NCBI GenBank assembly: GCA_002010305.1
Contig: MTND01000027.1
Coordinates: forward strand, 50,514 to 114,513
Length of the DNA stretch: 64,000 nucleotides
Reading direction: 5' to 3'
Origin: Archaeoglobi archaeon JdFR-42
GTDB lineage: Archaea; Halobacteriota; Archaeoglobi; Archaeoglobales; JdFR-42
Under the pieces are notes generated by a model, which had not been told where the DNA came from, made no database searches, and saw only the letters and a list, made by a program, of their open reading frames with translations. Position 1 is the first letter of the stretch; each line of letters begins with the position of its first letter. Below are positions 1-64,000 of this stretch, piece by piece. Made by a program: the position numbers and the translations under genes.

Positions 1-677
1 TGATGGGCCATGAAAATTTGTTCAGGGCTATGGTAAAAGAACCTGAAGAAGTCCATTCTCTATTGAACAAAATAACTGAGTACTCTATTAAGTATCACAC
101 TGCATTTAAAGGGCTGGTTCATGCTGTAGTAGCCCTCGATCCAGTAGCTGCTGTAGATACAACATCACCAAGACAGTATAAAGAGTTTGTAAAGCCATAT
201 CTAGAGAAAGATCTAGCTGCAATAGCCAGTGCTGGGATGATACCCATAAATCACCCTTGTGGGGATACAACTGGAATCCTGCCTATGACTGCAGATGTCA
301 TCCCTGAAGGCTCTCCGGGAGCTATTCATGCGAATTATGGCAATGTTGAGACCAGACCCATGAGCCTGAAATATTTCAGAAGTGTTGTCGGGGAATCTGT
401 TCCACTCGATCCTGATGATCCATACAGTATCATGTTACTGGCTGTAAAAAAAGAAGTCGGAGATAGAGTCTGTATATGCGGCAACATAGATCCTATAACA
501 GTACTACTAGAGGGCACTCCAGATCAAGTAAAAGCAGTTGTGAGAAGAAATATAGAATATGGAGCTGAAGGAGGAGGTTTCATAGTGGTTCCTGCCTGTG
601 ATACGAACCCCCACACTCCTGCTGAGAACTTTAGGGCTCTGGTTGATGCTGCACGAGAGTATGGTTCCTATGAATAG
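1..677 (+). CDS. URO-D superfamily methylcobamide methyltransferase (MtaA/MtbA-like), C-terminal ~225 aa; 5' end outside window
   Basis: ORF 3..677 is open to the window edge. H-x-C (INHPCGD) and a distal Cys (VPACDTNP) resemble the Zn site of MtaA-type URO-D-fold methyltransferases. An MtrH-like gene follows directly. Confidence 0.6.
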   Translation, partial: MGHENLFRAMVKEPEEVHSLLNKITEYSIKYHTAFKGLVHAVVALDPVAAVDTTSPRQYKEFVKPYLEKDLAAIASAGMIPINHPCGDTTGILPMTADVIPEGSPGAIHANYGNVETRPMSLKYFRSVVGESVPLDPDDPYSIMLLAVKKEVGDRVCICGNIDPITVLLEGTPDQVKAVVRRNIEYGAEGGGFIVVPACDTNPHTPAENFRALVDAAREYGSYE

Positions 678-741
678 GTAGAATCTATGGTGGAAATAAA
701 AGTTACCTTCTGAGAAACTACAGTAACTGACTGGTGGGTGT

Positions 742-1650
742 ATGTTCAGATTCTTGAAAGAGCAGAAGATTTGGGACGTATATGGCGTGAAAGTTGGAGG
801 TCAACCCGGGATTCGACCAACAGTCATGATCGGTAGCATTTTCTATGAGGGTAGCCCTCTCGTAGAAGATGAGAAAAAAGGAAAATTCAATAAAGAAAGA
901 GCAAGAGAGCTGCTGGAAAAAGAAGAAGAGCTATCAAAATCTACAGGAAATCCTCGTATGATAGATGTTGTAGGTAGTACTTCAGAGGCTCTTGTGAGAT
1001 ATATAGATTTTGTTGCTGAGGAGACTGATTCACCTTTTCTGATCGATGGTGCTACTGTAGAGGTGAGAGTTGAGGCAACAAAACATGTTGGTGAAACAGG
1101 ACTTGCTGAACGGGCCATTTACAATTCCATCAGCCTGCATTGTAAAGAAGAGGAAGTAGAAGTCATCAAGGATGCCGGGATAGAGTCAGCTATTTTGCTC
1201 TGTTACAATCCAAAAAAACCCACGGTGGAGGGTAGATTAGAGTCATTGGATGTGATTTTGAAAATGGTTAAAGAAGCTGAGATCAAGAAACCTCTGGTTG
1301 ATCCATGTATTCTGGATTTGCCAGATCCAGGTCCAGTGGCAAAAACTGTATATCGAATTAAAAAGAGTTATGGCCTACCTACAGGTTGTGGGGCTCATAA
1401 TGCAGTGGATCAGTGGAGAAGGAGAAAAAAAATGGATTCAAGAACCTATGCTATAACTACGGCAGTGGCTAATGTTTTCCCTATCATGATGGGTGCTGAC
1501 TATGCGCTTTATGGGCCTATTGAAAAAGCTGAAGATATGTACACTGCTTGTTCTCTGGCAAACGCATATGTTGCTTATTCTATGAAAGTAGATGAAGGAA
1601 TGCCACCCGAATCGAGAGATCATCCTCTATACAGAATCTTTAAAACTTAA
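742..1650 (+). CDS. mtrH: MtrH-like pterin (H4MPT/H4F):corrinoid methyltransferase
   Basis: GVKVGGQPGIRPTVMIGSIFY, TGNPRMIDVVG and SPFLIDG match the conserved MtrH N-terminal blocks. No other mtr subunits are adjacent. Confidence 0.75.
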   Translation: MFRFLKEQKIWDVYGVKVGGQPGIRPTVMIGSIFYEGSPLVEDEKKGKFNKERARELLEKEEELSKSTGNPRMIDVVGSTSEALVRYIDFVAEETDSPFLIDGATVEVRVEATKHVGETGLAERAIYNSISLHCKEEEVEVIKDAGIESAILLCYNPKKPTVEGRLESLDVILKMVKEAEIKKPLVDPCILDLPDPGPVAKTVYRIKKSYGLPTGCGAHNAVDQWRRRKKMDSRTYAITTAVANVFPIMMGADYALYGPIEKAEDMYTACSLANAYVAYSMKVDEGMPPESRDHPLYRIFKT

Positions 1651-1654
1651 TATC

Positions 1655-1664
1655 TTTTTTATTT
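1655..1664 (+). terminator. oligo-T tract after mtrH-like stop
   Basis: A T6 run starts 5 nt after the TAA at 1648-1650, as in archaeal intrinsic termination signals. Confidence 0.35.
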
Positions 1665-1778
1665 AAAAATAGTGGTCTATAAAAAAATGAAAACAAAGTG
1701 AATTCATCATCGTTTATATTTTTTAGCTGTATTCTCTCACCTGTTATTCCTTTTTGTTCATTATCGGGAAATAACGAA

Positions 1779-2312
1779 TCATTCTTTCGAGAGTTTGATT
1801 TCCGGTGTTATCCTTTCAGTCAGACAATAATAGGCAGGGCATCTTTCTTTTGTTATTTGGAGTAATTTATCAATTTCTTCATCGTTTGCCTCAGTTTTAA
1901 CAGCTATGTTGAAAGTTATTTTATCCAGAATTGGACTATCTGATAGGCCAAAACTTCTGGACATATCCATATGAGCATCTGCAGAGATAGCCAGTTCATC
2001 CAGTGTAATCCCTTCCATAGCAGCCCATTTTGCAAAAGTAGCAGCAAAACAAGCAACAGCACCCATTATACAGTACTGAACTGGATTGGGAGCGGTTCCA
2101 CCTCCACCTAGAAAAGACGGCTCATCGGCATAAAACGTAGTCTTCCCTCCCTCAAACTGAAGTTCTGATTCAAATTGAGGCCCCGACTCACCCAGTCTCC
2201 ATCTACCTGCAATTTTCATGGTCTTTTTAGCAGATACCGAATCTTTTTCAGCCTCTTTCAGTGTATGACTAAACTTTTCCAGATCAACTCTATTTACTTT
2301 CATCTTACTCAC
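1779..2312 (-). CDS. osmC: OsmC/Ohr family peroxiredoxin-like protein (likely ATG start at 2303)
   Basis: OsmC-fold length with two conserved Cys regions (NPVQYCIMGAVAC, KERCPAYY). The track start at 2312 is GTG; an ATG lies 3 codons downstream. Confidence 0.7.
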   Translation of the reverse strand: MSKMKVNRVDLEKFSHTLKEAEKDSVSAKKTMKIAGRWRLGESGPQFESELQFEGGKTTFYADEPSFLGGGGTAPNPVQYCIMGAVACFAATFAKWAAMEGITLDELAISADAHMDMSRSFGLSDSPILDKITFNIAVKTEANDEEIDKLLQITKERCPAYYCLTERITPEIKLSKE

Positions 2313-2320
2313 TACTTTTG

Positions 2321-2328
2321 TATATTTA
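2321..2328 (-). promoter_or_regulatory. TATA-like box for osmC
   Basis: Minus strand reads TAAATATA about 20 nt upstream of the ATG at 2303, directly downstream of the palindromic repeats. Confidence 0.35.
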
Positions 2329-2338
2329 GTTATATTAT

Positions 2339-2421
2339 TTGTAAACCTCGTTTACTACTTGTCAACAAAGTTGACAATATGGCAAACTTCGTTTACTATT
2401 TGTCAGCATAGCTGACAATAT
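2339..2421. repeat. Tandem pair (41-bp period) of composite palindromic elements, subfamily I
   Basis: Unit A is 2341-2380 (GTAAAC-CTC-GTTTAC TACT TGTCAAC-AAA-GTTGACA ATAT). Unit B is 2382-2421 (GCAAAC-TTC-GTTTAC TATT TGTCAGC-ATA-GCTGACA ATAT). The units are 34/40 identical, and the P2 parts (2359-2377, 2400-2418) are perfect 8-3-8 palindromes. Confidence 0.8.
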
Positions 2422-2425
2422 CGTC

Positions 2426-2746
2426 TTATCCTATAACAACCACTTTATCCGAGACCTCTATTAGCTTCACAAGATCGTTCATAGTGGAGATTGGGCAGAG
2501 ACCTTCTTTCTGTTGTCGTATTTTAAGACATGTTCCACAAGCAAGAATTTCTCCACCAACTTCCAAGAATTTTTCCATCTCTGCCCGTACGTTAAATGTT
2601 CCTTCTTGGATGTTCTCTACCTCTACACCAGATCCTAGAAGAAATACTTTTACCTCATGTCCTGCTAATGTTGACGCAACAGCCAGTCTAAAACCATTCC
2701 ATGCTTTTTCAGGATCGTTTGTATTGATTATCAAACTTAATTTCAT
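2426..2746 (-). CDS. DsrE/DsrF-like sulfur-relay family protein
   Basis: About 106 aa with the small DsrE-like fold pattern (KLSLIINT..., FLLGSGV, ILACGTC). Its start overlaps the ArsR stop (ATGA). Confidence 0.55.
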   Translation of the reverse strand: MKLSLIINTNDPEKAWNGFRLAVASTLAGHEVKVFLLGSGVEVENIQEGTFNVRAEMEKFLEVGGEILACGTCLKIRQQKEGLCPISTMNDLVKLIEVSDKVVVIG

Positions 2747-3120
2747 CTCTTCACCTCATTTACAATTCTTTCTAATTTCCCAATGTGATCTAACAAAACC
2801 TCTCGCATTAAATCACAGGCTTTCAGAATTCTTTCATCTGAAATCCTGTATGTTACACTGCTTCCATGTCTTTTTGCCTCTAAGATTCCCTTCTCTCTCA
2901 TTACTGCAAGATGTTGCGAAACACTGGATTGAGGTAAATTCATCAGCTTGACAAGCTCGTTTACTGTCCTCTCGTTCTCTCTCAGTAGATCTATGATCTC
3001 AAGGCGCCTAGGATTTGTAAATACTTTGCATATGTTCGCATGGACTTCATAAATTTTCTGTTTTTCCATATATTTGGATATTGCGATATTTATGTATTTA
3101 AAGATTATGGTATCATGCAT
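2743..3120 (-). CDS. ArsR/SmtB family wHTH transcriptional regulator (probable start at M18, 3069)
   Basis: FTNPRRLEIIDLL...VNELVKLMNLPQSSVSQHLAVMREKGIL is the classic ArsR HTH. Confidence 0.8.
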   Translation of the reverse strand: MHDTIIFKYINIAISKYMEKQKIYEVHANICKVFTNPRRLEIIDLLRENERTVNELVKLMNLPQSSVSQHLAVMREKGILEAKRHGSSVTYRISDERILKACDLMREVLLDHIGKLERIVNEVKR

Positions 3121-3132
3121 CCCTGGAAACTC

Positions 3133-4812
3133 TCATTCGTGAGCGAAAATAGCAGTAACCTTTTCCTTGAACTGTTCAATCCTGACAAATCCAAATCTTT
3201 CAAACTGAACAACTCTATCTATTTCGTTCTTTACACTTGTTTCTACTACACCTTCTATTAGATCTCCTTCTTTATGAACTACACACGGGAGATTATCTTT
3301 TGCAGGTAACCAATGTACAATGTTCTTCCCTCTACGGACAGCATCGAGCTCATACCCAACAAATTCTGCAATGGGCGGATCTAAGGATATAATTCGAATA
3401 TTACACAGATCTTTGAGTCTGAAGATATCTCCATTTTGGAATTTCTGGATGTCAGAATAAGAAATTACAACCTCACTTTCTGTTTTTAAGATTCGCTCTC
3501 CATCCTTTTTTGGATTCAGTGGTATTCTTGCAGTTCCACCCTCGAATCCGTGTATAATAACCTTTACAGGGTCCCATACAAAAAAATATCTATTGGCCAC
3601 AGGATCTATCAGCTTCCTATTTTCTGCATACAGGTTTTTCATACTGACACTTATGTCGTTCTCTCCTACCCCAAGCTGTACAAAAAAATTCCGAATAGCC
3701 TCAGGTGTAATTCCCCTTCGTTTCAAAGCTACCAGAGTAGGAAGGCGGGGATCATCCCATCCTGTGTACTCTCCACTCTCTATTTTCCTTTTCAACACAC
3801 TGGTCGAGAATTTTCCAAATTCATGTATCTTTACCCGACCCCATAGTTTCACAAAGGGATAGTCCCATCCAAAATAATTGTAAATGTATTGCTGTCTCCT
3901 CTCAGAATCCATCAGATCTTTTCCTCTCAGAATGTGAGTTACACCGTTAATTCTGTCTTCTATAGCAGATTCAAAATCGAGGGTAGGCCAGACATTATAT
4001 TTATCTCCTACCAGAGGGTGGGGTATTTTAACTATCCTGAAGGCAACCCAATCTCGAAGGGCAGGGTCTTTATGGGCCATATCAGTTTTAACTCGTATTA
4101 CCACTTCACCCTCGTCATATTCTCCACTCAACATATTCTCCCATATTGTTAGTGTATCTTCAGTGGCACAATTTCTGTGAGAGCATGGTCTTCCAGCATC
4201 TTTAAATTTCTTAAATTTTTCCCGTGAACAAAAACATGCATAGGCCTTTCCCATTTTCATCAGCTTTTCCACATGCTCGTAATAGATCCCCATTCGCTTG
4301 GAAGCATACAAAACTCTATCTGGTTTAGCAGAAAGCCATTCGCAGTCCTTTAAATACTGCTCATAAGCCTCTAGCATAGGTCGTTTGTTTTTAGGGTCAG
4401 TGTCATCGAATCTCAGAATAAAAGTCCCATCGTAGAGGGAAACATATTCGTGGTTTATCACAATACCTCTGGCACTTCCAAGAGTAGCCGGACCATTGGG
4501 ATTGGGAGCAAACCTCATCACTACACCCTTATCTGCCATAGGAAGTGGTGGTAGTCCTCTCTCTCTCTTCTCTTTTTTCTCCTCCATCAGTTCTGGAGCA
4601 AGATTGATGAGTCTCTCTTCAATCTCCTCTCTCTTAATTGATGAGATCTCATCAATAAGTTCGTCCACCACAGATAGAATTTCTCCAATTCTGGGTTTTA
4701 ACTCTGGATTCTCTCCAAGGATTTTTCCAATAACTGCTTTTCTCTCTGGTTTACCGTATTTCAGGGCATTGTATAGTACGAATTTAAGAGCTATCTTTTT
4801 AATATCATCCAT
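3133..4812 (-). CDS. gltX: Glutamyl-tRNA synthetase, archaeal type
   Basis: 559 aa. RFAPNPNGPATLGSARG (HIGH-equivalent), FILRFDDTDP and KFSTS (KMSKS-equivalent). Confidence 0.9.
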   Translation of the reverse strand: MDDIKKIALKFVLYNALKYGKPERKAVIGKILGENPELKPRIGEILSVVDELIDEISSIKREEIEERLINLAPELMEEKKEKRERGLPPLPMADKGVVMRFAPNPNGPATLGSARGIVINHEYVSLYDGTFILRFDDTDPKNKRPMLEAYEQYLKDCEWLSAKPDRVLYASKRMGIYYEHVEKLMKMGKAYACFCSREKFKKFKDAGRPCSHRNCATEDTLTIWENMLSGEYDEGEVVIRVKTDMAHKDPALRDWVAFRIVKIPHPLVGDKYNVWPTLDFESAIEDRINGVTHILRGKDLMDSERRQQYIYNYFGWDYPFVKLWGRVKIHEFGKFSTSVLKRKIESGEYTGWDDPRLPTLVALKRRGITPEAIRNFFVQLGVGENDISVSMKNLYAENRKLIDPVANRYFFVWDPVKVIIHGFEGGTARIPLNPKKDGERILKTESEVVISYSDIQKFQNGDIFRLKDLCNIRIISLDPPIAEFVGYELDAVRRGKNIVHWLPAKDNLPCVVHKEGDLIEGVVETSVKNEIDRVVQFERFGFVRIEQFKEKVTAIFAHE

Positions 4813-5780
4813 CAGAATTCCCTCGATATTAGAAATTCTGCAAGTTCAATGAGAGTTCTTTTTGCATCAGAGTCTTCTAAGATATCCAGCTGAGAAATCC
4901 CCTTATCTACGAGCTGACGAGCCTTTTTCAAAGAGTAATCCACTGATCCGCATTCTTTCAGAATATCAACTGCATTTTGAATCTCCTCTTCTGTAGCAGA
5001 TTTTTTCCCGTAAATCTCGATATTAACTCCTCGATTCAGAGCATCGATCATTACCAGTGTTTTCTTTCCTTGGAGGATATCACTTCCCCAATCTTTCCCA
5101 AGCTTTTCTTTGCTTCCAATTAGATCCAAGACATCATCATATATTTGAAAACCCATTCCAACATATTCTCCAAATTTCCACATCTTCTCCGTTACCTTGG
5201 TACTGCAATCGTTAAGTAATGGGCCTATGGAAGATGAAGCGGCATACAATACAGCGGTTTTTTTCCTGATCATCTCCAGATAGTCCTTCTCTTTTACAAT
5301 AGGCATTTTTTCGAAGCTCATATCCATGTGCTGTCCTTCACATATTTTCACACATACATCAGCAAGCATGTGGATGGCTTGGACAACCCTTTCTGGATTG
5401 GATTTGGATTGTGTAAGAATTCTAAAAGCCTCTGCGAATAAAGTATCTCCTGCCAAGATAGCAGTGGGAACATCCCAACGGGTGTGAACCGTCTGAACTC
5501 CTCTACGGTAGAGGTCGTCGTCCATTATATCATCATGTATCAGAGTGAAATTATGGATGGTTTCAATGGCTACTGCCGCAGGGATCACAAGGTTAACATC
5601 TCCGTTTACGGCTTCAGTTGCCAGAATTGCCGTTACTGGGCGTAATCGTTTTCCCCCTGCCATTATAAGGTGTCTACTTGCTTTATAAAGTTCTTTCGGC
5701 TCTCCCATTGGAAGATATTCTTTGATAGCTTCTTCAATGATGCTGGATCTTTCTTTAATCGAGTTTTTCAGTGCTCCCAT
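4812..5780 (-). CDS. idsA: Geranylgeranyl/short-chain (E)-prenyl diphosphate synthase
   Basis: Two Asp-rich motifs, LIHDDIMDDD and FQIYDDVLD. The ATG at 5780 lies 1 nt after the idi2 stop; the track start at 5798 is an upstream extension. Confidence 0.85.
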   Translation of the reverse strand: MGALKNSIKERSSIIEEAIKEYLPMGEPKELYKASRHLIMAGGKRLRPVTAILATEAVNGDVNLVIPAAVAIETIHNFTLIHDDIMDDDLYRRGVQTVHTRWDVPTAILAGDTLFAEAFRILTQSKSNPERVVQAIHMLADVCVKICEGQHMDMSFEKMPIVKEKDYLEMIRKKTAVLYAASSSIGPLLNDCSTKVTEKMWKFGEYVGMGFQIYDDVLDLIGSKEKLGKDWGSDILQGKKTLVMIDALNRGVNIEIYGKKSATEEEIQNAVDILKECGSVDYSLKKARQLVDKGISQLDILEDSDAKRTLIELAEFLISREF

Positions 5781-5781
5781 A

Positions 5782-6867
5782 TCATCGCCCTCGCACAAAC
5801 TTTTTTATATCTACTCCTCTTTCTTCGAGAAAATCTTTCAACATTCCGCTGACTAGAAGAGACACATTTCTCAGCTGAATCAGTTCTCTACACCCGGTTA
5901 AAAACATGACTGTTTTCAATCCAAGTATAAATGTATTGAGGACCCGTTCAACTGCTTTATGATCTGTGGCTGCAGCTTTTAGAACAGGAAGTGCCACTCC
6001 CGCCATGTCTGCACCTATTGCAATTGACTTGGCCACATCTATTCCGGTTCGAATACCACCTGTTGCAATAGTCGGCAGGAACTCTGATGACTCAATGACA
6101 GTTAAAGCTGTTGGGATACCCCAATCCCAAAACTGGACTCCAAGCTCTTTCTGAATACTGTTTTCAGGAGATCTGAATACTTCCACTCCAGCCCATGATG
6201 TGCCGCCTTTTCCACCGACATCAATGGCTGAAACACCAATCTCTTGAAGTATCATAGCAGTTTCTCTGGAGATTCCAGAACCCGTCTCTTTCACGATAAC
6301 TGGTACATCAAGTATTCCAACTACTTTCTCGATGGTAGAAATACATCCTGAAGACTCTACATCCCCTTCTGGCTGTATTGCTTCTTGAAGGAAGTTTAAA
6401 TGGATGGCTACGGCATCAGCATCTATCATTCCTACTGCTTTTTCTACAAATTCTGCTCCAAATTCCCTGACCTGAGGCATTCCTACGTTGGCATATATAA
6501 AAGCATCTGGAGCATGCTCTCTCACAACAGTAAAACTCTCCTTCTGGGATGAATCTTCTATGGCAGCTCTTTGGGAACCAACTCCCATGCCAAGTCCAAG
6601 GTTCTGGATTGCAAGGGCTATGTTTCTATTTATTCTGGTTGTTTCCGGATGACCTCCTGTCATTGAGGCTACCATTATCGGAGCAGAGAATTTATGTCCA
6701 AGAAATTCTGATTCCATCTTGATGGCATCAAGATCTACTTCTGGTAAGGCATTATGAATAAATTGAATATCTTCGAATCCCGTGTAACTGGACTCCACAT
6801 TTTTTTCAAGACAAATTCTTATGTGGTCGAGTTTTCTGTTTGACGTTAGTCCGGCCTTCTTCTTCAT
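5782..6867 (-). CDS. fni: Isopentenyl-diphosphate delta-isomerase type 2 (FMN-dependent)
   Basis: TIM-barrel IDI-2 blocks: APIMVASMTGG, GVGSQRAA, VIVKETGSGIS, IDVGGKGGTSWA. Confidence 0.9.
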   Translation of the reverse strand: MKKKAGLTSNRKLDHIRICLEKNVESSYTGFEDIQFIHNALPEVDLDAIKMESEFLGHKFSAPIMVASMTGGHPETTRINRNIALAIQNLGLGMGVGSQRAAIEDSSQKESFTVVREHAPDAFIYANVGMPQVREFGAEFVEKAVGMIDADAVAIHLNFLQEAIQPEGDVESSGCISTIEKVVGILDVPVIVKETGSGISRETAMILQEIGVSAIDVGGKGGTSWAGVEVFRSPENSIQKELGVQFWDWGIPTALTVIESSEFLPTIATGGIRTGIDVAKSIAIGADMAGVALPVLKAAATDHKAVERVLNTFILGLKTVMFLTGCRELIQLRNVSLLVSGMLKDFLEERGVDIKKFVRGR

Positions 6868-6868
6868 T

Positions 6869-7636
6869 TCAATCCCTTTCTCCTGTTATAACCGTGCCAA
6901 CGTTCTCACCAGTCATAAATCTTTTTATGTTCCCTTTTTTGAGTCCATTGAATATGTTGATCTCTACTCCATATCGGGTTAGATGGAACAGGGATGATAG
7001 CTTGTTTCGCATACCACCTGTGACATCATTGTCACTTCCTCTAACATATTTTATGACATCATCATAATTTTTTGGAGTTATTCTTTCTATAAAATTGCCT
7101 GAGTCATCAAATATGCCATCAACGGAAGTAGCCATCCCGATGCGGGAAATCATGAGTTGTTTACCAAGAAATCTCGCGATTTCATCACCTGAAAGAGGAA
7201 TGTATTGATTAGACATATCATAAACCATGTCTCCATGTAGTACTGGAATAAATCCCCTTTGTAATGCCACGATGAGAAGAGTCATATCGAAAATGTGTAT
7301 CTTTCCATCTCGAGTAATAACACTTGTGAAAGGGTGTATCGGGAGTGCATATAAGTTATTCTTCCTCATCTCTTCCATAACAAACCAGTTCAATTTTCTA
7401 CATGCTATATGAGTCTCTAGAATTTTATCTCTGCTCTGAGTTTCGACAACCCGATATTTCTTTACATGAGCATGGCCAAAAGAGCCGACACCATGAATTA
7501 AAATAAAATTTTTGAAGTCCTTCAGCTCTCCTATGGTTCTCTCGAGAGATTCTTTATTAAGCGATTCAAATCCTGATTTATCAGTTAAGATACTGCCACC
7601 AATTTTTAAAATAGTATCGAGTCCAGAGTTATCCAT
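6869..7636 (-). CDS. Isopentenyl phosphate kinase (amino-acid kinase fold)
   Basis: ILKIGGSILTDK, HGVGSFGH and DVTGGM motifs. Located between idi2 and mvk. Confidence 0.8.
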   Translation of the reverse strand: MDNSGLDTILKIGGSILTDKSGFESLNKESLERTIGELKDFKNFILIHGVGSFGHAHVKKYRVVETQSRDKILETHIACRKLNWFVMEEMRKNNLYALPIHPFTSVITRDGKIHIFDMTLLIVALQRGFIPVLHGDMVYDMSNQYIPLSGDEIARFLGKQLMISRIGMATSVDGIFDDSGNFIERITPKNYDDVIKYVRGSDNDVTGGMRNKLSSLFHLTRYGVEINIFNGLKKGNIKRFMTGENVGTVITGERD

Positions 7637-8519
7637 GGATTTTCAACCCCTCATTTTCAAGAGAGACTAAGAAAGTATCTGGATACAGAGATTTCAGCAT
7701 TTTATAATCTTCTTTACTCCCGAGAGTAATAACAGAGCCCCCTCCACCAGCTCCTGTAAGTTTACCCCGTTTACCATGACGTTCTACATCTGTGATGATA
7801 GCATCTATGGATTCTGAGCTGACGCCTATCGATTTCAGCAAACCCTGATTCATCCCAAATAGGAAGTTAATTTCGTCAAGATCTCCAGTTTTAATGGCTT
7901 GAATTCCTCGTAGGGATATCTGATCAATGGCATCAAATATCGGTTCTATGATATCCGGAAATCTATTTCTTAATTCAGCCACTTTTTCTACCATTTTTTT
8001 TGTGTTTGATTCTTGACCTGTGTAGATTATAATGATATTCAGTCCTTTTATGTCAATTTTTTCACGTTCAGGGATCTGATACGCTCCACCAAAAGTTGAA
8101 ACAAACGGATCCGTTCCACTGGCAATGCCCTGAACTCTCTTTTCCACTTTTCTTGCCAGTTCATAAATCTCATCTCTTCCAAGCCCTATATTGAATTCTT
8201 CATTTGTAGCTCCAATAACTGCAACTGTCACAGCAGCAGAGCTTCCAAGACCAGAAGAAACAGGAATTTCTGAGGTAATGTGAAAACGACACCCTTTGAT
8301 GGGGTGTATCTCCTGAATCAGGTGTATAGCTTCGGTCACGTATGGGTGAGTTATTGCATCGAGTCCAGTGGTTCCTATAGGTGACTCAATAACGAAATCA
8401 GGATGTCTTTCAATTTTCACGAAAGTTCGAAGGTTAATTGCACTTACCACGGCGTGTCTCCCATATACAACAGCATGCTCTCCAAACAAGAAAACTTTTC
8501 CCGGGGCAGAGCAAATCAA
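7629..8519 (-). CDS. mvk: Mevalonate kinase (GHMP kinase)
   Basis: APGKVFLFGEHAVVYG and the GHMP motif PVSSGLGSSAA. Confidence 0.9.
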   Translation of the reverse strand: MICSAPGKVFLFGEHAVVYGRHAVVSAINLRTFVKIERHPDFVIESPIGTTGLDAITHPYVTEAIHLIQEIHPIKGCRFHITSEIPVSSGLGSSAAVTVAVIGATNEEFNIGLGRDEIYELARKVEKRVQGIASGTDPFVSTFGGAYQIPEREKIDIKGLNIIIIYTGQESNTKKMVEKVAELRNRFPDIIEPIFDAIDQISLRGIQAIKTGDLDEINFLFGMNQGLLKSIGVSSESIDAIITDVERHGKRGKLTGAGGGGSVITLGSKEDYKMLKSLYPDTFLVSLENEGLKIHG

Positions 8520-8522
8520 GGC

Positions 8523-9311
8523 TTATCCCCGCCTGAAAACCAATCCTCCGTAGCCGACGACACTGGTTTTATCAGCTACCTCTCCACTGGTGGTATAATC
8601 CACGAGTTCAGCTATGGCCCCAAGCTTGTTGGATATATGCATGACAGTGGCAATGGGTCCATAACCACACACTGTTGCCTGTCTCTCATACAGGCGCTTA
8701 TAAAATAAGTTGAGATCTAAAGATTGAATCGCCTCAATAATATGCCTGTCTATGGTTTGGGCCATATCCTCAGGAAGGTAATGTGACATATCACTAGATG
8801 CGATAATAGTCACCAGTTTCCCGGTTGTCTTTGAAGCTTCGAGAATCTCATCCCCAACATCTTTCGCAGTTTCAACATCCTGCATTGCCATACATATCGG
8901 TACGATATTTATCTCTCCAAACAGATACTGTAAAAAAGGGAGCTGAACTTCAATGGAATGTTCGTATCTGTGGGCAATCTCATCAGTATCTATGATCTTT
9001 TTTGGCAATGCCTCTACGAAATCACGATCAACCCTTGCGGTACCCAAAGGAGTTTCCCAGTCCTCAGAAGAAACCGCTACACCAGAACCATATCCGGTAT
9101 GATTGGGGCCTATAATAACAAATACATCAGAAGGAGGTACAAGGGAGTATACCTTTCCTGCTGTTTTACCTGAGTAAATATACCCTGCATGAGGGGAGAC
9201 CGCTCCAATCACTTTTTCGTCGGGAGAATGGTCTACATACTTACCAATAATTTCTTTTAACGATTTAGGGTCCGATGAATAAAACTGTCCCGCAACAACA
9301 GCCTTTCTCAT
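8523..9311 (-). CDS. MEMO1-family / AmmeMemoRadiSam system protein B
   Basis: AVVAGQFY, VSPHAGYIYSG, IIGPNHTG and EHSIEVQLPFLQ are signature Memo-like blocks. Confidence 0.8.
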   Translation of the reverse strand: MRKAVVAGQFYSSDPKSLKEIIGKYVDHSPDEKVIGAVSPHAGYIYSGKTAGKVYSLVPPSDVFVIIGPNHTGYGSGVAVSSEDWETPLGTARVDRDFVEALPKKIIDTDEIAHRYEHSIEVQLPFLQYLFGEINIVPICMAMQDVETAKDVGDEILEASKTTGKLVTIIASSDMSHYLPEDMAQTIDRHIIEAIQSLDLNLFYKRLYERQATVCGYGPIATVMHISNKLGAIAELVDYTTSGEVADKTSVVGYGGLVFRRG

Positions 9312-9320
9312 CTCATCCTC

Positions 9321-9935
9321 CTACAGATCGGCCTCAAAGTCTTCAACAGTGTATGGAAATTCATCTTTACCCATCTCTTTTAATGTTTGTTTGGTTAATA
9401 ACCAATATATGAGGGCTAAAGCCTTTCTACCCTTGTTGTTGGTAGGAATGACCAGATCTACATCAGAGATGGAGTTATTTGTATCGCATAGAGCTATGAC
9501 AGGGATTCCAACGTTTGACGCCTCAGTCACCGCTTGGGTATCGATGGCAGGGTCTGTTACTAGGACTATGTCGGGTTCCATATAATTCTTAAGGGCCGGA
9601 TTTGTCAGAGTGCCAGGGATAAATCTGTCAACTACTGCACTAGCTCCAATGGCTCTTGCAAACATTTTTGCAGGTTTCTGACCATATTGTCTCGCACTAA
9701 CAGCTAAAATTCTGTCGGGGGGATACTTGGAAAGCATTTTTGCTGCCATTCTAATCCGTTCATCAGTCTTTTGTATGTCAAGTACGTATAACCCATCGTT
9801 TCTGACTCTGTAGATGAACTTCTTCATCTCTCTAGTTTTAATCTGGGTTCCTATGTGCACACCAGATGCTAGATACTCATCTGCAGGAATAAGGTATTCG
9901 TAATCCGATTCCCGAACATTTTCATATTTTTTCAT
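9321..9935 (-). CDS. rps2: 30S ribosomal protein S2
   Basis: [39 protein letters not shown]. Confidence 0.95.
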
Positions 9936-9945
9936 TTCATCACCT

Positions 9946-11145
9946 TTATATGTGGATCATCCTTGGGTGATCAAGATATTCCTCGATCCGGATCAATTCA
10001 TTGAGTTTAGCAATCCTTTCGCCTCCAACTACACCTGTTTTTATTAAAACTGCATTAAATGCGACACTCAAATGCGCGATGGTATCATCGGTGGTCTCTC
10101 CGGATCTATGAGAGACTATGATTTTGTAGTCGTTCTCCTTTGCCAAAGAAATGGCTTTAAATGTATCCGTGAGAGTGCCGATTTGATTGGGTTTTATGAG
10201 GACTGAATTGGCAGCACCCATTTCTATACCTTTCTTTATTCTCTTCACATTTGTTACAAATAGATCATCACCACAAACCATACACTTTACTCGTTTGTTT
10301 AGCTCAACAAACCCTTCGAAATCATCTTCATGGAAAGGATCCTCGATATATAGCAGTTCATATTTCTCAGCAAGATTGGTTATATGTTCGATCTGTTCTT
10401 CTGGGGTTAATTTTTTGTCCCGATACACGTATTCAGATCCGTTCCAGAGACTGGAAGCTGCTATGTCCACACCAATCCGTACATCCACTCCTGTTGACTC
10501 TACCACCTGATCTATAGCTTCAGAAAGTAATTCAAAGGCCAATTCATCATTTATACTTGCTGCCCAGGCTCCCTCATCCCCCTTTCCGGCAAAAATACCT
10601 TTTTTCTTAAATATGTTTTTCAGTTCTTGATGAACTGCCGAGTTTATTTGTACTGCTTCAAAAAAAGATTCTGCTCCCACAGGGATAATCAGGAATTCCT
10701 GAATATCTGTAGAGTCCATGGCATGAGCACCACCCCCGATCACGTTACCTAGTGGGTATGGTAGTTGATTTGCATATATGCCTCCAAGGTAAGTAAACAG
10801 TGGTAATCCAAAACCATCAGCAGCAGCCTTTGCAACTGCCAGAGATGTAGCAATAGCGAAATTACCCCCTATATTTGAAAAGTTATCAGTTCCATCGAGG
10901 TTTCTGAGAACTTCGTCTATGGTGATCTGATCCGAAACATCCATTCCAATCAGTTCATCTCGAATTTTTTTTCCTATTTCGGGTAGATTGGAGACATCAA
11001 CAACAACGGCTTCATCTTTCCCAACACTGGCTCCACTGGGGGCCATTGCAGATCCATAACTGCTTGTGGTGAAAATCTCGGCTTCTACGGTCTTATTTCC
11101 TCTGCTATCAAATACAACTCTGAATTGCACATCTTCGATAATCAC
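9946..11145 (-). CDS. eno: Enolase (short archaeal form)
   Basis: [31 protein letters not shown]. Confidence 0.9.
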
Positions 11146-11153
11146 ACAACCAC

Positions 11154-11408
11154 CTATAACAATCCCTTATCTTCCAACCAGATGAACCTATCTCTTCTTC
11201 TTCTAACTGTTATGGGTATAACCCCTTTATTAAATTCTTCCATGGCAATTTCAATGGGGTTTGTTCTGTCTGTTTTAATAAGAACAGGTGCCCCCATGGC
11301 TATCTGGAGGGCTCTTGCTCCTATAATGCGTGCTTTCTCGAACCGGGTGTATCCGGTTGGAAAACTTTTACTACTTTTTCTGGATTTATCGTCGGTTTTT
11401 ATCTCCAA
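11154..11408 (-). CDS. rpoK: DNA-directed RNA polymerase subunit K (Rpo6); start uncertain
   Basis: [23 protein letters not shown] core. The track ORF N-terminus (to 11477) overlaps tRNA-Pro, so the true start must be downstream. A TTG at 11408 is preceded by GAGGTGGT. Confidence 0.75.
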
Positions 11409-11427
11409 ACAACCACCTCGGTTCAAA

Positions 11428-11504
11428 TGGTGGGGTCGCTGAGATTTGAACTCAGGTCTCGGCGCCCCGAACGCCAAAGGATATCCAGGCTACCCCACGA
11501 CCCC
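11428..11504 (-). tRNA. tRNA-Pro (anticodon CGG), CCA encoded
   Basis: Folds by hand into a cloverleaf. Acceptor GGGGUCG/CGACCCC, D-loop with GG, anticodon stem UGGCG/CGCCG, loop UUCGGGG (U33, CGG, G37), T-arm CUGAG-UUCAAAU-CUCAG, discriminator A plus CCA. Confidence 0.9.
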
Positions 11505-11510
11505 ACCTTA

Positions 11511-11690
11511 TCAGTCAACCAGCTCTCCAAAGACCTCTTTATGAGTGAGAAACATACGCCTACAGCAGTACCTTTCAATTTCAAGGTCGTCTAGAACTTT
11601 ACCGGGAGGTTCTTCTCGAATACGTTGCTGATACTCCTCCCAATACTGTCCAATAACTTTTCCACAAGTGAAGCATCGTACGGGAAACAT
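11511..11690 (-). CDS. rpoN: DNA-directed RNA polymerase subunit N (Rpo10)
   Basis: MFPVRCFTCGKVIG...RYCCRRM zinc-binding pattern. The ATG at 11690 sits just after the rps9 stop; the track start at 11738 would overlap rps9. Confidence 0.9.
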   Translation of the reverse strand: MFPVRCFTCGKVIGQYWEEYQQRIREEPPGKVLDDLEIERYCCRRMFLTHKEVFGELVD

Positions 11691-11694
11691 AGCT

Positions 11695-12093
11695 TCACCT
11701 GTAGGACTTCTGTCTCCTCTTCCTTGCGCCACGACCACCGACTTTCTTGCTCTCCTTTCTTCTGCTATCGTTCACCAGCAAAGTTCTGTCATATTTCACG
11801 TATGCGTCCCTGAGTTCATGATCATCAGACCATTTAACGAGTCCCCTGGCTATGGCTGTACGTGCTGCCTCAGCCTGTCCTATAATCCCCCCACCTTCCA
11901 CATGAACCTCTATATCCACTTTTGATGCTATATCCTTTGCAATTACAAGAGGCTCCATTATCTTAATTCTTGCAAATTCTGGTTGAATCAGCTCAACAGG
12001 TCTTTTATTTACTCTAATTCGCCCTTTTCCATTTCGTATGGTAGCCCTTGCAACGGCAGTTTTACGTTTACCGCTGGTATTGACAATCTTCAT
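11695..12093 (-). CDS. rps9: 30S ribosomal protein S9
   Basis: [28 protein letters not shown]-terminal KSYR. Confidence 0.95.
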
Positions 12094-12557
12094 ACTTTCA
12101 CCTCGTATCCAAGGAACCTACTAACTTCAAGTAAGGAAACAGCTTTCCCGGATTTCACCCTATTCTCGAATAAGGCTTCTCCGATTTTTATATGGTCTCT
12201 GTCAGCAACTTCTGCTGGGATACCAATAAAAGCTCTAAAGTTACTGAGAGCTTCTCTCCCTTTAACGGTTTTATGTGGTAACATACCCCTGACAGTCCTT
12301 TTCAGGATTCTTTCCGGGTGTTTTGGAAAATGAGGTCCATAATCCTTAGAGCCCTTATCATGTTTAATTTTATATCTCCTGAATATCTCTTCTTGATCTC
12401 CGCTGATCAGAACTTTCTCTGCGTTAACTACTACTATTTTTTCACCGTTTAGAAGACGCTTTGCAATGATACTGGCCAATCTGCCAAGAACATGCCCCTC
12501 CCCATCAATAACTATAAAATCATCACCCAGTAAACTAAGAGACCGTTTGACATTCAT
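12090..12557 (-). CDS. rpl13: 50S ribosomal protein L13
   Basis: [29 protein letters not shown]. Confidence 0.9.
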
Positions 12558-12561
12558 AAGA

Positions 12562-12933
12562 TCACTCCATTATTATGATACCTGATCCATCAGGGTTGGA
12601 TTCCAGTAGTTCACCAATACTTATAGCTTTCCCTCCAGCCCTTATGATTTTCTCCCTTGCTTTCGCCGAGAAATTAAAGGCGGCTACCGTGACTGGTCTA
12701 TCAATCTTCCCTGCAGCAAGCACCTTACCCGGTACTATAACAACATTTCCTCCATATCTCTGGATTTTACTAACGTTGATCTCAGCCATTTTTCTAGTAG
12801 GCCGTAATAGTTTTCGAGCAACATCCTTCCACAGAGGTGCATTATTATCTCTTGCTGCTTTAAGCAGTGTGTCTGCCAATTTTTTTATTTCTGGATTCGT
12901 CTTTCTTTCAATGTACTTCTGTAACTTTGCCAC
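12562..12933 (-). CDS. rpl18e: 50S ribosomal protein L18e (GTG start at 12933 preferred over track start 12999)
   Basis: RKTNPEIKKL..., RPTRKMAEINVSKI, VIVPGKVLAAG. The GTG at 12933 is preceded by GGGGTGA at SD-like spacing. Confidence 0.85.
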   Translation of the reverse strand: MAKLQKYIERKTNPEIKKLADTLLKAARDNNAPLWKDVARKLLRPTRKMAEINVSKIQRYGGNVVIVPGKVLAAGKIDRPVTVAAFNFSAKAREKIIRAGGKAISIGELLESNPDGSGIIIME

Positions 12934-13266
12934 CGAGTCACCCCGCTTCTGTATTCCTACTGTCAACCGATATTTAAATTTAACTGTAAGTATCAACATA
13001 ATTAAAAAACTGTAAACATGTATGTTACACCACCCATAATGTAAACTGATAAATTATAGCTCTTGGTTTGCTATATGTTTTCAAATGAACTGGAAACACC
13101 AGAATCTTCATGTCAATATATACAGTTTTGGTAGGATCTTATCAATTGCCAACCTGTTTGAAATGGAATTGTGCGCATAGAATATCTGAAAATGTTATCT
13201 GAATTATTCACTTTTTGGAGAAAAAATTATATAGGAGTAAATCCAAAAACTAAATGTTTCATTTTC

Positions 13267-13322
13267 GGGGCAGAAGGCATTGCATCCATCCCCTCCGATG
13301 TCCCATGCCCCCTTTTCTTTTT
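13267..13322 (+). other. Isolated GC-rich stem-loop followed by T-tracts (candidate small RNA or attenuator)
   Basis: GGGGCA (13267-72) pairs with TGCCCC (13306-11). There is an inner GCAUC/GAUGU helix, followed by CTTTTCTTTTT. A TATA-like AATTATATA lies about 35 nt upstream. Confidence 0.3.
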
Positions 13323-13384
13323 ATTATTGATAAAAGATTTTCTTGAGATGAGATTATCTAATTCGACTTTGTTATTATTGGGCA

Positions 13385-14407
13385 ATGTTTATCTACCATT
13401 CTATGGATAGTATACTTAAAATGTCTATGGTGAAAGTACAGGAACTCACTAAAGTGTTTAACGGACTAGAAGCAGTTAAGAAAATCTCGTTTACAATAGA
13501 AGAGGGTGAGATTTTTGGGTTACTCGGTCCAAATGGAGCTGGAAAAACTACCACTATATCTATCCTATCTACACTATTATCTCCGACCTATGGAACTGCT
13601 TGGATTAATGGTCATAATGTGATCACAGATCCCGATGGAGTAAGGAAGTCTATAGGGGTTGTGTTTCAAGACCCGAGCCTTGATGATGAGCTAACCGCTT
13701 ATGAGAATATGGATTTTCACGGAAGGATGTACAGACTTCCACGATCAGAACGTAAAAAAAAGATAGAAGAGATGCTTACACTGGTTGACTTGTGGAACCG
13801 AAAAGACGATCTTGTTAAAACTTTTTCAGGTGGAATGAAAAGAAGACTTGAGCTCGCCAGAGGTCTTCTTCACTCTCCTAAGGTGTTATTCTTGGATGAA
13901 CCCACTCTCGGTCTCGATCCTCAAACTCGTCGTCATATATGGGAGTATATTGAAAGGCTCAACCGGGATGTTGGAATTACGATAATCCTCACAACCCACT
14001 ACATGGAAGAGGCTGACAAATTGTGCGATAGAGTTGCGATTATGGATGCAGACAAGATAATCGCCATGGATACTCCGGAAAACTTAAAAAATCTAATTAG
14101 AGGCGATCTTGTAATTGTTAAAGGTAACAACGCAGGTAAGTTGAAGTTAATTTCAGAGACAATTGAATGGGTTAGGTTTATCGGCGCTCATGATGGGATG
14201 GTTACCTTTAGTGTTGATGAAGCGGAAAAAAGAATTGCAAACCTGATCATAATGGCTCATGAAGCTGGAGTTCAGGTAGATAGTATTCAGATCAGACGGG
14301 CAACTCTTGAGGATGTATTTCTCCATTTTACAGGTAGAAATCTGAGAGCAGAAAAGAGTAATGGGATAGAAAAAATGAGAATGGCATGGAGAGCTATGAG
14401 GAGATAA
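13385..14407 (+). CDS. ABC transporter ATP-binding protein (ABC-2/DrrA-like); true start probably 13421 or 13427
   Basis: Walker A GPNGAGKTT, signature FSGGMKRRL, Walker B VLFLDEPT. Confidence 0.9.
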   Translation: MFIYHSMDSILKMSMVKVQELTKVFNGLEAVKKISFTIEEGEIFGLLGPNGAGKTTTISILSTLLSPTYGTAWINGHNVITDPDGVRKSIGVVFQDPSLDDELTAYENMDFHGRMYRLPRSERKKKIEEMLTLVDLWNRKDDLVKTFSGGMKRRLELARGLLHSPKVLFLDEPTLGLDPQTRRHIWEYIERLNRDVGITIILTTHYMEEADKLCDRVAIMDADKIIAMDTPENLKNLIRGDLVIVKGNNAGKLKLISETIEWVRFIGAHDGMVTFSVDEAEKRIANLIIMAHEAGVQVDSIQIRRATLEDVFLHFTGRNLRAEKSNGIEKMRMAWRAMRR

Positions 14408-14409
14408 AT

Positions 14410-15156
14410 ATGGAAGTAGTGTATACATTGTGGCTCCGAAGTATAAAACGATATGTACGATCAAAAAGCCGGCTTATCGGGAGCTTGGGCATGCCATTCT
14501 TTTTTCTAGCTATCTTGGGAATGGGATTAAATTCTCTTTTCACTGTGCCTGGATATGGAAAAGGGTATATGGCATTCATAACTCCAGGGGTTGTGGCAAT
14601 GACCATTTTATTCACATCCATGTTTTCTGGAATCCAAGTAGTGTGGGATAAGAGATTCGGATTTCTTAAAGAGACTCTGGTGGCCCCAGTGAAGAGAACA
14701 GAAATAATGCTAGGGCAGACTTTTGGAGGTGCGACTGTAGCTTTAATTCAGGGATTGCTAATTCTCAGTTTATCCTATTTCCTTGGGGTACACTTCTCTC
14801 TTATGAGTTTTCTCATTGCTTTGCCTTATATGGTATTGACAGGAATCTCTTTTACGGCATTAGGGATTGCTTTTGCATCTCAGATGGAGGATATGCATGG
14901 ATTTCAGCTCATAATCAATTTTATCGTATTTCCTGTATTCTTCCTCTCAGGAGCGTTGTTCCCTCTTGAGGGACTGCCTTCTTGGTTAAGAAACCTTGCT
15001 CTTGCTGATCCCCTTACCTATGGAGTAGAGGGTATGAGATTCGGTCTTTTGGGGGTTTCTCAAATCTCTCCGGTTACCAGTATTGTAGTCTTGACATCTT
15101 TTTCCTTTGCTACCGTCTTGGTTGGTGGTTTTCTATTCAGCAGAATCAGACTTTGA
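14410..15156 (+). CDS. ABC-2 type transporter permease
   Basis: Six predicted hydrophobic spans. The ATG at 14410 follows AGGAG and the upstream stop by 3 nt. Confidence 0.8.
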   Translation: MEVVYTLWLRSIKRYVRSKSRLIGSLGMPFFFLAILGMGLNSLFTVPGYGKGYMAFITPGVVAMTILFTSMFSGIQVVWDKRFGFLKETLVAPVKRTEIMLGQTFGGATVALIQGLLILSLSYFLGVHFSLMSFLIALPYMVLTGISFTALGIAFASQMEDMHGFQLIINFIVFPVFFLSGALFPLEGLPSWLRNLALADPLTYGVEGMRFGLLGVSQISPVTSIVVLTSFSFATVLVGGFLFSRIRL

Positions 15157-15207
15157 TTCGACATAGATCCATAAAGTTTATATAAGATTCAACCTTTTTA
15201 TGGCATC

Positions 15208-15552
15208 ATGGCCAAATTTACGTTGGTATTAACAAGCTCTCCTTACAACAGTCAGAACGCCTATAATGCCCTCAGATTCATTCTAGCATCCTTAGCAGAG
15301 GATCATGTGGTCAGGTTGTTCCTCCTTGGTGATGGAGTCTATCTCGCTCAGAAAGATCAGAAAGGCCAGACGTATCAGCTTGAAAAAATGCTGAGAGAGT
15401 GTATTGAGTTTGGATGTAACGTCATGGCATGTGGGGTATGCTGTGATGAGAGGGGTGTAACTCTTGAAAATATGGTAGAGAACGTGAAAATCGCTTCTAT
15501 GACTGATCTGGTAGGATGGGTAACTGATTCAGATAGCGTTCTGAATTTTTAA
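15208..15552 (+). CDS. DsrE/DsrF-like family protein (second paralog)
   Basis: FTLVLTSSPY, FLLGDGV, VMACGVCC; same architecture as 2426-2746. Confidence 0.5.
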   Translation: MAKFTLVLTSSPYNSQNAYNALRFILASLAEDHVVRLFLLGDGVYLAQKDQKGQTYQLEKMLRECIEFGCNVMACGVCCDERGVTLENMVENVKIASMTDLVGWVTDSDSVLNF

Positions 15553-15795
15553 TTCAATGTTTTATAAAAACGGATTATTGAATGACCAACTCTCTTGTTT
15601 TTATTATAACAATACTTAGTAAGAAAAATACTTTATCGAAATTTTTCTGGATCAATTCTAATTAATGAGACTAGGCACATAATTCGAGATTGATGAGTAA
15701 AAGAGGTGTACAGGCTCTAAATAAACAATAAATCATTGTGGATTATCGAAACCTTTATTAACAATAGTGATTAATTGGTTATCGACGGTGATGGT

Positions 15796-17184
15796 ATGTT
15801 TAAGAAGAAGACCTTTGAAGACGGTACAAAAGTGTTTTTGAATCCAGACGAGATGCCTACTGAATGGTACAACATTCTGCCAGATCTACCTCGACCGCTG
15901 GATCCACCGATAAATCCCCAGACCAAGGAACCCATCAGTCCAAGTGACCTTGAGCCGATCTTCCCGAAATCTCTCATAGGTCAGGAGGTATCAGACCAGC
16001 GATGGATCAAGATTCCTGAGGAAGTCCTTGAAGTGTATAGATTGTGGAGACCAACTCCGTTATACAGAGCTAAAAGGCTGGAAAAGATGCTGGGTACACC
16101 TGCAAAGATATACTACAAGTGGGAAGGAGTTAGCCCTCCAGGCAGCCATAAACCCAATACCGCTGTTGCACAGGCCTATTATAATATGGTAGATGGCACA
16201 GAAAGGTTAACAACAGAAACAGGAGCAGGACAATGGGGAAGCGCTTTGAGTTTTGGATGTGCCTTTTTTGATTTACAGTGTACAGTATATATGGTGAAAA
16301 TCAGTTATCAGCAGAAACCATATCGGAGGTTATTGATGGAGACATGGGGTGCCGAAGTAATACCAAGTCCCTCAGATAAGACTCAGTCCGGGAAGAAAAT
16401 ACTTGAAGAGGATCCAGATTCTCCTGGAAGCCTTGGTATAGCCATTAGTGAAGCTGTAGAAGATGCGGCCACTCATGACAATGCTCATTACTCTCTTGGA
16501 AGCGTGCTTAACCATGTAATGCTGCATCAGACCATTATCGGACTGGAAGCTAAGAAACAATTTGAGGCAATAGGAGAATATCCAGATATTGTCATAGGCT
16601 GTGTTGGTGGAGGTAGCAATTTTGCAGGGACAGCTTATCCTTTTGTTTACGACAAGCTGAAAGGTAAATCCGATGTCAGGATTATTGCGGCAGAGCCAAC
16701 TGCTTGCCCTACGCTCACTAAAGGGATTTACGCCTATGATTTCGGGGATACGGTAGGTCTTACACCCTTATTGAAGATGTACACCCTTGGTCATGATTTT
16801 GTTCCGGCACCTATCCACGCTGGAGGTCTCAGATATCATGGTGATGCACCAACTCTCTGTCTCCTCTACGATGAGGGTATCATTGAGGCAAAAGCGGTTC
16901 CACAGAATCCTACATTTGATGCTGGTGTCATGTTTGCACGAGCAGAAGGCTTCATTCCAGCACCTGAAACCAACCATGCTATACGAGTTGCCATTGATGA
17001 AGCACTGAAATGCAAGGAGACTGGAGAAGAAAAAGTGATACTGTTCAACAACAGTGGTCATGGTCACTTTGATCTTAGGGCGTATGAGGGTTACTTCGCT
17101 AAGAAACTGGAAGACTACGAGTATCCAGTAGAGAAGATCAAAGAGTCCTTGGAGAAACTCAAAGCGATGGGATTTAACCATTAA
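15796..17184 (+). CDS. TrpB2-type tryptophan synthase beta-like PLP enzyme
   Basis: [14 protein letters not shown]-terminus typical of TrpB2, HKPNTA (PLP Lys), [11 protein letters not shown]. No other trp genes nearby. Confidence 0.8.
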
Positions 17185-17185
17185 A

Positions 17186-17204
17186 TTTTTCCTTTTTCTT
17201 TTTT
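17186..17204 (+). terminator. T-rich tract after trpB2
   Basis: TTTTTCCTTTTTCTTTTTT begins 2 nt after the stop. Confidence 0.4.
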
Positions 17205-17297
17205 GGTTTAATTAGTTAATTAAAAATCAAGTCGTTGGTTAGCAATTCATTTCTCTGTTAGAATGGCTCTAAATTTTAAAAAAGAAAATGGGTCTGA

Positions 17298-18461
17298 TTA
17301 TCTGAGCTCGTCCCACCGTCCTCTGCCTCCACCACCTCTCTGTATCAGAACCAGAATCAAGACTATCACTACGACTATCACTCCAATACCAACCCCTCCA
17401 ATTAGAAGCATAAGTTTTCTCTGTTTGGCCGCTTCTTCCTGCAATCGCTTTTGTTCCTCTTCTTTCTTCTTTTCCTCTTCTTGTTTTTTCTTGATTATGT
17501 CGTCTCTGAGTTTTATTGCTTCAGCTTTTATGGTATCAGAACCACTTATCGCTTTCTCAGCAAGCTCCTTTGCCTTGTTGTAATTACCTGCATCATACTG
17601 CTCTTGTGCATCGTCCACTTTGGATTTTATATCGTCCAGCAAGAATTTAAGAGTGGTTATAGAAGCACCTTCCCGTTCTGCCTCTAAAAGGGCTGTAGTG
17701 GCACTTTGAATTGACTCATCCGCTTTATCTATGGCATATTTTGCCATTGCTTTTTCAGCCTCTGTTGTCGCCTCACTTACTTTGTTTTCAGCCTCTTCAA
17801 TTTTTTGACTGGCAATGTCATAATCTCCAGCTTTTTTTGCGTTTACAGCCTCTTCTCTGAGATCCTTGGCCTCTTTAATGACCTCTTCAGCTTTTGTCAC
17901 ATCTGCACCATAATCTTTAGCGCCATCTATAACGATCTCAGCATTTGCAATATCGTCATCTAGGTTTGATATTTTGCTATCAAACAGTCCTGGATTAACA
18001 GCCTTAACGATTATGGGGTCAAGGAGATCTTCCTGACTATCTATCACGAATTTGACTAGTGTTATATTCTTAGTAAAAGACGCTACTGCAGGGACTTTCC
18101 CTGTCAATGTGAACTCAATACTTGAAATCCCATCATTAGTGTACCCAATTTCATCTGACAAAAAGCTTTCACTACTCTCGATAGGTCTTGAACCTCCTAT
18201 CTCTAGATTAATAGAGCCCACCCACTGGGCATTTTCCAGATCGGTAATGAAAGTAATAGGAGTTTTCCGTTTAGCGAGAACAGATGGCGGATCGGGATAT
18301 ATTGTCACTTTAACCTGTACAGTCTCACCTTCCTGATAAAAATCCTTAGATGGTATCAAAATAGTGGTCACTTTAAAATCATCAGCTTTCAGTCCATTTA
18401 CTGGAAGGACAGAAAGCAACAAAATTAACAGCAAAATACCTGTTCTAACTCTCATTTCCAT
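17298..18461 (-). CDS. Signal-peptide, coiled-coil, C-terminally TM-anchored envelope protein (unknown family)
   Basis: N-terminal RTGILLLILLLSVLPVNG, then a beta-rich ~150 aa region. Helical repeats follow with recurring AGDYD.A / AGNYNKA motifs, then a KE-rich stalk, the TM LMLLIGGVGIGVIVVVIVLILVLI and the tail QRGGGGRGRWDELR. Confidence 0.6.
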   Translation of the reverse strand: MEMRVRTGILLLILLLSVLPVNGLKADDFKVTTILIPSKDFYQEGETVQVKVTIYPDPPSVLAKRKTPITFITDLENAQWVGSINLEIGGSRPIESSESFLSDEIGYTNDGISSIEFTLTGKVPAVASFTKNITLVKFVIDSQEDLLDPIIVKAVNPGLFDSKISNLDDDIANAEIVIDGAKDYGADVTKAEEVIKEAKDLREEAVNAKKAGDYDIASQKIEEAENKVSEATTEAEKAMAKYAIDKADESIQSATTALLEAEREGASITTLKFLLDDIKSKVDDAQEQYDAGNYNKAKELAEKAISGSDTIKAEAIKLRDDIIKKKQEEEKKKEEEQKRLQEEAAKQRKLMLLIGGVGIGVIVVVIVLILVLIQRGGGGRGRWDELR

Positions 18462-18472
18462 CCCCTCCTCCT

Positions 18473-19624
18473 TTAAAATAATGGCTCAATATCTTCATCA
18501 AATAATTGCATCTTTCTCTCTTCTCTAATCTTTTCAGCCTCCTTAATACCTTCTTTCGCTTCTGAAGCTATTTTTTGAAGTTCTTTCACTCTCGGGACTT
18601 CAGTTACGTTTGCAAGAAGCACTACAGAGGCTATATACTTACTCCTTGTGGGGTAATCTCCAGCTCTGACTTCAACTCCGTTAATGTTACCTTCAAGCCA
18701 GCTCTTGGCTTTTTCAATTCCCTTTCTATCCAGATATTCGTGAGGACCTGCCACTAGAATTAAGGCTCTCTCAGCACTATGTATCTCACAAGGGATTGTT
18801 AATCGACCCAATGCAGCACGTCTAACGAGGGACGCAATCTTGGTGGCTGTATCACTCTCAAAGGCCTCTTCTTTTTCTCTGGAGAAAAAACTTCGTTTTT
18901 TCCGATTCTCTGCTATATAAGCAGCATATCCAATGGATGAAATTCCACCGCCCCTAAGGGTGTTTATGATTTCTGAGCTATCCACTACCATTTCTCCTAT
19001 CTGATCGATGTCGGATCCTTCTCCGGATCTGAAGAGGATTCCAAGCCTCCGGACGATCTCTTCGTTAATCTTTCTGTATGAGTCCCTGAGTGAGATCCCT
19101 TCATATTTCCAGGCTCCATTATCAAATAAAATTAAATTATCGGTTTCTTTAACCAGTGTCACCATTGAGCGAGCAGCATTGAGGGAGTAAAGGGAGCCTT
19201 CTTCTGGAGCTGGAAGAACTCCGAAGGCGTAAACCGGTTCAGAATACATTTTTGAAAGATAGTGCGCCAGAACAGGAGCTCCACCAGAGCCTGTTCCACC
19301 ACCCAGACCTGCAATAATTAGAAATGCATCAACATCGTGAGTTCCCATATTGTCTATTTCACTTAGAATAGTCTCTATCTCTTCCCGGGTAATTTTGGCA
19401 CCCATGGCATTATCAGTTCCCACACCATGTCCCTTGACGTAGGTCTGCCCTATGAGTATTCTATGTCTCATCGGAACATTTTTCAGCCCGAGGAGGTCTG
19501 TTCTTGCTGTGTTCACTGCTAGAGCTTGCATCTTGGTTTTATGGGTTGTTCGTTTCTCATGCTCAAGGAACAGATCCAGTATTTTGCCACCTGCTTGTCC
19601 AAAGCCAATTGCGAATACTCTCAT
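18473..19624 (-). CDS. cetZ: CetZ-like tubulin/FtsZ-superfamily GTPase
   Basis: T1 GFGQAGGK, T4 signature GLGGGTGSGGAP, VVDSSEIINTL (T7-like), acidic C-terminal tail DEDIEPLF. GGAG lies 8 nt upstream of the ATG. Confidence 0.85.
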   Translation of the reverse strand: MRVFAIGFGQAGGKILDLFLEHEKRTTHKTKMQALAVNTARTDLLGLKNVPMRHRILIGQTYVKGHGVGTDNAMGAKITREEIETILSEIDNMGTHDVDAFLIIAGLGGGTGSGGAPVLAHYLSKMYSEPVYAFGVLPAPEEGSLYSLNAARSMVTLVKETDNLILFDNGAWKYEGISLRDSYRKINEEIVRRLGILFRSGEGSDIDQIGEMVVDSSEIINTLRGGGISSIGYAAYIAENRKKRSFFSREKEEAFESDTATKIASLVRRAALGRLTIPCEIHSAERALILVAGPHEYLDRKGIEKAKSWLEGNINGVEVRAGDYPTRSKYIASVVLLANVTEVPRVKELQKIASEAKEGIKEAEKIREERKMQLFDEDIEPLF

Positions 19625-19680
19625 GTTAGATCTCCGTTGATTGTTGTTAGGTATTGATATTTAACTTTTTGGAACTTCTA

Positions 19681-19731
19681 TTGACAAAGTTATAAAGCTA
19701 TGCTTTACGAATTGTTATCTGTAACTGACAA
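19681..19731. repeat. Composite palindromic element, subfamily II (order P1-P2 on + strand)
   Basis: P1 at 19690-19710 is TTATAAAGC-TAT-GCTTTACGA. P2 at 19712-19731 is TTGTTATCTGTAACTGACAA. An extra TTGACAA half-site lies at 19681-19687. Confidence 0.75.
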
Positions 19732-19771
19732 AGGTGTGAAGATCAGCACTCTAGGCTGTAAATCTATAGCG

Positions 19772-20791
19772 TCATGCAAAGTCTTCAAGGGAGAGTCCTT
19801 TAATACCCGAGAACATAACCACTACTGACAGGTATTTCGATTTAGGGATAGGAAAATCGCCCCATCGAACCTCAGCCATTGGAGCTAGATCTTCTAGAGT
19901 TGTAATACATCCAAAAAATCCGTCCATGGTTATCTCCATTGGAGGACCGGTTATGATAATTAAAACACTACGTGCAGATTTGAAATCAGATCTTACACTG
20001 AGGTTATCATAAATGGCCTCTTTCATGAGTTCCAAGACTCTAGAGGTTTTGTATCCTGCAACATCCTTTTTTCGTCTGGAGAAAATTCGATCAAGGATGC
20101 TCCGGGGGATCTTTTTCCTTGCCACTCCCACTGCTGAGATCCCTCCTTTCTTAAGAGTATTGAAGAAATCTGATGTATCAATAACAACTTCAGAATGATC
20201 TTTTCGTTTGTATTCACTTTCTCCTACCACAGCAAACAGATTCATCAAATTAACGATTTTCATATTGATTTTTTTAAAATCCTCAAAAGAGGTTGCGGGT
20301 CTACCTTCCACTATGTTTTCAAAAAGAATGAGAGTATCCACCGCCTTTCCTGTATTCTGGATTTTGGAAGGAATTTTTTTAATAAAGAAATCGGGAGTAT
20401 CGATAGAAGGTACAACACCTATGGAAAACACAGGCTCTTCAAAAATCTCTTTCAATTTTTTAGCCAGTTTTTCTGCGATTATTGTTCCAAAATCACTTTC
20501 AAGGCTTAAAATTATCAAAAACGCATCGATGGGCTCCCTCTCTTCTGATAAAATATTTACAAGGGATATTAGGTCCTTTTTTTCGAGGAGATCTGTTTCC
20601 GATATGAATCCAGAAGGTATATGAAATTTCCTCTCTACAGGTACATTTTTAAGGCTTCTGAGGTGATTAATGTCGTTGTCTATCAGAAAACATCTGAACA
20701 AAGTATTCTCAGGACTTCTGATCCCCTCTTTTTGAAGGAGGTCGGCTATATTGCACCCAGCTCCACCACATCCTATGGCAAGAACTCTCAT
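19772..20791 (-). CDS. Divergent tubulin/CetZ-like paralog lacking the GGGTGSG nucleotide-binding signature
   Basis: Aligns without gaps to the neighbour around DAFLII. GLGGGTGSGGAPVLA is replaced by SLESDFGTIIAEKLA. T1-like GCGGAGCN and VIDTSDFFNTLKKGGISAVG are retained. Confidence 0.7.
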   Translation of the reverse strand: MRVLAIGCGGAGCNIADLLQKEGIRSPENTLFRCFLIDNDINHLRSLKNVPVERKFHIPSGFISETDLLEKKDLISLVNILSEEREPIDAFLIILSLESDFGTIIAEKLAKKLKEIFEEPVFSIGVVPSIDTPDFFIKKIPSKIQNTGKAVDTLILFENIVEGRPATSFEDFKKINMKIVNLMNLFAVVGESEYKRKDHSEVVIDTSDFFNTLKKGGISAVGVARKKIPRSILDRIFSRRKKDVAGYKTSRVLELMKEAIYDNLSVRSDFKSARSVLIIITGPPMEITMDGFFGCITTLEDLAPMAEVRWGDFPIPKSKYLSVVVMFSGIKGLSLEDFA

Positions 20792-20815
20792 TCGTCATCC
20801 CCATCCATATTTGTA

Positions 20816-20857
20816 TTGTCAATATAAACTGACATTTTGTAAAGCTATACTTTACAA
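20816..20857. repeat. Composite palindromic element, subfamily II (order P2-P1 on + strand)
   Basis: P2 at 20816-20834 is TTGTCAATATAAACTGACA. P1 at 20837-20857 is TTGTAAAGC-TAT-ACTTTACAA. Confidence 0.75.
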
Positions 20858-20950
20858 TAGTGTTGATGTGTATTTATTATAAGTATCTTTACTTGCCGTC
20901 ATACAAATGTAGAGAATTGAACCTATAGAACTCTTCACCTTTTGCAAACC

Positions 20951-20958
20951 TTTATATT
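20951..20958 (+). promoter_or_regulatory. TATA-like box for apgM
   Basis: TTTATATT lies about 25 nt upstream of the ATG at 20983. Confidence 0.4.
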
Positions 20959-20982
20959 TTTCTGAATGGTTGCCATCAGTAA

Positions 20983-22134
20983 ATGAGAATAAAATATTTG
21001 GTGGTTATAGGAGATGGAATGGCCGATTACCCCCTCTCTGATTTGAAGGGAAAGACACCTTTAGAGGTAGCTCATACTCCATTCCTGGACTGGATTACAG
21101 AAAACGGTGCTATGGGTATTACTTCCACTATTCCTCACGGATACGAGCCGGGAAGCGATATAGCCAATCTATCTATCCTAGGATATGATCCTGCTAGGTA
21201 TTACACCGGGAGAGGACCATTGGAAGCGCTTGGCAGAGGAATAGAAGTAGCGGAGAACTCTGTAATTTTTCGATGCAATCTGGTCTATGTAGAGAATGGT
21301 ATTATGAAAGATTATAGCGCAGGTCATATTTCTTCCAAAGAAGCAAAAAGGGCTCTCAAAGAGTTATCAGAGTTTTTAGATGAGAATGTACGATTGATTC
21401 CAGGGGTCAGTTACAGGAATTTACTGGTGGTTCATGGGAAATTTGGAGATATAATAACATACCCCCCCCATGATATAGTTGGTAGATCTATTACAGAGCA
21501 TTTTCCTCAAGGAGATCCAGAACTTGGAGAGATACTCACAACATTGATGAAAAAGTCCATTGAAATACTTCCGGAGATAACTAATAAGGCAAATATGATC
21601 TGGCCTTGGGGAGGTGGAAAACCAGCACACCTTCCCCCCTTTTCAAAAAAATATGGTGTCAGTGGTGGTATGATATCTGCAGTAGATCTTCTCAGGGGGA
21701 TTGGAAGGGCGGCAGGGATGGAAGTTATTGAAGTCCCTGGAGTAACAGGATATATCGATACCAATTATGAAGGAAAGGCGAAATATGCCATAGAAGCTCT
21801 TGAAAGGATGGATTTCGTCTACGTTCATGTGGAAGGAATTGATGAGGCTTCTCATGAGGGCGATCTCGATAAGAAGATCCAGGCGATAGAAGATTTTGAC
21901 AAACGATTTCTATCGATATTGCTGGATGAAATGGATCAGGAAAGAACACGCGTTTTAGTGATGCCAGATCATGCGACTCCTTTGAAAGTCCAGACTCACA
22001 CATCCGATCCTGTGCCTTTTGCTCTGTACGGGAAAGAAAAGGATTCAACTAAATCGTTCTCTGAAAAAAATGGAAAGACAGGTGCTTTTGGCCACATAAA
22101 TGCCCTTAAACTTATGGATTTACTCATCCAGTAG
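20983..22134 (+). CDS. apgM: 2,3-bisphosphoglycerate-independent phosphoglycerate mutase, archaeal type
   Basis: VVIGDGMADYP, GSDIANLSILGYDP, HVEGIDEASHEGD, MPDHATP. Confidence 0.9.
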   Translation: MRIKYLVVIGDGMADYPLSDLKGKTPLEVAHTPFLDWITENGAMGITSTIPHGYEPGSDIANLSILGYDPARYYTGRGPLEALGRGIEVAENSVIFRCNLVYVENGIMKDYSAGHISSKEAKRALKELSEFLDENVRLIPGVSYRNLLVVHGKFGDIITYPPHDIVGRSITEHFPQGDPELGEILTTLMKKSIEILPEITNKANMIWPWGGGKPAHLPPFSKKYGVSGGMISAVDLLRGIGRAAGMEVIEVPGVTGYIDTNYEGKAKYAIEALERMDFVYVHVEGIDEASHEGDLDKKIQAIEDFDKRFLSILLDEMDQERTRVLVMPDHATPLKVQTHTSDPVPFALYGKEKDSTKSFSEKNGKTGAFGHINALKLMDLLIQ

Positions 22135-22137
22135 ATA

Positions 22138-22178
22138 TTGTAAAGCTATGATTTACAATTGTTAATTTACATTGACAG
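22138..22178. repeat. Composite palindromic element, subfamily II (order P1-P2), filling the convergent apgM/cobT-like spacer
   Basis: P1 at 22138-22158 is TTGTAAAGC-TAT-GATTTACAA. P2 at 22159-22178 is TTGTTAATTTACATTGACAG. Positions 22152-22177 match the reverse complement of the 23322 copy at 25/26. Confidence 0.8.
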
Positions 22179-22180
22179 AT

Positions 22181-23248
22181 CTAACGCTGGAGACCTTTTT
22201 CAATTACTGCAGTATACTCTTTTTCAATTTGTTTCAATACAGTATTGCCGTCTAGTCCAGATAACAGGGCCAAAAGGACTGAGCCACCTGCACCGACCCC
22301 TTCCTTAACAAATCCCTCACTGTAGGCTCTTAATCCTGGTTTTGCAGATGCATCGAGACCGGGGTCAACAGCTACCATAGGCATATCCACTATGGAGGTG
22401 ATATCCGATGATTCATCTTCTGCCACGTATATGGTGGTGGCAAGGATACACCTTTTGAACCCGTCCTTGTCTATACTTTCCAGTAATTTTCCGACAGTTG
22501 CCATTTGCGTCCCTCCAGCCAGGACCACAGGGACGTTAGAGCCTTTCACAAGCCCAATGGTTGCTACCATCATGGGATCTCCGAATTTTACAAGAGCTTC
22601 CATGGGATCAGTATCTCCTGGCTGAAGATTCTCTCTTTTGAGAGCATCTGCCACAACTCTCTTTTTCAAGTCAGTAGGGTTCTCAGGCATGCTACTGGAG
22701 ACAAAGGACTCAACACCGAGTGCCCTTAATACAGCCAGAGCCGTGGTTGTCCCTCCAGGAATGCTCTCGCCGATCACAAGGAAATCGCATATTTTTGAAA
22801 ACTCTTTTCCGAGGATCTCTGATCTTTCCATACTCTCTCTAACAACTTCATGATCCATTGCACTTTTCTCAGAAATGTTATTTCCAGGGGGCATCTCTAG
22901 TGTTAGATATGGAATCTTGGGTTTGATGATACATCCTGATTCAACTACAAAGAATGGCGTCTTCGTTGTTCTCAACATAGAATATGTCATCAATGCTGGA
23001 GTTGGTTTACCATCCGGAGTAGCTGGGACACCAGGTATAGATTTACATTTTCCGTAATACAGTAACTCAGCATCAGCAGGAGGGGTGTATTTGATTAAAT
23101 CAGGGTTCTCTCCCGCTACGGTAATCCCAGGAATCTCAGCTGTCATTGTATTGGATATAACCGCTATAAAAAGAGGTCTTTTCTCTGATAATGTCTCAAT
23201 AATCTTTTTTCCTTCTTGACTTTTCTGGATAAATCTTACTTCTTGCAT
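22181..23248 (-). CDS. UPF0284/TIGR00303-like protein (archaeal CobT-type phosphoribosyltransferase candidate)
   Basis: ISNTMTAEIPGITVAGENP and GESIPGGTTTA blocks. I prefer the ATG at 23248; the track TTG start at 23341 runs into the palindromic element. Confidence 0.55.
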   Translation of the reverse strand: MQEVRFIQKSQEGKKIIETLSEKRPLFIAVISNTMTAEIPGITVAGENPDLIKYTPPADAELLYYGKCKSIPGVPATPDGKPTPALMTYSMLRTTKTPFFVVESGCIIKPKIPYLTLEMPPGNNISEKSAMDHEVVRESMERSEILGKEFSKICDFLVIGESIPGGTTTALAVLRALGVESFVSSSMPENPTDLKKRVVADALKRENLQPGDTDPMEALVKFGDPMMVATIGLVKGSNVPVVLAGGTQMATVGKLLESIDKDGFKRCILATTIYVAEDESSDITSIVDMPMVAVDPGLDASAKPGLRAYSEGFVKEGVGAGGSVLLALLSGLDGNTVLKQIEKEYTAVIEKGLQR

Positions 23249-23321
23249 GGTGACATGAATAATCAAAAGAATAAAAAAAGTTTTGGGATGTAATACATAT
23301 GTTTTACAAAAGTCCCTAATT

Positions 23322-23362
23322 TTGTCAATGTAAATTGACAATTGTAAAGCTATGCTTCATGA
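23322..23362. repeat. Composite palindromic element, subfamily II (order P2-P1)
   Basis: P2 at 23322-23341 is TTGTCAATGTAAATTGACAA. P1 at 23342-23362 is TTGTAAAGC-TAT-GCTTCATGA (right arm degenerate). Confidence 0.8.
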
Positions 23363-23444
23363 TTTTACTAGCTCTGTTAAAGGGACTATAAATCTATGAT
23401 TTGTCGAGTTATCAACTTTTACAGTCAAATTGGATTTTTGACTT

Positions 23445-24335
23445 TCAGTATCCGATCTCATCTAGGCGTTCCCTCAGGATGGATGCAGATATTTTCAGTC
23501 TCTCCAGCTCATCCTGAGTGAGTTCGTACTCTACGATCTCTTCAACACCATCCTTTCCAAGGATTGCTGGTACTCCAAGAGCCACATCAGTGATACCATA
23601 CTCTCCATTGAGGGTTACGCTTGTAGGGAACTCCTCGTTGGTATCTTCCAGTACTGCTTTTATCATCCTTGCCACACAGTTAGCAGGCGCATAAAAAGTT
23701 GCTCCTTTTCGTTTTATGATTTCCATACCTCTTTCCCGTGTTTTTTGTTCAATAGAATCCCAATCAACATCCCCGTTATCGATTTTAGATATACTCTTTG
23801 TAACCACCATGCTATCCCCGTGTTCTCCTAAAACATATGCTTTCACTTTCTTTGCCCCGGATAACAGCAATTGTTCTTTAAGCCTCATCGTATCATGGAT
23901 AGACCCCATCCCGAAAACTTCGCCTCTTCGCTTCCCACTTTCTTTATAGGCAACATAAGTAAGCAGATCCAAAGGATTTGTTATCATCAGGATCAGAGAA
24001 TTAGGGGCATACTCAATGACATTTTTTACTATGTCTTTTATAATACTAACATTGGTGCTTGTCAGATCTAGTCTTGTCATCCCAGGTTTTCTGGCCATAC
24101 CGGCCGAAATGGCTACAATATCTGAGTTTTTTATGAGACCATAGTCGTTGCCGCCGACGATTTTAACGTTTTTATCAATGGCAACAGCAGAAGTGCTTAG
24201 GTCCATCGCTTCTCCTTCTGCCAGTTCTTTAACGACATCAACGAGAGCAATACTTTCAATATCTATCATGTGAAGGCATGCAAAGGCAGATGTAGACCCT
24301 ATTCGTCCGGCGCCTATGAAACCTATTTTTGTCAT
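23445..24335 (-). CDS. mdh: Malate dehydrogenase (LDH-like MDH)
   Basis: GFIGAGRIGST Rossmann motif, AGMARKPGMTRLDL, ITNPLD, GEHGDS. Confidence 0.85.
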   Translation of the reverse strand: MTKIGFIGAGRIGSTSAFACLHMIDIESIALVDVVKELAEGEAMDLSTSAVAIDKNVKIVGGNDYGLIKNSDIVAISAGMARKPGMTRLDLTSTNVSIIKDIVKNVIEYAPNSLILMITNPLDLLTYVAYKESGKRRGEVFGMGSIHDTMRLKEQLLLSGAKKVKAYVLGEHGDSMVVTKSISKIDNGDVDWDSIEQKTRERGMEIIKRKGATFYAPANCVARMIKAVLEDTNEEFPTSVTLNGEYGITDVALGVPAILGKDGVEEIVEYELTQDELERLKISASILRERLDEIGY

Positions 24336-24437
24336 TTTTATCCCATCCTGTTTTTTGGAACCATTGAGCTAACGAATATACCCAATTTAATGATTTCGAT
24401 ATATCATGTTTTAATCTTACTGCTGGATTCAGATTAG

Positions 24438-24779
24438 CTAATCAATTAAGGGAATCATACATAAAAGAATGAAATCATCCTCTCCTGTGTTTTTGTACTG
24501 GTGCAATGTATCTGGAGGCACAAAAACAACCATGTCTTTTGTTAGTTCGAATTCTCTATCTCCAATTCTTACTATTCCTTTTCCCTCAAGTACATAATTC
24601 TCATGTTCCCAGGGGTGAGAATGAAGGGGTGTATGTCCGTTGGGTTTGATTATAAATCGTCGCATGGCGAAAGTTTGGGCTCCAACAGTTTTATCGACCA
24701 GCCACTGCAATTCAACATTTTTTGCTCCACTCATATCCATTTTTTCTAGTTTTACTTCGTTTACTTTGCGGACAACCAT
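24438..24779 (-). CDS. Cupin domain protein
   Basis: GHTPLHSHPWEHENYVLEG ... FVPPDTLHQ two-motif cupin pattern. Confidence 0.75.
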   Translation of the reverse strand: MVVRKVNEVKLEKMDMSGAKNVELQWLVDKTVGAQTFAMRRFIIKPNGHTPLHSHPWEHENYVLEGKGIVRIGDREFELTKDMVVFVPPDTLHQYKNTGEDDFILLCMIPLID

Positions 24780-24807
24780 AAGAACTCACCCTTATCTCAT
24801 TGCTCCT

Positions 24808-25521
24808 TTACACTCCAAGGTATGCTTTACGTATTTCCTGAATATCAATGCACTCCGAGGGCTCTCCTTCTTTAACCACTTGTCCATTTTCAATTATATA
24901 GGTGTAGTCTGCAGTATGATATGAAACCAACACATTTTGTTCAACGAGAAGGATTGTGATTTCAAGTTCTTCTCTCAATTTTTTCAAAGTGTCCATAACC
25001 TGTTCCACGACAATTGGTGCAAGCCCTTGGCTGGGCTCATCCAGCATGATCAGTTTTGGACGGGTCATCAAGGCCCTGGCGATGGCCAGCATCTGTTGCT
25101 GTCCTCCACTGAGAGTTCCTGCTTTCTGAGTGCTTCGTTCTTTAAGAATTGGGAACAGGGTATAAACAATTTCCAGAGAGTCATCCAGTCTCTCTCTGGC
25201 CTGTTTTGTGTACGCACCAAGAATCAGATTCTCTTTTACAGTCATTCCACCGAAAAGATGTCTTCCCTCAAGAACCATGGACAACCCCCTCTCAACTTTT
25301 TTATGTGGAGGGAGCATAGTTACATCATCGCCATCATACGTGATTTTTCCGTTCCAGGGTTGTATCATTCCCATAATCGCCCTAAGTATAGTGGTTTTTC
25401 CAGCTCCATTTGGCCCTATGATCGTCGTGATGGATTGTTTCTCGGCTTTAATGGTAATACCCCATAATATTTGCATGGGCCCATATCCAGTTTCAAGATT
25501 TTCAGCCTCTAGCATCTCCAC
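24808..25521 (-). CDS. livF: Branched-chain amino acid ABC transporter ATP-binding protein LivF
   Basis: GPNGAGKTT, LSGGQQQMLAIARAL, LIMLDEPS. Confidence 0.9.
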   Translation of the reverse strand: MEMLEAENLETGYGPMQILWGITIKAEKQSITTIIGPNGAGKTTILRAIMGMIQPWNGKITYDGDDVTMLPPHKKVERGLSMVLEGRHLFGGMTVKENLILGAYTKQARERLDDSLEIVYTLFPILKERSTQKAGTLSGGQQQMLAIARALMTRPKLIMLDEPSQGLAPIVVEQVMDTLKKLREELEITILLVEQNVLVSYHTADYTYIIENGQVVKEGEPSECIDIQEIRKAYLGV

Positions 25522-26281
25522 TCTCTCCTATAGTCTGAGATGTACCAAAATACACTTCAGCAACTTCTTTCATTTTCAGGACCTCCATAGTAGCACCTTC
25601 AACCATTTTTTTCCCTTCGTTCATCACCATAACTCTTTCAGCGAATTTCATTACTGCAGGGATAACATGCTCCACCATGGCAACAGCCGCAATTTTTTCT
25701 TCTTCTTTAATTTTCTTTATCAAACTCACGATTTTGTCCACATCATTGGGATTCATTCCTGCGACCACTTCATCTAAGAGGAGTAACTTAGGTTTCATAG
25801 CGAGGGCTCTTGCCAGTTCCAGAAGTTTTTTCTCAACAGCAGTAAGTTTATCAGCCAGCTCAAGTCTTTTATCGCCAAGTCCTACTAAATCAATATAGTG
25901 GTCTGCAATGCTCATTGCTTCATCTACAGACATCTTTTCACCATGGGCTCCAAACATGGCTCCGACAGCAACGTTCTCTCTAACAGTAGCAGACCTAAAA
26001 GGTCTTGGAATCTGAAAAGATCTTGCAATACCGAGGGGCGCTCGCTTGAAGGCAGGTAGCTCTGTGATATCTTGATCTTCTAGGAAGATTCTCCCTTCAT
26101 CTGGCATATAGACACCGCTGATTAAGTTGAATAGTGTTGTTTTTCCACTGCCGTTTGGCCCTACTATTCCTATGCTATCTCCATGTTTGATCTCCAGAGA
26201 GACTTCATTTACTGCTACAAGGCCCCCGAATCGTTTGGTTACCTTTTCCAGTTTGAGCAATACCATTTTTAACACCCTCAA
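25502..26281 (-). CDS. livG: Branched-chain amino acid ABC transporter ATP-binding protein LivG
   Basis: GPNGSGKTT, RSFQIPRPF, LLLLDEVVAGMNP. Confidence 0.9.
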   Translation of the reverse strand: MRVLKMVLLKLEKVTKRFGGLVAVNEVSLEIKHGDSIGIVGPNGSGKTTLFNLISGVYMPDEGRIFLEDQDITELPAFKRAPLGIARSFQIPRPFRSATVRENVAVGAMFGAHGEKMSVDEAMSIADHYIDLVGLGDKRLELADKLTAVEKKLLELARALAMKPKLLLLDEVVAGMNPNDVDKIVSLIKKIKEEEKIAAVAMVEHVIPAVMKFAERVMVMNEGKKMVEGATMEVLKMKEVAEVYFGTSQTIGESGDARG

Positions 26282-27279
26282 ATAACATATTTCGAAAATC
26301 TGGACCCTTTCAGCTTTCTTTTAATGTACCCCACTACTCCATCAGGAAATACTGTGACGATAAGTACAAGGAGGGGTGCGACCACCAGTAGTTGAAATCC
26401 AGGCAACACAGTAGCAAGGTAATATCTGAGAATCCCGTATATCAGACCTCCTACCACTGGCCCAGCAAGGGTTCCAGCTCCACCCAGCATTACAATCACT
26501 ATGGCCTCAACAGTATAGATAATATTAAAGACATCTTCTGGAAAGACATAGGTTAGCTTCAGTGTCCATGCTGATGCTCCAATAAGACCAGCGAATACCG
26601 CACTCATTCCAAAAGCCATAACCTTGTATTTTGTTACGTTCACCCCCATAACTTTAGCAGCATCTTCGTCCTCTCTTAAAGCCATCAGAGCGTAACCAGC
26701 CCTGGTGTGAAGAGTGTATACTGTAAGAATGGCTGCAAGAATTCCTATGGCAAAAATGAGAATATCAGAAGCAAATGTGGACAGGTAATTGGCCATTTCT
26801 GAACCAAACGAGTCTCTTAATTGAGAGGATATGATTATACCTTCAGATCCACCCCATAGTCTCGCTCCCTCGATGAGGTATTTGAAACCTTCGCTTACTC
26901 CAATGGTTGCTATAGCAAAATATGCCCCTCTCAGTCTGAGAGCAATAGCTCCCACAGCCATTGAGAGTAAGATCGAAAATATAACCGCCATCAGAAATCC
27001 AACAACAATTATCCCACTACCGAGACCATCGTCGGTGAAAAGAGAGAAGGCCAGGGCCATTCCGTAAGCCCCCAGGCCGAGAAAAGCGACATAACCGAAA
27101 TCTACATACCCAGTCATTCCAAGAAACATATTAAGGGCTTGTCCGAGAACAACGTAAAACATGATAAACGCTATGGGCTGCCAGAGACCTGGAATGGATA
27201 ATCCAGCACCGAGCAGTACTATATAGAGCGTTAGAACCGGAAGTAATGGTTGGATATATTTTTTCATCTCATTCACCAC
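26278..27279 (-). CDS. livM: Branched-chain amino acid ABC transporter permease LivM
   Basis: Polytopic membrane protein with GQALNMFLGMTGYVDFG, typical of LivM. Confidence 0.85.
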   Translation of the reverse strand: MVNEMKKYIQPLLPVLTLYIVLLGAGLSIPGLWQPIAFIMFYVVLGQALNMFLGMTGYVDFGYVAFLGLGAYGMALAFSLFTDDGLGSGIIVVGFLMAVIFSILLSMAVGAIALRLRGAYFAIATIGVSEGFKYLIEGARLWGGSEGIIISSQLRDSFGSEMANYLSTFASDILIFAIGILAAILTVYTLHTRAGYALMALREDEDAAKVMGVNVTKYKVMAFGMSAVFAGLIGASAWTLKLTYVFPEDVFNIIYTVEAIVIVMLGGAGTLAGPVVGGLIYGILRYYLATVLPGFQLLVVAPLLVLIVTVFPDGVVGYIKRKLKGSRFSKYVI

Positions 27280-28159
27280 CCATCAGTCCAGTAGGTTTAA
27301 CCAGTAGAATTACTAAAAGAGCACTGAACGCCACGAATCTCGTAAGACTAAAGGGCTCTACACCTGGGATCAGTCCGAGGATTGTGTATGAACCGTTCTC
27401 CAGCAGGCCAAAAATAAAACCTCCAATAAAAGCACCCCATGGAGATCCAAGACCTCCCAGAACTGCGATAACAAAGGCCTTAAGGGTGTATTCACCTCCC
27501 ATGTATGGATTAATGCCCACTGGAATAAAGAGAGTAAGTAGAATACCCCCTATCACTGTCATGGCTATTCCTATCCCGAAACTCATGGCATAAATTCGAG
27601 ATACATCTATCCCACAAACCATTGCACCTTCCCTGTCTTCTACCACTGCACGAATTGCTGCACCAATACGGGTCCTTTGAAAAAGCATGTACAGGATCAG
27701 GGCTATTATGACGGAAGAAAAAAAGGCCAGAAGTTTTGTATTGGGGATTAAAGTAATACCAAAATCGACCTGGCCAATGTTCCAGCTAAAGCCTCTATGA
27801 TCAGGACCCCAGAAAAATTTAGCTACCTCCTCAATGAAAATACCAATACCAAAGGTAGCAAGAAGAGATGCAAGTTCTGGAGCTCCTATCAATCTCCGAA
27901 TAACAATATAAAAAATGCCAAGACCCAGAGCAAGACCTATTACGAGAGCTACAGGAATGGACAAAATCGGATTAACAGAGTATAATACAAACATCCAGTA
28001 GGCAACATAAGCACCTACCATTATAAAAGCCCCATGACCCACATTCACTATTTTCAAAACACCAAAAATCTGACTTAGACCCATGGTAGCAAGACCATAA
28101 ACGGCTCCAAGTATAATTCCATATAATAAATTCCCAGCTAACTGTTCAAAGAATACCAT
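27269..28159 (-). CDS. livH: Branched-chain amino acid ABC transporter permease LivH
   Basis: Polytopic; GLATMGLSQIFGVLKIVNVGHGAF is typical of LivH. Confidence 0.85.
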   Translation of the reverse strand: MVFFEQLAGNLLYGIILGAVYGLATMGLSQIFGVLKIVNVGHGAFIMVGAYVAYWMFVLYSVNPILSIPVALVIGLALGLGIFYIVIRRLIGAPELASLLATFGIGIFIEEVAKFFWGPDHRGFSWNIGQVDFGITLIPNTKLLAFFSSVIIALILYMLFQRTRIGAAIRAVVEDREGAMVCGIDVSRIYAMSFGIGIAMTVIGGILLTLFIPVGINPYMGGEYTLKAFVIAVLGGLGSPWGAFIGGFIFGLLENGSYTILGLIPGVEPFSLTRFVAFSALLVILLVKPTGLMGGE

Positions 28160-28188
28160 AGTATCACCATAATAAAAAAAGAAAAGGG

Positions 28189-29571
28189 TTACTTAGTGGC
28201 CATCTTACCCTGTTCCTTCTCTTCCCAAGTTGGAATCGGGTAATATGGTTCTCCAGTAGCTGCCTCGGGTGGCCATATAATAACTTTCTTTCCACCCTGC
28301 CACTGGAAAAGCACCATCTCATGCCCTAACTGTTTACCTGTTGTCGGATCGATCTTGAACTCTCCGAAGAATGTTATCATGTGGAGGTTATTAAATGCAT
28401 TTCTAATGGCATCTGAATCGGTGCTCTGTGCATTTTCAATGGCTTTTGCTATGGCAAGAATTGCAGCACCAGCCTCAGCGGCATGGTAGCTTGGTGTTTT
28501 ATCCTCTCCAGCCACCTCCTTGAAGTACTGCATGAACTCGTCCTGAGTCGGGCCGAAGTACTCAATTCCTTTGGCTTTTGCTGCTTCGGGGCTATACTTT
28601 ACTCCCACTTCCCACTGACCAGGACCAACAATCCCTTCTGCTTTAACACCTAGAGCATCATAGAATTTGGGCAGTGCAGGTGCTACGATGATAGATACCA
28701 ATTTGGCATTTATCTTCAATTCAGCCAGTTGAGTCGCGAGCAACTGACCATCGGCAAAATGTCCACCACCAAGGATTATATCCGGCTCTGCTGCTTTCAT
28801 TTCAGACAATAATGGAGTAAGATCTGTTGGGTTACGTGGATATGTTTTATCGAAGACCACTTCGAATCCAAGTTGCTCTGCATATTCTTTAGCTCCTTTG
28901 AACACAGCTTTAGAGAATTCAGAGTCCTCATAAACGAATGCAACTCTCTTTGCAGTCGGATCAATGGCCTTTACCATATCAAGGGCTCCAGTCTGATATT
29001 TGCTGGCTGGACTCAGGGTCTGCACCACGTAAGTGTATCCCTGTTCAAAGATCCTATCACTGGCACCTCCATGACTCATATACACTTTTCCATTTTTGTC
29101 AGCAATTGGTGCAGCAGCAAGAGTTAGGCCCGAACTGTATGGTGCAAGAAGGACATCTACTTTATCCACAGTAATCAGACGATCATATAAACTTTGAACC
29201 GTCTCTTTTTTAGCTTCATCATCGTAATACTTGAACTCTACTTTTACTTTCTTCCCCCCGATATCGATACCACCGTTAACATCGTTCAGCCATTTTAGTG
29301 CCGCTTGAATACCCCATAAAGACATTTGACCCTCATTCGCATATTTTCCAGATAAACTCAGAGTTCCACCTATAACAATCTTTTCAGGAACTTTGGCTTC
29401 AGGAGATGGTGTTGCTTCGGGAGCGGGCTTAGATTCTGGAGTGGGTGTCGGTGCTGGCTGTTTTTCTGCGCATCCAAGTATAAACAGCGACATTGCCACT
29501 ATCACTAATACCACAAAAGTCTTTTTCCAATTCATATCAAACCCCCATGTCATTCTCTTGAAATAAGACAT
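28189..29571 (-). CDS. livJ: Leu/Ile/Val-type periplasmic-binding-fold substrate-binding lipoprotein (likely start 29535)
   Basis: Lipobox-like LFILGC, then a Pro/Thr/Glu linker and a type I PBP fold (GGTLSLSGKYA). First gene of the livJHMGF operon. Confidence 0.85.
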   Translation of the reverse strand: MSYFKRMTWGFDMNWKKTFVVLVIVAMSLFILGCAEKQPAPTPTPESKPAPEATPSPEAKVPEKIVIGGTLSLSGKYANEGQMSLWGIQAALKWLNDVNGGIDIGGKKVKVEFKYYDDEAKKETVQSLYDRLITVDKVDVLLAPYSSGLTLAAAPIADKNGKVYMSHGGASDRIFEQGYTYVVQTLSPASKYQTGALDMVKAIDPTAKRVAFVYEDSEFSKAVFKGAKEYAEQLGFEVVFDKTYPRNPTDLTPLLSEMKAAEPDIILGGGHFADGQLLATQLAELKINAKLVSIIVAPALPKFYDALGVKAEGIVGPGQWEVGVKYSPEAAKAKGIEYFGPTQDEFMQYFKEVAGEDKTPSYHAAEAGAAILAIAKAIENAQSTDSDAIRNAFNNLHMITFFGEFKIDPTTGKQLGHEMVLFQWQGGKKVIIWPPEAATGEPYYPIPTWEEKEQGKMATK

Positions 29572-29649
29572 TCTTTGAATGGATGTTTATATAAAATATA
29601 AAGTTTTTGAAATCAAATCATATACTTCTCAGATATTATTCAAAAGGTT

Positions 29650-29684
29650 CTTACGTTATTTTTCTGATCTCTTACATTATTTTT
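29650..29684. repeat. Direct repeat pair CTTACRTTATTTTT, 21-bp period, upstream of livJ
   Basis: 29650-29663 is CTTACGTTATTTTT and 29671-29684 is CTTACATTATTTTT (13/14 identical). Confidence 0.5.
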
Positions 29685-29739
29685 TTAAAGAGAAAAACCA
29701 CTGAAATTTAACAAAACCTCCAAGAAAGGTTTAATGAGA

Positions 29740-29788
29740 TGCTAGATTAAAGGCTAATATGCAATCTATCCTGCCCATTAATCTAGCA
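29740..29788 (-). terminator. 11-bp perfect inverted repeat just downstream of the aIF2-beta stop
   Basis: TGCTAGATTAA (29740-50) and TTAATCTAGCA (29778-88) with a 27-nt loop; T-rich on the minus strand afterwards. Confidence 0.3.
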
Positions 29789-29794
29789 AAGGAC

Positions 29795-30205
29795 TCAGAA
29801 AGACCTTACAGATTGCTGTGCCCCGCACGCCTCACATTTAAGGAAAAGAATTCGACCTTCTTTAACTAGCTTCGTATCAGGTCGTTTGCACTCCCTGCAC
29901 ATAACATAAGTCTCAACATAATTTTCAATCTCTCTGTTTACCTCATCCTCGTCAAATACTCCTTGAAGAATCGCTCGTTTCCCATCAAGGACTCCTGCAG
30001 TTCCAAGGGATCTCAGCAGGTATTTAAGAAGGTGCTGAGGATCTCTATTTATTGCATCTGCAACATCTACAAAATTCTTAATCACAGTTTTACTCCCTTC
30101 CTTGTATCGCTTAGCTCTCGGGAGCTCGAAACGCTCTTTTTTCAAAACTTTTTCAGGCATCTCAGTATAAGCCTTTTCCAGTAAACTGTTGTAGTCATAT
30201 TCCAT
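29795..30205 (-). CDS. eif2b: Translation initiation factor aIF2 beta subunit
   Basis: YNSLLEKAY, C-terminal zinc ribbon CRECKRPDT...CEACGA. Confidence 0.9.
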   Translation of the reverse strand: MEYDYNSLLEKAYTEMPEKVLKKERFELPRAKRYKEGSKTVIKNFVDVADAINRDPQHLLKYLLRSLGTAGVLDGKRAILQGVFDEDEVNREIENYVETYVMCRECKRPDTKLVKEGRILFLKCEACGAQQSVRSF

Positions 30206-30209
30206 GATC

Positions 30210-32324
30210 TCACCTCTCTATTGGCCGATAATGTCCTGGATGAGGAGTGTATACCTCTCCATCCTTGTTCAACCTACTTAAAATTTCCCGTGTCCTTTCA
30301 CGAGGTACTCCATGATCTTCTGCTCTTCTGAAGATTTCTTCTTCAGGCACACCCCTATAGGACTTCCCCAGTTCTATAGAAAGCTCTTGATCCAGTTCAC
30401 GAATTATTCCTTTTATGGTTATTATTCTGTCTCGTTGACTTTTGGGAGTCCCAACAGCCAGTATATCTATATCGATTTGCTGGGTTTCAGGATCCAGAGC
30501 TATCTGAGACAGACATTTTCTCACTATCTGGATCACATTTTCCGCATCCTCGATGGTTATGATATCGCTCAGTCTCACTCTTGCACTCGCCTCTGCAAGT
30601 CTGACCAGTGCTTCAAGTTGTCTGGCAGTAATCGGGATTGCTGATTTTGCATCCTTAACGCTGTTCCTCATACTCACATAGAATTCTATAATCCTTTCTT
30701 TTGCCTCTTCACTTAAAACGGGAAATACCATCCTCTTTGCGTAGGCTATATACTTTCTTAGCAATTCGGGGTCTATTTCTGGCATTATAGGTCGAGATCT
30801 GCTATCCACATAATCCTGACTATATTCTGTAGTCACTAGGCTGTTCATTTTTTGAAGAATCTCTCCAACATAATGAGAGTTCAGAATATGAGTAGCAATA
30901 TCTCTGTCTCTATATTCATCAGGATCATCCGTAAGAGTAAAAATCAAATCGAACCTAGATAGCAGAGATGGGGAAAGATTGATCTGATCTCCTATTGGGA
31001 CATATTTATCGAATCTTCCATATTTTGGATTGGCAGCTGCAAGTATTGCACATCTGGCTTTAAGAATTGCATTAATCCCTGCTTTAGCAACACTGACCGT
31101 TTGTTGCTCCATCACCTCATGTAATGCACCTACATCATCAGTTCGCATTTTATCGATCTCATCTATCAGAGCAATGCCCTTATCTGCCATAACAAGAGCT
31201 CCTGCTTCCAATGTCCAGCGACCATCAAATTCATCTTTAACAGCCGTTGCAGTTAAACCCGCGTAGGTAGTCCCTTTTCCAGTGGTGTAGACTCCTCGGG
31301 GTGCAATACGATGAACATACCTCAACAATTGGGATTTTGCCACTCCAGGATCTCCTACCAGCAATACATGAATGTCCCCTCTAATTCTGGTTCCATCGGG
31401 AAGGACCTTTGGCAATCCTGAAAAAAGCTGTAGAGCAATAGATTTTTTCACTTCCTCGTATCCATAAATCGAAGGAGATATTGATCTAACAATTTTATCA
31501 AAAATGTGAGGATCCTCTTTAAGAGATAAGATGGCCTCTTCATCCTCTTTAGTAATTTCAAGCTCTTCGTACTCCTGCTCTAGTATTTCAATGGAGTTTC
31601 CCTCAAGAATGATATCCATCACAGGAGTTTTTTGATGAGAGACTTTTCTAACGTTAGCCATCAAAATGCCATTTATAATCACCCGATCTCCAGGGTTAAT
31701 GACTCCTGTGAGGTCATCATGAAGGATAACATCAAGTGTCTGAGGTTGTTCACCTCCTTTAAGATTTTCAGGATATTCCTGAATTTTAACCCGCTGAGAA
31801 TCTGCAGTAATGGATTTTTCCGGGATGAGATAAAAAGGACCTTTCCGTCTGCACTCGATACATTCATGAGGCTCTCTGAGTTTTCCTCCGTTTTGTTCCA
31901 CATAATTTATGTGGCCTTCTGGACACCGGAACGCTCCAAGGATTATTTTTGGTCTCACCTCAGTTATTTTCCTAACGATCCCTTCCACAGCAATCAGTTT
32001 CCCTATATGCCCACTCCTCAAATTCCGGATATCTATTTTACGAGGAATAGGAAGGTTTATTATCCTTGGATGGGCACCTGATAGATCAATCCCCTGAGAG
32101 TTATCCGTGATTTCAAGTCCTTTTTCTGCGTGAGCAAGCACTTCAGCAGGGTATTCAAGCAGTTCTTCAGCTATTTCATGCCTGAAAATGGAAATATCAG
32201 TGAAATTGATGAAGAGAGATTTGTCTCCACTCCCATTATCTCTTATTCTAAGGGCGAGTCTATTAACTTCATCCTGATAATATGTTTCGAAAAATTCTTT
32301 CCATATCTCAGGATCACTTCTCAT
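30210..32324 (-). CDS. mcm: MCM replicative helicase
   Basis: Zn motif CPEGH...CIECR, Walker A GDPGVAKSQ, Walker B IDEIDKM, SRFDLIF arginine finger region. No intein. Confidence 0.95.
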   Translation of the reverse strand: MRSDPEIWKEFFETYYQDEVNRLALRIRDNGSGDKSLFINFTDISIFRHEIAEELLEYPAEVLAHAEKGLEITDNSQGIDLSGAHPRIINLPIPRKIDIRNLRSGHIGKLIAVEGIVRKITEVRPKIILGAFRCPEGHINYVEQNGGKLREPHECIECRRKGPFYLIPEKSITADSQRVKIQEYPENLKGGEQPQTLDVILHDDLTGVINPGDRVIINGILMANVRKVSHQKTPVMDIILEGNSIEILEQEYEELEITKEDEEAILSLKEDPHIFDKIVRSISPSIYGYEEVKKSIALQLFSGLPKVLPDGTRIRGDIHVLLVGDPGVAKSQLLRYVHRIAPRGVYTTGKGTTYAGLTATAVKDEFDGRWTLEAGALVMADKGIALIDEIDKMRTDDVGALHEVMEQQTVSVAKAGINAILKARCAILAAANPKYGRFDKYVPIGDQINLSPSLLSRFDLIFTLTDDPDEYRDRDIATHILNSHYVGEILQKMNSLVTTEYSQDYVDSRSRPIMPEIDPELLRKYIAYAKRMVFPVLSEEAKERIIEFYVSMRNSVKDAKSAIPITARQLEALVRLAEASARVRLSDIITIEDAENVIQIVRKCLSQIALDPETQQIDIDILAVGTPKSQRDRIITIKGIIRELDQELSIELGKSYRGVPEEEIFRRAEDHGVPRERTREILSRLNKDGEVYTPHPGHYRPIER

Positions 32325-32437
32325 GATTAGTTATTTGTAAACGATTGAATATAATTTGTAGTTTATGACAGTAAACCGAAAGTAATAATAAGCAATGTGG
32401 GTGGTGGAAATGCAGTTTTCCATTTTCCTATGGAGGT

Positions 32438-33271
32438 CTATTCGTCCTCATCCATATTGATACCATATATACTCTCAATGTTGTCCACATGAACTGTATG
32501 GATCAGATCCTCATCAACTCCTCTTGCCAACATTTCTTTTGTTCGTCTTGGAACTGTTTTGGGACCAAGCACCGCTCCAGGTCTGTTTTTATCGTCCATA
32601 TAGTCACTTTCCATTACAAATCTAGGTCCTGCTTTAATGGCATCAAAGATCCCTTTTCCAGATATTACTGACGGAAACAGTCCTAACTCTTTAAAGCCTT
32701 CGATATCTGGGGGAGCAAAATGTTTTATTACCTTTTCTGGCTGAATACCTGTTCTTTTTGCCATATCTCTGATCTCCATCATACCTTCCTTTGTATATCT
32801 TTCAGTGTGGATTTGGACAGGACAGTTTGCATCCCTTGCAAGGGTAAAGGCATGGTGCATGACCTCCATACTTGCATCCCAGACCTCTTTACTCACCGGA
32901 TAGTGGGGACGTCCTGATTTAAGGGCAACGGCCTTTCCTTCTATAATAAGCTGTATCGCTACCTCTAATCCATCCATCATGATGTTTTTTGCCCTCTCTA
33001 GGCTATGGTATTGCGTTAGAATCGTCAGTTCTGCTGGATGGACTCCTATGACTGCATAAGCTCCTGGAACAATTTTTCTGGCCTGATCGACCATTTTCAG
33101 ATGTTTCTGGAAAATTTCGTTATAGTCTCTTCCTCTCGCTGGTGTGAGATTATAATGAGTTGAAAGTTTAGATACTAGAAACACATGGGTCCCTCCAGCT
33201 TTTCTGAATTGTTTAATGGCTTCTAGCCCAAGGTGATCATGGATATGCATATGGTTATCTGTTATGTACAT
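32438..33271 (-). CDS. TatD-related metal-dependent hydrolase
   Basis: ITDNHMHIHD N-terminal HxH, amidohydrolase-fold length, IHTE. Confidence 0.65.
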   Translation of the reverse strand: MYITDNHMHIHDHLGLEAIKQFRKAGGTHVFLVSKLSTHYNLTPARGRDYNEIFQKHLKMVDQARKIVPGAYAVIGVHPAELTILTQYHSLERAKNIMMDGLEVAIQLIIEGKAVALKSGRPHYPVSKEVWDASMEVMHHAFTLARDANCPVQIHTERYTKEGMMEIRDMAKRTGIQPEKVIKHFAPPDIEGFKELGLFPSVISGKGIFDAIKAGPRFVMESDYMDDKNRPGAVLGPKTVPRRTKEMLARGVDEDLIHTVHVDNIESIYGINMDEDE

Positions 33272-33402
33272 GATTAAAACCTGCCAAGTTTTCCATTAAA
33301 TTTTTATTAGATATCAATTTTTACGTTTCCATTCTCCATTTGTATGTCTATCTATAACCAAAAATAATTTAAACACGATGATTGTACACCAATCGGTGAG
33401 AT

Positions 33403-34677
33403 ATGATGGAGAGATCATCTAGGATCACAGGATTTTATAAACTTCCTCCTGAAGAGAGATTGAAACTCGTTAGAGATTTTGCTGGGCTTAATGAGGAAGA
33501 GATAACAGCTATCTTTACCACCGGTTCTCTCAGGATTGAACAGGCAGATCGTATGATCGAGAACGTTATAGGTACTTTTGAACTCCCTCTTGGAATAGCT
33601 ACTAATTTTAAAATAGATGGTAGGGATGTTCTCATACCCATGGCAATCGAAGAACCAAGTGTGGTGGCTGCAGCCAGCAATGCTGCAAGAATGGCTCGAC
33701 ATAAAGGAGGTTTTTTCACATCGTCTACCGGTCCCCTAATGATAGGCCAGGTACAGGTTACAGATGTAGCTGATCCATTTGGAGCGAAAATGGAGTTGCT
33801 AGCGAATAAAGACGCCATCATTGAAAAAGCCAACGAACAGGATCCTTTACTTGTGAAGTTAGGTGGAGGATGTAAGGACATACAGGTAAGGGTTCTGGAT
33901 ACCATCCGGGGTCCAATGGTAATCCTTCATCTCCTAGTGGACTGTAGAGATGCTATGGGTGCAAACGCCGTCAATACCATGGCTGAGGCAGTTGCCCCTC
34001 TGGTAGAAAGGATTACAGGTGGGAGGGTGTATCTCAGAATTATTTCAAATCTTGCCACATTCAGACTCGCCAGAGCTAAAGCTATTTTTGATAAAGAAGC
34101 TATAGGTGGCGAAGAAGTAGTTGAAGGCATTCTCAATGCTTATGCTTTCGCAAAGGCTGATCCTTATCGATGTGCCACCCATAATAAAGGTATAATGAAT
34201 GGAGTCACAGCAGTGGTTCTTGCTACTGGGAATGATACCCGAGCTGTAGAAGCTGGAGCCCATTCCTACGCAGCCTTCAATGGAGGTTATACGTCTCTTA
34301 CAACATATGAAAAAAATAAAGACGGGGATCTGGTAGGGACCATAGAGTTGCCTGTTGCAGTTGGACTCATAGGTGGGGCTACGGCGGTACATCCAGTGGC
34401 AAAGGCGTGTGTTAAGATATTGGGAATTAATACAGCGGATGAACTCTCCAGAATAATAGCAGCAGTGGGTTTGGCTCAGAACTTTGCCGCTTTAAGAGCC
34501 CTTGCTACGGAAGGAATTCAAAGGGGCCATATGACCCTCCATGCAAGGAACATAGCAGTTATGGCAGGGGCCAGAGAAAACGAGGTTGACATGGTTGTGG
34601 AAGAACTGGTAAACCTTCGAAAAATCCGGATAGATGTAGCAAAAGAAATTCTGGAAAAGATCAGAGGAAACAAATGA
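33403..34677 (+). CDS. hmgA: HMG-CoA reductase, class II (bacterial/Pseudomonas mevalonii type)
   Basis: [42 protein letters not shown] is nearly collinear with class II enzymes. About 424 aa with no membrane domain. Confidence 0.85.
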
Positions 34678-34688
34678 ACGAAAAGGTA

Positions 34689-34719
34689 ATATTGTCAGCT
34701 ATGCTGACAAATAGTAAAC
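34689..34719. repeat. Composite palindromic element, subfamily I; inverted copy of 2391-2421
   Basis: ATATTGTCAGCTATGCTGACAAATAGTAAAC is 31/31 identical to the reverse complement of 2391-2421. It contains the perfect palindrome TTGTCAGC-TAT-GCTGACAA (34692-34710). Confidence 0.85.
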
Positions 34720-34760
34720 CTTCATACAATATGATAAAAAATCTCCAGGAGTTGGAATAA

Positions 34761-35642
34761 ATGGATGGCATGGTAGTGTATATTGATGGAAAATTTGTTC
34801 CAAAAGATGAGGCGAAGATATCTGTATATGATCACGGTTTCCTGTACGGTGATGGTGTGTTCGAAGGAATCAGGGCATACGATGGAAGAGTATTCAGGCT
34901 TGATGAGCATGTAGACAGGATGTTCGACTCTGCCAGAGCTATTGACTTAGAAATGCCCGTTTCTAGAGAAAAACTGAAGTCTATTATACTTGAATGTCTC
35001 AGAAGGAATAACCTTCGAAATGCATATATCCGTCCCATCGTTACCAGAGGAGTGGGTGATCTTGGACTTGATCCAAGAAAATGTAAAAAGCCTTCTCTGA
35101 TAGTAATAACTCAAGAGTGGGGAGCCATGTATGGAGACCTGTATGATCGTGGTCTGAGTGTTGTTACTGTGTGTATCAGACGGAACTCATATGATGCTCT
35201 ACCCCCTAACATCAAATCTCTGAACTATCTTAATAATATACTGGCTAAAATTGAGGCCAACGTGAAAGGAGGAGACGAAGCTATAATCTTGGACAGCAAT
35301 GGATTTGTATCGGAAGGTTCTGGAGACAATATTTTTGTGATTAAAAAAGGAGTTGTAACAACGCCTCCAACAGTTAACAATCTAAAAGGAATCACTAGAG
35401 AAGTTGCTATAGAAATTATTGAGGAGATCGGACTGCCATTCAAAGAGGCCAACCTTGGGTTGTTTGATTTATATACTGCGGATGAAATGTTCGTAACAGG
35501 TACGGCAGCAGAAATTGCACCCATAACGCGTATAGATGGGAGACCAGTTGGTGATGGAAAAGTTGGAAAGATTACTAAGCGTTTGATGGAAGAGTTCAAA
35601 AAAAGGACAGAAGTAGAGGGGACGCCAATTTATGAGGGATGA
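34761..35642 (+). CDS. ilvE: Branched-chain amino acid aminotransferase (fold type IV PLP)
   Basis: [51 protein letters not shown] upstream. Confidence 0.85.
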
Positions 35643-36145
35643 AACCCATGAGGATAACCCTTGATCTAGAAATTAAGGATGTTCCTGGAGAGCTGATTAA
35701 GGTTCTCCATCCTATTTCAGACCATGGTGGAAATATCATAAGTATTGTACATAATCGCGATAAATCTACTCCGCGAGGTCGGGTTCCAGTAAAAATAACT
35801 TTTGAGATAGATAGGAAGCTTTTTGAAGGTGTTATGCGTGATTTGAAGGATAGAGAGATTGATATAATCAGAGTGGGTGAACAGCGTCTTCTGGAAAAAA
35901 AGACAGTGTTGCTTATCGGCCATATAGTCCATACTGATTTAACAGACACCATAGATCGGATAGATTCCACAGGGTTTGCCGAAGTGGTTGACTTGCAGTT
36001 AACAATGCCGGATCTAAACTATCCATCTGCAGCATTGGTGACTGTCTCAGCAACAGGGAAAAAAGAGCTAGGAAAGGCTCTGGAGATACTAAAAGATGTT
36101 GGTAAAAAGAAGAAAATTCTTGTAATAGAACCTGTAGAAACATGA
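35639..36145 (+). CDS. ACT-domain regulatory protein (precedes hom, overlapping stops/starts)
   Basis: [27 protein letters not shown] is an ACT-like beta-alpha-beta start. Translationally coupled on both sides. Confidence 0.5.
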
Positions 36146-37137
36146 GGGATTGGATGCAGAGAATTGTTCTGGTGGGATGTGGAGTTGTAGGACAGGGGTT
36201 CCTTGAAATAATCTCGAGAAAAAGAAATATTTTAAAAAGAATGGGTCTGGACTTTAGAATTGTAGGAGTCATTGATTCTTCAGGGGGAGTGATAGACGAG
36301 AATGGGATTGACCCTCTCAAGATACTTGAGATTAAAAAAAGGGGGAATTTACCCGAGGGAATACGATTCGAAGATGTCATTAATTCCGTTGATTTCGATA
36401 TAGGAATAGAGGTTACTCCTACTAATCCTGACACCGGGGAACCTGGTCTCTCTTATATAAAGGCCATGATAGAACGAGGTGTTGATGTTATAACGTCTAA
36501 TAAGGGGCCTCTAATTGTAGCCTATAAAGATCTGATGCGTCTGGCTAGTAAAAATGGAGTTCAATTCAAATTTGAGGCTACTGTAGGTGGAGCTATGCCT
36601 GTGATCAGCCTGGTTGAGAGAAGTCTTGCAGGAAACCAGATACTGTCCATTGAGGGGATATTTAATGGTACCTCCAACTATATACTTTCCCGGATGGAAA
36701 AAGAGCTCCTCCCTTACAGTCAGGTCCTCCTCGAGGCTCAGGAATTAGGGATTGCTGAGAAAGATCCTACTTTTGATGTAGAGGGAATTGATACTGCAGG
36801 AAAGTTGGTGATACTAGCAAATGCCATCATGGGGATCGATGCAGGCATTAAAGACGTAGAAATTACAGGGATAACAGGCATAACCACAGAGGCTATGGAT
36901 CTTGCTCAGAGAAATGGATATGCTATTCGGCTTATTGGAGAAGCAAACAGAGAAGGACAGTTAAAAGTATCCCCAAAACTTATACCAAGGTTTCATCCTC
37001 TTGCTCTGGATGGTACACTGAATGCCGCCCTGATTCAGACAGATCTAGCGGGTGAAGTGTTTATTATTGGGAGAGGAGCGGGTAAAATAGAGACTGCCAG
37101 TGCAATACTGAGCGATTTGATATCTATATCAACATGA
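36142..37137 (+). CDS. hom: Homoserine dehydrogenase
   Basis: VGCGVVGQG Rossmann motif, NKGPL, FEATVGGAMPVI, GIFNGTSNYILS. Confidence 0.9.
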   Translation: MRDWMQRIVLVGCGVVGQGFLEIISRKRNILKRMGLDFRIVGVIDSSGGVIDENGIDPLKILEIKKRGNLPEGIRFEDVINSVDFDIGIEVTPTNPDTGEPGLSYIKAMIERGVDVITSNKGPLIVAYKDLMRLASKNGVQFKFEATVGGAMPVISLVERSLAGNQILSIEGIFNGTSNYILSRMEKELLPYSQVLLEAQELGIAEKDPTFDVEGIDTAGKLVILANAIMGIDAGIKDVEITGITGITTEAMDLAQRNGYAIRLIGEANREGQLKVSPKLIPRFHPLALDGTLNAALIQTDLAGEVFIIGRGAGKIETASAILSDLISIST

Positions 37138-37868
37138 ATCCATTCGATACAGCAAGGATTCTTATAAGCACACCTTTTTTGTTGTATGCCTGTTACACAG
37201 ATATAAAGGAGAGGAGAGTAACTAATAGAGTATGGATTATAATGGGAACTCTAGGGCTGTTCATCGATGCTATTGAACTCCCCTCTCTCGGATGGTCGTT
37301 TATCAAGTTCTTCCTCTTTCAGGTGGTGTTCATATTTGTTCTTGCATATCTCATGTATTATCTCGGGGCTTACGGAGGTGCAGATGCAAAAGCTCTAATG
37401 GCCCTCTCTCTGATGTTTCCATTTTATCCCGCTATATCCAGCTATTTTCCAGTTTTTAGAACACAGGTAGGGATATTCGCCTTTACAGTATTTTCAAATG
37501 CTGTTGTTCTGAGTCTAGTCCTTCCAATATTGATGTTTGTAAGAAATTTTGTGTTATTAAAAAAGGATTTCTTAAAGAATCCCTACTACTCAGTAGTTGG
37601 GTATCAGGTGGATGTTGATAAAATTCCATTTCACGCAAAATTACTCGAATATCCAGAAAATGGGAGACTTGTAAGATCAAGGAGAGGAATATGGCTTACT
37701 TCAGATCTGGAAAAAGAACTCAAAGCTATGAAACTAAAAGGTGTGGAGAAAATATGGATTACTCCCGGCATACCTTTCCTGATACCAATAACTATTGGAT
37801 TTTACACAGCCCTTTTTGTAGGCGATATTCTCTTCACATTTTTAAGCAAGATCATTCCTATGGTTTAA
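37134..37868 (+). CDS. A24-family prepilin/preflagellin (archaellin) signal peptidase
   Basis: Polytopic. First catalytic Asp context YTDIKERRV and second GAYGGADAKAL. Confidence 0.75.
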   Translation: MNPFDTARILISTPFLLYACYTDIKERRVTNRVWIIMGTLGLFIDAIELPSLGWSFIKFFLFQVVFIFVLAYLMYYLGAYGGADAKALMALSLMFPFYPAISSYFPVFRTQVGIFAFTVFSNAVVLSLVLPILMFVRNFVLLKKDFLKNPYYSVVGYQVDVDKIPFHAKLLEYPENGRLVRSRRGIWLTSDLEKELKAMKLKGVEKIWITPGIPFLIPITIGFYTALFVGDILFTFLSKIIPMV

Positions 37869-37894
37869 ATGAAGATTTCTTTGAGTAATTCTCT

Positions 37895-38395
37895 TCAACG
37901 GAACATTGGTTCTGAAGGAGTTGTTGGTGGGCTCTCTCCGAATAATTGATACATTTTCCAAGTGATGAATAGTTTACACCTGTGGATCTGTTTCATCGCA
38001 TCCATGAATATAATTTTATTCAAGCCATCGAAAAATAACTCTCTTGTAAACTGGAACTTTTGAGGATCTTCAGCACTGGGAATTATTTGAAAATCGGTCT
38101 CTAAAAAGAGAAGCTTAAATCGAATATCCCATAAAACTTCTTCTCTCTTAGGACTTGGCATGGCTTTCAAAGATTTGTAGTGTTCATCACTCAACTGAAT
38201 GGCGGAGGCTATCACTACAAGGGTCTCTCTTACCTTTGGCTGTATTACATCTATATACCCTCCTGAGCCAGGGGGAATCTCAGCGATAAAATGGTACGTG
38301 GCTTTTTCATCAACCACCCTATCTTTGTAGATGCCCTCTTCTACCAGCCAGTTTTTTACGAGATCCATCATCTTGTCAATTTCCTTTCGGCTCAT
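37895..38395 (-). CDS. Conserved hypothetical protein (possibly DUF2299/YbjN-like)
   Basis: Clean ORF of 166 aa with no recognisable catalytic motif; the family assignment is from memory only. Confidence 0.3.
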   Translation of the reverse strand: MSRKEIDKMMDLVKNWLVEEGIYKDRVVDEKATYHFIAEIPPGSGGYIDVIQPKVRETLVVIASAIQLSDEHYKSLKAMPSPKREEVLWDIRFKLLFLETDFQIIPSAEDPQKFQFTRELFFDGLNKIIFMDAMKQIHRCKLFITWKMYQLFGESPPTTPSEPMFR

Positions 38396-38615
38396 ATCGC
38401 ATCCCCATTTGAAAAAATTTAAATCCCTTCTCAGATTTTCTTAAAATTTACTGTAGTCCTATCTTCTCTGATTTCAATAACTGGTAAGTGTATTTATTTC
38501 TTTCTCAAACAAACTTCTGATCCTTTTGCTATTATCCATCAATTCTCCGTTAACCCATGAATTCAAGTATGGAGTGATGCAACATCGAAAAGTGAATTAA
38601 CATAGGGGTGAATGT

Positions 38616-38864
38616 TTACTGCTTTATATAGGTCCTGATAGCATATATCACAACTACCAGTATAGCCGCACTGTAAATCGACTGAAATATGGGTTGGTAG
38701 CGGTATGTGAACCATACTGATATAAATCGATTTATAGCAAAAAAAAGTTGGATTGCAGCAATAAGACCTAAGATTATACCAATAACAATAATCCCTTTTT
38801 TAAACAATCCTTCCACTCCATCTCTAGTGTCTTCTGAACTTCCACCTTGTGCTTCCTTATTCAT
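38616..38864 (-). CDS. Small two-TM membrane protein
   Basis: 82 aa with two hydrophobic spans. Its start overlaps the upstream stop by 4 nt (ATGA). Confidence 0.5.
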   Translation of the reverse strand: MNKEAQGGSSEDTRDGVEGLFKKGIIVIGIILGLIAAIQLFFAINRFISVWFTYRYQPIFQSIYSAAILVVVIYAIRTYIKQ

Positions 38865-39883
38865 AAGAATCTCCTCCTCCCCATTAAAAGGATCATGATA
38901 ATTGCTCCTACCGTAACCACCCCGGTAAATCCGGGTGTTTTTGGTACCAAGGTAGGACCGTATTCCATCTCACTTTTGAAACCTATACTCTCAGGAGGTG
39001 GGACTGGTGACGGGATTGGTGTAGGTCGTATGAATTTTGAGACTTCGATATTTATGGGTTGAACTTCTATGCCTTCCGGGATTGCCTTCGTGGGGGCAAG
39101 AGTCAAAGCTTTGTTATATTCACCAATTAAGATATCTCCATTCCATATTAGAGCCTCAATGACATAGTTATATCCTTCTGGTACGTAGATTGTCCCACTT
39201 TTGACCACAGTAGATTCTGGTTTTACTACGCCAGAGGATATCCACACAGAATCAGCAATCAAATTAGACTCAGCCTGTCTGGCTTTAATAAGAATGCTGA
39301 GATTGGGCGAAGGCTCGTCCTTTATATTCTCGAGGTATAAACTGACTGTTACAGTTATTGTGTCTCCAGTAATGTTTTCAATTGAAAAGTCCATTTCAGT
39401 AACTTTTAGACCCACATTCCTGATTTCTGGAACTAAAGCTTCCAGCCCACCAATATAAACACTTCCGCTCTCTACAATTTTTCCCCTATCCATAATAATC
39501 GACTTTATTTCGTATCCACCTTCCCTTTTCACAGAAATTTCTTGAGAAACCTCTATAGTCTTCTCTCCCGTTACAACCGGTAGTTCTTTTGTTACTTCGT
39601 TTTCGAGTAGCCCCGTTTCTCTATCTATGACCTTAAGAATTAGTGTAGCATCATCTGAAGTATTGCCATAATGATCAATAAGAAGGATTGCAGCGAATGT
39701 AACTCTGGAAGTGGTAACTTTAAGAGGTTTTAGATCTACATCTCTGATTATAAATCGACTTGGCTCTTTAATGATGGGTTTGTAAGTAACATCCTCGCCA
39801 AGAAGAAATGGAAGAAGGGTAAGAATAATCAGCAAGATTATTATGATTAAAAATACTTCTCGGGCTCTAAGTCTATGTTTCAT
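38861..39883 (-). CDS. Secreted/surface protein with PGF-CTERM archaeosortase sorting signal
   Basis: The C-terminus ...KTPGFTGVVTVGAIIMILLMGRRRFL is PGF plus TM plus a basic tail. Preferred start is M43 (MKHRLRAREVFLIIIILL signal anchor); the track start at 40009 is an extension. Confidence 0.65.
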   Translation of the reverse strand: MKHRLRAREVFLIIIILLIILTLLPFLLGEDVTYKPIIKEPSRFIIRDVDLKPLKVTTSRVTFAAILLIDHYGNTSDDATLILKVIDRETGLLENEVTKELPVVTGEKTIEVSQEISVKREGGYEIKSIIMDRGKIVESGSVYIGGLEALVPEIRNVGLKVTEMDFSIENITGDTITVTVSLYLENIKDEPSPNLSILIKARQAESNLIADSVWISSGVVKPESTVVKSGTIYVPEGYNYVIEALIWNGDILIGEYNKALTLAPTKAIPEGIEVQPINIEVSKFIRPTPIPSPVPPPESIGFKSEMEYGPTLVPKTPGFTGVVTVGAIIMILLMGRRRFL

Positions 39884-40192
39884 AAAGTTCAGTGGAAATT
39901 CAAGGAAAATAAATCTTTCTTTAGATACGAATGATTTTGAAGTTAATAACTGGGATAGAGAGCGTCTCATGGATGTAGGGTGTTGCTCAGAACTCAAAAT
40001 CTTCATCATATATCAGAGGGGCTTCATCATCATCGCAACACTGAGTTTAGTTTATTGAAGGAAGTTATATAAGAGTTATTTATCATTCACTTAAAAGTGT
40101 TACTTAAATGGAACTCTTAAGATTATGTCCAAAACAACGGAATATCAGAGAAATCGAAAGATTAATAACTTCAGGTAAGATTTCATGAATCC

Positions 40193-40468
40193 ATGAACAA
40201 GGGGATCGAAATAGTCATTTCAGGTATAGTTCAGGGCGTAGGTTTCAGAGCTTTTACTCGAAAAACTGCCAGAGAAATGGGGCTTAAAGGATATGTAAAA
40301 AATTTGCCGGATGGAAGAGTGTATGTTCATGTAGAAGGGGATGAGGCCGTTATTGAGAAGTTTGTCTCCCTCTTAAGGCAAGGACCTGCTTCTGCAATAG
40401 TAAAAAGTATGGAAATCAAGAACGGTGAATACACTGGTCAATTCCAGGACTTCCAGATAAGATTTTAG
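40193..40468 (+). CDS. acyP: Acylphosphatase
   Basis: [14 protein letters not shown]...[11 protein letters not shown] signature. Confidence 0.9.
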
Positions 40469-40566
40469 CATGGATATAAAAGATCCTTTTCGATGATTTA
40501 CCTGAACTTTTTTCTGTCCTGCTGAAGGGTAACTTTAATGTAGGTAAATACCTCATTCTCCTCTTG

Positions 40567-41382
40567 ATGCTTGCTAAAAGAATAATCCCCTGCCTGGATG
40601 TCACTCTCGAGAAAGGAAAGGGCAGAGTGGTGAAAGGTGTAGAATTCGTTAATCTCAGAGAAGCTGGAGATCCTGTTAAGCTTGCTCAACGGTATAATGA
40701 AGAGGGTGCAGATGAGTTGGTATTCCTAGATATAACTGCATCCCATGAAGAAAGAAGAACCATGATTGATGTGGTTGAGAAAACTGCGGAAGAGGTGTTT
40801 ATTCCTCTAACTGTTGGTGGTGGGGTAGGAACTGTAGAGGATATCGAGAACCTTTTGAGAGCCGGAGCAGATAAGGTATCTATAAATACCTCTGCTGTGA
40901 AAAATCCAGAATTTGTCAGAGAAGCTGCAGATATTTTTGGTTCTCAGTGTGTTGTTGTTGCCATCGATTGCAGGAGGAATAAAAATCTCATAGATGGAGT
41001 AACAATTATTGAGTTAGAAAATAGAGAAAAAGCATGGTATGAGGTTGTGATATATGGAGGGCGAAAACCAGTAGGAATTGATGCAGTTCAATGGGCCAAA
41101 AGAGTTGAAGAGCTTGGAGCAGGAGAGATCCTTCTTACGAGTATGGATAGAGATGGTACTAAGGACGGATTCGACATTCCTATAACTAGAAAAATTTCTG
41201 AGGAAGTAAATATACCCGTGATTGCCTCAGGAGGTGCGGGTAAGCTGGAGCATTTTTATGAAGGGTTTGTAGAAGGTAAAGCCGATGCATGTCTTGCAGC
41301 AAGTATATTTCACTTTAATGAGATTCCCATTCTACGTGTTAAAGAGTATCTTAGAAATGAGGGTGTGGAGGTTAGACTTTGA
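40567..41382 (+). CDS. hisF: Imidazole glycerol phosphate synthase cyclase subunit HisF
   Basis: [57 protein letters not shown]. Confidence 0.95.
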
Positions 41383-41684
41383 ACATTGGTGAGTTCCAGC
41401 AGCTTATGAAAGATCTGTATTTCCACAGAGATATTATGAGAGGGAAAGATAAAACTATGCTCTGGATAGTAGAGGAAGTAGGTGAGCTGGCAGAAGCTGT
41501 CAGGGAAGATGAGGTTGATATGGTTAAGGAAGAACTGGCTGATGTGATAGCCTGGATCACATCGCTTGCAAATCTGTATGATTTAAATCTGGAAAAGGTT
41601 TTATTGTCCAAATACCACGAGGTATGTCCAAGATGCAGTTCAAAACCGTGTGAGTGTGAGAGTGATGGGATTCCTGATTGTTGA
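41379..41684 (+). CDS. MazG-like all-alpha NTP pyrophosphohydrolase with Cys-rich C-terminal tail
   Basis: [10 protein letters not shown]...KEELADV (EExxE...ExxD metal motif). Tail [11 protein letters not shown]. The start overlaps the hisF stop by 4 nt. Confidence 0.65.
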
Positions 41685-42807
41685 TGAAGAAGACATTAAA
41701 GCTGGAAAAACCACAGATAAGTACTTTGTTAGATTAGAGGAGATTCTGGAGAAAAAAGGTATTAATCCACTGGTAGTAGCGGAACTTACAGTGTCCAGTG
41801 GATGGGGTGTGTTCTGTGGGCTGGAAGACGTGTTAACCCTGTTTGATGGTAAAGCTGTAGATATATATGCTATGTCAGAAGGGACAATCTTTTTTCCACA
41901 TGAGCCTGTAATCACAATAGTCGGGAACTACTTAGAGTTTGCAACACTCGAAACAGCCATCTTGGGTTTTATCAGCTCATCATCTGGGATTGCAACGAAA
42001 GCATTTAAAGTAAAACTTGCTGCAAGGGATAGGCCCGTTTATTCTTTTGGGAGTAGAAGACAGCATCCAGTTCTAGCAGCCATGGTGGAAAGATCGGCTT
42101 ACATAGGAGGTATGGATGGTGTAAGCAACGTCGCAGCAGAAAAATATCTTGGATTAGATAGCATTGGAACTATGCCTCATTCTCTTATGATCTGTATGGA
42201 CGGGAATCTGGAGGGTTGGAAGGCTTTTAACGAAGTTATGCCTTCAGATGTCCCAAGGATATATCTGATCGATACTTATGAGGATGAGAAGACCGAAGCA
42301 ATAAAACTTGTAGAAAATCTAGATAGAATTGATGCTGTTAGGCTAGATACTCCATCCTCAAGAAGAGGTAATTTTCGGAAAATCATTCAAGAAGTTCGCT
42401 GGGAGCTAGATATAAGAGGTAAGAGGGATGTAAAAATTTTTGTTAGCGGGGGGATAGATGAGAGAGCGGTTCTCGAATTGAGTGATATAGTAGACGCCTT
42501 TGGTGTTGGAACATCTGTAGCGGGGGCACCACCTATTGACTTCGCTTTTGACATAGTTGAGAAAGAGGGTAAGTTTGTAGCTAAACGAGGAAAAAGAGGT
42601 GGGATGAAGCAGGTTTTTAGAGATATGGACTCTTTTGAAGACCAGATAACCCTCTTTAAGGAGGCTGGTAATGGGAAACCTTTGCTAGAAAAGTGGATGG
42701 AAAATGGAAGGATTTTACAAAGACCATCCATGGAAAAAGCAAGAGAGTGGTCTCTTGAACAGATGAGGAGGATTAAAGAACTGGGTATTGAAAGCCAATT
42801 TCTCTAA
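41665..42807 (+). CDS. pncB: Nicotinate phosphoribosyltransferase (archaeal type)
   Basis: TDKYF N-terminus, GSRRQHP, GTMPHSL, RLDTPSSRRG, VSGGID. Confidence 0.85.
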   Translation: MGFLIVDEEDIKAGKTTDKYFVRLEEILEKKGINPLVVAELTVSSGWGVFCGLEDVLTLFDGKAVDIYAMSEGTIFFPHEPVITIVGNYLEFATLETAILGFISSSSGIATKAFKVKLAARDRPVYSFGSRRQHPVLAAMVERSAYIGGMDGVSNVAAEKYLGLDSIGTMPHSLMICMDGNLEGWKAFNEVMPSDVPRIYLIDTYEDEKTEAIKLVENLDRIDAVRLDTPSSRRGNFRKIIQEVRWELDIRGKRDVKIFVSGGIDERAVLELSDIVDAFGVGTSVAGAPPIDFAFDIVEKEGKFVAKRGKRGGMKQVFRDMDSFEDQITLFKEAGNGKPLLEKWMENGRILQRPSMEKAREWSLEQMRRIKELGIESQFL

Positions 42808-42837
42808 TGAAAGAGTTTTAAAGGATATGTAGAAAAA

Positions 42838-42987
42838 TCACTTTCCTCTCTTCTCTCTAGATTTCATCCTTAGACCTTTATAACCACACTTCCTGCAAGA
42901 TTTAGCCCTTACTGGATTTCTGGCATTACATTTCATGCAAATTTTAACATTGAGCAATCTCGCTTCTGCTTCTGGAAATCGTGCCAT
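42838..42987 (-). CDS. rpl40e: 50S ribosomal protein L40e (49 aa; absent from ORF track)
   Basis: Hand translation gives [49 protein letters not shown]. The C4 zinc ribbon is typical of archaeal L40e. Confidence 0.85.
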
Positions 42988-43179
42988 GCTCTACTCTCCA
43001 GAATACTTAGATTTATAAATGTTTTGGTCATTAGTCGATTGTTAAAATAAGTTAGGAACTAAGAATTGTACAGGTCTCATCATACATACCTTTAAATCTG
43101 TTCTCAACTTGTTTGATACGAGAGATTATCTGAAATATAAAAGCTATGTGAAATTATGCTGATTTATCTCTTCTTGATT

Positions 43180-43635
43180 TTAACGTACATTCCAGAGTCC
43201 CTCAACTATTTTTATATGCTCATCTTCCTCATGGATCAATGTCTCGAGAGAAGATAATAGCCGTCTCGCCCTATCTTTCTCGATAAATTTCTCAAGATCC
43301 GCTTTTTTAAGGTCATCATACAGGCATTGATAAAAGTCCTTGATCATGTTCTCAATCCTCCTCAAAGCATCAAGTTTTTGATTGATGAACATCTCATCAA
43401 AACCGTAATCTCTTATCTGAGTCACAGGAGGTATCTCACCCTTTAATGTTCTGATCCAGCCAGAGAGGAGGGATTTATGATATTCCGAGTCTCTGATGAT
43501 CTCATAGAGGATTTTTCTTCTTTCGACATCTTCCTCTGCAATAAATAGCTTCAGAACGATCTGACTGTTGTTTTCTTCAATTTCCAGCCCTCTTTTTATC
43601 AGACCAATTAGAACCTCTTCATTGATTTTTGCCAT
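43180..43635 (-). CDS. Hypothetical helical protein
   Basis: Clean 151-aa ORF with charged helical character. Contains SEYH and EEDEH; no confident family. Confidence 0.35.
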   Translation of the reverse strand: MAKINEEVLIGLIKRGLEIEENNSQIVLKLFIAEEDVERRKILYEIIRDSEYHKSLLSGWIRTLKGEIPPVTQIRDYGFDEMFINQKLDALRRIENMIKDFYQCLYDDLKKADLEKFIEKDRARRLLSSLETLIHEEDEHIKIVEGLWNVR

Positions 43636-43841
43636 TAAATAAACCTCCTAATTGGTTTAATACACCATGTTATTGAGTTTTAAGATTTATTTCTTTCTGT
43701 TGAATCTGAAATAAGGATTGAACTATCCTCTGGTTTTCAAAAATTTTTATCTAAAATTGTTTATTCTTCAACTATGATTTTTTTAGTTTATTTTACTTTG
43801 AAATAATAGTCTCCTCTCTATATTTTCAGATTTAATCTGTG

Positions 43842-44687
43842 TTATTCATTCACCAATCTGTCTGCAATAATCTTGGAGACCGTTATTTTGCTCACCGGTT
43901 TTTCAATGGTGTCTGTGGCGAGAACTTCCTCAACACCAGCCAGGTGCATCTTTATAAGGGCATTACCGGCAAGAACGGGATGTACGCACGCAGCCAACAC
44001 CTTATTTGCTCCGAGTTCCAGAAGAGCTCTGGCGGCAGTCGCTATCGTCCCTCCAGTAGAAATTATGTCGTCCATTATAACGACATCCTTCCCCTCTATG
44101 TCAATATTTTTAGGGTACACTTCAACTGTTTCAGAATCAATTCTCTTTTTCTCCATATAATCCCAATCAACTCCAGCTTTTTCGGCTGCTCGTTTCACCC
44201 TATTAAGAGACCCTCTGTCTGGGGAGATAAAAATGCATTTTTCATGGGAGAACGAATTGCCCAGTTCCGGCATCGCGTCAAGTTCTCTCAGTTTTTTAAA
44301 AAGGCTGGAAGATCCGCTATTATGGAGGTTCACAGTATATATTGCATCCACTCCAACACTTTCTACAGTTCTCGCGACAATTCCTATACTCAAAGGTTCC
44401 CCTTCGCAAAACCTTTTATCCTGCCTGGCGTATCCCATATATGGAATTACAGCAGAGACTTTGCTGGCTTTTTCACAGGCGTCAACCAAAAGTAGGAGAT
44501 ATATCCAATCTTCAGGAGAGGATAGACTTTGCACTACAACTGCGTGCTCTTTTTGAACATCCTTCACCCTAACAAATAATTCTCCATCTGGAAATTTTCG
44601 GTATTCAGTATGGGCAAGTCGACAATCAGCTTCTTTAGCTATTCTGGAAGATAGTAATGGTGACGCCGGTCCGGGTACTATTATCAT
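43842..44687 (-). CDS. prs: Ribose-phosphate pyrophosphokinase
   Basis: FPDGELFV, IPYMGYARQD, VVIMDDIISTGGT PRPP loop. Confidence 0.9.
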   Translation of the reverse strand: MIIVPGPASPLLSSRIAKEADCRLAHTEYRKFPDGELFVRVKDVQKEHAVVVQSLSSPEDWIYLLLLVDACEKASKVSAVIPYMGYARQDKRFCEGEPLSIGIVARTVESVGVDAIYTVNLHNSGSSSLFKKLRELDAMPELGNSFSHEKCIFISPDRGSLNRVKRAAEKAGVDWDYMEKKRIDSETVEVYPKNIDIEGKDVVIMDDIISTGGTIATAARALLELGANKVLAACVHPVLAGNALIKMHLAGVEEVLATDTIEKPVSKITVSKIIADRLVNE

Positions 44688-44803
44688 GGAACATAGTTGG
44701 TATCTTTATGATTTAAAGATTTTTGATTTGAGCTTTTAATCTCTTACGAAATACTTTCGAAACACACAGGATCCATTAAAATTTGACAAGGATATTGAGA
44801 AAT

Positions 44804-45439
44804 ATGAGAAATAAGACCTTCAACCTTATCCCAGTATCTTTCCTGAACTCTTTTCATTACTGCAAGCATCAGGTATATCTTGCAGGAGTATTAGGAATTA
44901 AACCACATTATTCTGTTAATAGACGAATTATAAAAGGGACCTTGGTTCATCGAATTATCAGAAAAACCTGTGAAAATATGGGAGATTTAATCAAGGACAT
45001 ACGATTAGCTTATACCATCTCAAAAAAAGAAGATAGAACTGTATGGGGCCGAGAAGTCCCTGTTGTAGGGAAGACATTGTATGGCATCGTCGATGAATTG
45101 TGGATTAGTCCAGATGGTGCACTAGTAATAGAATATAAACCAAGTATAAGGGCATATAAAGGACATAAATGCCAAGTGATGGGATACTGTTTTGCGTTAA
45201 TGGAATCTCTTAATGTAAGCCTAAATAGTTTTGAAATTAGAGGAAAGATAGTAAGCTGGGAGTATAGTAGTGTGCTATGGGAAAAAAGACTCTCAAAAAC
45301 GATTATAAGAAAAATTAAAAAGACTGTAGCCGAAATTTTTGATATTCTCAACGAAAAAACACCTTCAAATAGAGTAAAAAGTGGTCTCTGTAGTACATGC
45401 TCTTATCATTATTACTGTTCATATCGAGGCCTCGAATGA
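44804..45439 (+). CDS. Cas4-family PD-(D/E)xK nuclease with 4-Cys cluster (stand-alone)
   Basis: N-terminal Cys (FHYCKHQVYL), GTLVH, D...EYK (IVDEL...VIEYKPS), QVMGY, C-terminal CSTCSYHYYC. No cas genes or CRISPR array in the window. Confidence 0.65.
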   Translation: MRNKTFNLIPVSFLNSFHYCKHQVYLAGVLGIKPHYSVNRRIIKGTLVHRIIRKTCENMGDLIKDIRLAYTISKKEDRTVWGREVPVVGKTLYGIVDELWISPDGALVIEYKPSIRAYKGHKCQVMGYCFALMESLNVSLNSFEIRGKIVSWEYSSVLWEKRLSKTIIRKIKKTVAEIFDILNEKTPSNRVKSGLCSTCSYHYYCSYRGLE

Positions 45440-45466
45440 TAGTCGAGTTATGGTAAAAAGTAATCG

Positions 45467-46102
45467 CTAAAAAAGAGTGCTGTTAAATGCTGAGCTTTTT
45501 ATTTTGTCCAGAGTTTTCCAAGAATGTCTTACATAAGGTGGGAAATTTTTATGCTTCCTGTACCATTCCAGCAGAAACTCTTTTGTTTTAGGGTCGGAGG
45601 GATATCCACTACCAAAATCTACACCTTCCTTTTCTTTAAGGATCTGTATTTCTCTATCCCGTTTTACTTTGGCAACTATGGAAGCTGCCATCACTATGGG
45701 AATCTTTTCATCAGCTCTATGCAAAGAAACCACATCAGTATTGAGTTTTTCTGAAAGCTTCATTCCAAACCTCTGGCAATTGACATCAGGTGAGTCAACG
45801 TATACTATAGAACACTGAAAGTTTTTCAACAAATTATGAATACACTCAAGAATGATATCGTTGATCGTAGTACTGTTCCGTTTCATGTCGATAATCCCCG
45901 CTGAAATAGACAGGGTCGCAGTTTTTGCAAATTCGTTAATCCTTGTAAAAAGCCTTTCTCTCTTTTTTGGGGTAAGTTTTTTCGAATCCTTTAATCCTAA
46001 CGAAAGCAAATCTTCATAGGCTTCCTGAGAACATATTACCCCACCAACAACCATTGGGCCAATGACTGACCCTTTTCCAGCCTCATCAGCTCCTGCAAGC
46101 AT
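45467..46102 (-). CDS. rnhB: Ribonuclease HII
   Basis: AGADEAGKGSVIGPMVV, DSKKLTPKKRE, VDSPDV, ADEKIPIVMAASIVAK. Confidence 0.9.
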   Translation of the reverse strand: MLAGADEAGKGSVIGPMVVGGVICSQEAYEDLLSLGLKDSKKLTPKKRERLFTRINEFAKTATLSISAGIIDMKRNSTTINDIILECIHNLLKNFQCSIVYVDSPDVNCQRFGMKLSEKLNTDVVSLHRADEKIPIVMAASIVAKVKRDREIQILKEKEGVDFGSGYPSDPKTKEFLLEWYRKHKNFPPYVRHSWKTLDKIKSSAFNSTLF

Positions 46103-46709
46103 CTTTGAGGCTCCATACATCATCTTTTCTCTGGGAGTCTCTCCAGTAGAGAAGTTTTCGTGGATCTATTCCTTTGCCATCAAATACTTCTTCTCTGATG
46201 TATATGGACTCAACACTTCCGATCAGGAGATAATGGTCCCCTGGTTTTATCTCATCTACAAGTCTACATTCAATAAAGCCGATACATTCTCCTATCAATG
46301 GCACAGAAACTCTTCTGGCCTTAATTTTCGTCAATCCAAGTTCTTTGAACTTGTCTTTTTGAACTCCACTTTCCGTACCAGCTCTGAAAACTTTTTCCAG
46401 AAGGGTTGCTGGTGGGATATTGATACAGAATTCTTCGATTTCTTTAATCAATGCATATGTGTATCTTTCAGGATGCACAGCTATAGAGATAAGAGGGGGA
46501 TGAATTGAAACAGGCATGTTCCATGAGACAGTCATTATATTTCCCTGATCCATAGTCCCTGAAGTTACAAGAACCGTGAGTCGGGGAGACAGAATATGGG
46601 ACACTCTCGTGGGGAGAATTGATCTCATGTTTTCAAGAAGGTTCAGGGATTTAACATCTTCAGAATTTGTATCCTTCGTCTTGATGTTTTTCTTCATTTT
46701 ACATACCAA
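46086..46709 (-). CDS. Flavin reductase-like FMN-binding split-barrel protein
   Basis: NIMTVSWNMPVSIHPPLISIAV and HYLLIGSV are typical of PF01613-type domains. Confidence 0.65.
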   Translation of the reverse strand: MVCKMKKNIKTKDTNSEDVKSLNLLENMRSILPTRVSHILSPRLTVLVTSGTMDQGNIMTVSWNMPVSIHPPLISIAVHPERYTYALIKEIEEFCINIPPATLLEKVFRAGTESGVQKDKFKELGLTKIKARRVSVPLIGECIGFIECRLVDEIKPGDHYLLIGSVESIYIREEVFDGKGIDPRKLLYWRDSQRKDDVWSLKDACRS

Positions 46710-46723
46710 CTTATGTTTGCATT

Positions 46724-48031
46724 TTACATACCAAACTTCTTGGCCAGCTTTTTAAAGGGTATTTTTCCACTTTTCAGACTTTTCATTACATTTTTCATGG
46801 TTCTGTGATACTTCAGCAGTTCTTTAACTTCTTGGGGGCTCGTACCAGAACCTCTTGCTATTCTGTGAATCCTCGAGGTGTTAATAATCTTAGGGTTTTC
46901 CAGTTCTTCGTCAGTCATTGAGTCCATAATCACCTTGAACTTGGCCATTTTTTCCTGAGTGGTCTCGAACATATCATCTTTAACATCAAAATTGAATCCA
47001 AAAGGAAGCATATCAAATATCTTGTTGATAGGTCCCATTTTATTCATAGCTTCCATTTGTTTGTACATATCCTTCAAAGTAAATTTTCCCTTTAGGAGTG
47101 CCTTGGGGTCTAAATCTTCTTCTGCAAAAACTTCTTCAGCTTTTTCAAGAAGAGATTTGAGATCCCCCATCCCAAGAAGCCTCGAGACAAATCTCTCTGG
47201 ATCGAATTTTTCCAGATCATCAATTCTCTCCCCAGTCCCAATGAATGCTATAGGTATACTCGTCTCTTTACTGGCTGATAAGGAGCCTCCTCCCTTTGCA
47301 GTCCCATCAAATTTTGTTATAATTATCCCGGAGATACCTATGGCGTCATGAAACGCCTTAGCTTGTTTGCTGGCTAGCTGACCTATGGCAGCATCAAGAA
47401 CCAGGAATTTGTAATCTGGCTGAAAAACCTTCTCAAGGTCTATCATTTCTTTGATCAGATCTTCTTCCAGAGCATGACGTCCTGCGGTATCAGCAATGAT
47501 TACTTCATAATCTTTCAGAGCTTTTAATCCATTTTTGACAATTTTAATTGCATCTTTTTCTCTCTTCTCTCCATAAAATCCAATTCCATGTTCGCCAACC
47601 AGCTGAGATAGCTGATCGTAAGCTCCTGGCCTGAAGGTATCGGCACATATAACTGCAGTCTTCAAATTTTTATTTTTGAAATACTTGGCAAGTTTTGCGA
47701 CTGTTGTGGTTTTACCGCTCCCCTGCAACCCAACAAGCATTATTTTTTGCTTTGAAAGTGGTATCTCTACCCCCTTGCCAATTATATCAACGATTTCATC
47801 ATATAGAACTTTAATAACATGTTCTCTAGGGTTTAGGCGAGGATGAAGATCTTCAGACAGAGCTCTCTCCTTCAGATTCTTGGACAATTGCATTACATGA
47901 CGGACGTTAACATCAGCCTGAAGGAGAGCCCGTTGGATGTCCCTGACCATCTCTTCAACGAAGTACTTGTCGATTTTACTTGATTTTGCTATTTTTCTAA
48001 CGATTCCTCTGAGCGAATCTCCTAGTTTCAT
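46724..48031 (-). CDS. srp54: Signal recognition particle protein SRP54
   Basis: GLQGSGKTTT, DTAGR, TKFDGTAKGG, Met-rich M domain. Confidence 0.95.
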   Translation of the reverse strand: MKLGDSLRGIVRKIAKSSKIDKYFVEEMVRDIQRALLQADVNVRHVMQLSKNLKERALSEDLHPRLNPREHVIKVLYDEIVDIIGKGVEIPLSKQKIMLVGLQGSGKTTTVAKLAKYFKNKNLKTAVICADTFRPGAYDQLSQLVGEHGIGFYGEKREKDAIKIVKNGLKALKDYEVIIADTAGRHALEEDLIKEMIDLEKVFQPDYKFLVLDAAIGQLASKQAKAFHDAIGISGIIITKFDGTAKGGGSLSASKETSIPIAFIGTGERIDDLEKFDPERFVSRLLGMGDLKSLLEKAEEVFAEEDLDPKALLKGKFTLKDMYKQMEAMNKMGPINKIFDMLPFGFNFDVKDDMFETTQEKMAKFKVIMDSMTDEELENPKIINTSRIHRIARGSGTSPQEVKELLKYHRTMKNVMKSLKSGKIPFKKLAKKFGM

Positions 48032-49086
48032 TTATCTCCTCCAAAGTATTCTCCTGCCGTATCTACTGCTCTAGCTACCAGAATAGCGCCATTCTTTAAA
48101 TCTGCTAGACTCAATACTTCCACTGGTGTGTGGATGTATCTGGTTGGAACACTTACCACTCCCGTAGGAATTCCTTTTTTTGTCAGATGAATAGCTGTTG
48201 CATCAGTGGTACCTCCCTCTGCCACTTCAAGCTGATAGGGGATATTGTTATTTTTGGCAGTATTTTTAAGCCATTCAAGTACCTTCTTTGGAGTAATTAG
48301 ACCCCGTCCAGCAGCGTCTATCACTGTGATCATTGGCCCTTCTCCAAGTTTAACATCGGAAAACTTTTTCTCCATCCCAGGGTGGTCTGCAGGTATACCC
48401 ACTTCCGTGACGATTGCTACATCTGGTTCAACACCAAATGCCGATGTTCTGGCTCCTTTAAGGCCCACTTCTTCCTGTACAGTTCCCACAGCGACAACTG
48501 TCACATCTGATTCTATGTAGTCCAATGCTCTCAACATCATAGCAATTCCAGCTCTATCATCGAAGGCTTTCCCCGTTACTCTATCGTTAGCAAGCTCCAC
48601 CACATCTCTGTCCAGGGTTATTATAACTCCAGGCTCAATGCCCATTTTTTTTGCATCCTCTTTATCTTTTGCCCCTACATCGATAAACATATCTTCCAGT
48701 TTTATGGCTTTATTTTTCTCATCCTCTTTCATAACGTGAGGTGGTTTTGACCCAATTACTCCATATATGGGACCTGCTTCGGTATGAACCAGAACTCTCT
48801 GGCTCAGAACCACCTGAGAAAACCATCCTCCAAGTGGTGTAAATCGGATAAACCCATTTTCATCTACATGTTTTACCATAAATCCGATTTCATCCATATG
48901 GGCAGCTATCATTACCTTAGGTCTACCACCCTTTTTAATGCCGATTACGTTTCCAAGAGGATCAATCTCAACTTCATCAACCAGCTTTTCCAGTTTTTTT
49001 GCCAGTATCTCTCTTACTGGATCTTCATAACCGGATATGCCAGGAGCTCCAGAAAATTCTTTCAGTAATTTCTTCAGTTTTTCCAT
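48028..49086 (-). CDS. M42 family aminopeptidase (TET/FrvX-like)
   Basis: APGISGYE, AAHMDEIGFMV, KAFDDRAG, QEEVGLKGA. Confidence 0.85.
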   Translation of the reverse strand: MEKLKKLLKEFSGAPGISGYEDPVREILAKKLEKLVDEVEIDPLGNVIGIKKGGRPKVMIAAHMDEIGFMVKHVDENGFIRFTPLGGWFSQVVLSQRVLVHTEAGPIYGVIGSKPPHVMKEDEKNKAIKLEDMFIDVGAKDKEDAKKMGIEPGVIITLDRDVVELANDRVTGKAFDDRAGIAMMLRALDYIESDVTVVAVGTVQEEVGLKGARTSAFGVEPDVAIVTEVGIPADHPGMEKKFSDVKLGEGPMITVIDAAGRGLITPKKVLEWLKNTAKNNNIPYQLEVAEGGTTDATAIHLTKKGIPTGVVSVPTRYIHTPVEVLSLADLKNGAILVARAVDTAGEYFGGDK

Positions 49087-49095
49087 TATATCACC

Positions 49096-49704
49096 TCATT
49101 CCAGCACAGAATGTCTCATTCGAAGGTCGTCTTCATTGAGATTTTTCAATTTCATTAGTTCCGCTACTACACCGTCGAGGAAAACCAGAGAAGAGATCTC
49201 AAACAAGGTTCCAAGAGGTGCAATTCTTTTATCCTCACCTCTAGATGCGGAACTCTTGTCTTTACCTTTTATTATAAGCTTTATGTCTGCAAGTTTTGCC
49301 AGTTTCGATCCTTTTCTGGCTGTAATTGCTGCTACTTTACAGTTGACTTTTTTCTTTGCTTTTCTTCCAAGATCCACTACAGAGGTTGTTTCTCCACTTC
49401 CTGAAATGGCAATCAGCAGATCGTTCTCTCTTATTCTTGGTGTTACTGTCTCTCCCACGACATACACGTTAAATCCAAGGTGCATCAGCCGCATAGCAAA
49501 AGCTCTGGCAACAAACCCGGATCGACCGGCTCCAAGAATGAAAATATTTTCTGACTCTAGAATGGCTTTAATAAAAGACATGACTTCATCCAGATTGATC
49601 TTTTCCGCCAGATGGATAAGGTGAAGACTCAAAGTCTTTATAAATTTTATCATGATCTCTCCAGGAGTATAGCCTTCTAATGGATTTGTCTCTATACTGT
49701 TCAT
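49096..49704 (-). CDS. SIS-domain 6-phospho-3-hexuloisomerase-like protein
   Basis: ILGAGRSGFVARAFAMRLMHLG, ISGSGETTS. Confidence 0.6.
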   Translation of the reverse strand: MNSIETNPLEGYTPGEIMIKFIKTLSLHLIHLAEKINLDEVMSFIKAILESENIFILGAGRSGFVARAFAMRLMHLGFNVYVVGETVTPRIRENDLLIAISGSGETTSVVDLGRKAKKKVNCKVAAITARKGSKLAKLADIKLIIKGKDKSSASRGEDKRIAPLGTLFEISSLVFLDGVVAELMKLKNLNEDDLRMRHSVLE

Positions 49705-49752
49705 TCAAGGGGATGTTGTGGGATTATTTATAAAAAAGTTTTGAATCTCCCA

Positions 49753-51084
49753 TTATGTGATGGTATCAAGTTTTTTCATCAACTGTCTTGCTGCAATAAC
49801 AAGAGGGTCCCATACTGGACCAAAGGGAGGAGAGTAAGCCAAATCAGCAAAAAATAGATCTTCCACAGTTCCTCCTTTTTGGATAAGGGCAGCAGCAGTC
49901 CTTACACGTCCAGGAACCATCTCATAGCCAATTATCTGAGCTCCAAGCAACTTACCAGTAGGACTGGCTATCAGCTTAACGAGAATCTCTTTACCTCCTG
50001 GGTAATATCTTGGTCTTGTTTTCGTCTCAATGGTAACAGACACAGGTTCAAATCCATGCTCTCTTGCTTCTCTCTCATTAAAACCTGTTTTTCCAAGCTG
50101 TAAATCAAAGAATTTTGTAAGAGTAGTACCAAGAACTCCTGGGAACTCCATATATCTACCCGCTATGTTGGAACCAGCTACATAGCCCATTTTGTTGGCA
50201 GTAGGTGCAAGAGGATACCACACTTCTTCACCACTTATCATATGGATGGTCTGAGCACAGTCTCCTGCTGCATATACGTTTTCTACACTGGTTTCCATAG
50301 TCGAATGTGTTTTAATGGCTCCTGTTTTACCAATTTCTACTCCAAAATGACGAGCAAGTTCTACATTTGGCTTAACACCTGTAGCAAGGATAACCATATC
50401 TGCCTTATACTCCTCTTTGTCAGTTATAACAGTTTCAACTCTATCAGTTCCCTCAATAGCTTCCACTGTCTCATTAAGACGAACATCCATGTTGACTCTG
50501 AGCTCTCTTTCCATTATGCTCGCGATATCCTGATCCACAGATGGAAGAACCTGGGGCTCCCGTTCTATAACAATCACATTTTTATTCAGAGATACAAGGG
50601 CCTCAGCAAGCTCTATTTCCACATAGCTTGCTCCAACAACGACTACATCTTTACAATGTTTCAATTCTTCTCGAATTGTATATCCATCCTCGATAACATC
50701 GACGGTATAGACTCCATCCAGATCCTCTCCCGGGATTCCTAATCGACGAGGAGATGCCCCAGTAGCTATTACTAAATAATCCCACTCTTCTCTAATCTCC
50801 TGTCCGAGACAATCCACTACCACACTGCCACTATCTATCTCAATCACTCTGGAATTGGTCTTTACATTTATCTTTCTGTTTTTAATGAAAAATTCAGGTG
50901 AGTAATACGTTAAATCTTCAAGATGTCGTGAAAAACCCTCTATGAAATAAGGAATGCCGCACGGAGCATGACTGACAAATCTACCGGATTCAAAAACTGT
51001 TACTTCTGCATCATGATTGATACGTTTAATTCGTGACGCTGAGCTCATCCCTGCTGCTCCTCCACCTATAACCACAACTTTCAC
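49753..51084 (-). CDS. CoA-disulfide reductase / NADH oxidase family flavoprotein
   Basis: VKVVVIGGGAAG FAD motif, single redox Cys context SHAPCGIPYF, second Rossmann VVVGASYVEIE. The GTG at 51084 is preceded by AGGTGGT; the track N-terminal extension is rejected. Confidence 0.8.
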   Translation of the reverse strand: MKVVVIGGGAAGMSSASRIKRINHDAEVTVFESGRFVSHAPCGIPYFIEGFSRHLEDLTYYSPEFFIKNRKINVKTNSRVIEIDSGSVVVDCLGQEIREEWDYLVIATGASPRRLGIPGEDLDGVYTVDVIEDGYTIREELKHCKDVVVVGASYVEIELAEALVSLNKNVIVIEREPQVLPSVDQDIASIMERELRVNMDVRLNETVEAIEGTDRVETVITDKEEYKADMVILATGVKPNVELARHFGVEIGKTGAIKTHSTMETSVENVYAAGDCAQTIHMISGEEVWYPLAPTANKMGYVAGSNIAGRYMEFPGVLGTTLTKFFDLQLGKTGFNEREAREHGFEPVSVTIETKTRPRYYPGGKEILVKLIASPTGKLLGAQIIGYEMVPGRVRTAAALIQKGGTVEDLFFADLAYSPPFGPVWDPLVIAARQLMKKLDTIT

Positions 51085-51223
51085 ACATACCACCTGCCAA
51101 ATGACAGTTATCAGAGGAGTAGTCAGGTTGTATTTTTTATTTTTGGTGGGGAAACCACCCAGCAACAGCATAGAGAAAACAAAAAAGTTATCATATTGAA
51201 ATATTACAGTCCATCCAGATACT

Positions 51224-52861
51224 ATGATAAAAATAGACAATTGCCATGTGGTGGATGTTTTATCAGGGGAGATAATCAGAGACACCTCGATCATAATTGA
51301 AGGAAATAAGATAGACGAGATCGGAGGGGATGCGAGTTGCGATACAACTATCGATGGAAAGGGAATGTTTGCTCTTCCAGGTTTTATTGATCCGCATGGC
51401 CATCTGGAAGTGATGTACACCCCTCATAATTTCTCTCCTGCAGGAGTCATACACGGAACAACCTGCTGCATTTCTGAGACCCATGAATTCGCAAATATTT
51501 TTGGTGCAAAGGGTATAGATTTTCTGATGTCTGCTGGAAAGCAGTCCATGATCAGGATTTTTTTCACTATTGGCTCTATAACACCTCAGATACCTGAAGT
51601 TGAAGGTCCTGAGAAATTATCGCCTAAAGAAATAGAAGAATTTATGAAAAGACCAGAAGTGGTCGGTTTGGGAGAAGTTATCTCGTGGCCAAGAGTTCTT
51701 AAAAAAGACCCAGTAATGTCGAAAAAAATTGAAATTGCAAAAAAATATGGTAAGACTGTTGAAGGACATATCTCGGGAGCAAAGGGAGATAAAATACACC
51801 TACTTGCTAAGGCAGGAATAACTTCCTGTCATGAGTCTATTACAGGAGAAGAAGCCCTGATCAAACTTCAGGAAGGTTTACATGTTATAATTCGAGAAGG
51901 TTCCATAAGAAGAGAAATGGAGCGGATTGTCCCGTTTTTAAAGAACTATCCGGATTATTTCGATAGGATTATGTTATCACCTGACTGGATGGACCCCAGA
52001 GATATCTTAAAGTATGGATATATGGACCACGTAGTTACAAGAGCCATACAGATGGGATTTGAGCCTATTATTACCATCCAGATGGCGACGATAAATCCAG
52101 CCAGATATTTTGGGCTTTCTAACTTGGGAGCGATAAAAGAGGGATATATGGCAGATATTCTCCTTGTAAACGACCTCAAAAATCCAGTACCAAGATATGT
52201 TATTCTGGATGGGAAAATCTTGCTGGAAGATAGCCTCTTGACTATCAAACCTAGCTCTCTTGAAATTCCTGAAACAATACAAAATTCCGTAAGTATCTCT
52301 CCTGATCTCTCTGAAAGAGATTTTGCTTTTAACCCATCAAATTCAATGGTTCCATGCATCGAGATTGTGAACAGAACCATAACAAAAAGAATACATGTCG
52401 AAGTTAAAAATGATAATCTTCCTGATAGAATCTCAGTTATCAGACTGATTGACCGGTGGAATGGAAAAAAAAGTCCCTATGGTTTGGTAAAAGGATTCGA
52501 TATTGAGGGATTTGCATCAACATTTTCTCAGGATTGTCATAATCTTATTGTGATCGGAAGAGACCCAAGCGCCATGGCACGATGTGCCAATAGAGTTATA
52601 GAATTAGGTGGTGGGTTTGTATATTATAACGAGGGGGATCTTATAGACTTGCGAATGGATGTGGGTGGGATTGCCTCATCAAAGGATATGGAAACCCTTG
52701 CCAATTCAATAGAAAAATTTGAAGCACCTTTGAGAGATGTAACTGGACTCGAATCCCCAATTCTTACATCAGGATTTCTAACATTTTCTTCTCTTCCTTT
52801 TTTCAGGATGACGATAAGCGGGATGTATGACGTACTTAAAGGTGAAGTGATCAAACTTTGA
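51224..52861 (+). CDS. Amidohydrolase, adenine deaminase-like
   Basis: LPGFIDPHGHLE metal motif. Length and two-domain layout are consistent with Ade. Confidence 0.55.
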   Translation: MIKIDNCHVVDVLSGEIIRDTSIIIEGNKIDEIGGDASCDTTIDGKGMFALPGFIDPHGHLEVMYTPHNFSPAGVIHGTTCCISETHEFANIFGAKGIDFLMSAGKQSMIRIFFTIGSITPQIPEVEGPEKLSPKEIEEFMKRPEVVGLGEVISWPRVLKKDPVMSKKIEIAKKYGKTVEGHISGAKGDKIHLLAKAGITSCHESITGEEALIKLQEGLHVIIREGSIRREMERIVPFLKNYPDYFDRIMLSPDWMDPRDILKYGYMDHVVTRAIQMGFEPIITIQMATINPARYFGLSNLGAIKEGYMADILLVNDLKNPVPRYVILDGKILLEDSLLTIKPSSLEIPETIQNSVSISPDLSERDFAFNPSNSMVPCIEIVNRTITKRIHVEVKNDNLPDRISVIRLIDRWNGKKSPYGLVKGFDIEGFASTFSQDCHNLIVIGRDPSAMARCANRVIELGGGFVYYNEGDLIDLRMDVGGIASSKDMETLANSIEKFEAPLRDVTGLESPILTSGFLTFSSLPFFRMTISGMYDVLKGEVIKL

Positions 52862-53080
52862 TTCTTAAAACTCAGATCCTTTTTTAGTTACGTTTTTGAA
52901 CGAATAAATGAGAGTTATGAACAGAAAAGCCTCAGATCAGCTCTTGTCATCATTATTCAGGTCGCCCATCAATCATCATCGGCCAGATCTTGTTTAGTTT
53001 GAAGATATATTAATCCTTTTTCCATTACGCTTTTCAATCGTCCACATCATCTGGATAAGATTTCATTAATTTTTTATAGT

Positions 53081-55150
53081 TTGAAACCCAACATAAAGCC
53101 TGTGGAAATTATAAAAACCGCCTGTGAACTCTGCGCTTGGGCCTGTGGAATGGATGTTTACGTTGAGAATGGTAAAGTTATAAGGGTGAAGGGTAGCAAA
53201 GAGAATCCTCTCAACAGAGGAAGGCTCTGCCCTAAAGGTTCTGCTGCGGTAGACTACCTTTACAGCAAAGATAGAATTCTGCATCCTATGAAAAGAGATG
53301 GTGAAGAATGGGTCAGAATCTCATGGGAAGAAGCGATAGATGTCATAGCCGAAAAACTGAAAAAAGTCAAGGAAGAATTTAGCCCAAAATCTTTTGCTGC
53401 CATTATAGGTATGCCCATTTTGCTGGGCGGCTCTTCAACTGTGGGTTTCATCAGGCGGTTTATGGATGTGTATGGCTCACCTAACTGCTTTTCTCCTGAA
53501 AGCATGTGTTACAGGCATGAAATAATTGGGTATATTTTAACCACTGGAAAGTTTTCGGTTGCCGATCCGGAAAATGCGAAATGCATAGTAGTGTGGGCCC
53601 ACAACCCTCATGCCTCAAAACCTCCATTAGCTTGGATGATTGAACATGCTAAAAAGAAAGGAGCCAGGATTATAGTAATAGACCCGAGAAAAACTAGAGT
53701 GGCGGAAATGGCGGACATACATGCCAGAATAAGACCAGGAAGCGATACAGCCTTAGCTATAGGATTGATGAAAGTTATTGTAGAAAAAGATCTGTATGAC
53801 AAAGAGTTTGTTGAAAACTATTGCCATGGATTTGATAGTCTTAAAGAGCATTTGAAGAATTATTCTTTAGAAGAGATATCAGAGACTACATGGGTGGATT
53901 TAGAGACAATCGAGGAGATAGCTCGGTCTATAGCAACCATAAAGCCATCATGCATAGTTCAGGGAGTAAATGCTTTAGATCAGGTTCCTACTGGAGTTCA
54001 GAATGCAAGAGCTGTTGCAATGCTTCATGCCTTAACTGGAAATATTGATGTGAAAGGAGGGTTTGTTAGAGCTTCGAGGGTTCATACCAACTCACTGAGA
54101 CTTCAAGAAATGCTAGACAGTATCCCTCTTGGGATAAAAGAACACCCCCTATTTTACCAGGTTTGGGGGACTCATCTGGGAGAAGGTCAAGGTATGTATT
54201 TATATGACGCCATTCTGGAAGAAAAACCCTACCCCATCAAGGCGTTATTCATAGCTGGCTCCAATCCATTGTTAACCTGGCCTAATTCAGGAAAACTGAA
54301 AAGAGCCCTTGAAAAAGTTGAATTCCTTGTTGTGATGGATCTGTTTATGACAGAAACGGCAAAGATGGCTGACATCTTCCTTCCTGCAGCCACATTTCTG
54401 GAAAGGACAGAATTATGTGATTATTACAGCGTTATTTTTGGAATTCCGTATATGGTGCTGAGAAAAAAAGTTATTGAACCACTGGGAGAATCGAAATCTG
54501 ATGTGGAATTCTGGTTGATGCTGGCCAAACAGATGGGTTATGATAAATATTTCCCATGGAATACTCCTGAAGAGATGCTGGATTATGTCCTTGAACCAAC
54601 TGGACTAACGGTGAAGGATCTCATGGAAAAATATCCTGCCGGCTTGTGGATGGGAGAAGTGAGGTATGGAGAATATATAAAGAGGGGCTTTAAAACACCT
54701 AGTAAAAAGGTTGAGCTATATTCCGATACCCTCAAAAAATTAGGCTATGATCCTGTTCCAGATCATAAAGAGCCCACAGAAAGCATATTTTCAGATAAAT
54801 CCAAAGACTTCCCGCTGATATTAACGACTGGAGCGAGGGTTATCAACTATACTCACTCTCAGCTCAGAAATGTCGAAAAATTGAGGAAATTAAATCCAGA
54901 CCCCTTCGTTGAGATACATCCTGCCACAGCAGCCCAGTATGGAATCAAAGACGGTGAAATGGTTGTTGTGAAAACTGAAAGAGGAGAAATAGAAATAAAG
55001 GCTAAAATTACTGAAGGAATACTTCCTGGTGTAATTAACATTCCCCATGGGTGGAGTAATGCGAATGTTAATGTGTTGACTTCAGAGAAGCCTGGGGATC
55101 CGATATCTGGTTGTCCTGAGTTGAAGGCTTTGCTGGCGAAGAAAGAATAA
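53081..55150 (+). CDS. Cytoplasmic molybdopterin (bis-PGD) oxidoreductase catalytic subunit, unknown substrate
   Basis: N-terminal C-x2-C-x3-C...C (CELCAWACG...CPKG) 4Fe-4S motif and no twin-Arg signal. Candidate Cys ligand in ESMCYRH. C-terminal beta-barrel (IHPATAAQYGIKDGEMV). The TTG start is uncertain. Confidence 0.75.
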   Translation: MKPNIKPVEIIKTACELCAWACGMDVYVENGKVIRVKGSKENPLNRGRLCPKGSAAVDYLYSKDRILHPMKRDGEEWVRISWEEAIDVIAEKLKKVKEEFSPKSFAAIIGMPILLGGSSTVGFIRRFMDVYGSPNCFSPESMCYRHEIIGYILTTGKFSVADPENAKCIVVWAHNPHASKPPLAWMIEHAKKKGARIIVIDPRKTRVAEMADIHARIRPGSDTALAIGLMKVIVEKDLYDKEFVENYCHGFDSLKEHLKNYSLEEISETTWVDLETIEEIARSIATIKPSCIVQGVNALDQVPTGVQNARAVAMLHALTGNIDVKGGFVRASRVHTNSLRLQEMLDSIPLGIKEHPLFYQVWGTHLGEGQGMYLYDAILEEKPYPIKALFIAGSNPLLTWPNSGKLKRALEKVEFLVVMDLFMTETAKMADIFLPAATFLERTELCDYYSVIFGIPYMVLRKKVIEPLGESKSDVEFWLMLAKQMGYDKYFPWNTPEEMLDYVLEPTGLTVKDLMEKYPAGLWMGEVRYGEYIKRGFKTPSKKVELYSDTLKKLGYDPVPDHKEPTESIFSDKSKDFPLILTTGARVINYTHSQLRNVEKLRKLNPDPFVEIHPATAAQYGIKDGEMVVVKTERGEIEIKAKITEGILPGVINIPHGWSNANVNVLTSEKPGDPISGCPELKALLAKKE

Positions 55151-55226
55151 ATGTATTTTGATGGGTTTCAGTCAATAAACAAAAAACGAATAATCTTTTA
55201 TAATCAGTTGCCTCAACCAGTAAAAT

Positions 55227-55784
55227 ATGAGAGTGTACGTGGTTAATAATTATGGACAGTATAACCACCTAATCTACCGGACTCTCAGGGATCTGGAGGT
55301 TGAGACGCGTTTGATCTCTAACAATACCTCTCTCGACTCTTTAGAAAAACTGGATCTTGATGGTCTTATAATCGGAGGAGGACCCTCGATAGAGCGTACA
55401 GGCAATTGCCGGGAATACATCCAGAATCTGGATATACCCATTCTGGGCATATGTCTCGGTCATCAGTTGATTGCAGAAACATTTGGAGGTAAGGTAAGGA
55501 GGGGAGAGATGGGAGGTTATGCTGAAGTATATGTGCGTATTGTGGCGTATGACGAACTCTTTGAAGGATTTGATAAACAGATACGGGTATGGTCTTCTCA
55601 TGCCGACGAGGTGTATGTTATGCCAGATGAATTCAAATTGCTTGCCACTTCAGAAATATGCGACATCGAAGCAATGAGACACATAAGAAGACCACTGTAT
55701 GGTATTCAGTGGCATCCAGAAGTTGCTCATACCCAGTTTGGGGAAGAGACCTATCAAAACTTTCTCAAAATCTGTAAAAGATAA
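55227..55784 (+). CDS. guaAA: GMP synthase glutamine amidotransferase subunit A
   Basis: Class I GATase: ILGICLGHQL, QWHPE. Length about 185 aa, typical of split archaeal GuaA. Confidence 0.85.
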   Translation: MRVYVVNNYGQYNHLIYRTLRDLEVETRLISNNTSLDSLEKLDLDGLIIGGGPSIERTGNCREYIQNLDIPILGICLGHQLIAETFGGKVRRGEMGGYAEVYVRIVAYDELFEGFDKQIRVWSSHADEVYVMPDEFKLLATSEICDIEAMRHIRRPLYGIQWHPEVAHTQFGEETYQNFLKICKR

Positions 55785-56024
55785 GTGTATATCGATATGA
55801 TATGAAGGGATTGTGAGTGACTGTTTACGGAGTTGTAATACTATAAGCGCCTTTTCCACTTCTGGGTTATTCAGAGAGTGATTCAACTTGTATTAAATAT
55901 TACAGTTTTAAAATAATTGAACAGTTTTCTTTACAAATTACCGTAAACTATATATATATTTCAGTTAAACGTAAAGATAAATTGGAGAGTTAGCTATATA
56001 TGTTCAATAACAGAGGTGTTGTGA

Positions 56025-57203
56025 ATGGGTAAGAAAGCAGAAGAATTACCCCAGTATAAACAATTCGCAGAATGGATAGAGAACAGGCATGACTATGCCA
56101 AAAAGTGGCAACAGAATAACGGTGGGAAAGTGGTTGGGTACCTATGTACATATGTCCCAGAGGAAATCCTTTACGCAGGAGGAGTGCTTCCGGTCAGGAT
56201 TCTAGGGTCCCATGAACCAGAGAGTATAACAAGGCCATACCTTCATGACATGTACTGCCCTTTCTGCCATGATTGTCTGGCTCAGGGTTTAGAGGGAAGG
56301 TTTGATTATCTTGATGGAATCATGCTTGCCCAGTCATGTCTACACTTAAGACAAGTGTTTTTCACTTGGGAAGAGCGTGTCCCTGTAGACTGGAGCTATT
56401 ACATGCATTTCCCTCATGGCGTAAATAACAATCATGCTGCTGAATATCTCAAAGGAGAGCTTGAGAAATTTAAAGTTGCTGTAGAGGAATGGACAGGCAC
56501 TACCATAACCAACAAAGAGCTGGATGATGCCATTGAAGTGTACAATAAGAATCGACAGCTTATGAAACAGGTATATGAATTTAGAAAACTTGAAAACCCG
56601 CCGATTACTGGCCTTCATGCTATGGAGATGGTTATCTCCTCACAAATGGTAGATAAAAAAGAGCATAACGAAGTTCTGGAATCTCTTCTGGAAGATTTAA
56701 AGGATGCAGAAGTGGATAGGGATACCGGAACCAGGCTTATGATCATAGGAAGTGAAGATGACGACAGGGAGTTCTTTAAGATGGTAGAATACGAACAGAA
56801 TTATTCTGCTACATTTGTGTTTGAAGAACACTGTACCGGAGCGAGGTATTTCTGGGATGAGGTAAGACCTGAAGAGGACAGGCTGATGGCTATTGCAAAA
56901 AGATATGTTAACAGAGTTCCATGTCCAGCTAAGGACTGGCCGACTTATGGATTCTATGGAAGAAGAAGATTCAATTGGATTGAAAAGTGGGTAAAAGAGT
57001 TTAACGTTGACGGAGCGATCATAATGCAGCAGAAATTCTGTGATCCCCACGAACTGGACATCCCTTCTTTGAGAGAATTGCTGGATAATTTGAACATACC
57101 CCATCTGTTCCTAGAATTTGACATAACAGTCCCTGTTGGACAGTTCAGGACTCGTGTTGAGGCTTTTCTTGAGTCTATTGGGGAGGATGATTTGTTCTTT
57201 TAG
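56025..57203 (+). CDS. Benzoyl-CoA reductase/2-hydroxyacyl-CoA dehydratase family subunit (BcrC/BzdN-like)
   Basis: GKVVGYLCTYVPEEILYAGGVLPVR N-terminal block of the HgdB/BcrC family. GAGGTG SD upstream. Confidence 0.7.
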   Translation: MGKKAEELPQYKQFAEWIENRHDYAKKWQQNNGGKVVGYLCTYVPEEILYAGGVLPVRILGSHEPESITRPYLHDMYCPFCHDCLAQGLEGRFDYLDGIMLAQSCLHLRQVFFTWEERVPVDWSYYMHFPHGVNNNHAAEYLKGELEKFKVAVEEWTGTTITNKELDDAIEVYNKNRQLMKQVYEFRKLENPPITGLHAMEMVISSQMVDKKEHNEVLESLLEDLKDAEVDRDTGTRLMIIGSEDDDREFFKMVEYEQNYSATFVFEEHCTGARYFWDEVRPEEDRLMAIAKRYVNRVPCPAKDWPTYGFYGRRRFNWIEKWVKEFNVDGAIIMQQKFCDPHELDIPSLRELLDNLNIPHLFLEFDITVPVGQFRTRVEAFLESIGEDDLFF

Positions 57204-58559
57204 GTGGTGAGAGGCATGGCAAAAGAGTTTAAAGTTGAACCATTAAAGGTATGGAATGATTTTAAGAAGTACAGAGAACAGTATTACCGAGATTATCTTG
57301 AAGCAAAGGACAATGGGGCAGTCAGGTGGGCAGGTTCAGCCTGGGCCTTTGATGCAGTTCCCGCTGGTCTTGGGGAAGACGTGTATCCACTGACAGGAGA
57401 GCCATATGGTGCAACGGTTGCGTTTTTCAAGGATTTCTCCAGAAGGGCTCTTGAGAAAGCAGAAAGAGCTGGTGTACCAAGAGATCTATGTGGATATCTC
57501 AGGAATTATTGGGGTTCAATAATGATGGACAAGTATGTTCTCACCGATGGTACCGAAGTTGAACCATTCCCGAAACCCGATTTCAATTACACCATTCACA
57601 TCTGCTGTACTCATGCAAAGTGGTATCATAGGGCTGGTGAGCTGGAAGGAGATGTACCCACTTATGCCGTAGATATCTCAGTAGGCCCTGGATATCTTCT
57701 TGACGACAGAAAAATTAACTATGTGGTTAGACAGCTCGAAGACTCCATCAAGTGGATGGAACAGATAACTGGCAGAGAATATGACGACGAGCTATTGATA
57801 AAAGCAGTGCTGGCAGAAGCAGATTCCATGTCTACATGGGCAAAAATATGTAAGCTTAACCAAAATATACCTGCTCCTCTTGAAGAGAAATCAATGTTTA
57901 CTCTCTATGCTCTACTCGTTCTTCATAGAGCCGATCCGAGGGTGGCAGAACTGTACAACAAACTGTATGAAGAGACCCAAGATAGAGTAAAGAGAGGTAT
58001 AGGCGCTATAAACAACGAACAGTTCAGATTCCTGACAGACAACCCTCCACCTTGGGCTTTCCTGAATGTTTATAGATATCTGGAAAAAGAATATGGAGCT
58101 GTCTCACTTGGGTCAGTATATACTTTTGGCTTGGAAGGTGCATGGCTTGGGATGGATGAAAAAGGAGAGACATGGAGATGGGAACCAGCTCCTACACCTG
58201 AAGAAGCTGGAGTCGAGATATCCAATCGAGAAGATGCACTGCGATGGACTGCTGAGTTCAATCTCAGGTACAGGCCGGGGTGGCAGCATCCGTACTCCCA
58301 TAAAATCAGAAAAATCGAGACCCTCCAGATGATAAAGGATTGGAAAGCAGATGCAATGATCATGCACCTCAACAGAGGGTGCGAGTTATGGGCTATGTCA
58401 GAACTCGAGGTGAGAGATTATTTGGTGAAACATAATATCCCTGTTGCTACTTACGAGGGCAACATGGCAGACCCAAGAGAATTCGATGAAGCAAGGACAT
58501 GGAACGTGATAGATTCCTTTATGGAGAGCCTTGGAATCAAGAAATTATCCAAGCAGTAA
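57204..58559 (+). CDS. Benzoyl-CoA reductase/2-hydroxyacyl-CoA dehydratase family subunit (BcrB/BzdO-like)
   Basis: 451 aa, abuts the previous gene. HICCTHAKWY and MHLNRGCE Cys contexts are typical of this family. Confidence 0.65.
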   Translation: MVRGMAKEFKVEPLKVWNDFKKYREQYYRDYLEAKDNGAVRWAGSAWAFDAVPAGLGEDVYPLTGEPYGATVAFFKDFSRRALEKAERAGVPRDLCGYLRNYWGSIMMDKYVLTDGTEVEPFPKPDFNYTIHICCTHAKWYHRAGELEGDVPTYAVDISVGPGYLLDDRKINYVVRQLEDSIKWMEQITGREYDDELLIKAVLAEADSMSTWAKICKLNQNIPAPLEEKSMFTLYALLVLHRADPRVAELYNKLYEETQDRVKRGIGAINNEQFRFLTDNPPPWAFLNVYRYLEKEYGAVSLGSVYTFGLEGAWLGMDEKGETWRWEPAPTPEEAGVEISNREDALRWTAEFNLRYRPGWQHPYSHKIRKIETLQMIKDWKADAMIMHLNRGCELWAMSELEVRDYLVKHNIPVATYEGNMADPREFDEARTWNVIDSFMESLGIKKLSKQ

Positions 58560-58565
58560 AAGGAG

Positions 58566-59345
58566 GTGATCAAATTGATTACAGCCGGTATTGATGTGGG
58601 CTCTAAATATACAAAGGCAGTGGTATTAAAAAATGGGGCAGAAATTGTTGGGTATGCTAACATAAGGACTGGAATGGATCACGAGAAATCAGCCAGAGAG
58701 GCCCTTGAAGAGGCCTTGAAAGCTGCAGGGATTAACAGAGACCAAGTAGACAAAATAATAGCAACCGGATTTGGAAAAACTTCAGTGCCTTTTGCTGATG
58801 ATGAGATATCTCAGGTAGTTGCAGCTGGTAAAGGTGGGTACTTTGCCAGACCGTCTACCCGAACTGTGATTGAAGTAGGTGCTGAAGAGTCCCGTGGAAT
58901 AAAGCTCGCAGAAGATGGTAAGATCAGGGATTTCGCTCTAGCAGATAAATGTGCTGCTGGCGCAGGCTCTTTCACAGATGCTATGGCACGGTATTTAGAG
59001 GTCCCCCTTGAAGAATTTGGGCAACTCTCTCTAAGATCCAAAGGGGCGGCTGCCATGAACGCTCAATGTGTTATTTTTGCTGAGTCAGAAGTGGTCTCTC
59101 TTGTACATCAGAACGTACCTAAAGAAGAGATCTCAAGAGCGATCCATGATGCAATAGCTGACAGAGTCGCTTCTATTGTCCGGAGAGTGGGTATAGAAGA
59201 TGATGTACTAGTAGTCGGAGGCCTTGCCAATGATCCAGGGTTCATCGACTCTCTGAAAAGAGAACTGAACACAGAGGTGTATCTGCCCGAAATTATTGCT
59301 CCTGAATACATTCCAGCTTTAGGAGCAGCTCTTATGGAGGAATAA
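58566..59345 (+). CDS. BcrAD/BadFG-type ATPase (electron-activating subunit 1)
   Basis: GIDVGSKYTKAVV, ADKCAAGAGSF and NAQCVIFAESEV (cluster-bridging Cys pair). Confidence 0.8.
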   Translation: MIKLITAGIDVGSKYTKAVVLKNGAEIVGYANIRTGMDHEKSAREALEEALKAAGINRDQVDKIIATGFGKTSVPFADDEISQVVAAGKGGYFARPSTRTVIEVGAEESRGIKLAEDGKIRDFALADKCAAGAGSFTDAMARYLEVPLEEFGQLSLRSKGAAAMNAQCVIFAESEVVSLVHQNVPKEEISRAIHDAIADRVASIVRRVGIEDDVLVVGGLANDPGFIDSLKRELNTEVYLPEIIAPEYIPALGAALMEE

Positions 59346-59352
59346 ACCTGAG

Positions 59353-60252
59353 GTGGTGAAAATGGCAGAAGCAATTCAGGAAGGAGAATACTGGAGATGG
59401 CCTGAAACAGTCTGGGTTGATGAAAGCAAGAACTGGAAGGAGGCTGAGGTAATCAGCTGTGGGATCGATCTTGGCTCTGTGAGTACACAGGCAGTGATAA
59501 TGCTAGATGGTGAGCTTTATGCTTATGCAAGCTTCAGAACTGGCTCCAGCAGTCTTGACAGCTCTGAGAGAGTTGTGAAAGCGGTTCTGGAAAAGATCGG
59601 AGATCTTAAACTTGAAGACATTCACTACATTGTCGGAACGGGATATGGACGAGTTAGTATTCCCTTTGCTCATAAAACTATCACAGAGATTGCATGTCAT
59701 GGTAGGGGTGCTAATTTTCTATATGGGCCAACTGTGAGAACTATATTGGACATGGGTGGTCAGGACTTGAAGGCCATCAAAGTTGATGAAAGGGGCAAAG
59801 TAGTCAATTTCCTCATGAACGACAAGTGTGCTGCGGGAACCGGAAGGGGTGTTGAAGTAATGGCAGATCTTCTTGCAATTCCCATTACAGAAGTGGGGCC
59901 TTTATCCCTCCAGGTCGAGGAAGAGCCAGAGCCAGTCAGTACAACTTGTGTGGTGTTTGCAAAATCCGAAGTGTTGGGTCTTATGAGGAAAGGCTGGCCC
60001 AAAGAAAGAATTCTGGCTGCATATTTCAGAGCTATGGCATCCCGTGTAGTTGAGCTACTGGAGAGAGTAGGAGTAGAAGAGGACTTTGCCATTACTGGGG
60101 GTATTGCAAAGAACATTGGAATGGTAAAAAGGATCGAGAATATGCTCGGTGTAAAAGCACTGAAACCGGACTTCGACACCCAGATTGCAGGAGCGGTAGG
60201 TGCTGCTCTGTTTGGCAGAGCCCTCTATCTTAAGGGGAAAAAGAAAAAATAA
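59353..60252 (+). CDS. BcrAD/BadFG-type ATPase (electron-activating subunit 2, with N-terminal extension)
   Basis: GIDLGSVSTQAVI, NDKCAAGTGRG and STTCVVFAKSEV. Clearly a distinct paralog of the preceding gene. Confidence 0.8.
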   Translation: MVKMAEAIQEGEYWRWPETVWVDESKNWKEAEVISCGIDLGSVSTQAVIMLDGELYAYASFRTGSSSLDSSERVVKAVLEKIGDLKLEDIHYIVGTGYGRVSIPFAHKTITEIACHGRGANFLYGPTVRTILDMGGQDLKAIKVDERGKVVNFLMNDKCAAGTGRGVEVMADLLAIPITEVGPLSLQVEEEPEPVSTTCVVFAKSEVLGLMRKGWPKERILAAYFRAMASRVVELLERVGVEEDFAITGGIAKNIGMVKRIENMLGVKALKPDFDTQIAGAVGAALFGRALYLKGKKKK

Positions 60253-60278
60253 ACCTTTACTTCTTTTTTTATTTCAGG

Positions 60279-61376
60279 GTGTGGGACATGGCAACCATTA
60301 CCATCAATGGAGATAAATATGAGGTGGAGGCAGGTTCGACCATCCTTGAGGCTGCTCTTGAAAATAAGGTGTATATTCCTAATCTTTGCTATCACCCCAA
60401 CGTTTCTTCGGCTGTAGGGATGAAACCTATTCATGAGATATTTAGAGGTAAAGAAAAATTTGAGAGTGGGAATGATGAGCCATATGAAGGGTGCGGCCTT
60501 TGTGTTGTTGAAGTAACTGGGGGAGAGATAGTTAAGGCATGCCACCAAAAAGTGGAGAACGGAATGGAGATCGTTACAGAGACAGATCAGTTAACCTCTT
60601 TAAGGCAGAAGGCCCTGATAAAAATATTCTCTCATCATCCTCATGTATGCATTACCTGTGAATACAGAGAAGGTTGTGATCGCATCCAGTGTACTTTTGG
60701 AAATCCGGTAGAAGAACGCTGTTGTGATTTATTTCCAAAGTGCGAATTGAGGTTCATTGCCGAATATGTGGGTTTGAGTTCAGATACTCCAAAGTATACA
60801 TTTGAAGATTTGCCGGTAGTGGAAGAGACTCTTTATAGATGGAACTTTAACTTGTGCGTTAACTGCACCAGATGTGTCAGAGGATGCAGAGAAGTACGAG
60901 AGGCAACTGCTCTTGGATTCATTATGCAAGATGATGCCCTTGTTGGAAGAACAGGTCCAACAGATAAAGAATCTGGCTGTAAATTTTGTGGGGTGTGTGT
61001 GGAGATCTGTCCTACTGGTGTGGTACGGGACATTAAAAAACCTCCCAGGAATAAATGGAGGGATTCCGTTCAGGATAAAATGCTTGCTCCCACAAAATCT
61101 CTCTTCGAACTGATAAAAGAAAACCTGGCCACTGTACCAGAGGCACCGGGTGTATATAGGCTATATGACGAAAATCAGGAACTCATTTATATTAAAGGAA
61201 CTCCTGATCTCAAACAGGATCTGATGGAGGAAGAAGAAATCAGAGAAGAGGCGAAATTCTTTGATTACGAAGAGTATGAAATGTACACGATGAGAGAGAG
61301 TGAACTTATCCAGGAATATTTACAGAGACATGGAAGGATGCCTCCTTTAAACGATGAGCTGGATGATCTATTTTAA
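60279..61376 (+). CDS. NuoG-like multi-cluster ferredoxin (2Fe-2S + His/Cys 4Fe-4S + 2x4Fe-4S) fused to a GIY-YIG-like C-terminal domain; likely ATG at 60288
   Basis: ITINGDKYEVEAGSTILEAA...CGLCVVEV, HHPHVCITCEYREGC, CVNCTRCVRGC, CKFCGVCVEICP. The C-terminus has PGVYRLYDENQELIYIKGTPDLK...RESELIQEYLQRHGRMPPLN. Confidence 0.75.
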   Translation: MWDMATITINGDKYEVEAGSTILEAALENKVYIPNLCYHPNVSSAVGMKPIHEIFRGKEKFESGNDEPYEGCGLCVVEVTGGEIVKACHQKVENGMEIVTETDQLTSLRQKALIKIFSHHPHVCITCEYREGCDRIQCTFGNPVEERCCDLFPKCELRFIAEYVGLSSDTPKYTFEDLPVVEETLYRWNFNLCVNCTRCVRGCREVREATALGFIMQDDALVGRTGPTDKESGCKFCGVCVEICPTGVVRDIKKPPRNKWRDSVQDKMLAPTKSLFELIKENLATVPEAPGVYRLYDENQELIYIKGTPDLKQDLMEEEEIREEAKFFDYEEYEMYTMRESELIQEYLQRHGRMPPLNDELDDLF

Positions 61377-61381
61377 TTCTA

Positions 61382-61386
61382 TTTTT
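61382..61386 (+). terminator. T5 tract after the ferredoxin fusion gene
   Basis: ATTTTTCTTCC lies 5 nt after the stop. Confidence 0.25.
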
Positions 61387-61520
61387 CTTCCATAATTCTT
61401 GAAGACCCTTTCAGTTAATAAGTCTAGATCATCTATCATTTTTTATTCACCTCTATCGTAACTTTTAAGTACACCATTATATAGTGGTGGTTTGTGAAAC
61501 CATTACTAAGTGGTGGTACA

Positions 61521-62537
61521 ATGAAGATTCAAAAATCAGTTAACTTGAGTTTGATCCCAGGATTGGTCCTTTCAGTAATCTTGGCAATTGTAGGAGTCAT
61601 GGCGTCAGAATTTCTGAAGTCATACATCACCCTTTCTGCCCTGATTCTTGCCATACTATTTGGTATGCTCCTCCGTAATACTGTAGGTGTACCGGAAAAC
61701 GCTGGTCCAGGAGTAAGTTTCTCTTTACAGAGGATTCTCAGAATTGCCATCATCTTCCTTGGATTCAGATTGAGTGTCACAGAGGTATTTGGAATTGGTA
61801 TAAAAGGTCTCACAACTGTTGTAATCGTAATATCAGCTACTCTGATATTTACTACTTGGATAGGAAAACGGTTTGAACTACCGGAAACCTTAGCCATATT
61901 GATTGGCTCTGGAACAGGTATTTGTGGTGCCTCGGCAGCTATAGCTATAGGCGGGGTTATCAATGCAAGAGATAGAGATATCGCCTTTGCTGTTGCTATT
62001 GTCACTATTTTTGGTACGGTTGCCATGTTTTTATATCCAATCCTTGAAACATTTCTGCAACTCCCTGAGGTAGCATATGGTGTTTGGACAGGTTCAAGTA
62101 TCCATGAAGTTGCACAAGTTGTGGCTGCTAGTTTTGCGATAAGTACCACAAGTGGTGCTATTGCTACTGTCGTCAAGCTTTCGAGAGTATTATTTCTTGC
62201 CCCAGTAGCGGTTATTCTGGGAGTTTTATCGACCAAAAAACAAATGCAAGAAAGGGTTACCATTAAAAGCATTCCAGTTCCATATTTTGTTTTTGGGTTT
62301 ATCATAATGGTTTTGATAAATTCTGCCGGTATTATTCCTTCATACCTCTATGAAATGATCCTCAAAGGTGATAATTTTCTCTTGACGATGGCCATGGCAG
62401 CTATGGGGATGAATACAGGTATTCATGAAATTAAGGAAGTGGGTTTAAAACCCTTTTATGCTGGATTTGTATCGTGGATATTCATAGCCATTCTATCGTA
62501 TGTCCTCACAATAATCGTATTTGGTATATGGAATTAA
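61521..62537 (+). CDS. YeiH/UPF0324 family membrane protein (putative sulfate-exporter family)
   Basis: Polytopic. GSGTGICGASAAIA and WTGSSIHEVAQVVAA blocks are typical of YeiH. Confidence 0.7.
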   Translation: MKIQKSVNLSLIPGLVLSVILAIVGVMASEFLKSYITLSALILAILFGMLLRNTVGVPENAGPGVSFSLQRILRIAIIFLGFRLSVTEVFGIGIKGLTTVVIVISATLIFTTWIGKRFELPETLAILIGSGTGICGASAAIAIGGVINARDRDIAFAVAIVTIFGTVAMFLYPILETFLQLPEVAYGVWTGSSIHEVAQVVAASFAISTTSGAIATVVKLSRVLFLAPVAVILGVLSTKKQMQERVTIKSIPVPYFVFGFIIMVLINSAGIIPSYLYEMILKGDNFLLTMAMAAMGMNTGIHEIKEVGLKPFYAGFVSWIFIAILSYVLTIIVFGIWN

Positions 62538-62538
62538 A

Positions 62539-63345
62539 ATGAAGACGAAAGATTTAATAAGGCAATTAGAAATGTTGAAAAGGATGGACATTGAATTTGA
62601 CGAAGATTTCATTGCTGCTCTCAGAATTTATGGACTTACTGCCTATGAAGCAAAAGCTTATTATGTCCTGCTTACGATGGAAGAAGCTACCGCTGGAGCT
62701 GTAGCCAGAAGATCTGGAGTTCCACAGCAGCGTATTTATGATACACTCTCATCCCTTGAAAGAAAAGGCTTTATACAGTCCAGAAATACAACTCCGAAGC
62801 TATATTCTCCACTTGGAGTTAAACGTGCTTTGAATAGTAGAATTCGCCAGTTAAGAGCCGAATTCGAGGCACGGGAACAGGAACTCCTGGAGATGATACC
62901 TATTCTGGTCGAGAAAGCCCCCTTTCCTTCAGGAGATAGGAGTTCCAAGTCACATGTATGGATTTTAGAAAGTGAAAATTCAATTGTGGGGCGTATAATA
63001 GAAATGATTTCCTCTGCTCAACATGAAGTACGACTCGCAGGAGACCGACCCCTTTTCACTCTGAATTGCAAAGGTGTATTTCAGCGCTATTTGAATAAAG
63101 GGGTAACGTTGTATGCCCTTGGGACTTTTGAACGAGTGTGCAGAAAAGAGATCGAATCTGTAGGTGGAAAAATCAAAGAAGCTAAAGTTGATTACCATTA
63201 TATTCTCATTATAGATAATCTGAAATTGTTATTGGTATATTTTGATGAGGATGGAGTCCCTTCTGCCCTTTACACTGAAAACGAAGATATTGTAAATCCG
63301 CATTTACATTACTTTGAGATCCTGTGGAATAAAGGAAAGAGCTGA
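62539..63345 (+). CDS. TrmB family transcriptional regulator
   Basis: LRIYGLTAYEAKAYYVLL...GVPQQRIYDTLSSLERKGF wHTH plus C-terminal domain. The ATG lies 1 nt after the YeiH stop. Confidence 0.8.
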   Translation: MKTKDLIRQLEMLKRMDIEFDEDFIAALRIYGLTAYEAKAYYVLLTMEEATAGAVARRSGVPQQRIYDTLSSLERKGFIQSRNTTPKLYSPLGVKRALNSRIRQLRAEFEAREQELLEMIPILVEKAPFPSGDRSSKSHVWILESENSIVGRIIEMISSAQHEVRLAGDRPLFTLNCKGVFQRYLNKGVTLYALGTFERVCRKEIESVGGKIKEAKVDYHYILIIDNLKLLLVYFDEDGVPSALYTENEDIVNPHLHYFEILWNKGKS

Positions 63346-63453
63346 ATAAGCTATTTTAAAGAGGCTTCATGGGAGAAGAGGCTGGAGTTCATACAAAGGT
63401 ATATATATCAGTAAATTAGACCTTTTGTAATTAAGTAAGTTGGAGGTGTAAAT

Positions 63454-63648
63454 TTGAGATTTGAAGTCCCAGTGGAAGTAGGCAACACTTATACAGTGAA
63501 AATCGAAGACATAGGCAAAGAAGGCGATGGAATTGCCAGGGTTGACGGATTTGTTGTTTTTGTATCTAACGTTCAGAAAGATCAGGAAGTCAAAGTCATC
63601 ATTACTAAAGTGCTTAAAAGGTTTGCTTTTGCAGAAGTTGCTGAGTAA
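63454..63648 (+). CDS. TRAM-domain small RNA-binding protein
   Basis: VEVGNTYTVKIEDIGKEGDGIARVDGFVVFV. TTG start is preceded by GGAGGTG at 6 nt. Confidence 0.75.
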   Translation: MRFEVPVEVGNTYTVKIEDIGKEGDGIARVDGFVVFVSNVQKDQEVKVIITKVLKRFAFAEVAE

Positions 63649-63734
63649 CAGTTTTACTGTTTTCAGGCAATCAAAATTATAAATCTATTTTCTTTTTTCA
63701 GTTAACTTTTTTAATTATCTCTCTCAAAAGGCGT

Positions 63735-64000
63735 ATGATTTACATGAGTATCTTTGACTGGCTCAGAAAAAAAAGAGTAGTATCCTTGTCCATAGATGAG
63801 CTGAAACAGCTTATTGAAAACGAATTAGAGGAACTGGAGAAAGCAATCAGGAAAAGTCATTATATAAAGCTTGAAGAGCTTGAAGCAAACAGAAGAAAAC
63901 TCATGACCATGCTGAAAAATTTCAAGAAGGCAGAACCTGAAGAACAAATGCGTCAGAGTATAATAAGAAAACTCTTAATTGCACGGGATAAATTTGCATC
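63735..64000 (+). CDS. Hypothetical coiled-coil protein, N-terminal fragment (runs off window)
   Basis: Hand translation MIYMSIFDWLRKKRVVSLSIDELKQLIENELEELEKAIRK... stays open to the window end. No family recognised. Confidence 0.3.
   Translation, partial: MIYMSIFDWLRKKRVVSLSIDELKQLIENELEELEKAIRKSHYIKLEELEANRRKLMTMLKNFKKAEPEEQMRQSIIRKLLIARDKFA

Follow-up and report, generated by a model that had tools for sequence, protein, structure and literature searches.

The carboxy-terminal domain of an iron-sulfur protein encoded next to bzd-type reductase genes in Archaeoglobi archaeon JdFR-42 is a conserved module, Pfam DUF7508 (PF24348), of BzdV-like electron-input proteins. This tail has the fold of the UvrC-type GIY-YIG endonuclease domain and is homologous to it, has lost the catalytic residues of that domain across the family, always occupies the extreme carboxy-terminus and strictly co-occurs with genes for bzd-type reductases. 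On the basis of sequence, structure prediction and gene context we propose, with a probability of roughly 0.55, that the tail serves as a non-catalytic docking or assembly module of bzd-type (class I, ATP-dependent) reductase-like enzymes.

The stretch of DNA analysed, referred to as the window, comprises 64,000 nucleotides. In it, the gene for the Fe-S protein is located downstream of bzdNOPQ-type genes, in the following order:

56025-57203, plus strand: bzdN-like catalytic subunit of the HGD-D family, 392 aa (Pfam HGD-D; TIGR03190 with 432.7 bits, just below the cut-off of 453.8)
57204-58559, plus strand: bzdO-like catalytic subunit, 451 aa (TIGR03191 with 496.9 bits, above the cut-off of 448.6)
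58566-59345, plus strand: ATPase of the BcrAD/BadFG family in the bzdP position, 259 aa (Pfam PF01869; TIGR00241 with 211 bits)
59353-60252, plus strand: bzdQ ATPase subunit, 299 aa (TIGR03192 with 438 bits, above the cut-off of 380.2)
60279-61376, plus strand: Fe-S protein, short BzdV-like form, 365 aa (open reading frame; Pfam Fer2_4, Fer4_Nqo3, Fer4 dicluster and sub-threshold DUF7508)

The end of bzdQ and the Fe-S protein gene are 26 bp apart. The reading frame from 60279 to 61376 is interrupted by neither a stop codon nor a frameshift and contains the peptides VPEAPGVYRLYDENQELIYIKGTPDLKQDL and YTMRESELIQEYLQRHGRMPPLN, in agreement with the in-frame fusion given in the preliminary description. 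Translation probably begins with the ATG at 60288 (MATITING...), which would yield a protein of 362 aa and agrees both with a database protein of this length (P0001, 100% identical) and with the N-termini of homologues.

BzdV is the putative NADPH:ferredoxin oxidoreductase of the Azoarcus/Aromatoleum-type bzd cluster. It is viewed as part of a ferredoxin-regenerating system (PMC5658619; PMC5736913). BzdV-like operons show the same neighbourhood after bzdNOPQ as the window and, as seen in long-form homologues, the BzdV-like oxidoreductases encoded near aryl-CoA reductases share the Fe-S module and the DUF7508 tail with the window protein. The two differ in that the window protein has no Fer4_20/Pyr_redox_2 part and is not preceded by a bzdM-like ferredoxin gene. 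The window gene directly follows bzdQ, a place that is taken in other operons by bzdM, which is then followed by a bzdV-like gene; direct reading of long-form operons likewise revealed a bzdM-like gene between bzdQ and the gene for the long form. The window protein thus stands in the position of a bzdM-like gene, but is clearly different from a BzdM-type ferredoxin, which has about 90-110 aa and two 4Fe-4S motifs only, whereas the window protein with its 365 aa additionally carries a 2Fe-2S cluster, His-ligated clusters and the tail.

The Fe-S protein itself is divided as follows:

60279-61028, plus strand: Fe-S module, residues 1 to about 250 (invariant columns in the homologue alignment; Pfam; Foldseek search with the full-length model)
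61029-61100, plus strand: linker, residues about 251-274 (gapped and weakly conserved alignment columns 320-345)
61101-61349, plus strand: degenerate GIY-YIG-fold domain (Pfam DUF7508), residues about 275-357 (phmmer, AF2, Foldseek, hhalign and tail alignment)
61350-61373, plus strand: acidic C-terminal peptide NDELDDLF, residues 358-365, at the carboxy-terminus of the protein (tail alignment)

Invariant columns in the Fe-S module correspond to a 2Fe-2S site (C37, C72, C75, C88), a His-ligated 4Fe-4S motif (H120, C124, C127, C133), four further cysteines (C138, C148, C149, C155) and a 2x[4Fe-4S] ferredoxin domain (C193-C203, C234-C244). In Foldseek searches, residues 1 to about 255 of the full-length model superposed on the N-terminal Fe-S modules of HydA from bifurcating [FeFe]-hydrogenases, NuoG/Nqo3 and FdsA (about 253 columns, E 1e-15 to 1e-13), and the same 2Fe-2S, His-ligated 4Fe-4S and ferredoxin-like dicluster motifs are present in all of them. 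In contrast to these proteins, the window protein lacks a following catalytic domain (H-cluster, molybdopterin) and carries the GIY-YIG-like tail instead. The linker differs in length and sequence among homologues and reached a pLDDT of about 87-94 in the full-length AF2 model, which contains no low-confidence segment (pLDDT 93.6, pTM 0.83).

When modelled separately, the tail adopted a b-b-a-b-a-a topology (AF2, pLDDT 85.7, pTM 0.77), with b1 formed by G291-Y296 (26-31 in the numbering of the tail model), b2 by L302-T308 (37-43), a1 by L311-I321 (46-56), b3 by F327-E332 (62-67) and a2 by Y336-H351 (71-86); at the NDELDDLF peptide the pLDDT falls to about 62-64, in the tail model as well as in the full-length model. 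The model thus contains the three-stranded sheet and flanking helices of the GIY-YIG superfamily, and the ten best Foldseek matches in the PDB were exclusively UvrC GIY-YIG domains and the N-terminal domain of Arabidopsis GRXS16 (2lwf), with E values from 9e-5 to 6e-3 and TM scores of 0.53-0.69; nothing outside these two groups was retrieved at E < 0.5. The UvrC N-terminal endonuclease domain (1yd6, 1ycz; PF01541) has the same fold (E 9e-5, TM 0.65-0.69). Sequence comparisons point in the same direction. In a phmmer search of the PDB, UvrC 1yd6 ranked first (E 0.0026) and 2lwf, aligned over the whole domain, second; positions 2-35 of the NCBIfam model TIGR00194 (uvrC) matched the tail with an E value of 1.7e-4; an hhalign comparison of a 44-sequence tail alignment with 11 UvrC N-domains gave a probability of 95.7% (E 9.5e-9); and in the reverse direction, DUF7508 was the second-best Pfam family for the N-terminus of Escherichia coli UvrC. 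The tail therefore resembles UvrC beyond chance, and the preliminary description was right in placing a UvrC-like GIY-YIG fold behind a NuoG/HydA-type Fe-S module. Its suggested profile check, on the other hand, turned out as expected only in part: Fer2_4, Fer4_Nqo3 and Fer4 were found and hhalign led to UvrC, but the Pfam GIY-YIG profile PF01541 did not match the window protein at E <= 1, and it matched only two of the 44 homologous tails (best E 8.6e-4). Several other matches were discarded. A PDB profile match to 8fje 'E8' (E 3.7e-7) was rejected as low-complexity because it consists of four weak matches of a single helix-turn motif (E-x-x-L-x-x-Y-L-x-x-x-G-x-L-P) in a repeat protein; Aar2, YNG2 and other matches at E > 0.05 were taken as chance, as were the Pfam matches to Peptidase_S78_2 and DUF4144.

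Common to UvrC and the tail are the PGVY...IY-I/V...L-K/R-xxL signature, the T-x-x-E-x-E start of a helix and P-x-x-N, while the helix located between a1 and b3 in UvrC is missing in the tail (a gap of about 10 residues). The tail motif T-x-R-E-S-E resembles UvrC T-[DN]-[ST]-E-x-E, and the DDLF end may be derived from the L-[RK]-D-D-K-x-[YF] stretch of UvrC. Some of the conservation of the tail may accordingly be a structural inheritance and not the mark of a new interface.

A further difference from UvrC concerns the active site. In the hhalign alignment, IYIKGTPDLKQDL and IYVGKAKDLKKRL are paired without gaps, so that the catalytic arginine and the lysine of UvrC correspond to D314 and G307. 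The absence of the arginine, noted from the sequence at the outset, is therefore real, and it extends to the family: among 339 tails, the position of the helix-1 arginine (R39 of Thermotoga maritima UvrC) is occupied by A, D, E or S, with R or K in a single case, and the position of the lysine following YIG (K32) is glycine in all 339. The two residues are thus absent in essentially all members. The alignment of both tyrosines, the glutamate and the asparagine with UvrC holds for the window copy, but not for the family. The GIY tyrosine (Y19; Y293 in the window) is Y in 45% of the tails, F in 44% and I, V or L in 11%, and is replaced by phenylalanine in 9 of the 15 closest relatives. The YIG tyrosine (Y29; Y304) is retained in 38%, the remainder having A, Q, L, F, R, K or V. 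The metal-binding glutamate (E76, 12 residues before the asparagine) corresponds to E346 in an Asn-anchored alignment with a register that is ambiguous by one residue; the position is Q in 53%, K in 16% and E in 10% of the tails, and the adjacent one is F, Y or H. As local, global and low-mact hhalign runs yield different registers for the second half of the domain, the sequence does not fix the catalytic glutamate. The asparagine (N88; N358) is conserved in 59% and otherwise replaced by D, G or E. All four residues are kept in only 3 of the 339 tails. Since they vary across the family, their presence in the window copy is no sign of a working active site, although residual activity in the clade of the window protein may be conceivable from this match.

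What the tails do conserve is a different set of residues. G291, G307, P355, R339, E340, E342, Q345 and the DLF end are near-invariant. Polar residues are retained around the former cleft (R/K312 in 82%, R339 in 93%, E340 in 98%, E342 in 93% and Q345 in 89%), and the C-terminal peptide is highly conserved (alignment positions D98 90%, L99 99%, F/Y100 98%). Overall, the tail is about as well conserved as the cluster-binding module, with 70% versus 66% identity to the nearest homologue.

These patterns bear on the proposal that the tail is still a nuclease or nucleic-acid-binding module, tying the reductase to DNA or RNA. A precedent exists. In Arabidopsis GRXS16, a GIY-YIG domain is likewise fused to a redox protein that handles Fe-S clusters, and this domain has been reported as an active endonuclease regulated by the glutaredoxin domain (PMC5890173). 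Its structure, 2lwf, is the closest full-length structural match to the tail, with the lowest rmsd (2.4 A, TM 0.67) and the best full-domain profile match (E 0.0033, profile positions 16-96), and a1 and b3 are connected at a similarly compact length in both. The statement that no ferredoxin-GIY-YIG fusion has been characterised must be amended accordingly, as GRXS16 is such a case in an Fe-S redox protein. The two are nevertheless different: the GRXS16 domain is N-terminal, eukaryotic (plastid) and has a glutamate 12 residues before the asparagine, whereas the window tail comes from a prokaryote, forms the C-terminus of a protein with another redox module and belongs to a family without conserved catalytic residues. 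The 2lwf segment did not match DUF7508 in a Pfam search. The UvrC domain, too, is N-terminal and part of a repair nuclease, in contrast to the C-terminal tail of a redox protein. Y293, Y304, E346 and N358 of the window copy would suit a nuclease, but the replacements at the arginine and lysine positions, the scarcity of tails keeping the remaining four residues, the frequent phenylalanine at the first tyrosine, the missing PF01541 match and a genomic association purely with redox and ATPase genes make this explanation very unlikely. A nucleic-acid-linked function, as considered in the preliminary description, is thus disfavoured. No UvrC was found in the organism's own genome and there is consequently no UvrABC context for a nuclease role. 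The idea that the tail substitutes for UvrC was rejected because 10 of 14 other tail-bearing genomes encode a normal UvrC and because the catalytic residues are lost.

The fusion is no peculiarity of this ferredoxin but a general property of the BzdV-like family. DUF7508 is the sole Pfam match in the window tail, and it stays below the gathering cut-off of 26 bits (17.8 bits for the whole protein, 21.6 for the tail alone and 21.2 in the genome scan). However, all 44 aligned homologous tails match PF24348 (best E 3.3e-13), the cut-off is passed by the homologues L025 (long form, 29.5 bits) and L062 (27.7 bits), and the window tail is 40-70% identical to homologous tails above it. The tail is C-terminal in 338 of 338 homologues, ending no more than 8 residues from the carboxy-terminus, and an exhaustive profile search that retrieved 662 clusters placed the match at the extreme C-terminus in all of the best 150 of them. 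The lengths of the 338 homologues have two modes, at about 365 aa (Fe-S module only) and about 830 aa (in which a GltD-like flavin domain is added). Most BzdV-like proteins have this additional FAD/NAD(P)H domain; in the long forms L025 and L019, for example, the N-terminal Fe-S module is combined with Fer4_20 and Pyr_redox_2, so that about 480 residues of flavoprotein separate the Fe-S module from an equally conserved tail. One member of 821 aa carries the UniRef name 'BzdV protein'. The short form is recurrent (91 of the 338 homologues have 350-399 aa). Pfam shows no Fer4_20 and Pyr_redox_2 part in the window protein, which therefore cannot oxidise NAD(P)H by itself. Literature searches for DUF7508 and for 'benzoyl-CoA reductase' together with 'GIY-YIG' retrieved no paper.

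The same data dispose of the suspicion that an assembly or frameshift error had joined two genes. In 58 full-length homologues, which represent many phyla, Fe-S module and tail are collinear across their junction, this architecture recurs in 348 species genomes (searched for related loci with a subset of 12 tail sequences), the tail is C-terminal throughout, and the identical 362-aa protein has been recorded from three contigs. Support for an artefact was sought and none was found, which leaves this explanation with a negligible probability.

The association with reductase genes is strict. Among 96 genomes of the window's class, the 17 with a BzdQ above the cut-off are exactly those that encode the tail, and in all 17 the tail and BzdQ are encoded on the same contig, 1-5 kb apart. 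The tail is absent from the other 79 genomes, nine of which contain other BcrAD-family activases. All six homologue contexts examined adjoin BcrAD ATPase genes, and where 5 kb or more of upstream sequence was available (48 species loci), 44 loci have an ATPase gene and 40 an HGD-D gene on the same strand. That the gene accompanies Bcr-like genes is thereby supported. Three bacterial loci have the ATPase, and not a BzdNO pair, as their constant neighbour. The flavin domain, the bzdM-like ferredoxin and NuoE/F-like subunits are variably present between operons, which leaves the reductase subunits as the constant partners. An exception to the linkage is L062 from a Bathyarchaeota genome, a truncated remnant of 411 aa with a partial flavin domain that is encoded beside proC.

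A docking or regulatory role, one of the suggestions made initially, is compatible with these observations as far as sequence and context can tell. In the mechanism that we favour, the GIY-YIG-fold tail would have lost nucleic-acid cutting and would act, together with the invariant acidic ..DDLF peptide, as a protein-protein docking or assembly module. The window protein consists of a HydA/NuoG-type Fe-S wire, with one 2Fe-2S and several 4Fe-4S clusters, and this tail. Through the tail, the Fe-S donor would stay attached to the reductase; its most likely site would be the BzdPQ ATPase dimer, where the bridging [4Fe-4S] cluster would accept the electron. More specifically, and only tentatively, since we put this version at somewhat less than even odds, tail and ..DDLF may form a dedicated adaptor that clamps the electron-input protein onto the BzdPQ 'archerase' of class I aryl-CoA reductases.

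Alternatively, the tail could serve BzdV-type proteins internally, as a structural or oligomerisation domain that caps their own Fe-S module or mediates dimer formation, without binding the reductase specifically. The confident full-length model, in which linker and tail are well defined, would suit such a fixed intramolecular arrangement, and the N-terminal Fe-S module is likewise a constant partner of the tail in short and long forms. Yet the tail is equally conserved in the long form despite its distance of some 480 flavoprotein residues from the Fe-S module; the role of the whole protein would then be the only reason for the strict co-occurrence with bzd-type reductase genes; and the conserved carboxy-terminal DDLF, modelled with lower confidence, looks like a partner-binding element. 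We consider this alternative rather unlikely. As to the model as such, its confidence, linker included, agrees no less well with a tail packed against the Fe-S module of the same protein than with docking.

The conserved polar residues R/K312, R339, E340, E342 and Q345 could also bind a small ligand and not a partner protein. They surround the former phosphodiester-binding cleft, and the degenerate cleft might accommodate a nucleotide, a CoA thioester or another small phosphorylated ligand and thereby tune electron flow to the substrate or energy state; ATP and CoA esters are indeed used by the enzyme system (PMC11971306). The tail, however, has no nucleotide-binding motif, and the positions that have been lost are the metal-binding glutamate and the phosphate-holding arginine and lysine of the nucleases. 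We also know of no precedent for a ligand-binding GIY-YIG domain, and regard ligand binding as improbable.

Class I benzoyl-CoA reductases catalyse a biological Birch reduction. Electron delivery to these enzymes is less well understood than the structure of their subunits, and BzdV is still a 'putative' oxidoreductase. The catalytic and ATPase subunits, by comparison, are structurally understood (PMC11971306). The tail uncovers no new type of system. It does provide a handle for annotation and experiment, as BzdV-like proteins, short and long, end in the same catalytically dead GIY-YIG domain, whose distribution in one archaeal class coincides exactly with that of bzd-type reductases. Pfam DUF7508 gains an assigned fold and a likely role, and plant GRXS16 is joined by a further Fe-S redox protein that has taken over a nuclease fold. 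If the tail indeed acts as an adaptor on BzdPQ, a nuclease fold would serve as a docking device for redox partners, a use not described before, and this would define the entry route of low-potential electrons into class I aryl-CoA reductases.

The tail considered here (residues ~275-365) closes an Fe-S protein encoded by the fifth gene in a compact operon, whose first four genes were assigned by NCBIfam to subunits of a bzd-type (class I, ATP-dependent) benzoyl-CoA reductase:

Gene 1: BzdN-like, 432.7 bits, just below the NCBIfam cut-off of 453.8
Gene 2: BzdO, 496.9 bits, above the NCBIfam cut-off of 448.6
Gene 3: BcrAD-family ATPase, occupying the BzdP position
Gene 4: BzdQ, 438 bits, above the NCBIfam cut-off of 380.2
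60279-61376, + strand: Fe-S protein gene, uninterrupted ORF

The peptides quoted in the preliminary description were found in this ORF, and its frame is unbroken. Judged from sequence, the true start is likely the ATG at 60288 (MATITING), because an identical 362-aa database protein starts at this methionine and the homologues at its counterpart; the listed GTG start (60279-60290, MWDMATITING) is probably too early, and residue numbers refer to the 365-aa version. Pfam recognized a Fer2_4 2Fe-2S domain, a NuoG-like His/Cys motif and a 4Fe-4S dicluster, a module of the HydA/NuoG/FdsA type. Four more cysteines (C138, C148, C149 and C155; window positions 60690-60745) lie after the His-ligated 4Fe-4S motif and before the dicluster ferredoxin domain; they are invariant in 58 of 58 homologues and may be ligands of an additional cluster or metal.

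The proposed check of the protein against the Pfam GIY-YIG family PF01541 gave no match; the only Pfam match in the tail was a sub-threshold one to DUF7508 (PF24348; residues 277-348, 17.8 bits vs. a cut-off of 26). The UvrC resemblance itself is real and was recovered by several routes. When the last 97 residues were compared with the PDB by phmmer, the GIY-YIG domain of B. caldotenax UvrC ranked first (E 0.0026), followed by the N-terminal domain of Arabidopsis glutaredoxin S16 (GRXS16), which aligned across the whole domain. The NCBIfam uvrC model matches the tail over positions 2-35, and hhalign comparison of an alignment of 44 homologous tails (A2) with the N-terminal domains of 11 genuine UvrC proteins (E. 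coli UvrC and those of tail-bearing genomes) yielded a probability of 95.7% (E 9.5e-9). An AlphaFold2 model built from A2 is confident (pLDDT 85.7, pTM 0.77) and has b-b-a-b-a-a topology; its ten best Foldseek hits in the PDB are exclusively UvrC GIY-YIG and GRXS16 domains (E 9e-5 to 6e-3, TM 0.53-0.69), and no other structure fell below E 0.5. Conversely, when the N-terminus of E. coli UvrC was compared with Pfam, DUF7508 was its second family (E 8e-4). From these sequence, profile and structure matches, we therefore conclude that DUF7508 is a diverged GIY-YIG family, closest to the UvrC N-domain and, over its full length, to that of GRXS16. The organism's own genome (99.6% complete) lacks uvrC; its sole TIGR00194 match is the tail.

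The fold is degenerate. In the ungapped hhalign alignment, which sets IYIKGTPDLKQDL against IYVGKAKDLKKRL, Y293 and Y304 occupy both UvrC tyrosine positions, the UvrC lysine is replaced by G307 and, as had been noticed before, the catalytic arginine is missing (D314). The second half is ambiguous by one residue; anchored on the asparagine, the Glu and Asn positions fall on E346 and N358. The reported line-up of Tyr, Tyr, Glu and Asn thus holds for the window protein, but not for the family: after alignment of 338 further tails, pooled from three protein searches, to the A2 profile (339 in total), all four occur together in only three, namely the window protein, its identical database entry and its nearest relative. 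The first tyrosine position is Y in 45%, F in 44% (including 9 of the 15 closest relatives) and aliphatic in 11%, and 38% have Y at the second; the Glu position holds Q in 53%, K in 16% and E in 10%, and the Asn position is N in 59%. The Lys position is Gly in 339/339, and A, D, E or S stand at the Arg position, where a single tail has R or K. Selection acts on other residues instead: G291, G307 and P355 are invariant, R339 (93%), E340 (98%), E342 (93%) and Q345 (89%) nearly so, L315, F328 and G352 are likewise under selection, and the C-terminal D-L-[FY] is kept (90%, 99% and 98%, respectively). Nuclease chemistry is therefore not the maintained property, and a nuclease function is unlikely. 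Possibly, a remodelled cleft senses a ligand.

An artefactual fusion, as considered in the preliminary description, is excluded by about 85 full-length relatives of ~365 aa, collinear through the Fe-S/tail junction, from Archaeoglobales, Bipolaricaulia, Desulfomonile, Chitinivibrionales and others. A tail-only scan of one genome per species detected relatives in 348 species (among them Archaeoglobaceae, Bathyarchaeia, Thermoplasmata, Dehalococcoidia, Aminicenantes, Acidobacteriota, Desulfobacterales, Bacillota, Planctomycetota). The tail sits on a short Fe-S protein in only 13 of 80 loci examined and ends a 720-930-aa protein in 56; the latter combines Fer2_4, dicluster, Fer4_20, Pyr_redox_2 and DUF7508 (29.5 bits, above cut-off), with Fer4_20 and Pyr_redox_2 forming a GltD-like FAD/NAD(P)H module. 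Lengths of the 338 tail proteins peak at 350-399 aa (91) and 800-849 aa (107). On both architectures the place of the tail is fixed: 338/338 finish at most eight residues from the C-terminus, and an exhaustive profile search, which covered 1.84 billion representatives and yielded 662 clusters (280 of them at E <= 1e-10), placed it at the extreme C-terminus in 150/150 among the matches listed. A search limited to the long-form tail retrieved 742 long proteins, one of which, from Desulfotomaculum copahuensis, is labelled 'BzdV protein' by UniRef. Given these architectures and this label, the window protein belongs to the BzdV-like family as its short version, which lacks the flavin domain. BzdV itself is encoded in the Azoarcus-type bzd cluster, is described as a 'putative NADPH:ferredoxin oxidoreductase' and is counted with the enzymes that regenerate ferredoxin (PMC5658619, PMC5736913); BzdV-like oxidoreductases also adjoin tetrahydronaphthoyl-CoA reductase genes (PMC6849830). 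Small frames of 93-104 aa in three genomes of the window's class (G058:C3:1050-1217, G103:C18:3856-4023, G023:C125:4892-5059) match the tail profile only at positions 9-65 (E ~1e-7) and may represent stand-alone GIY-YIG-like proteins with no relation to the reductase.

The association with bzd-type reductases is strict. Of 96 genomes from the window's class, 17 carry the tail (E < 1e-37), exactly the 17 with BzdQ above cut-off, and tail and BzdQ are always on the same contig, 1-5 kb apart; the other 79 have neither, and the tail is missing from nine class genomes that encode other BcrAD-family activases (205-219 bits). BcrAD/BadFG ATPase genes adjoin the homologue in 6/6 contexts examined; in Geoglobus acetivorans, the five-gene order of the window is followed by beta-oxidation-like genes. 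The preliminary description asked whether Bcr-like genes always accompany the fusion; among the 48 species loci with at least 5 kb of upstream sequence, a same-strand ATPase occurs at 44 and HGD-D subunits at 40. The one exception to reductase linkage examined, a 411-aa ORF next to proC in Bathyarchaeota CP070749 (L062:8053-9288), has no reductase genes nearby, comprises only the C-terminal two thirds of Pyr_redox_2 plus the tail and is likely what is left of a long-form gene after truncation.

Operon composition varies. Long-form operons carry a bzdM-like ferredoxin gene (~100 aa) between bzdQ and the long gene, while archaeal short-form operons, the window included, have no bzdM and a gap of 0-67 bp after bzdQ. 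The bzdM-like ferredoxins at L025:6430-6743 and L035:6430-6756 (motif MxANYGYxDGSGEYxITIDTDKCDxC...AIxHSW) have their two cluster motifs separated by an unusually long insert. In G050, a single-contig 2.2-Mb genome of the same order, a 366-aa short form lies ~0.8 kb after bzdQ. Some Archaeoglobus operons also encode NuoE- and NuoF-like subunits. At L019:4734-9285 (Archaeoglobus sp. JdFR-27), L020, L028 and L054, such subunits (148 and 586 aa) precede the long BzdV-like protein, which suggests that the reductase has an input module linked to NADH and possibly electron-bifurcating. The neighbours of some bacterial short forms are one HGD-D protein and a fused double ATPase, or ATPases alone. At L004:3581-9104 (Chitinivibrionales MAG) and on one JGI contig, the short tail-bearing protein accompanies a single 446-aa HGD-D, a fused double BcrAD ATPase (572 aa), a Fer4_5 protein and a small ferredoxin, a double-cubane-reductase-like system and not a BzdNOPQ operon. 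The window's genome encodes a bzd-type reductase, yet its best match to the ring-cleaving hydrolase Oah (144 bits vs. a cut-off of 464) is no equivalog. In Ferroglobus placidus, the 'ferredoxin' Ferp_1180 is reported to be co-expressed with the benzoate genes (PMC6500515); this may be the window protein's orthologue or a different protein.

The tail is as conserved as the cluster-binding module. Most plausibly, it links the electron-input protein to the reductase, because the flavin domain, BzdM and NuoEF-like subunits are dispensable and vary between operons while the reductase, above all its ATPase module, is the constant neighbour. It is accepted that electrons enter at the bridging [4Fe-4S] cluster of the ATPase dimer (PMC11971306). 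The tail's invariant acidic DDLF end would serve as an anchoring peptide. The main rival is an internal structural or dimerisation element, and the full-length AlphaFold2 model, predicted with confidence throughout (pLDDT 93.6, pTM 0.83, linker ~90), would suit such a packed domain.

GRXS16 is an earlier example of a GIY-YIG domain joined to an Fe-S redox protein; unlike the tail, its domain is reported to be an active nuclease (PMC5890173). DUF7508 is already catalogued and BzdV-like is an annotated gene family name; the window gene therefore joins a known family. A literature search returned no paper on DUF7508 and none linking GIY-YIG to benzoyl-CoA reductase. What appears to be undescribed so far is that DUF7508 would be a catalytically dead GIY-YIG domain, that all BzdV-like proteins share it as a C-terminal signature and that it tracks bzd-type reductases. 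The finding is of moderate, not high, surprise; the DUF7508 tail offers an annotation aid and a testable hypothesis on electron delivery to class I reductases.
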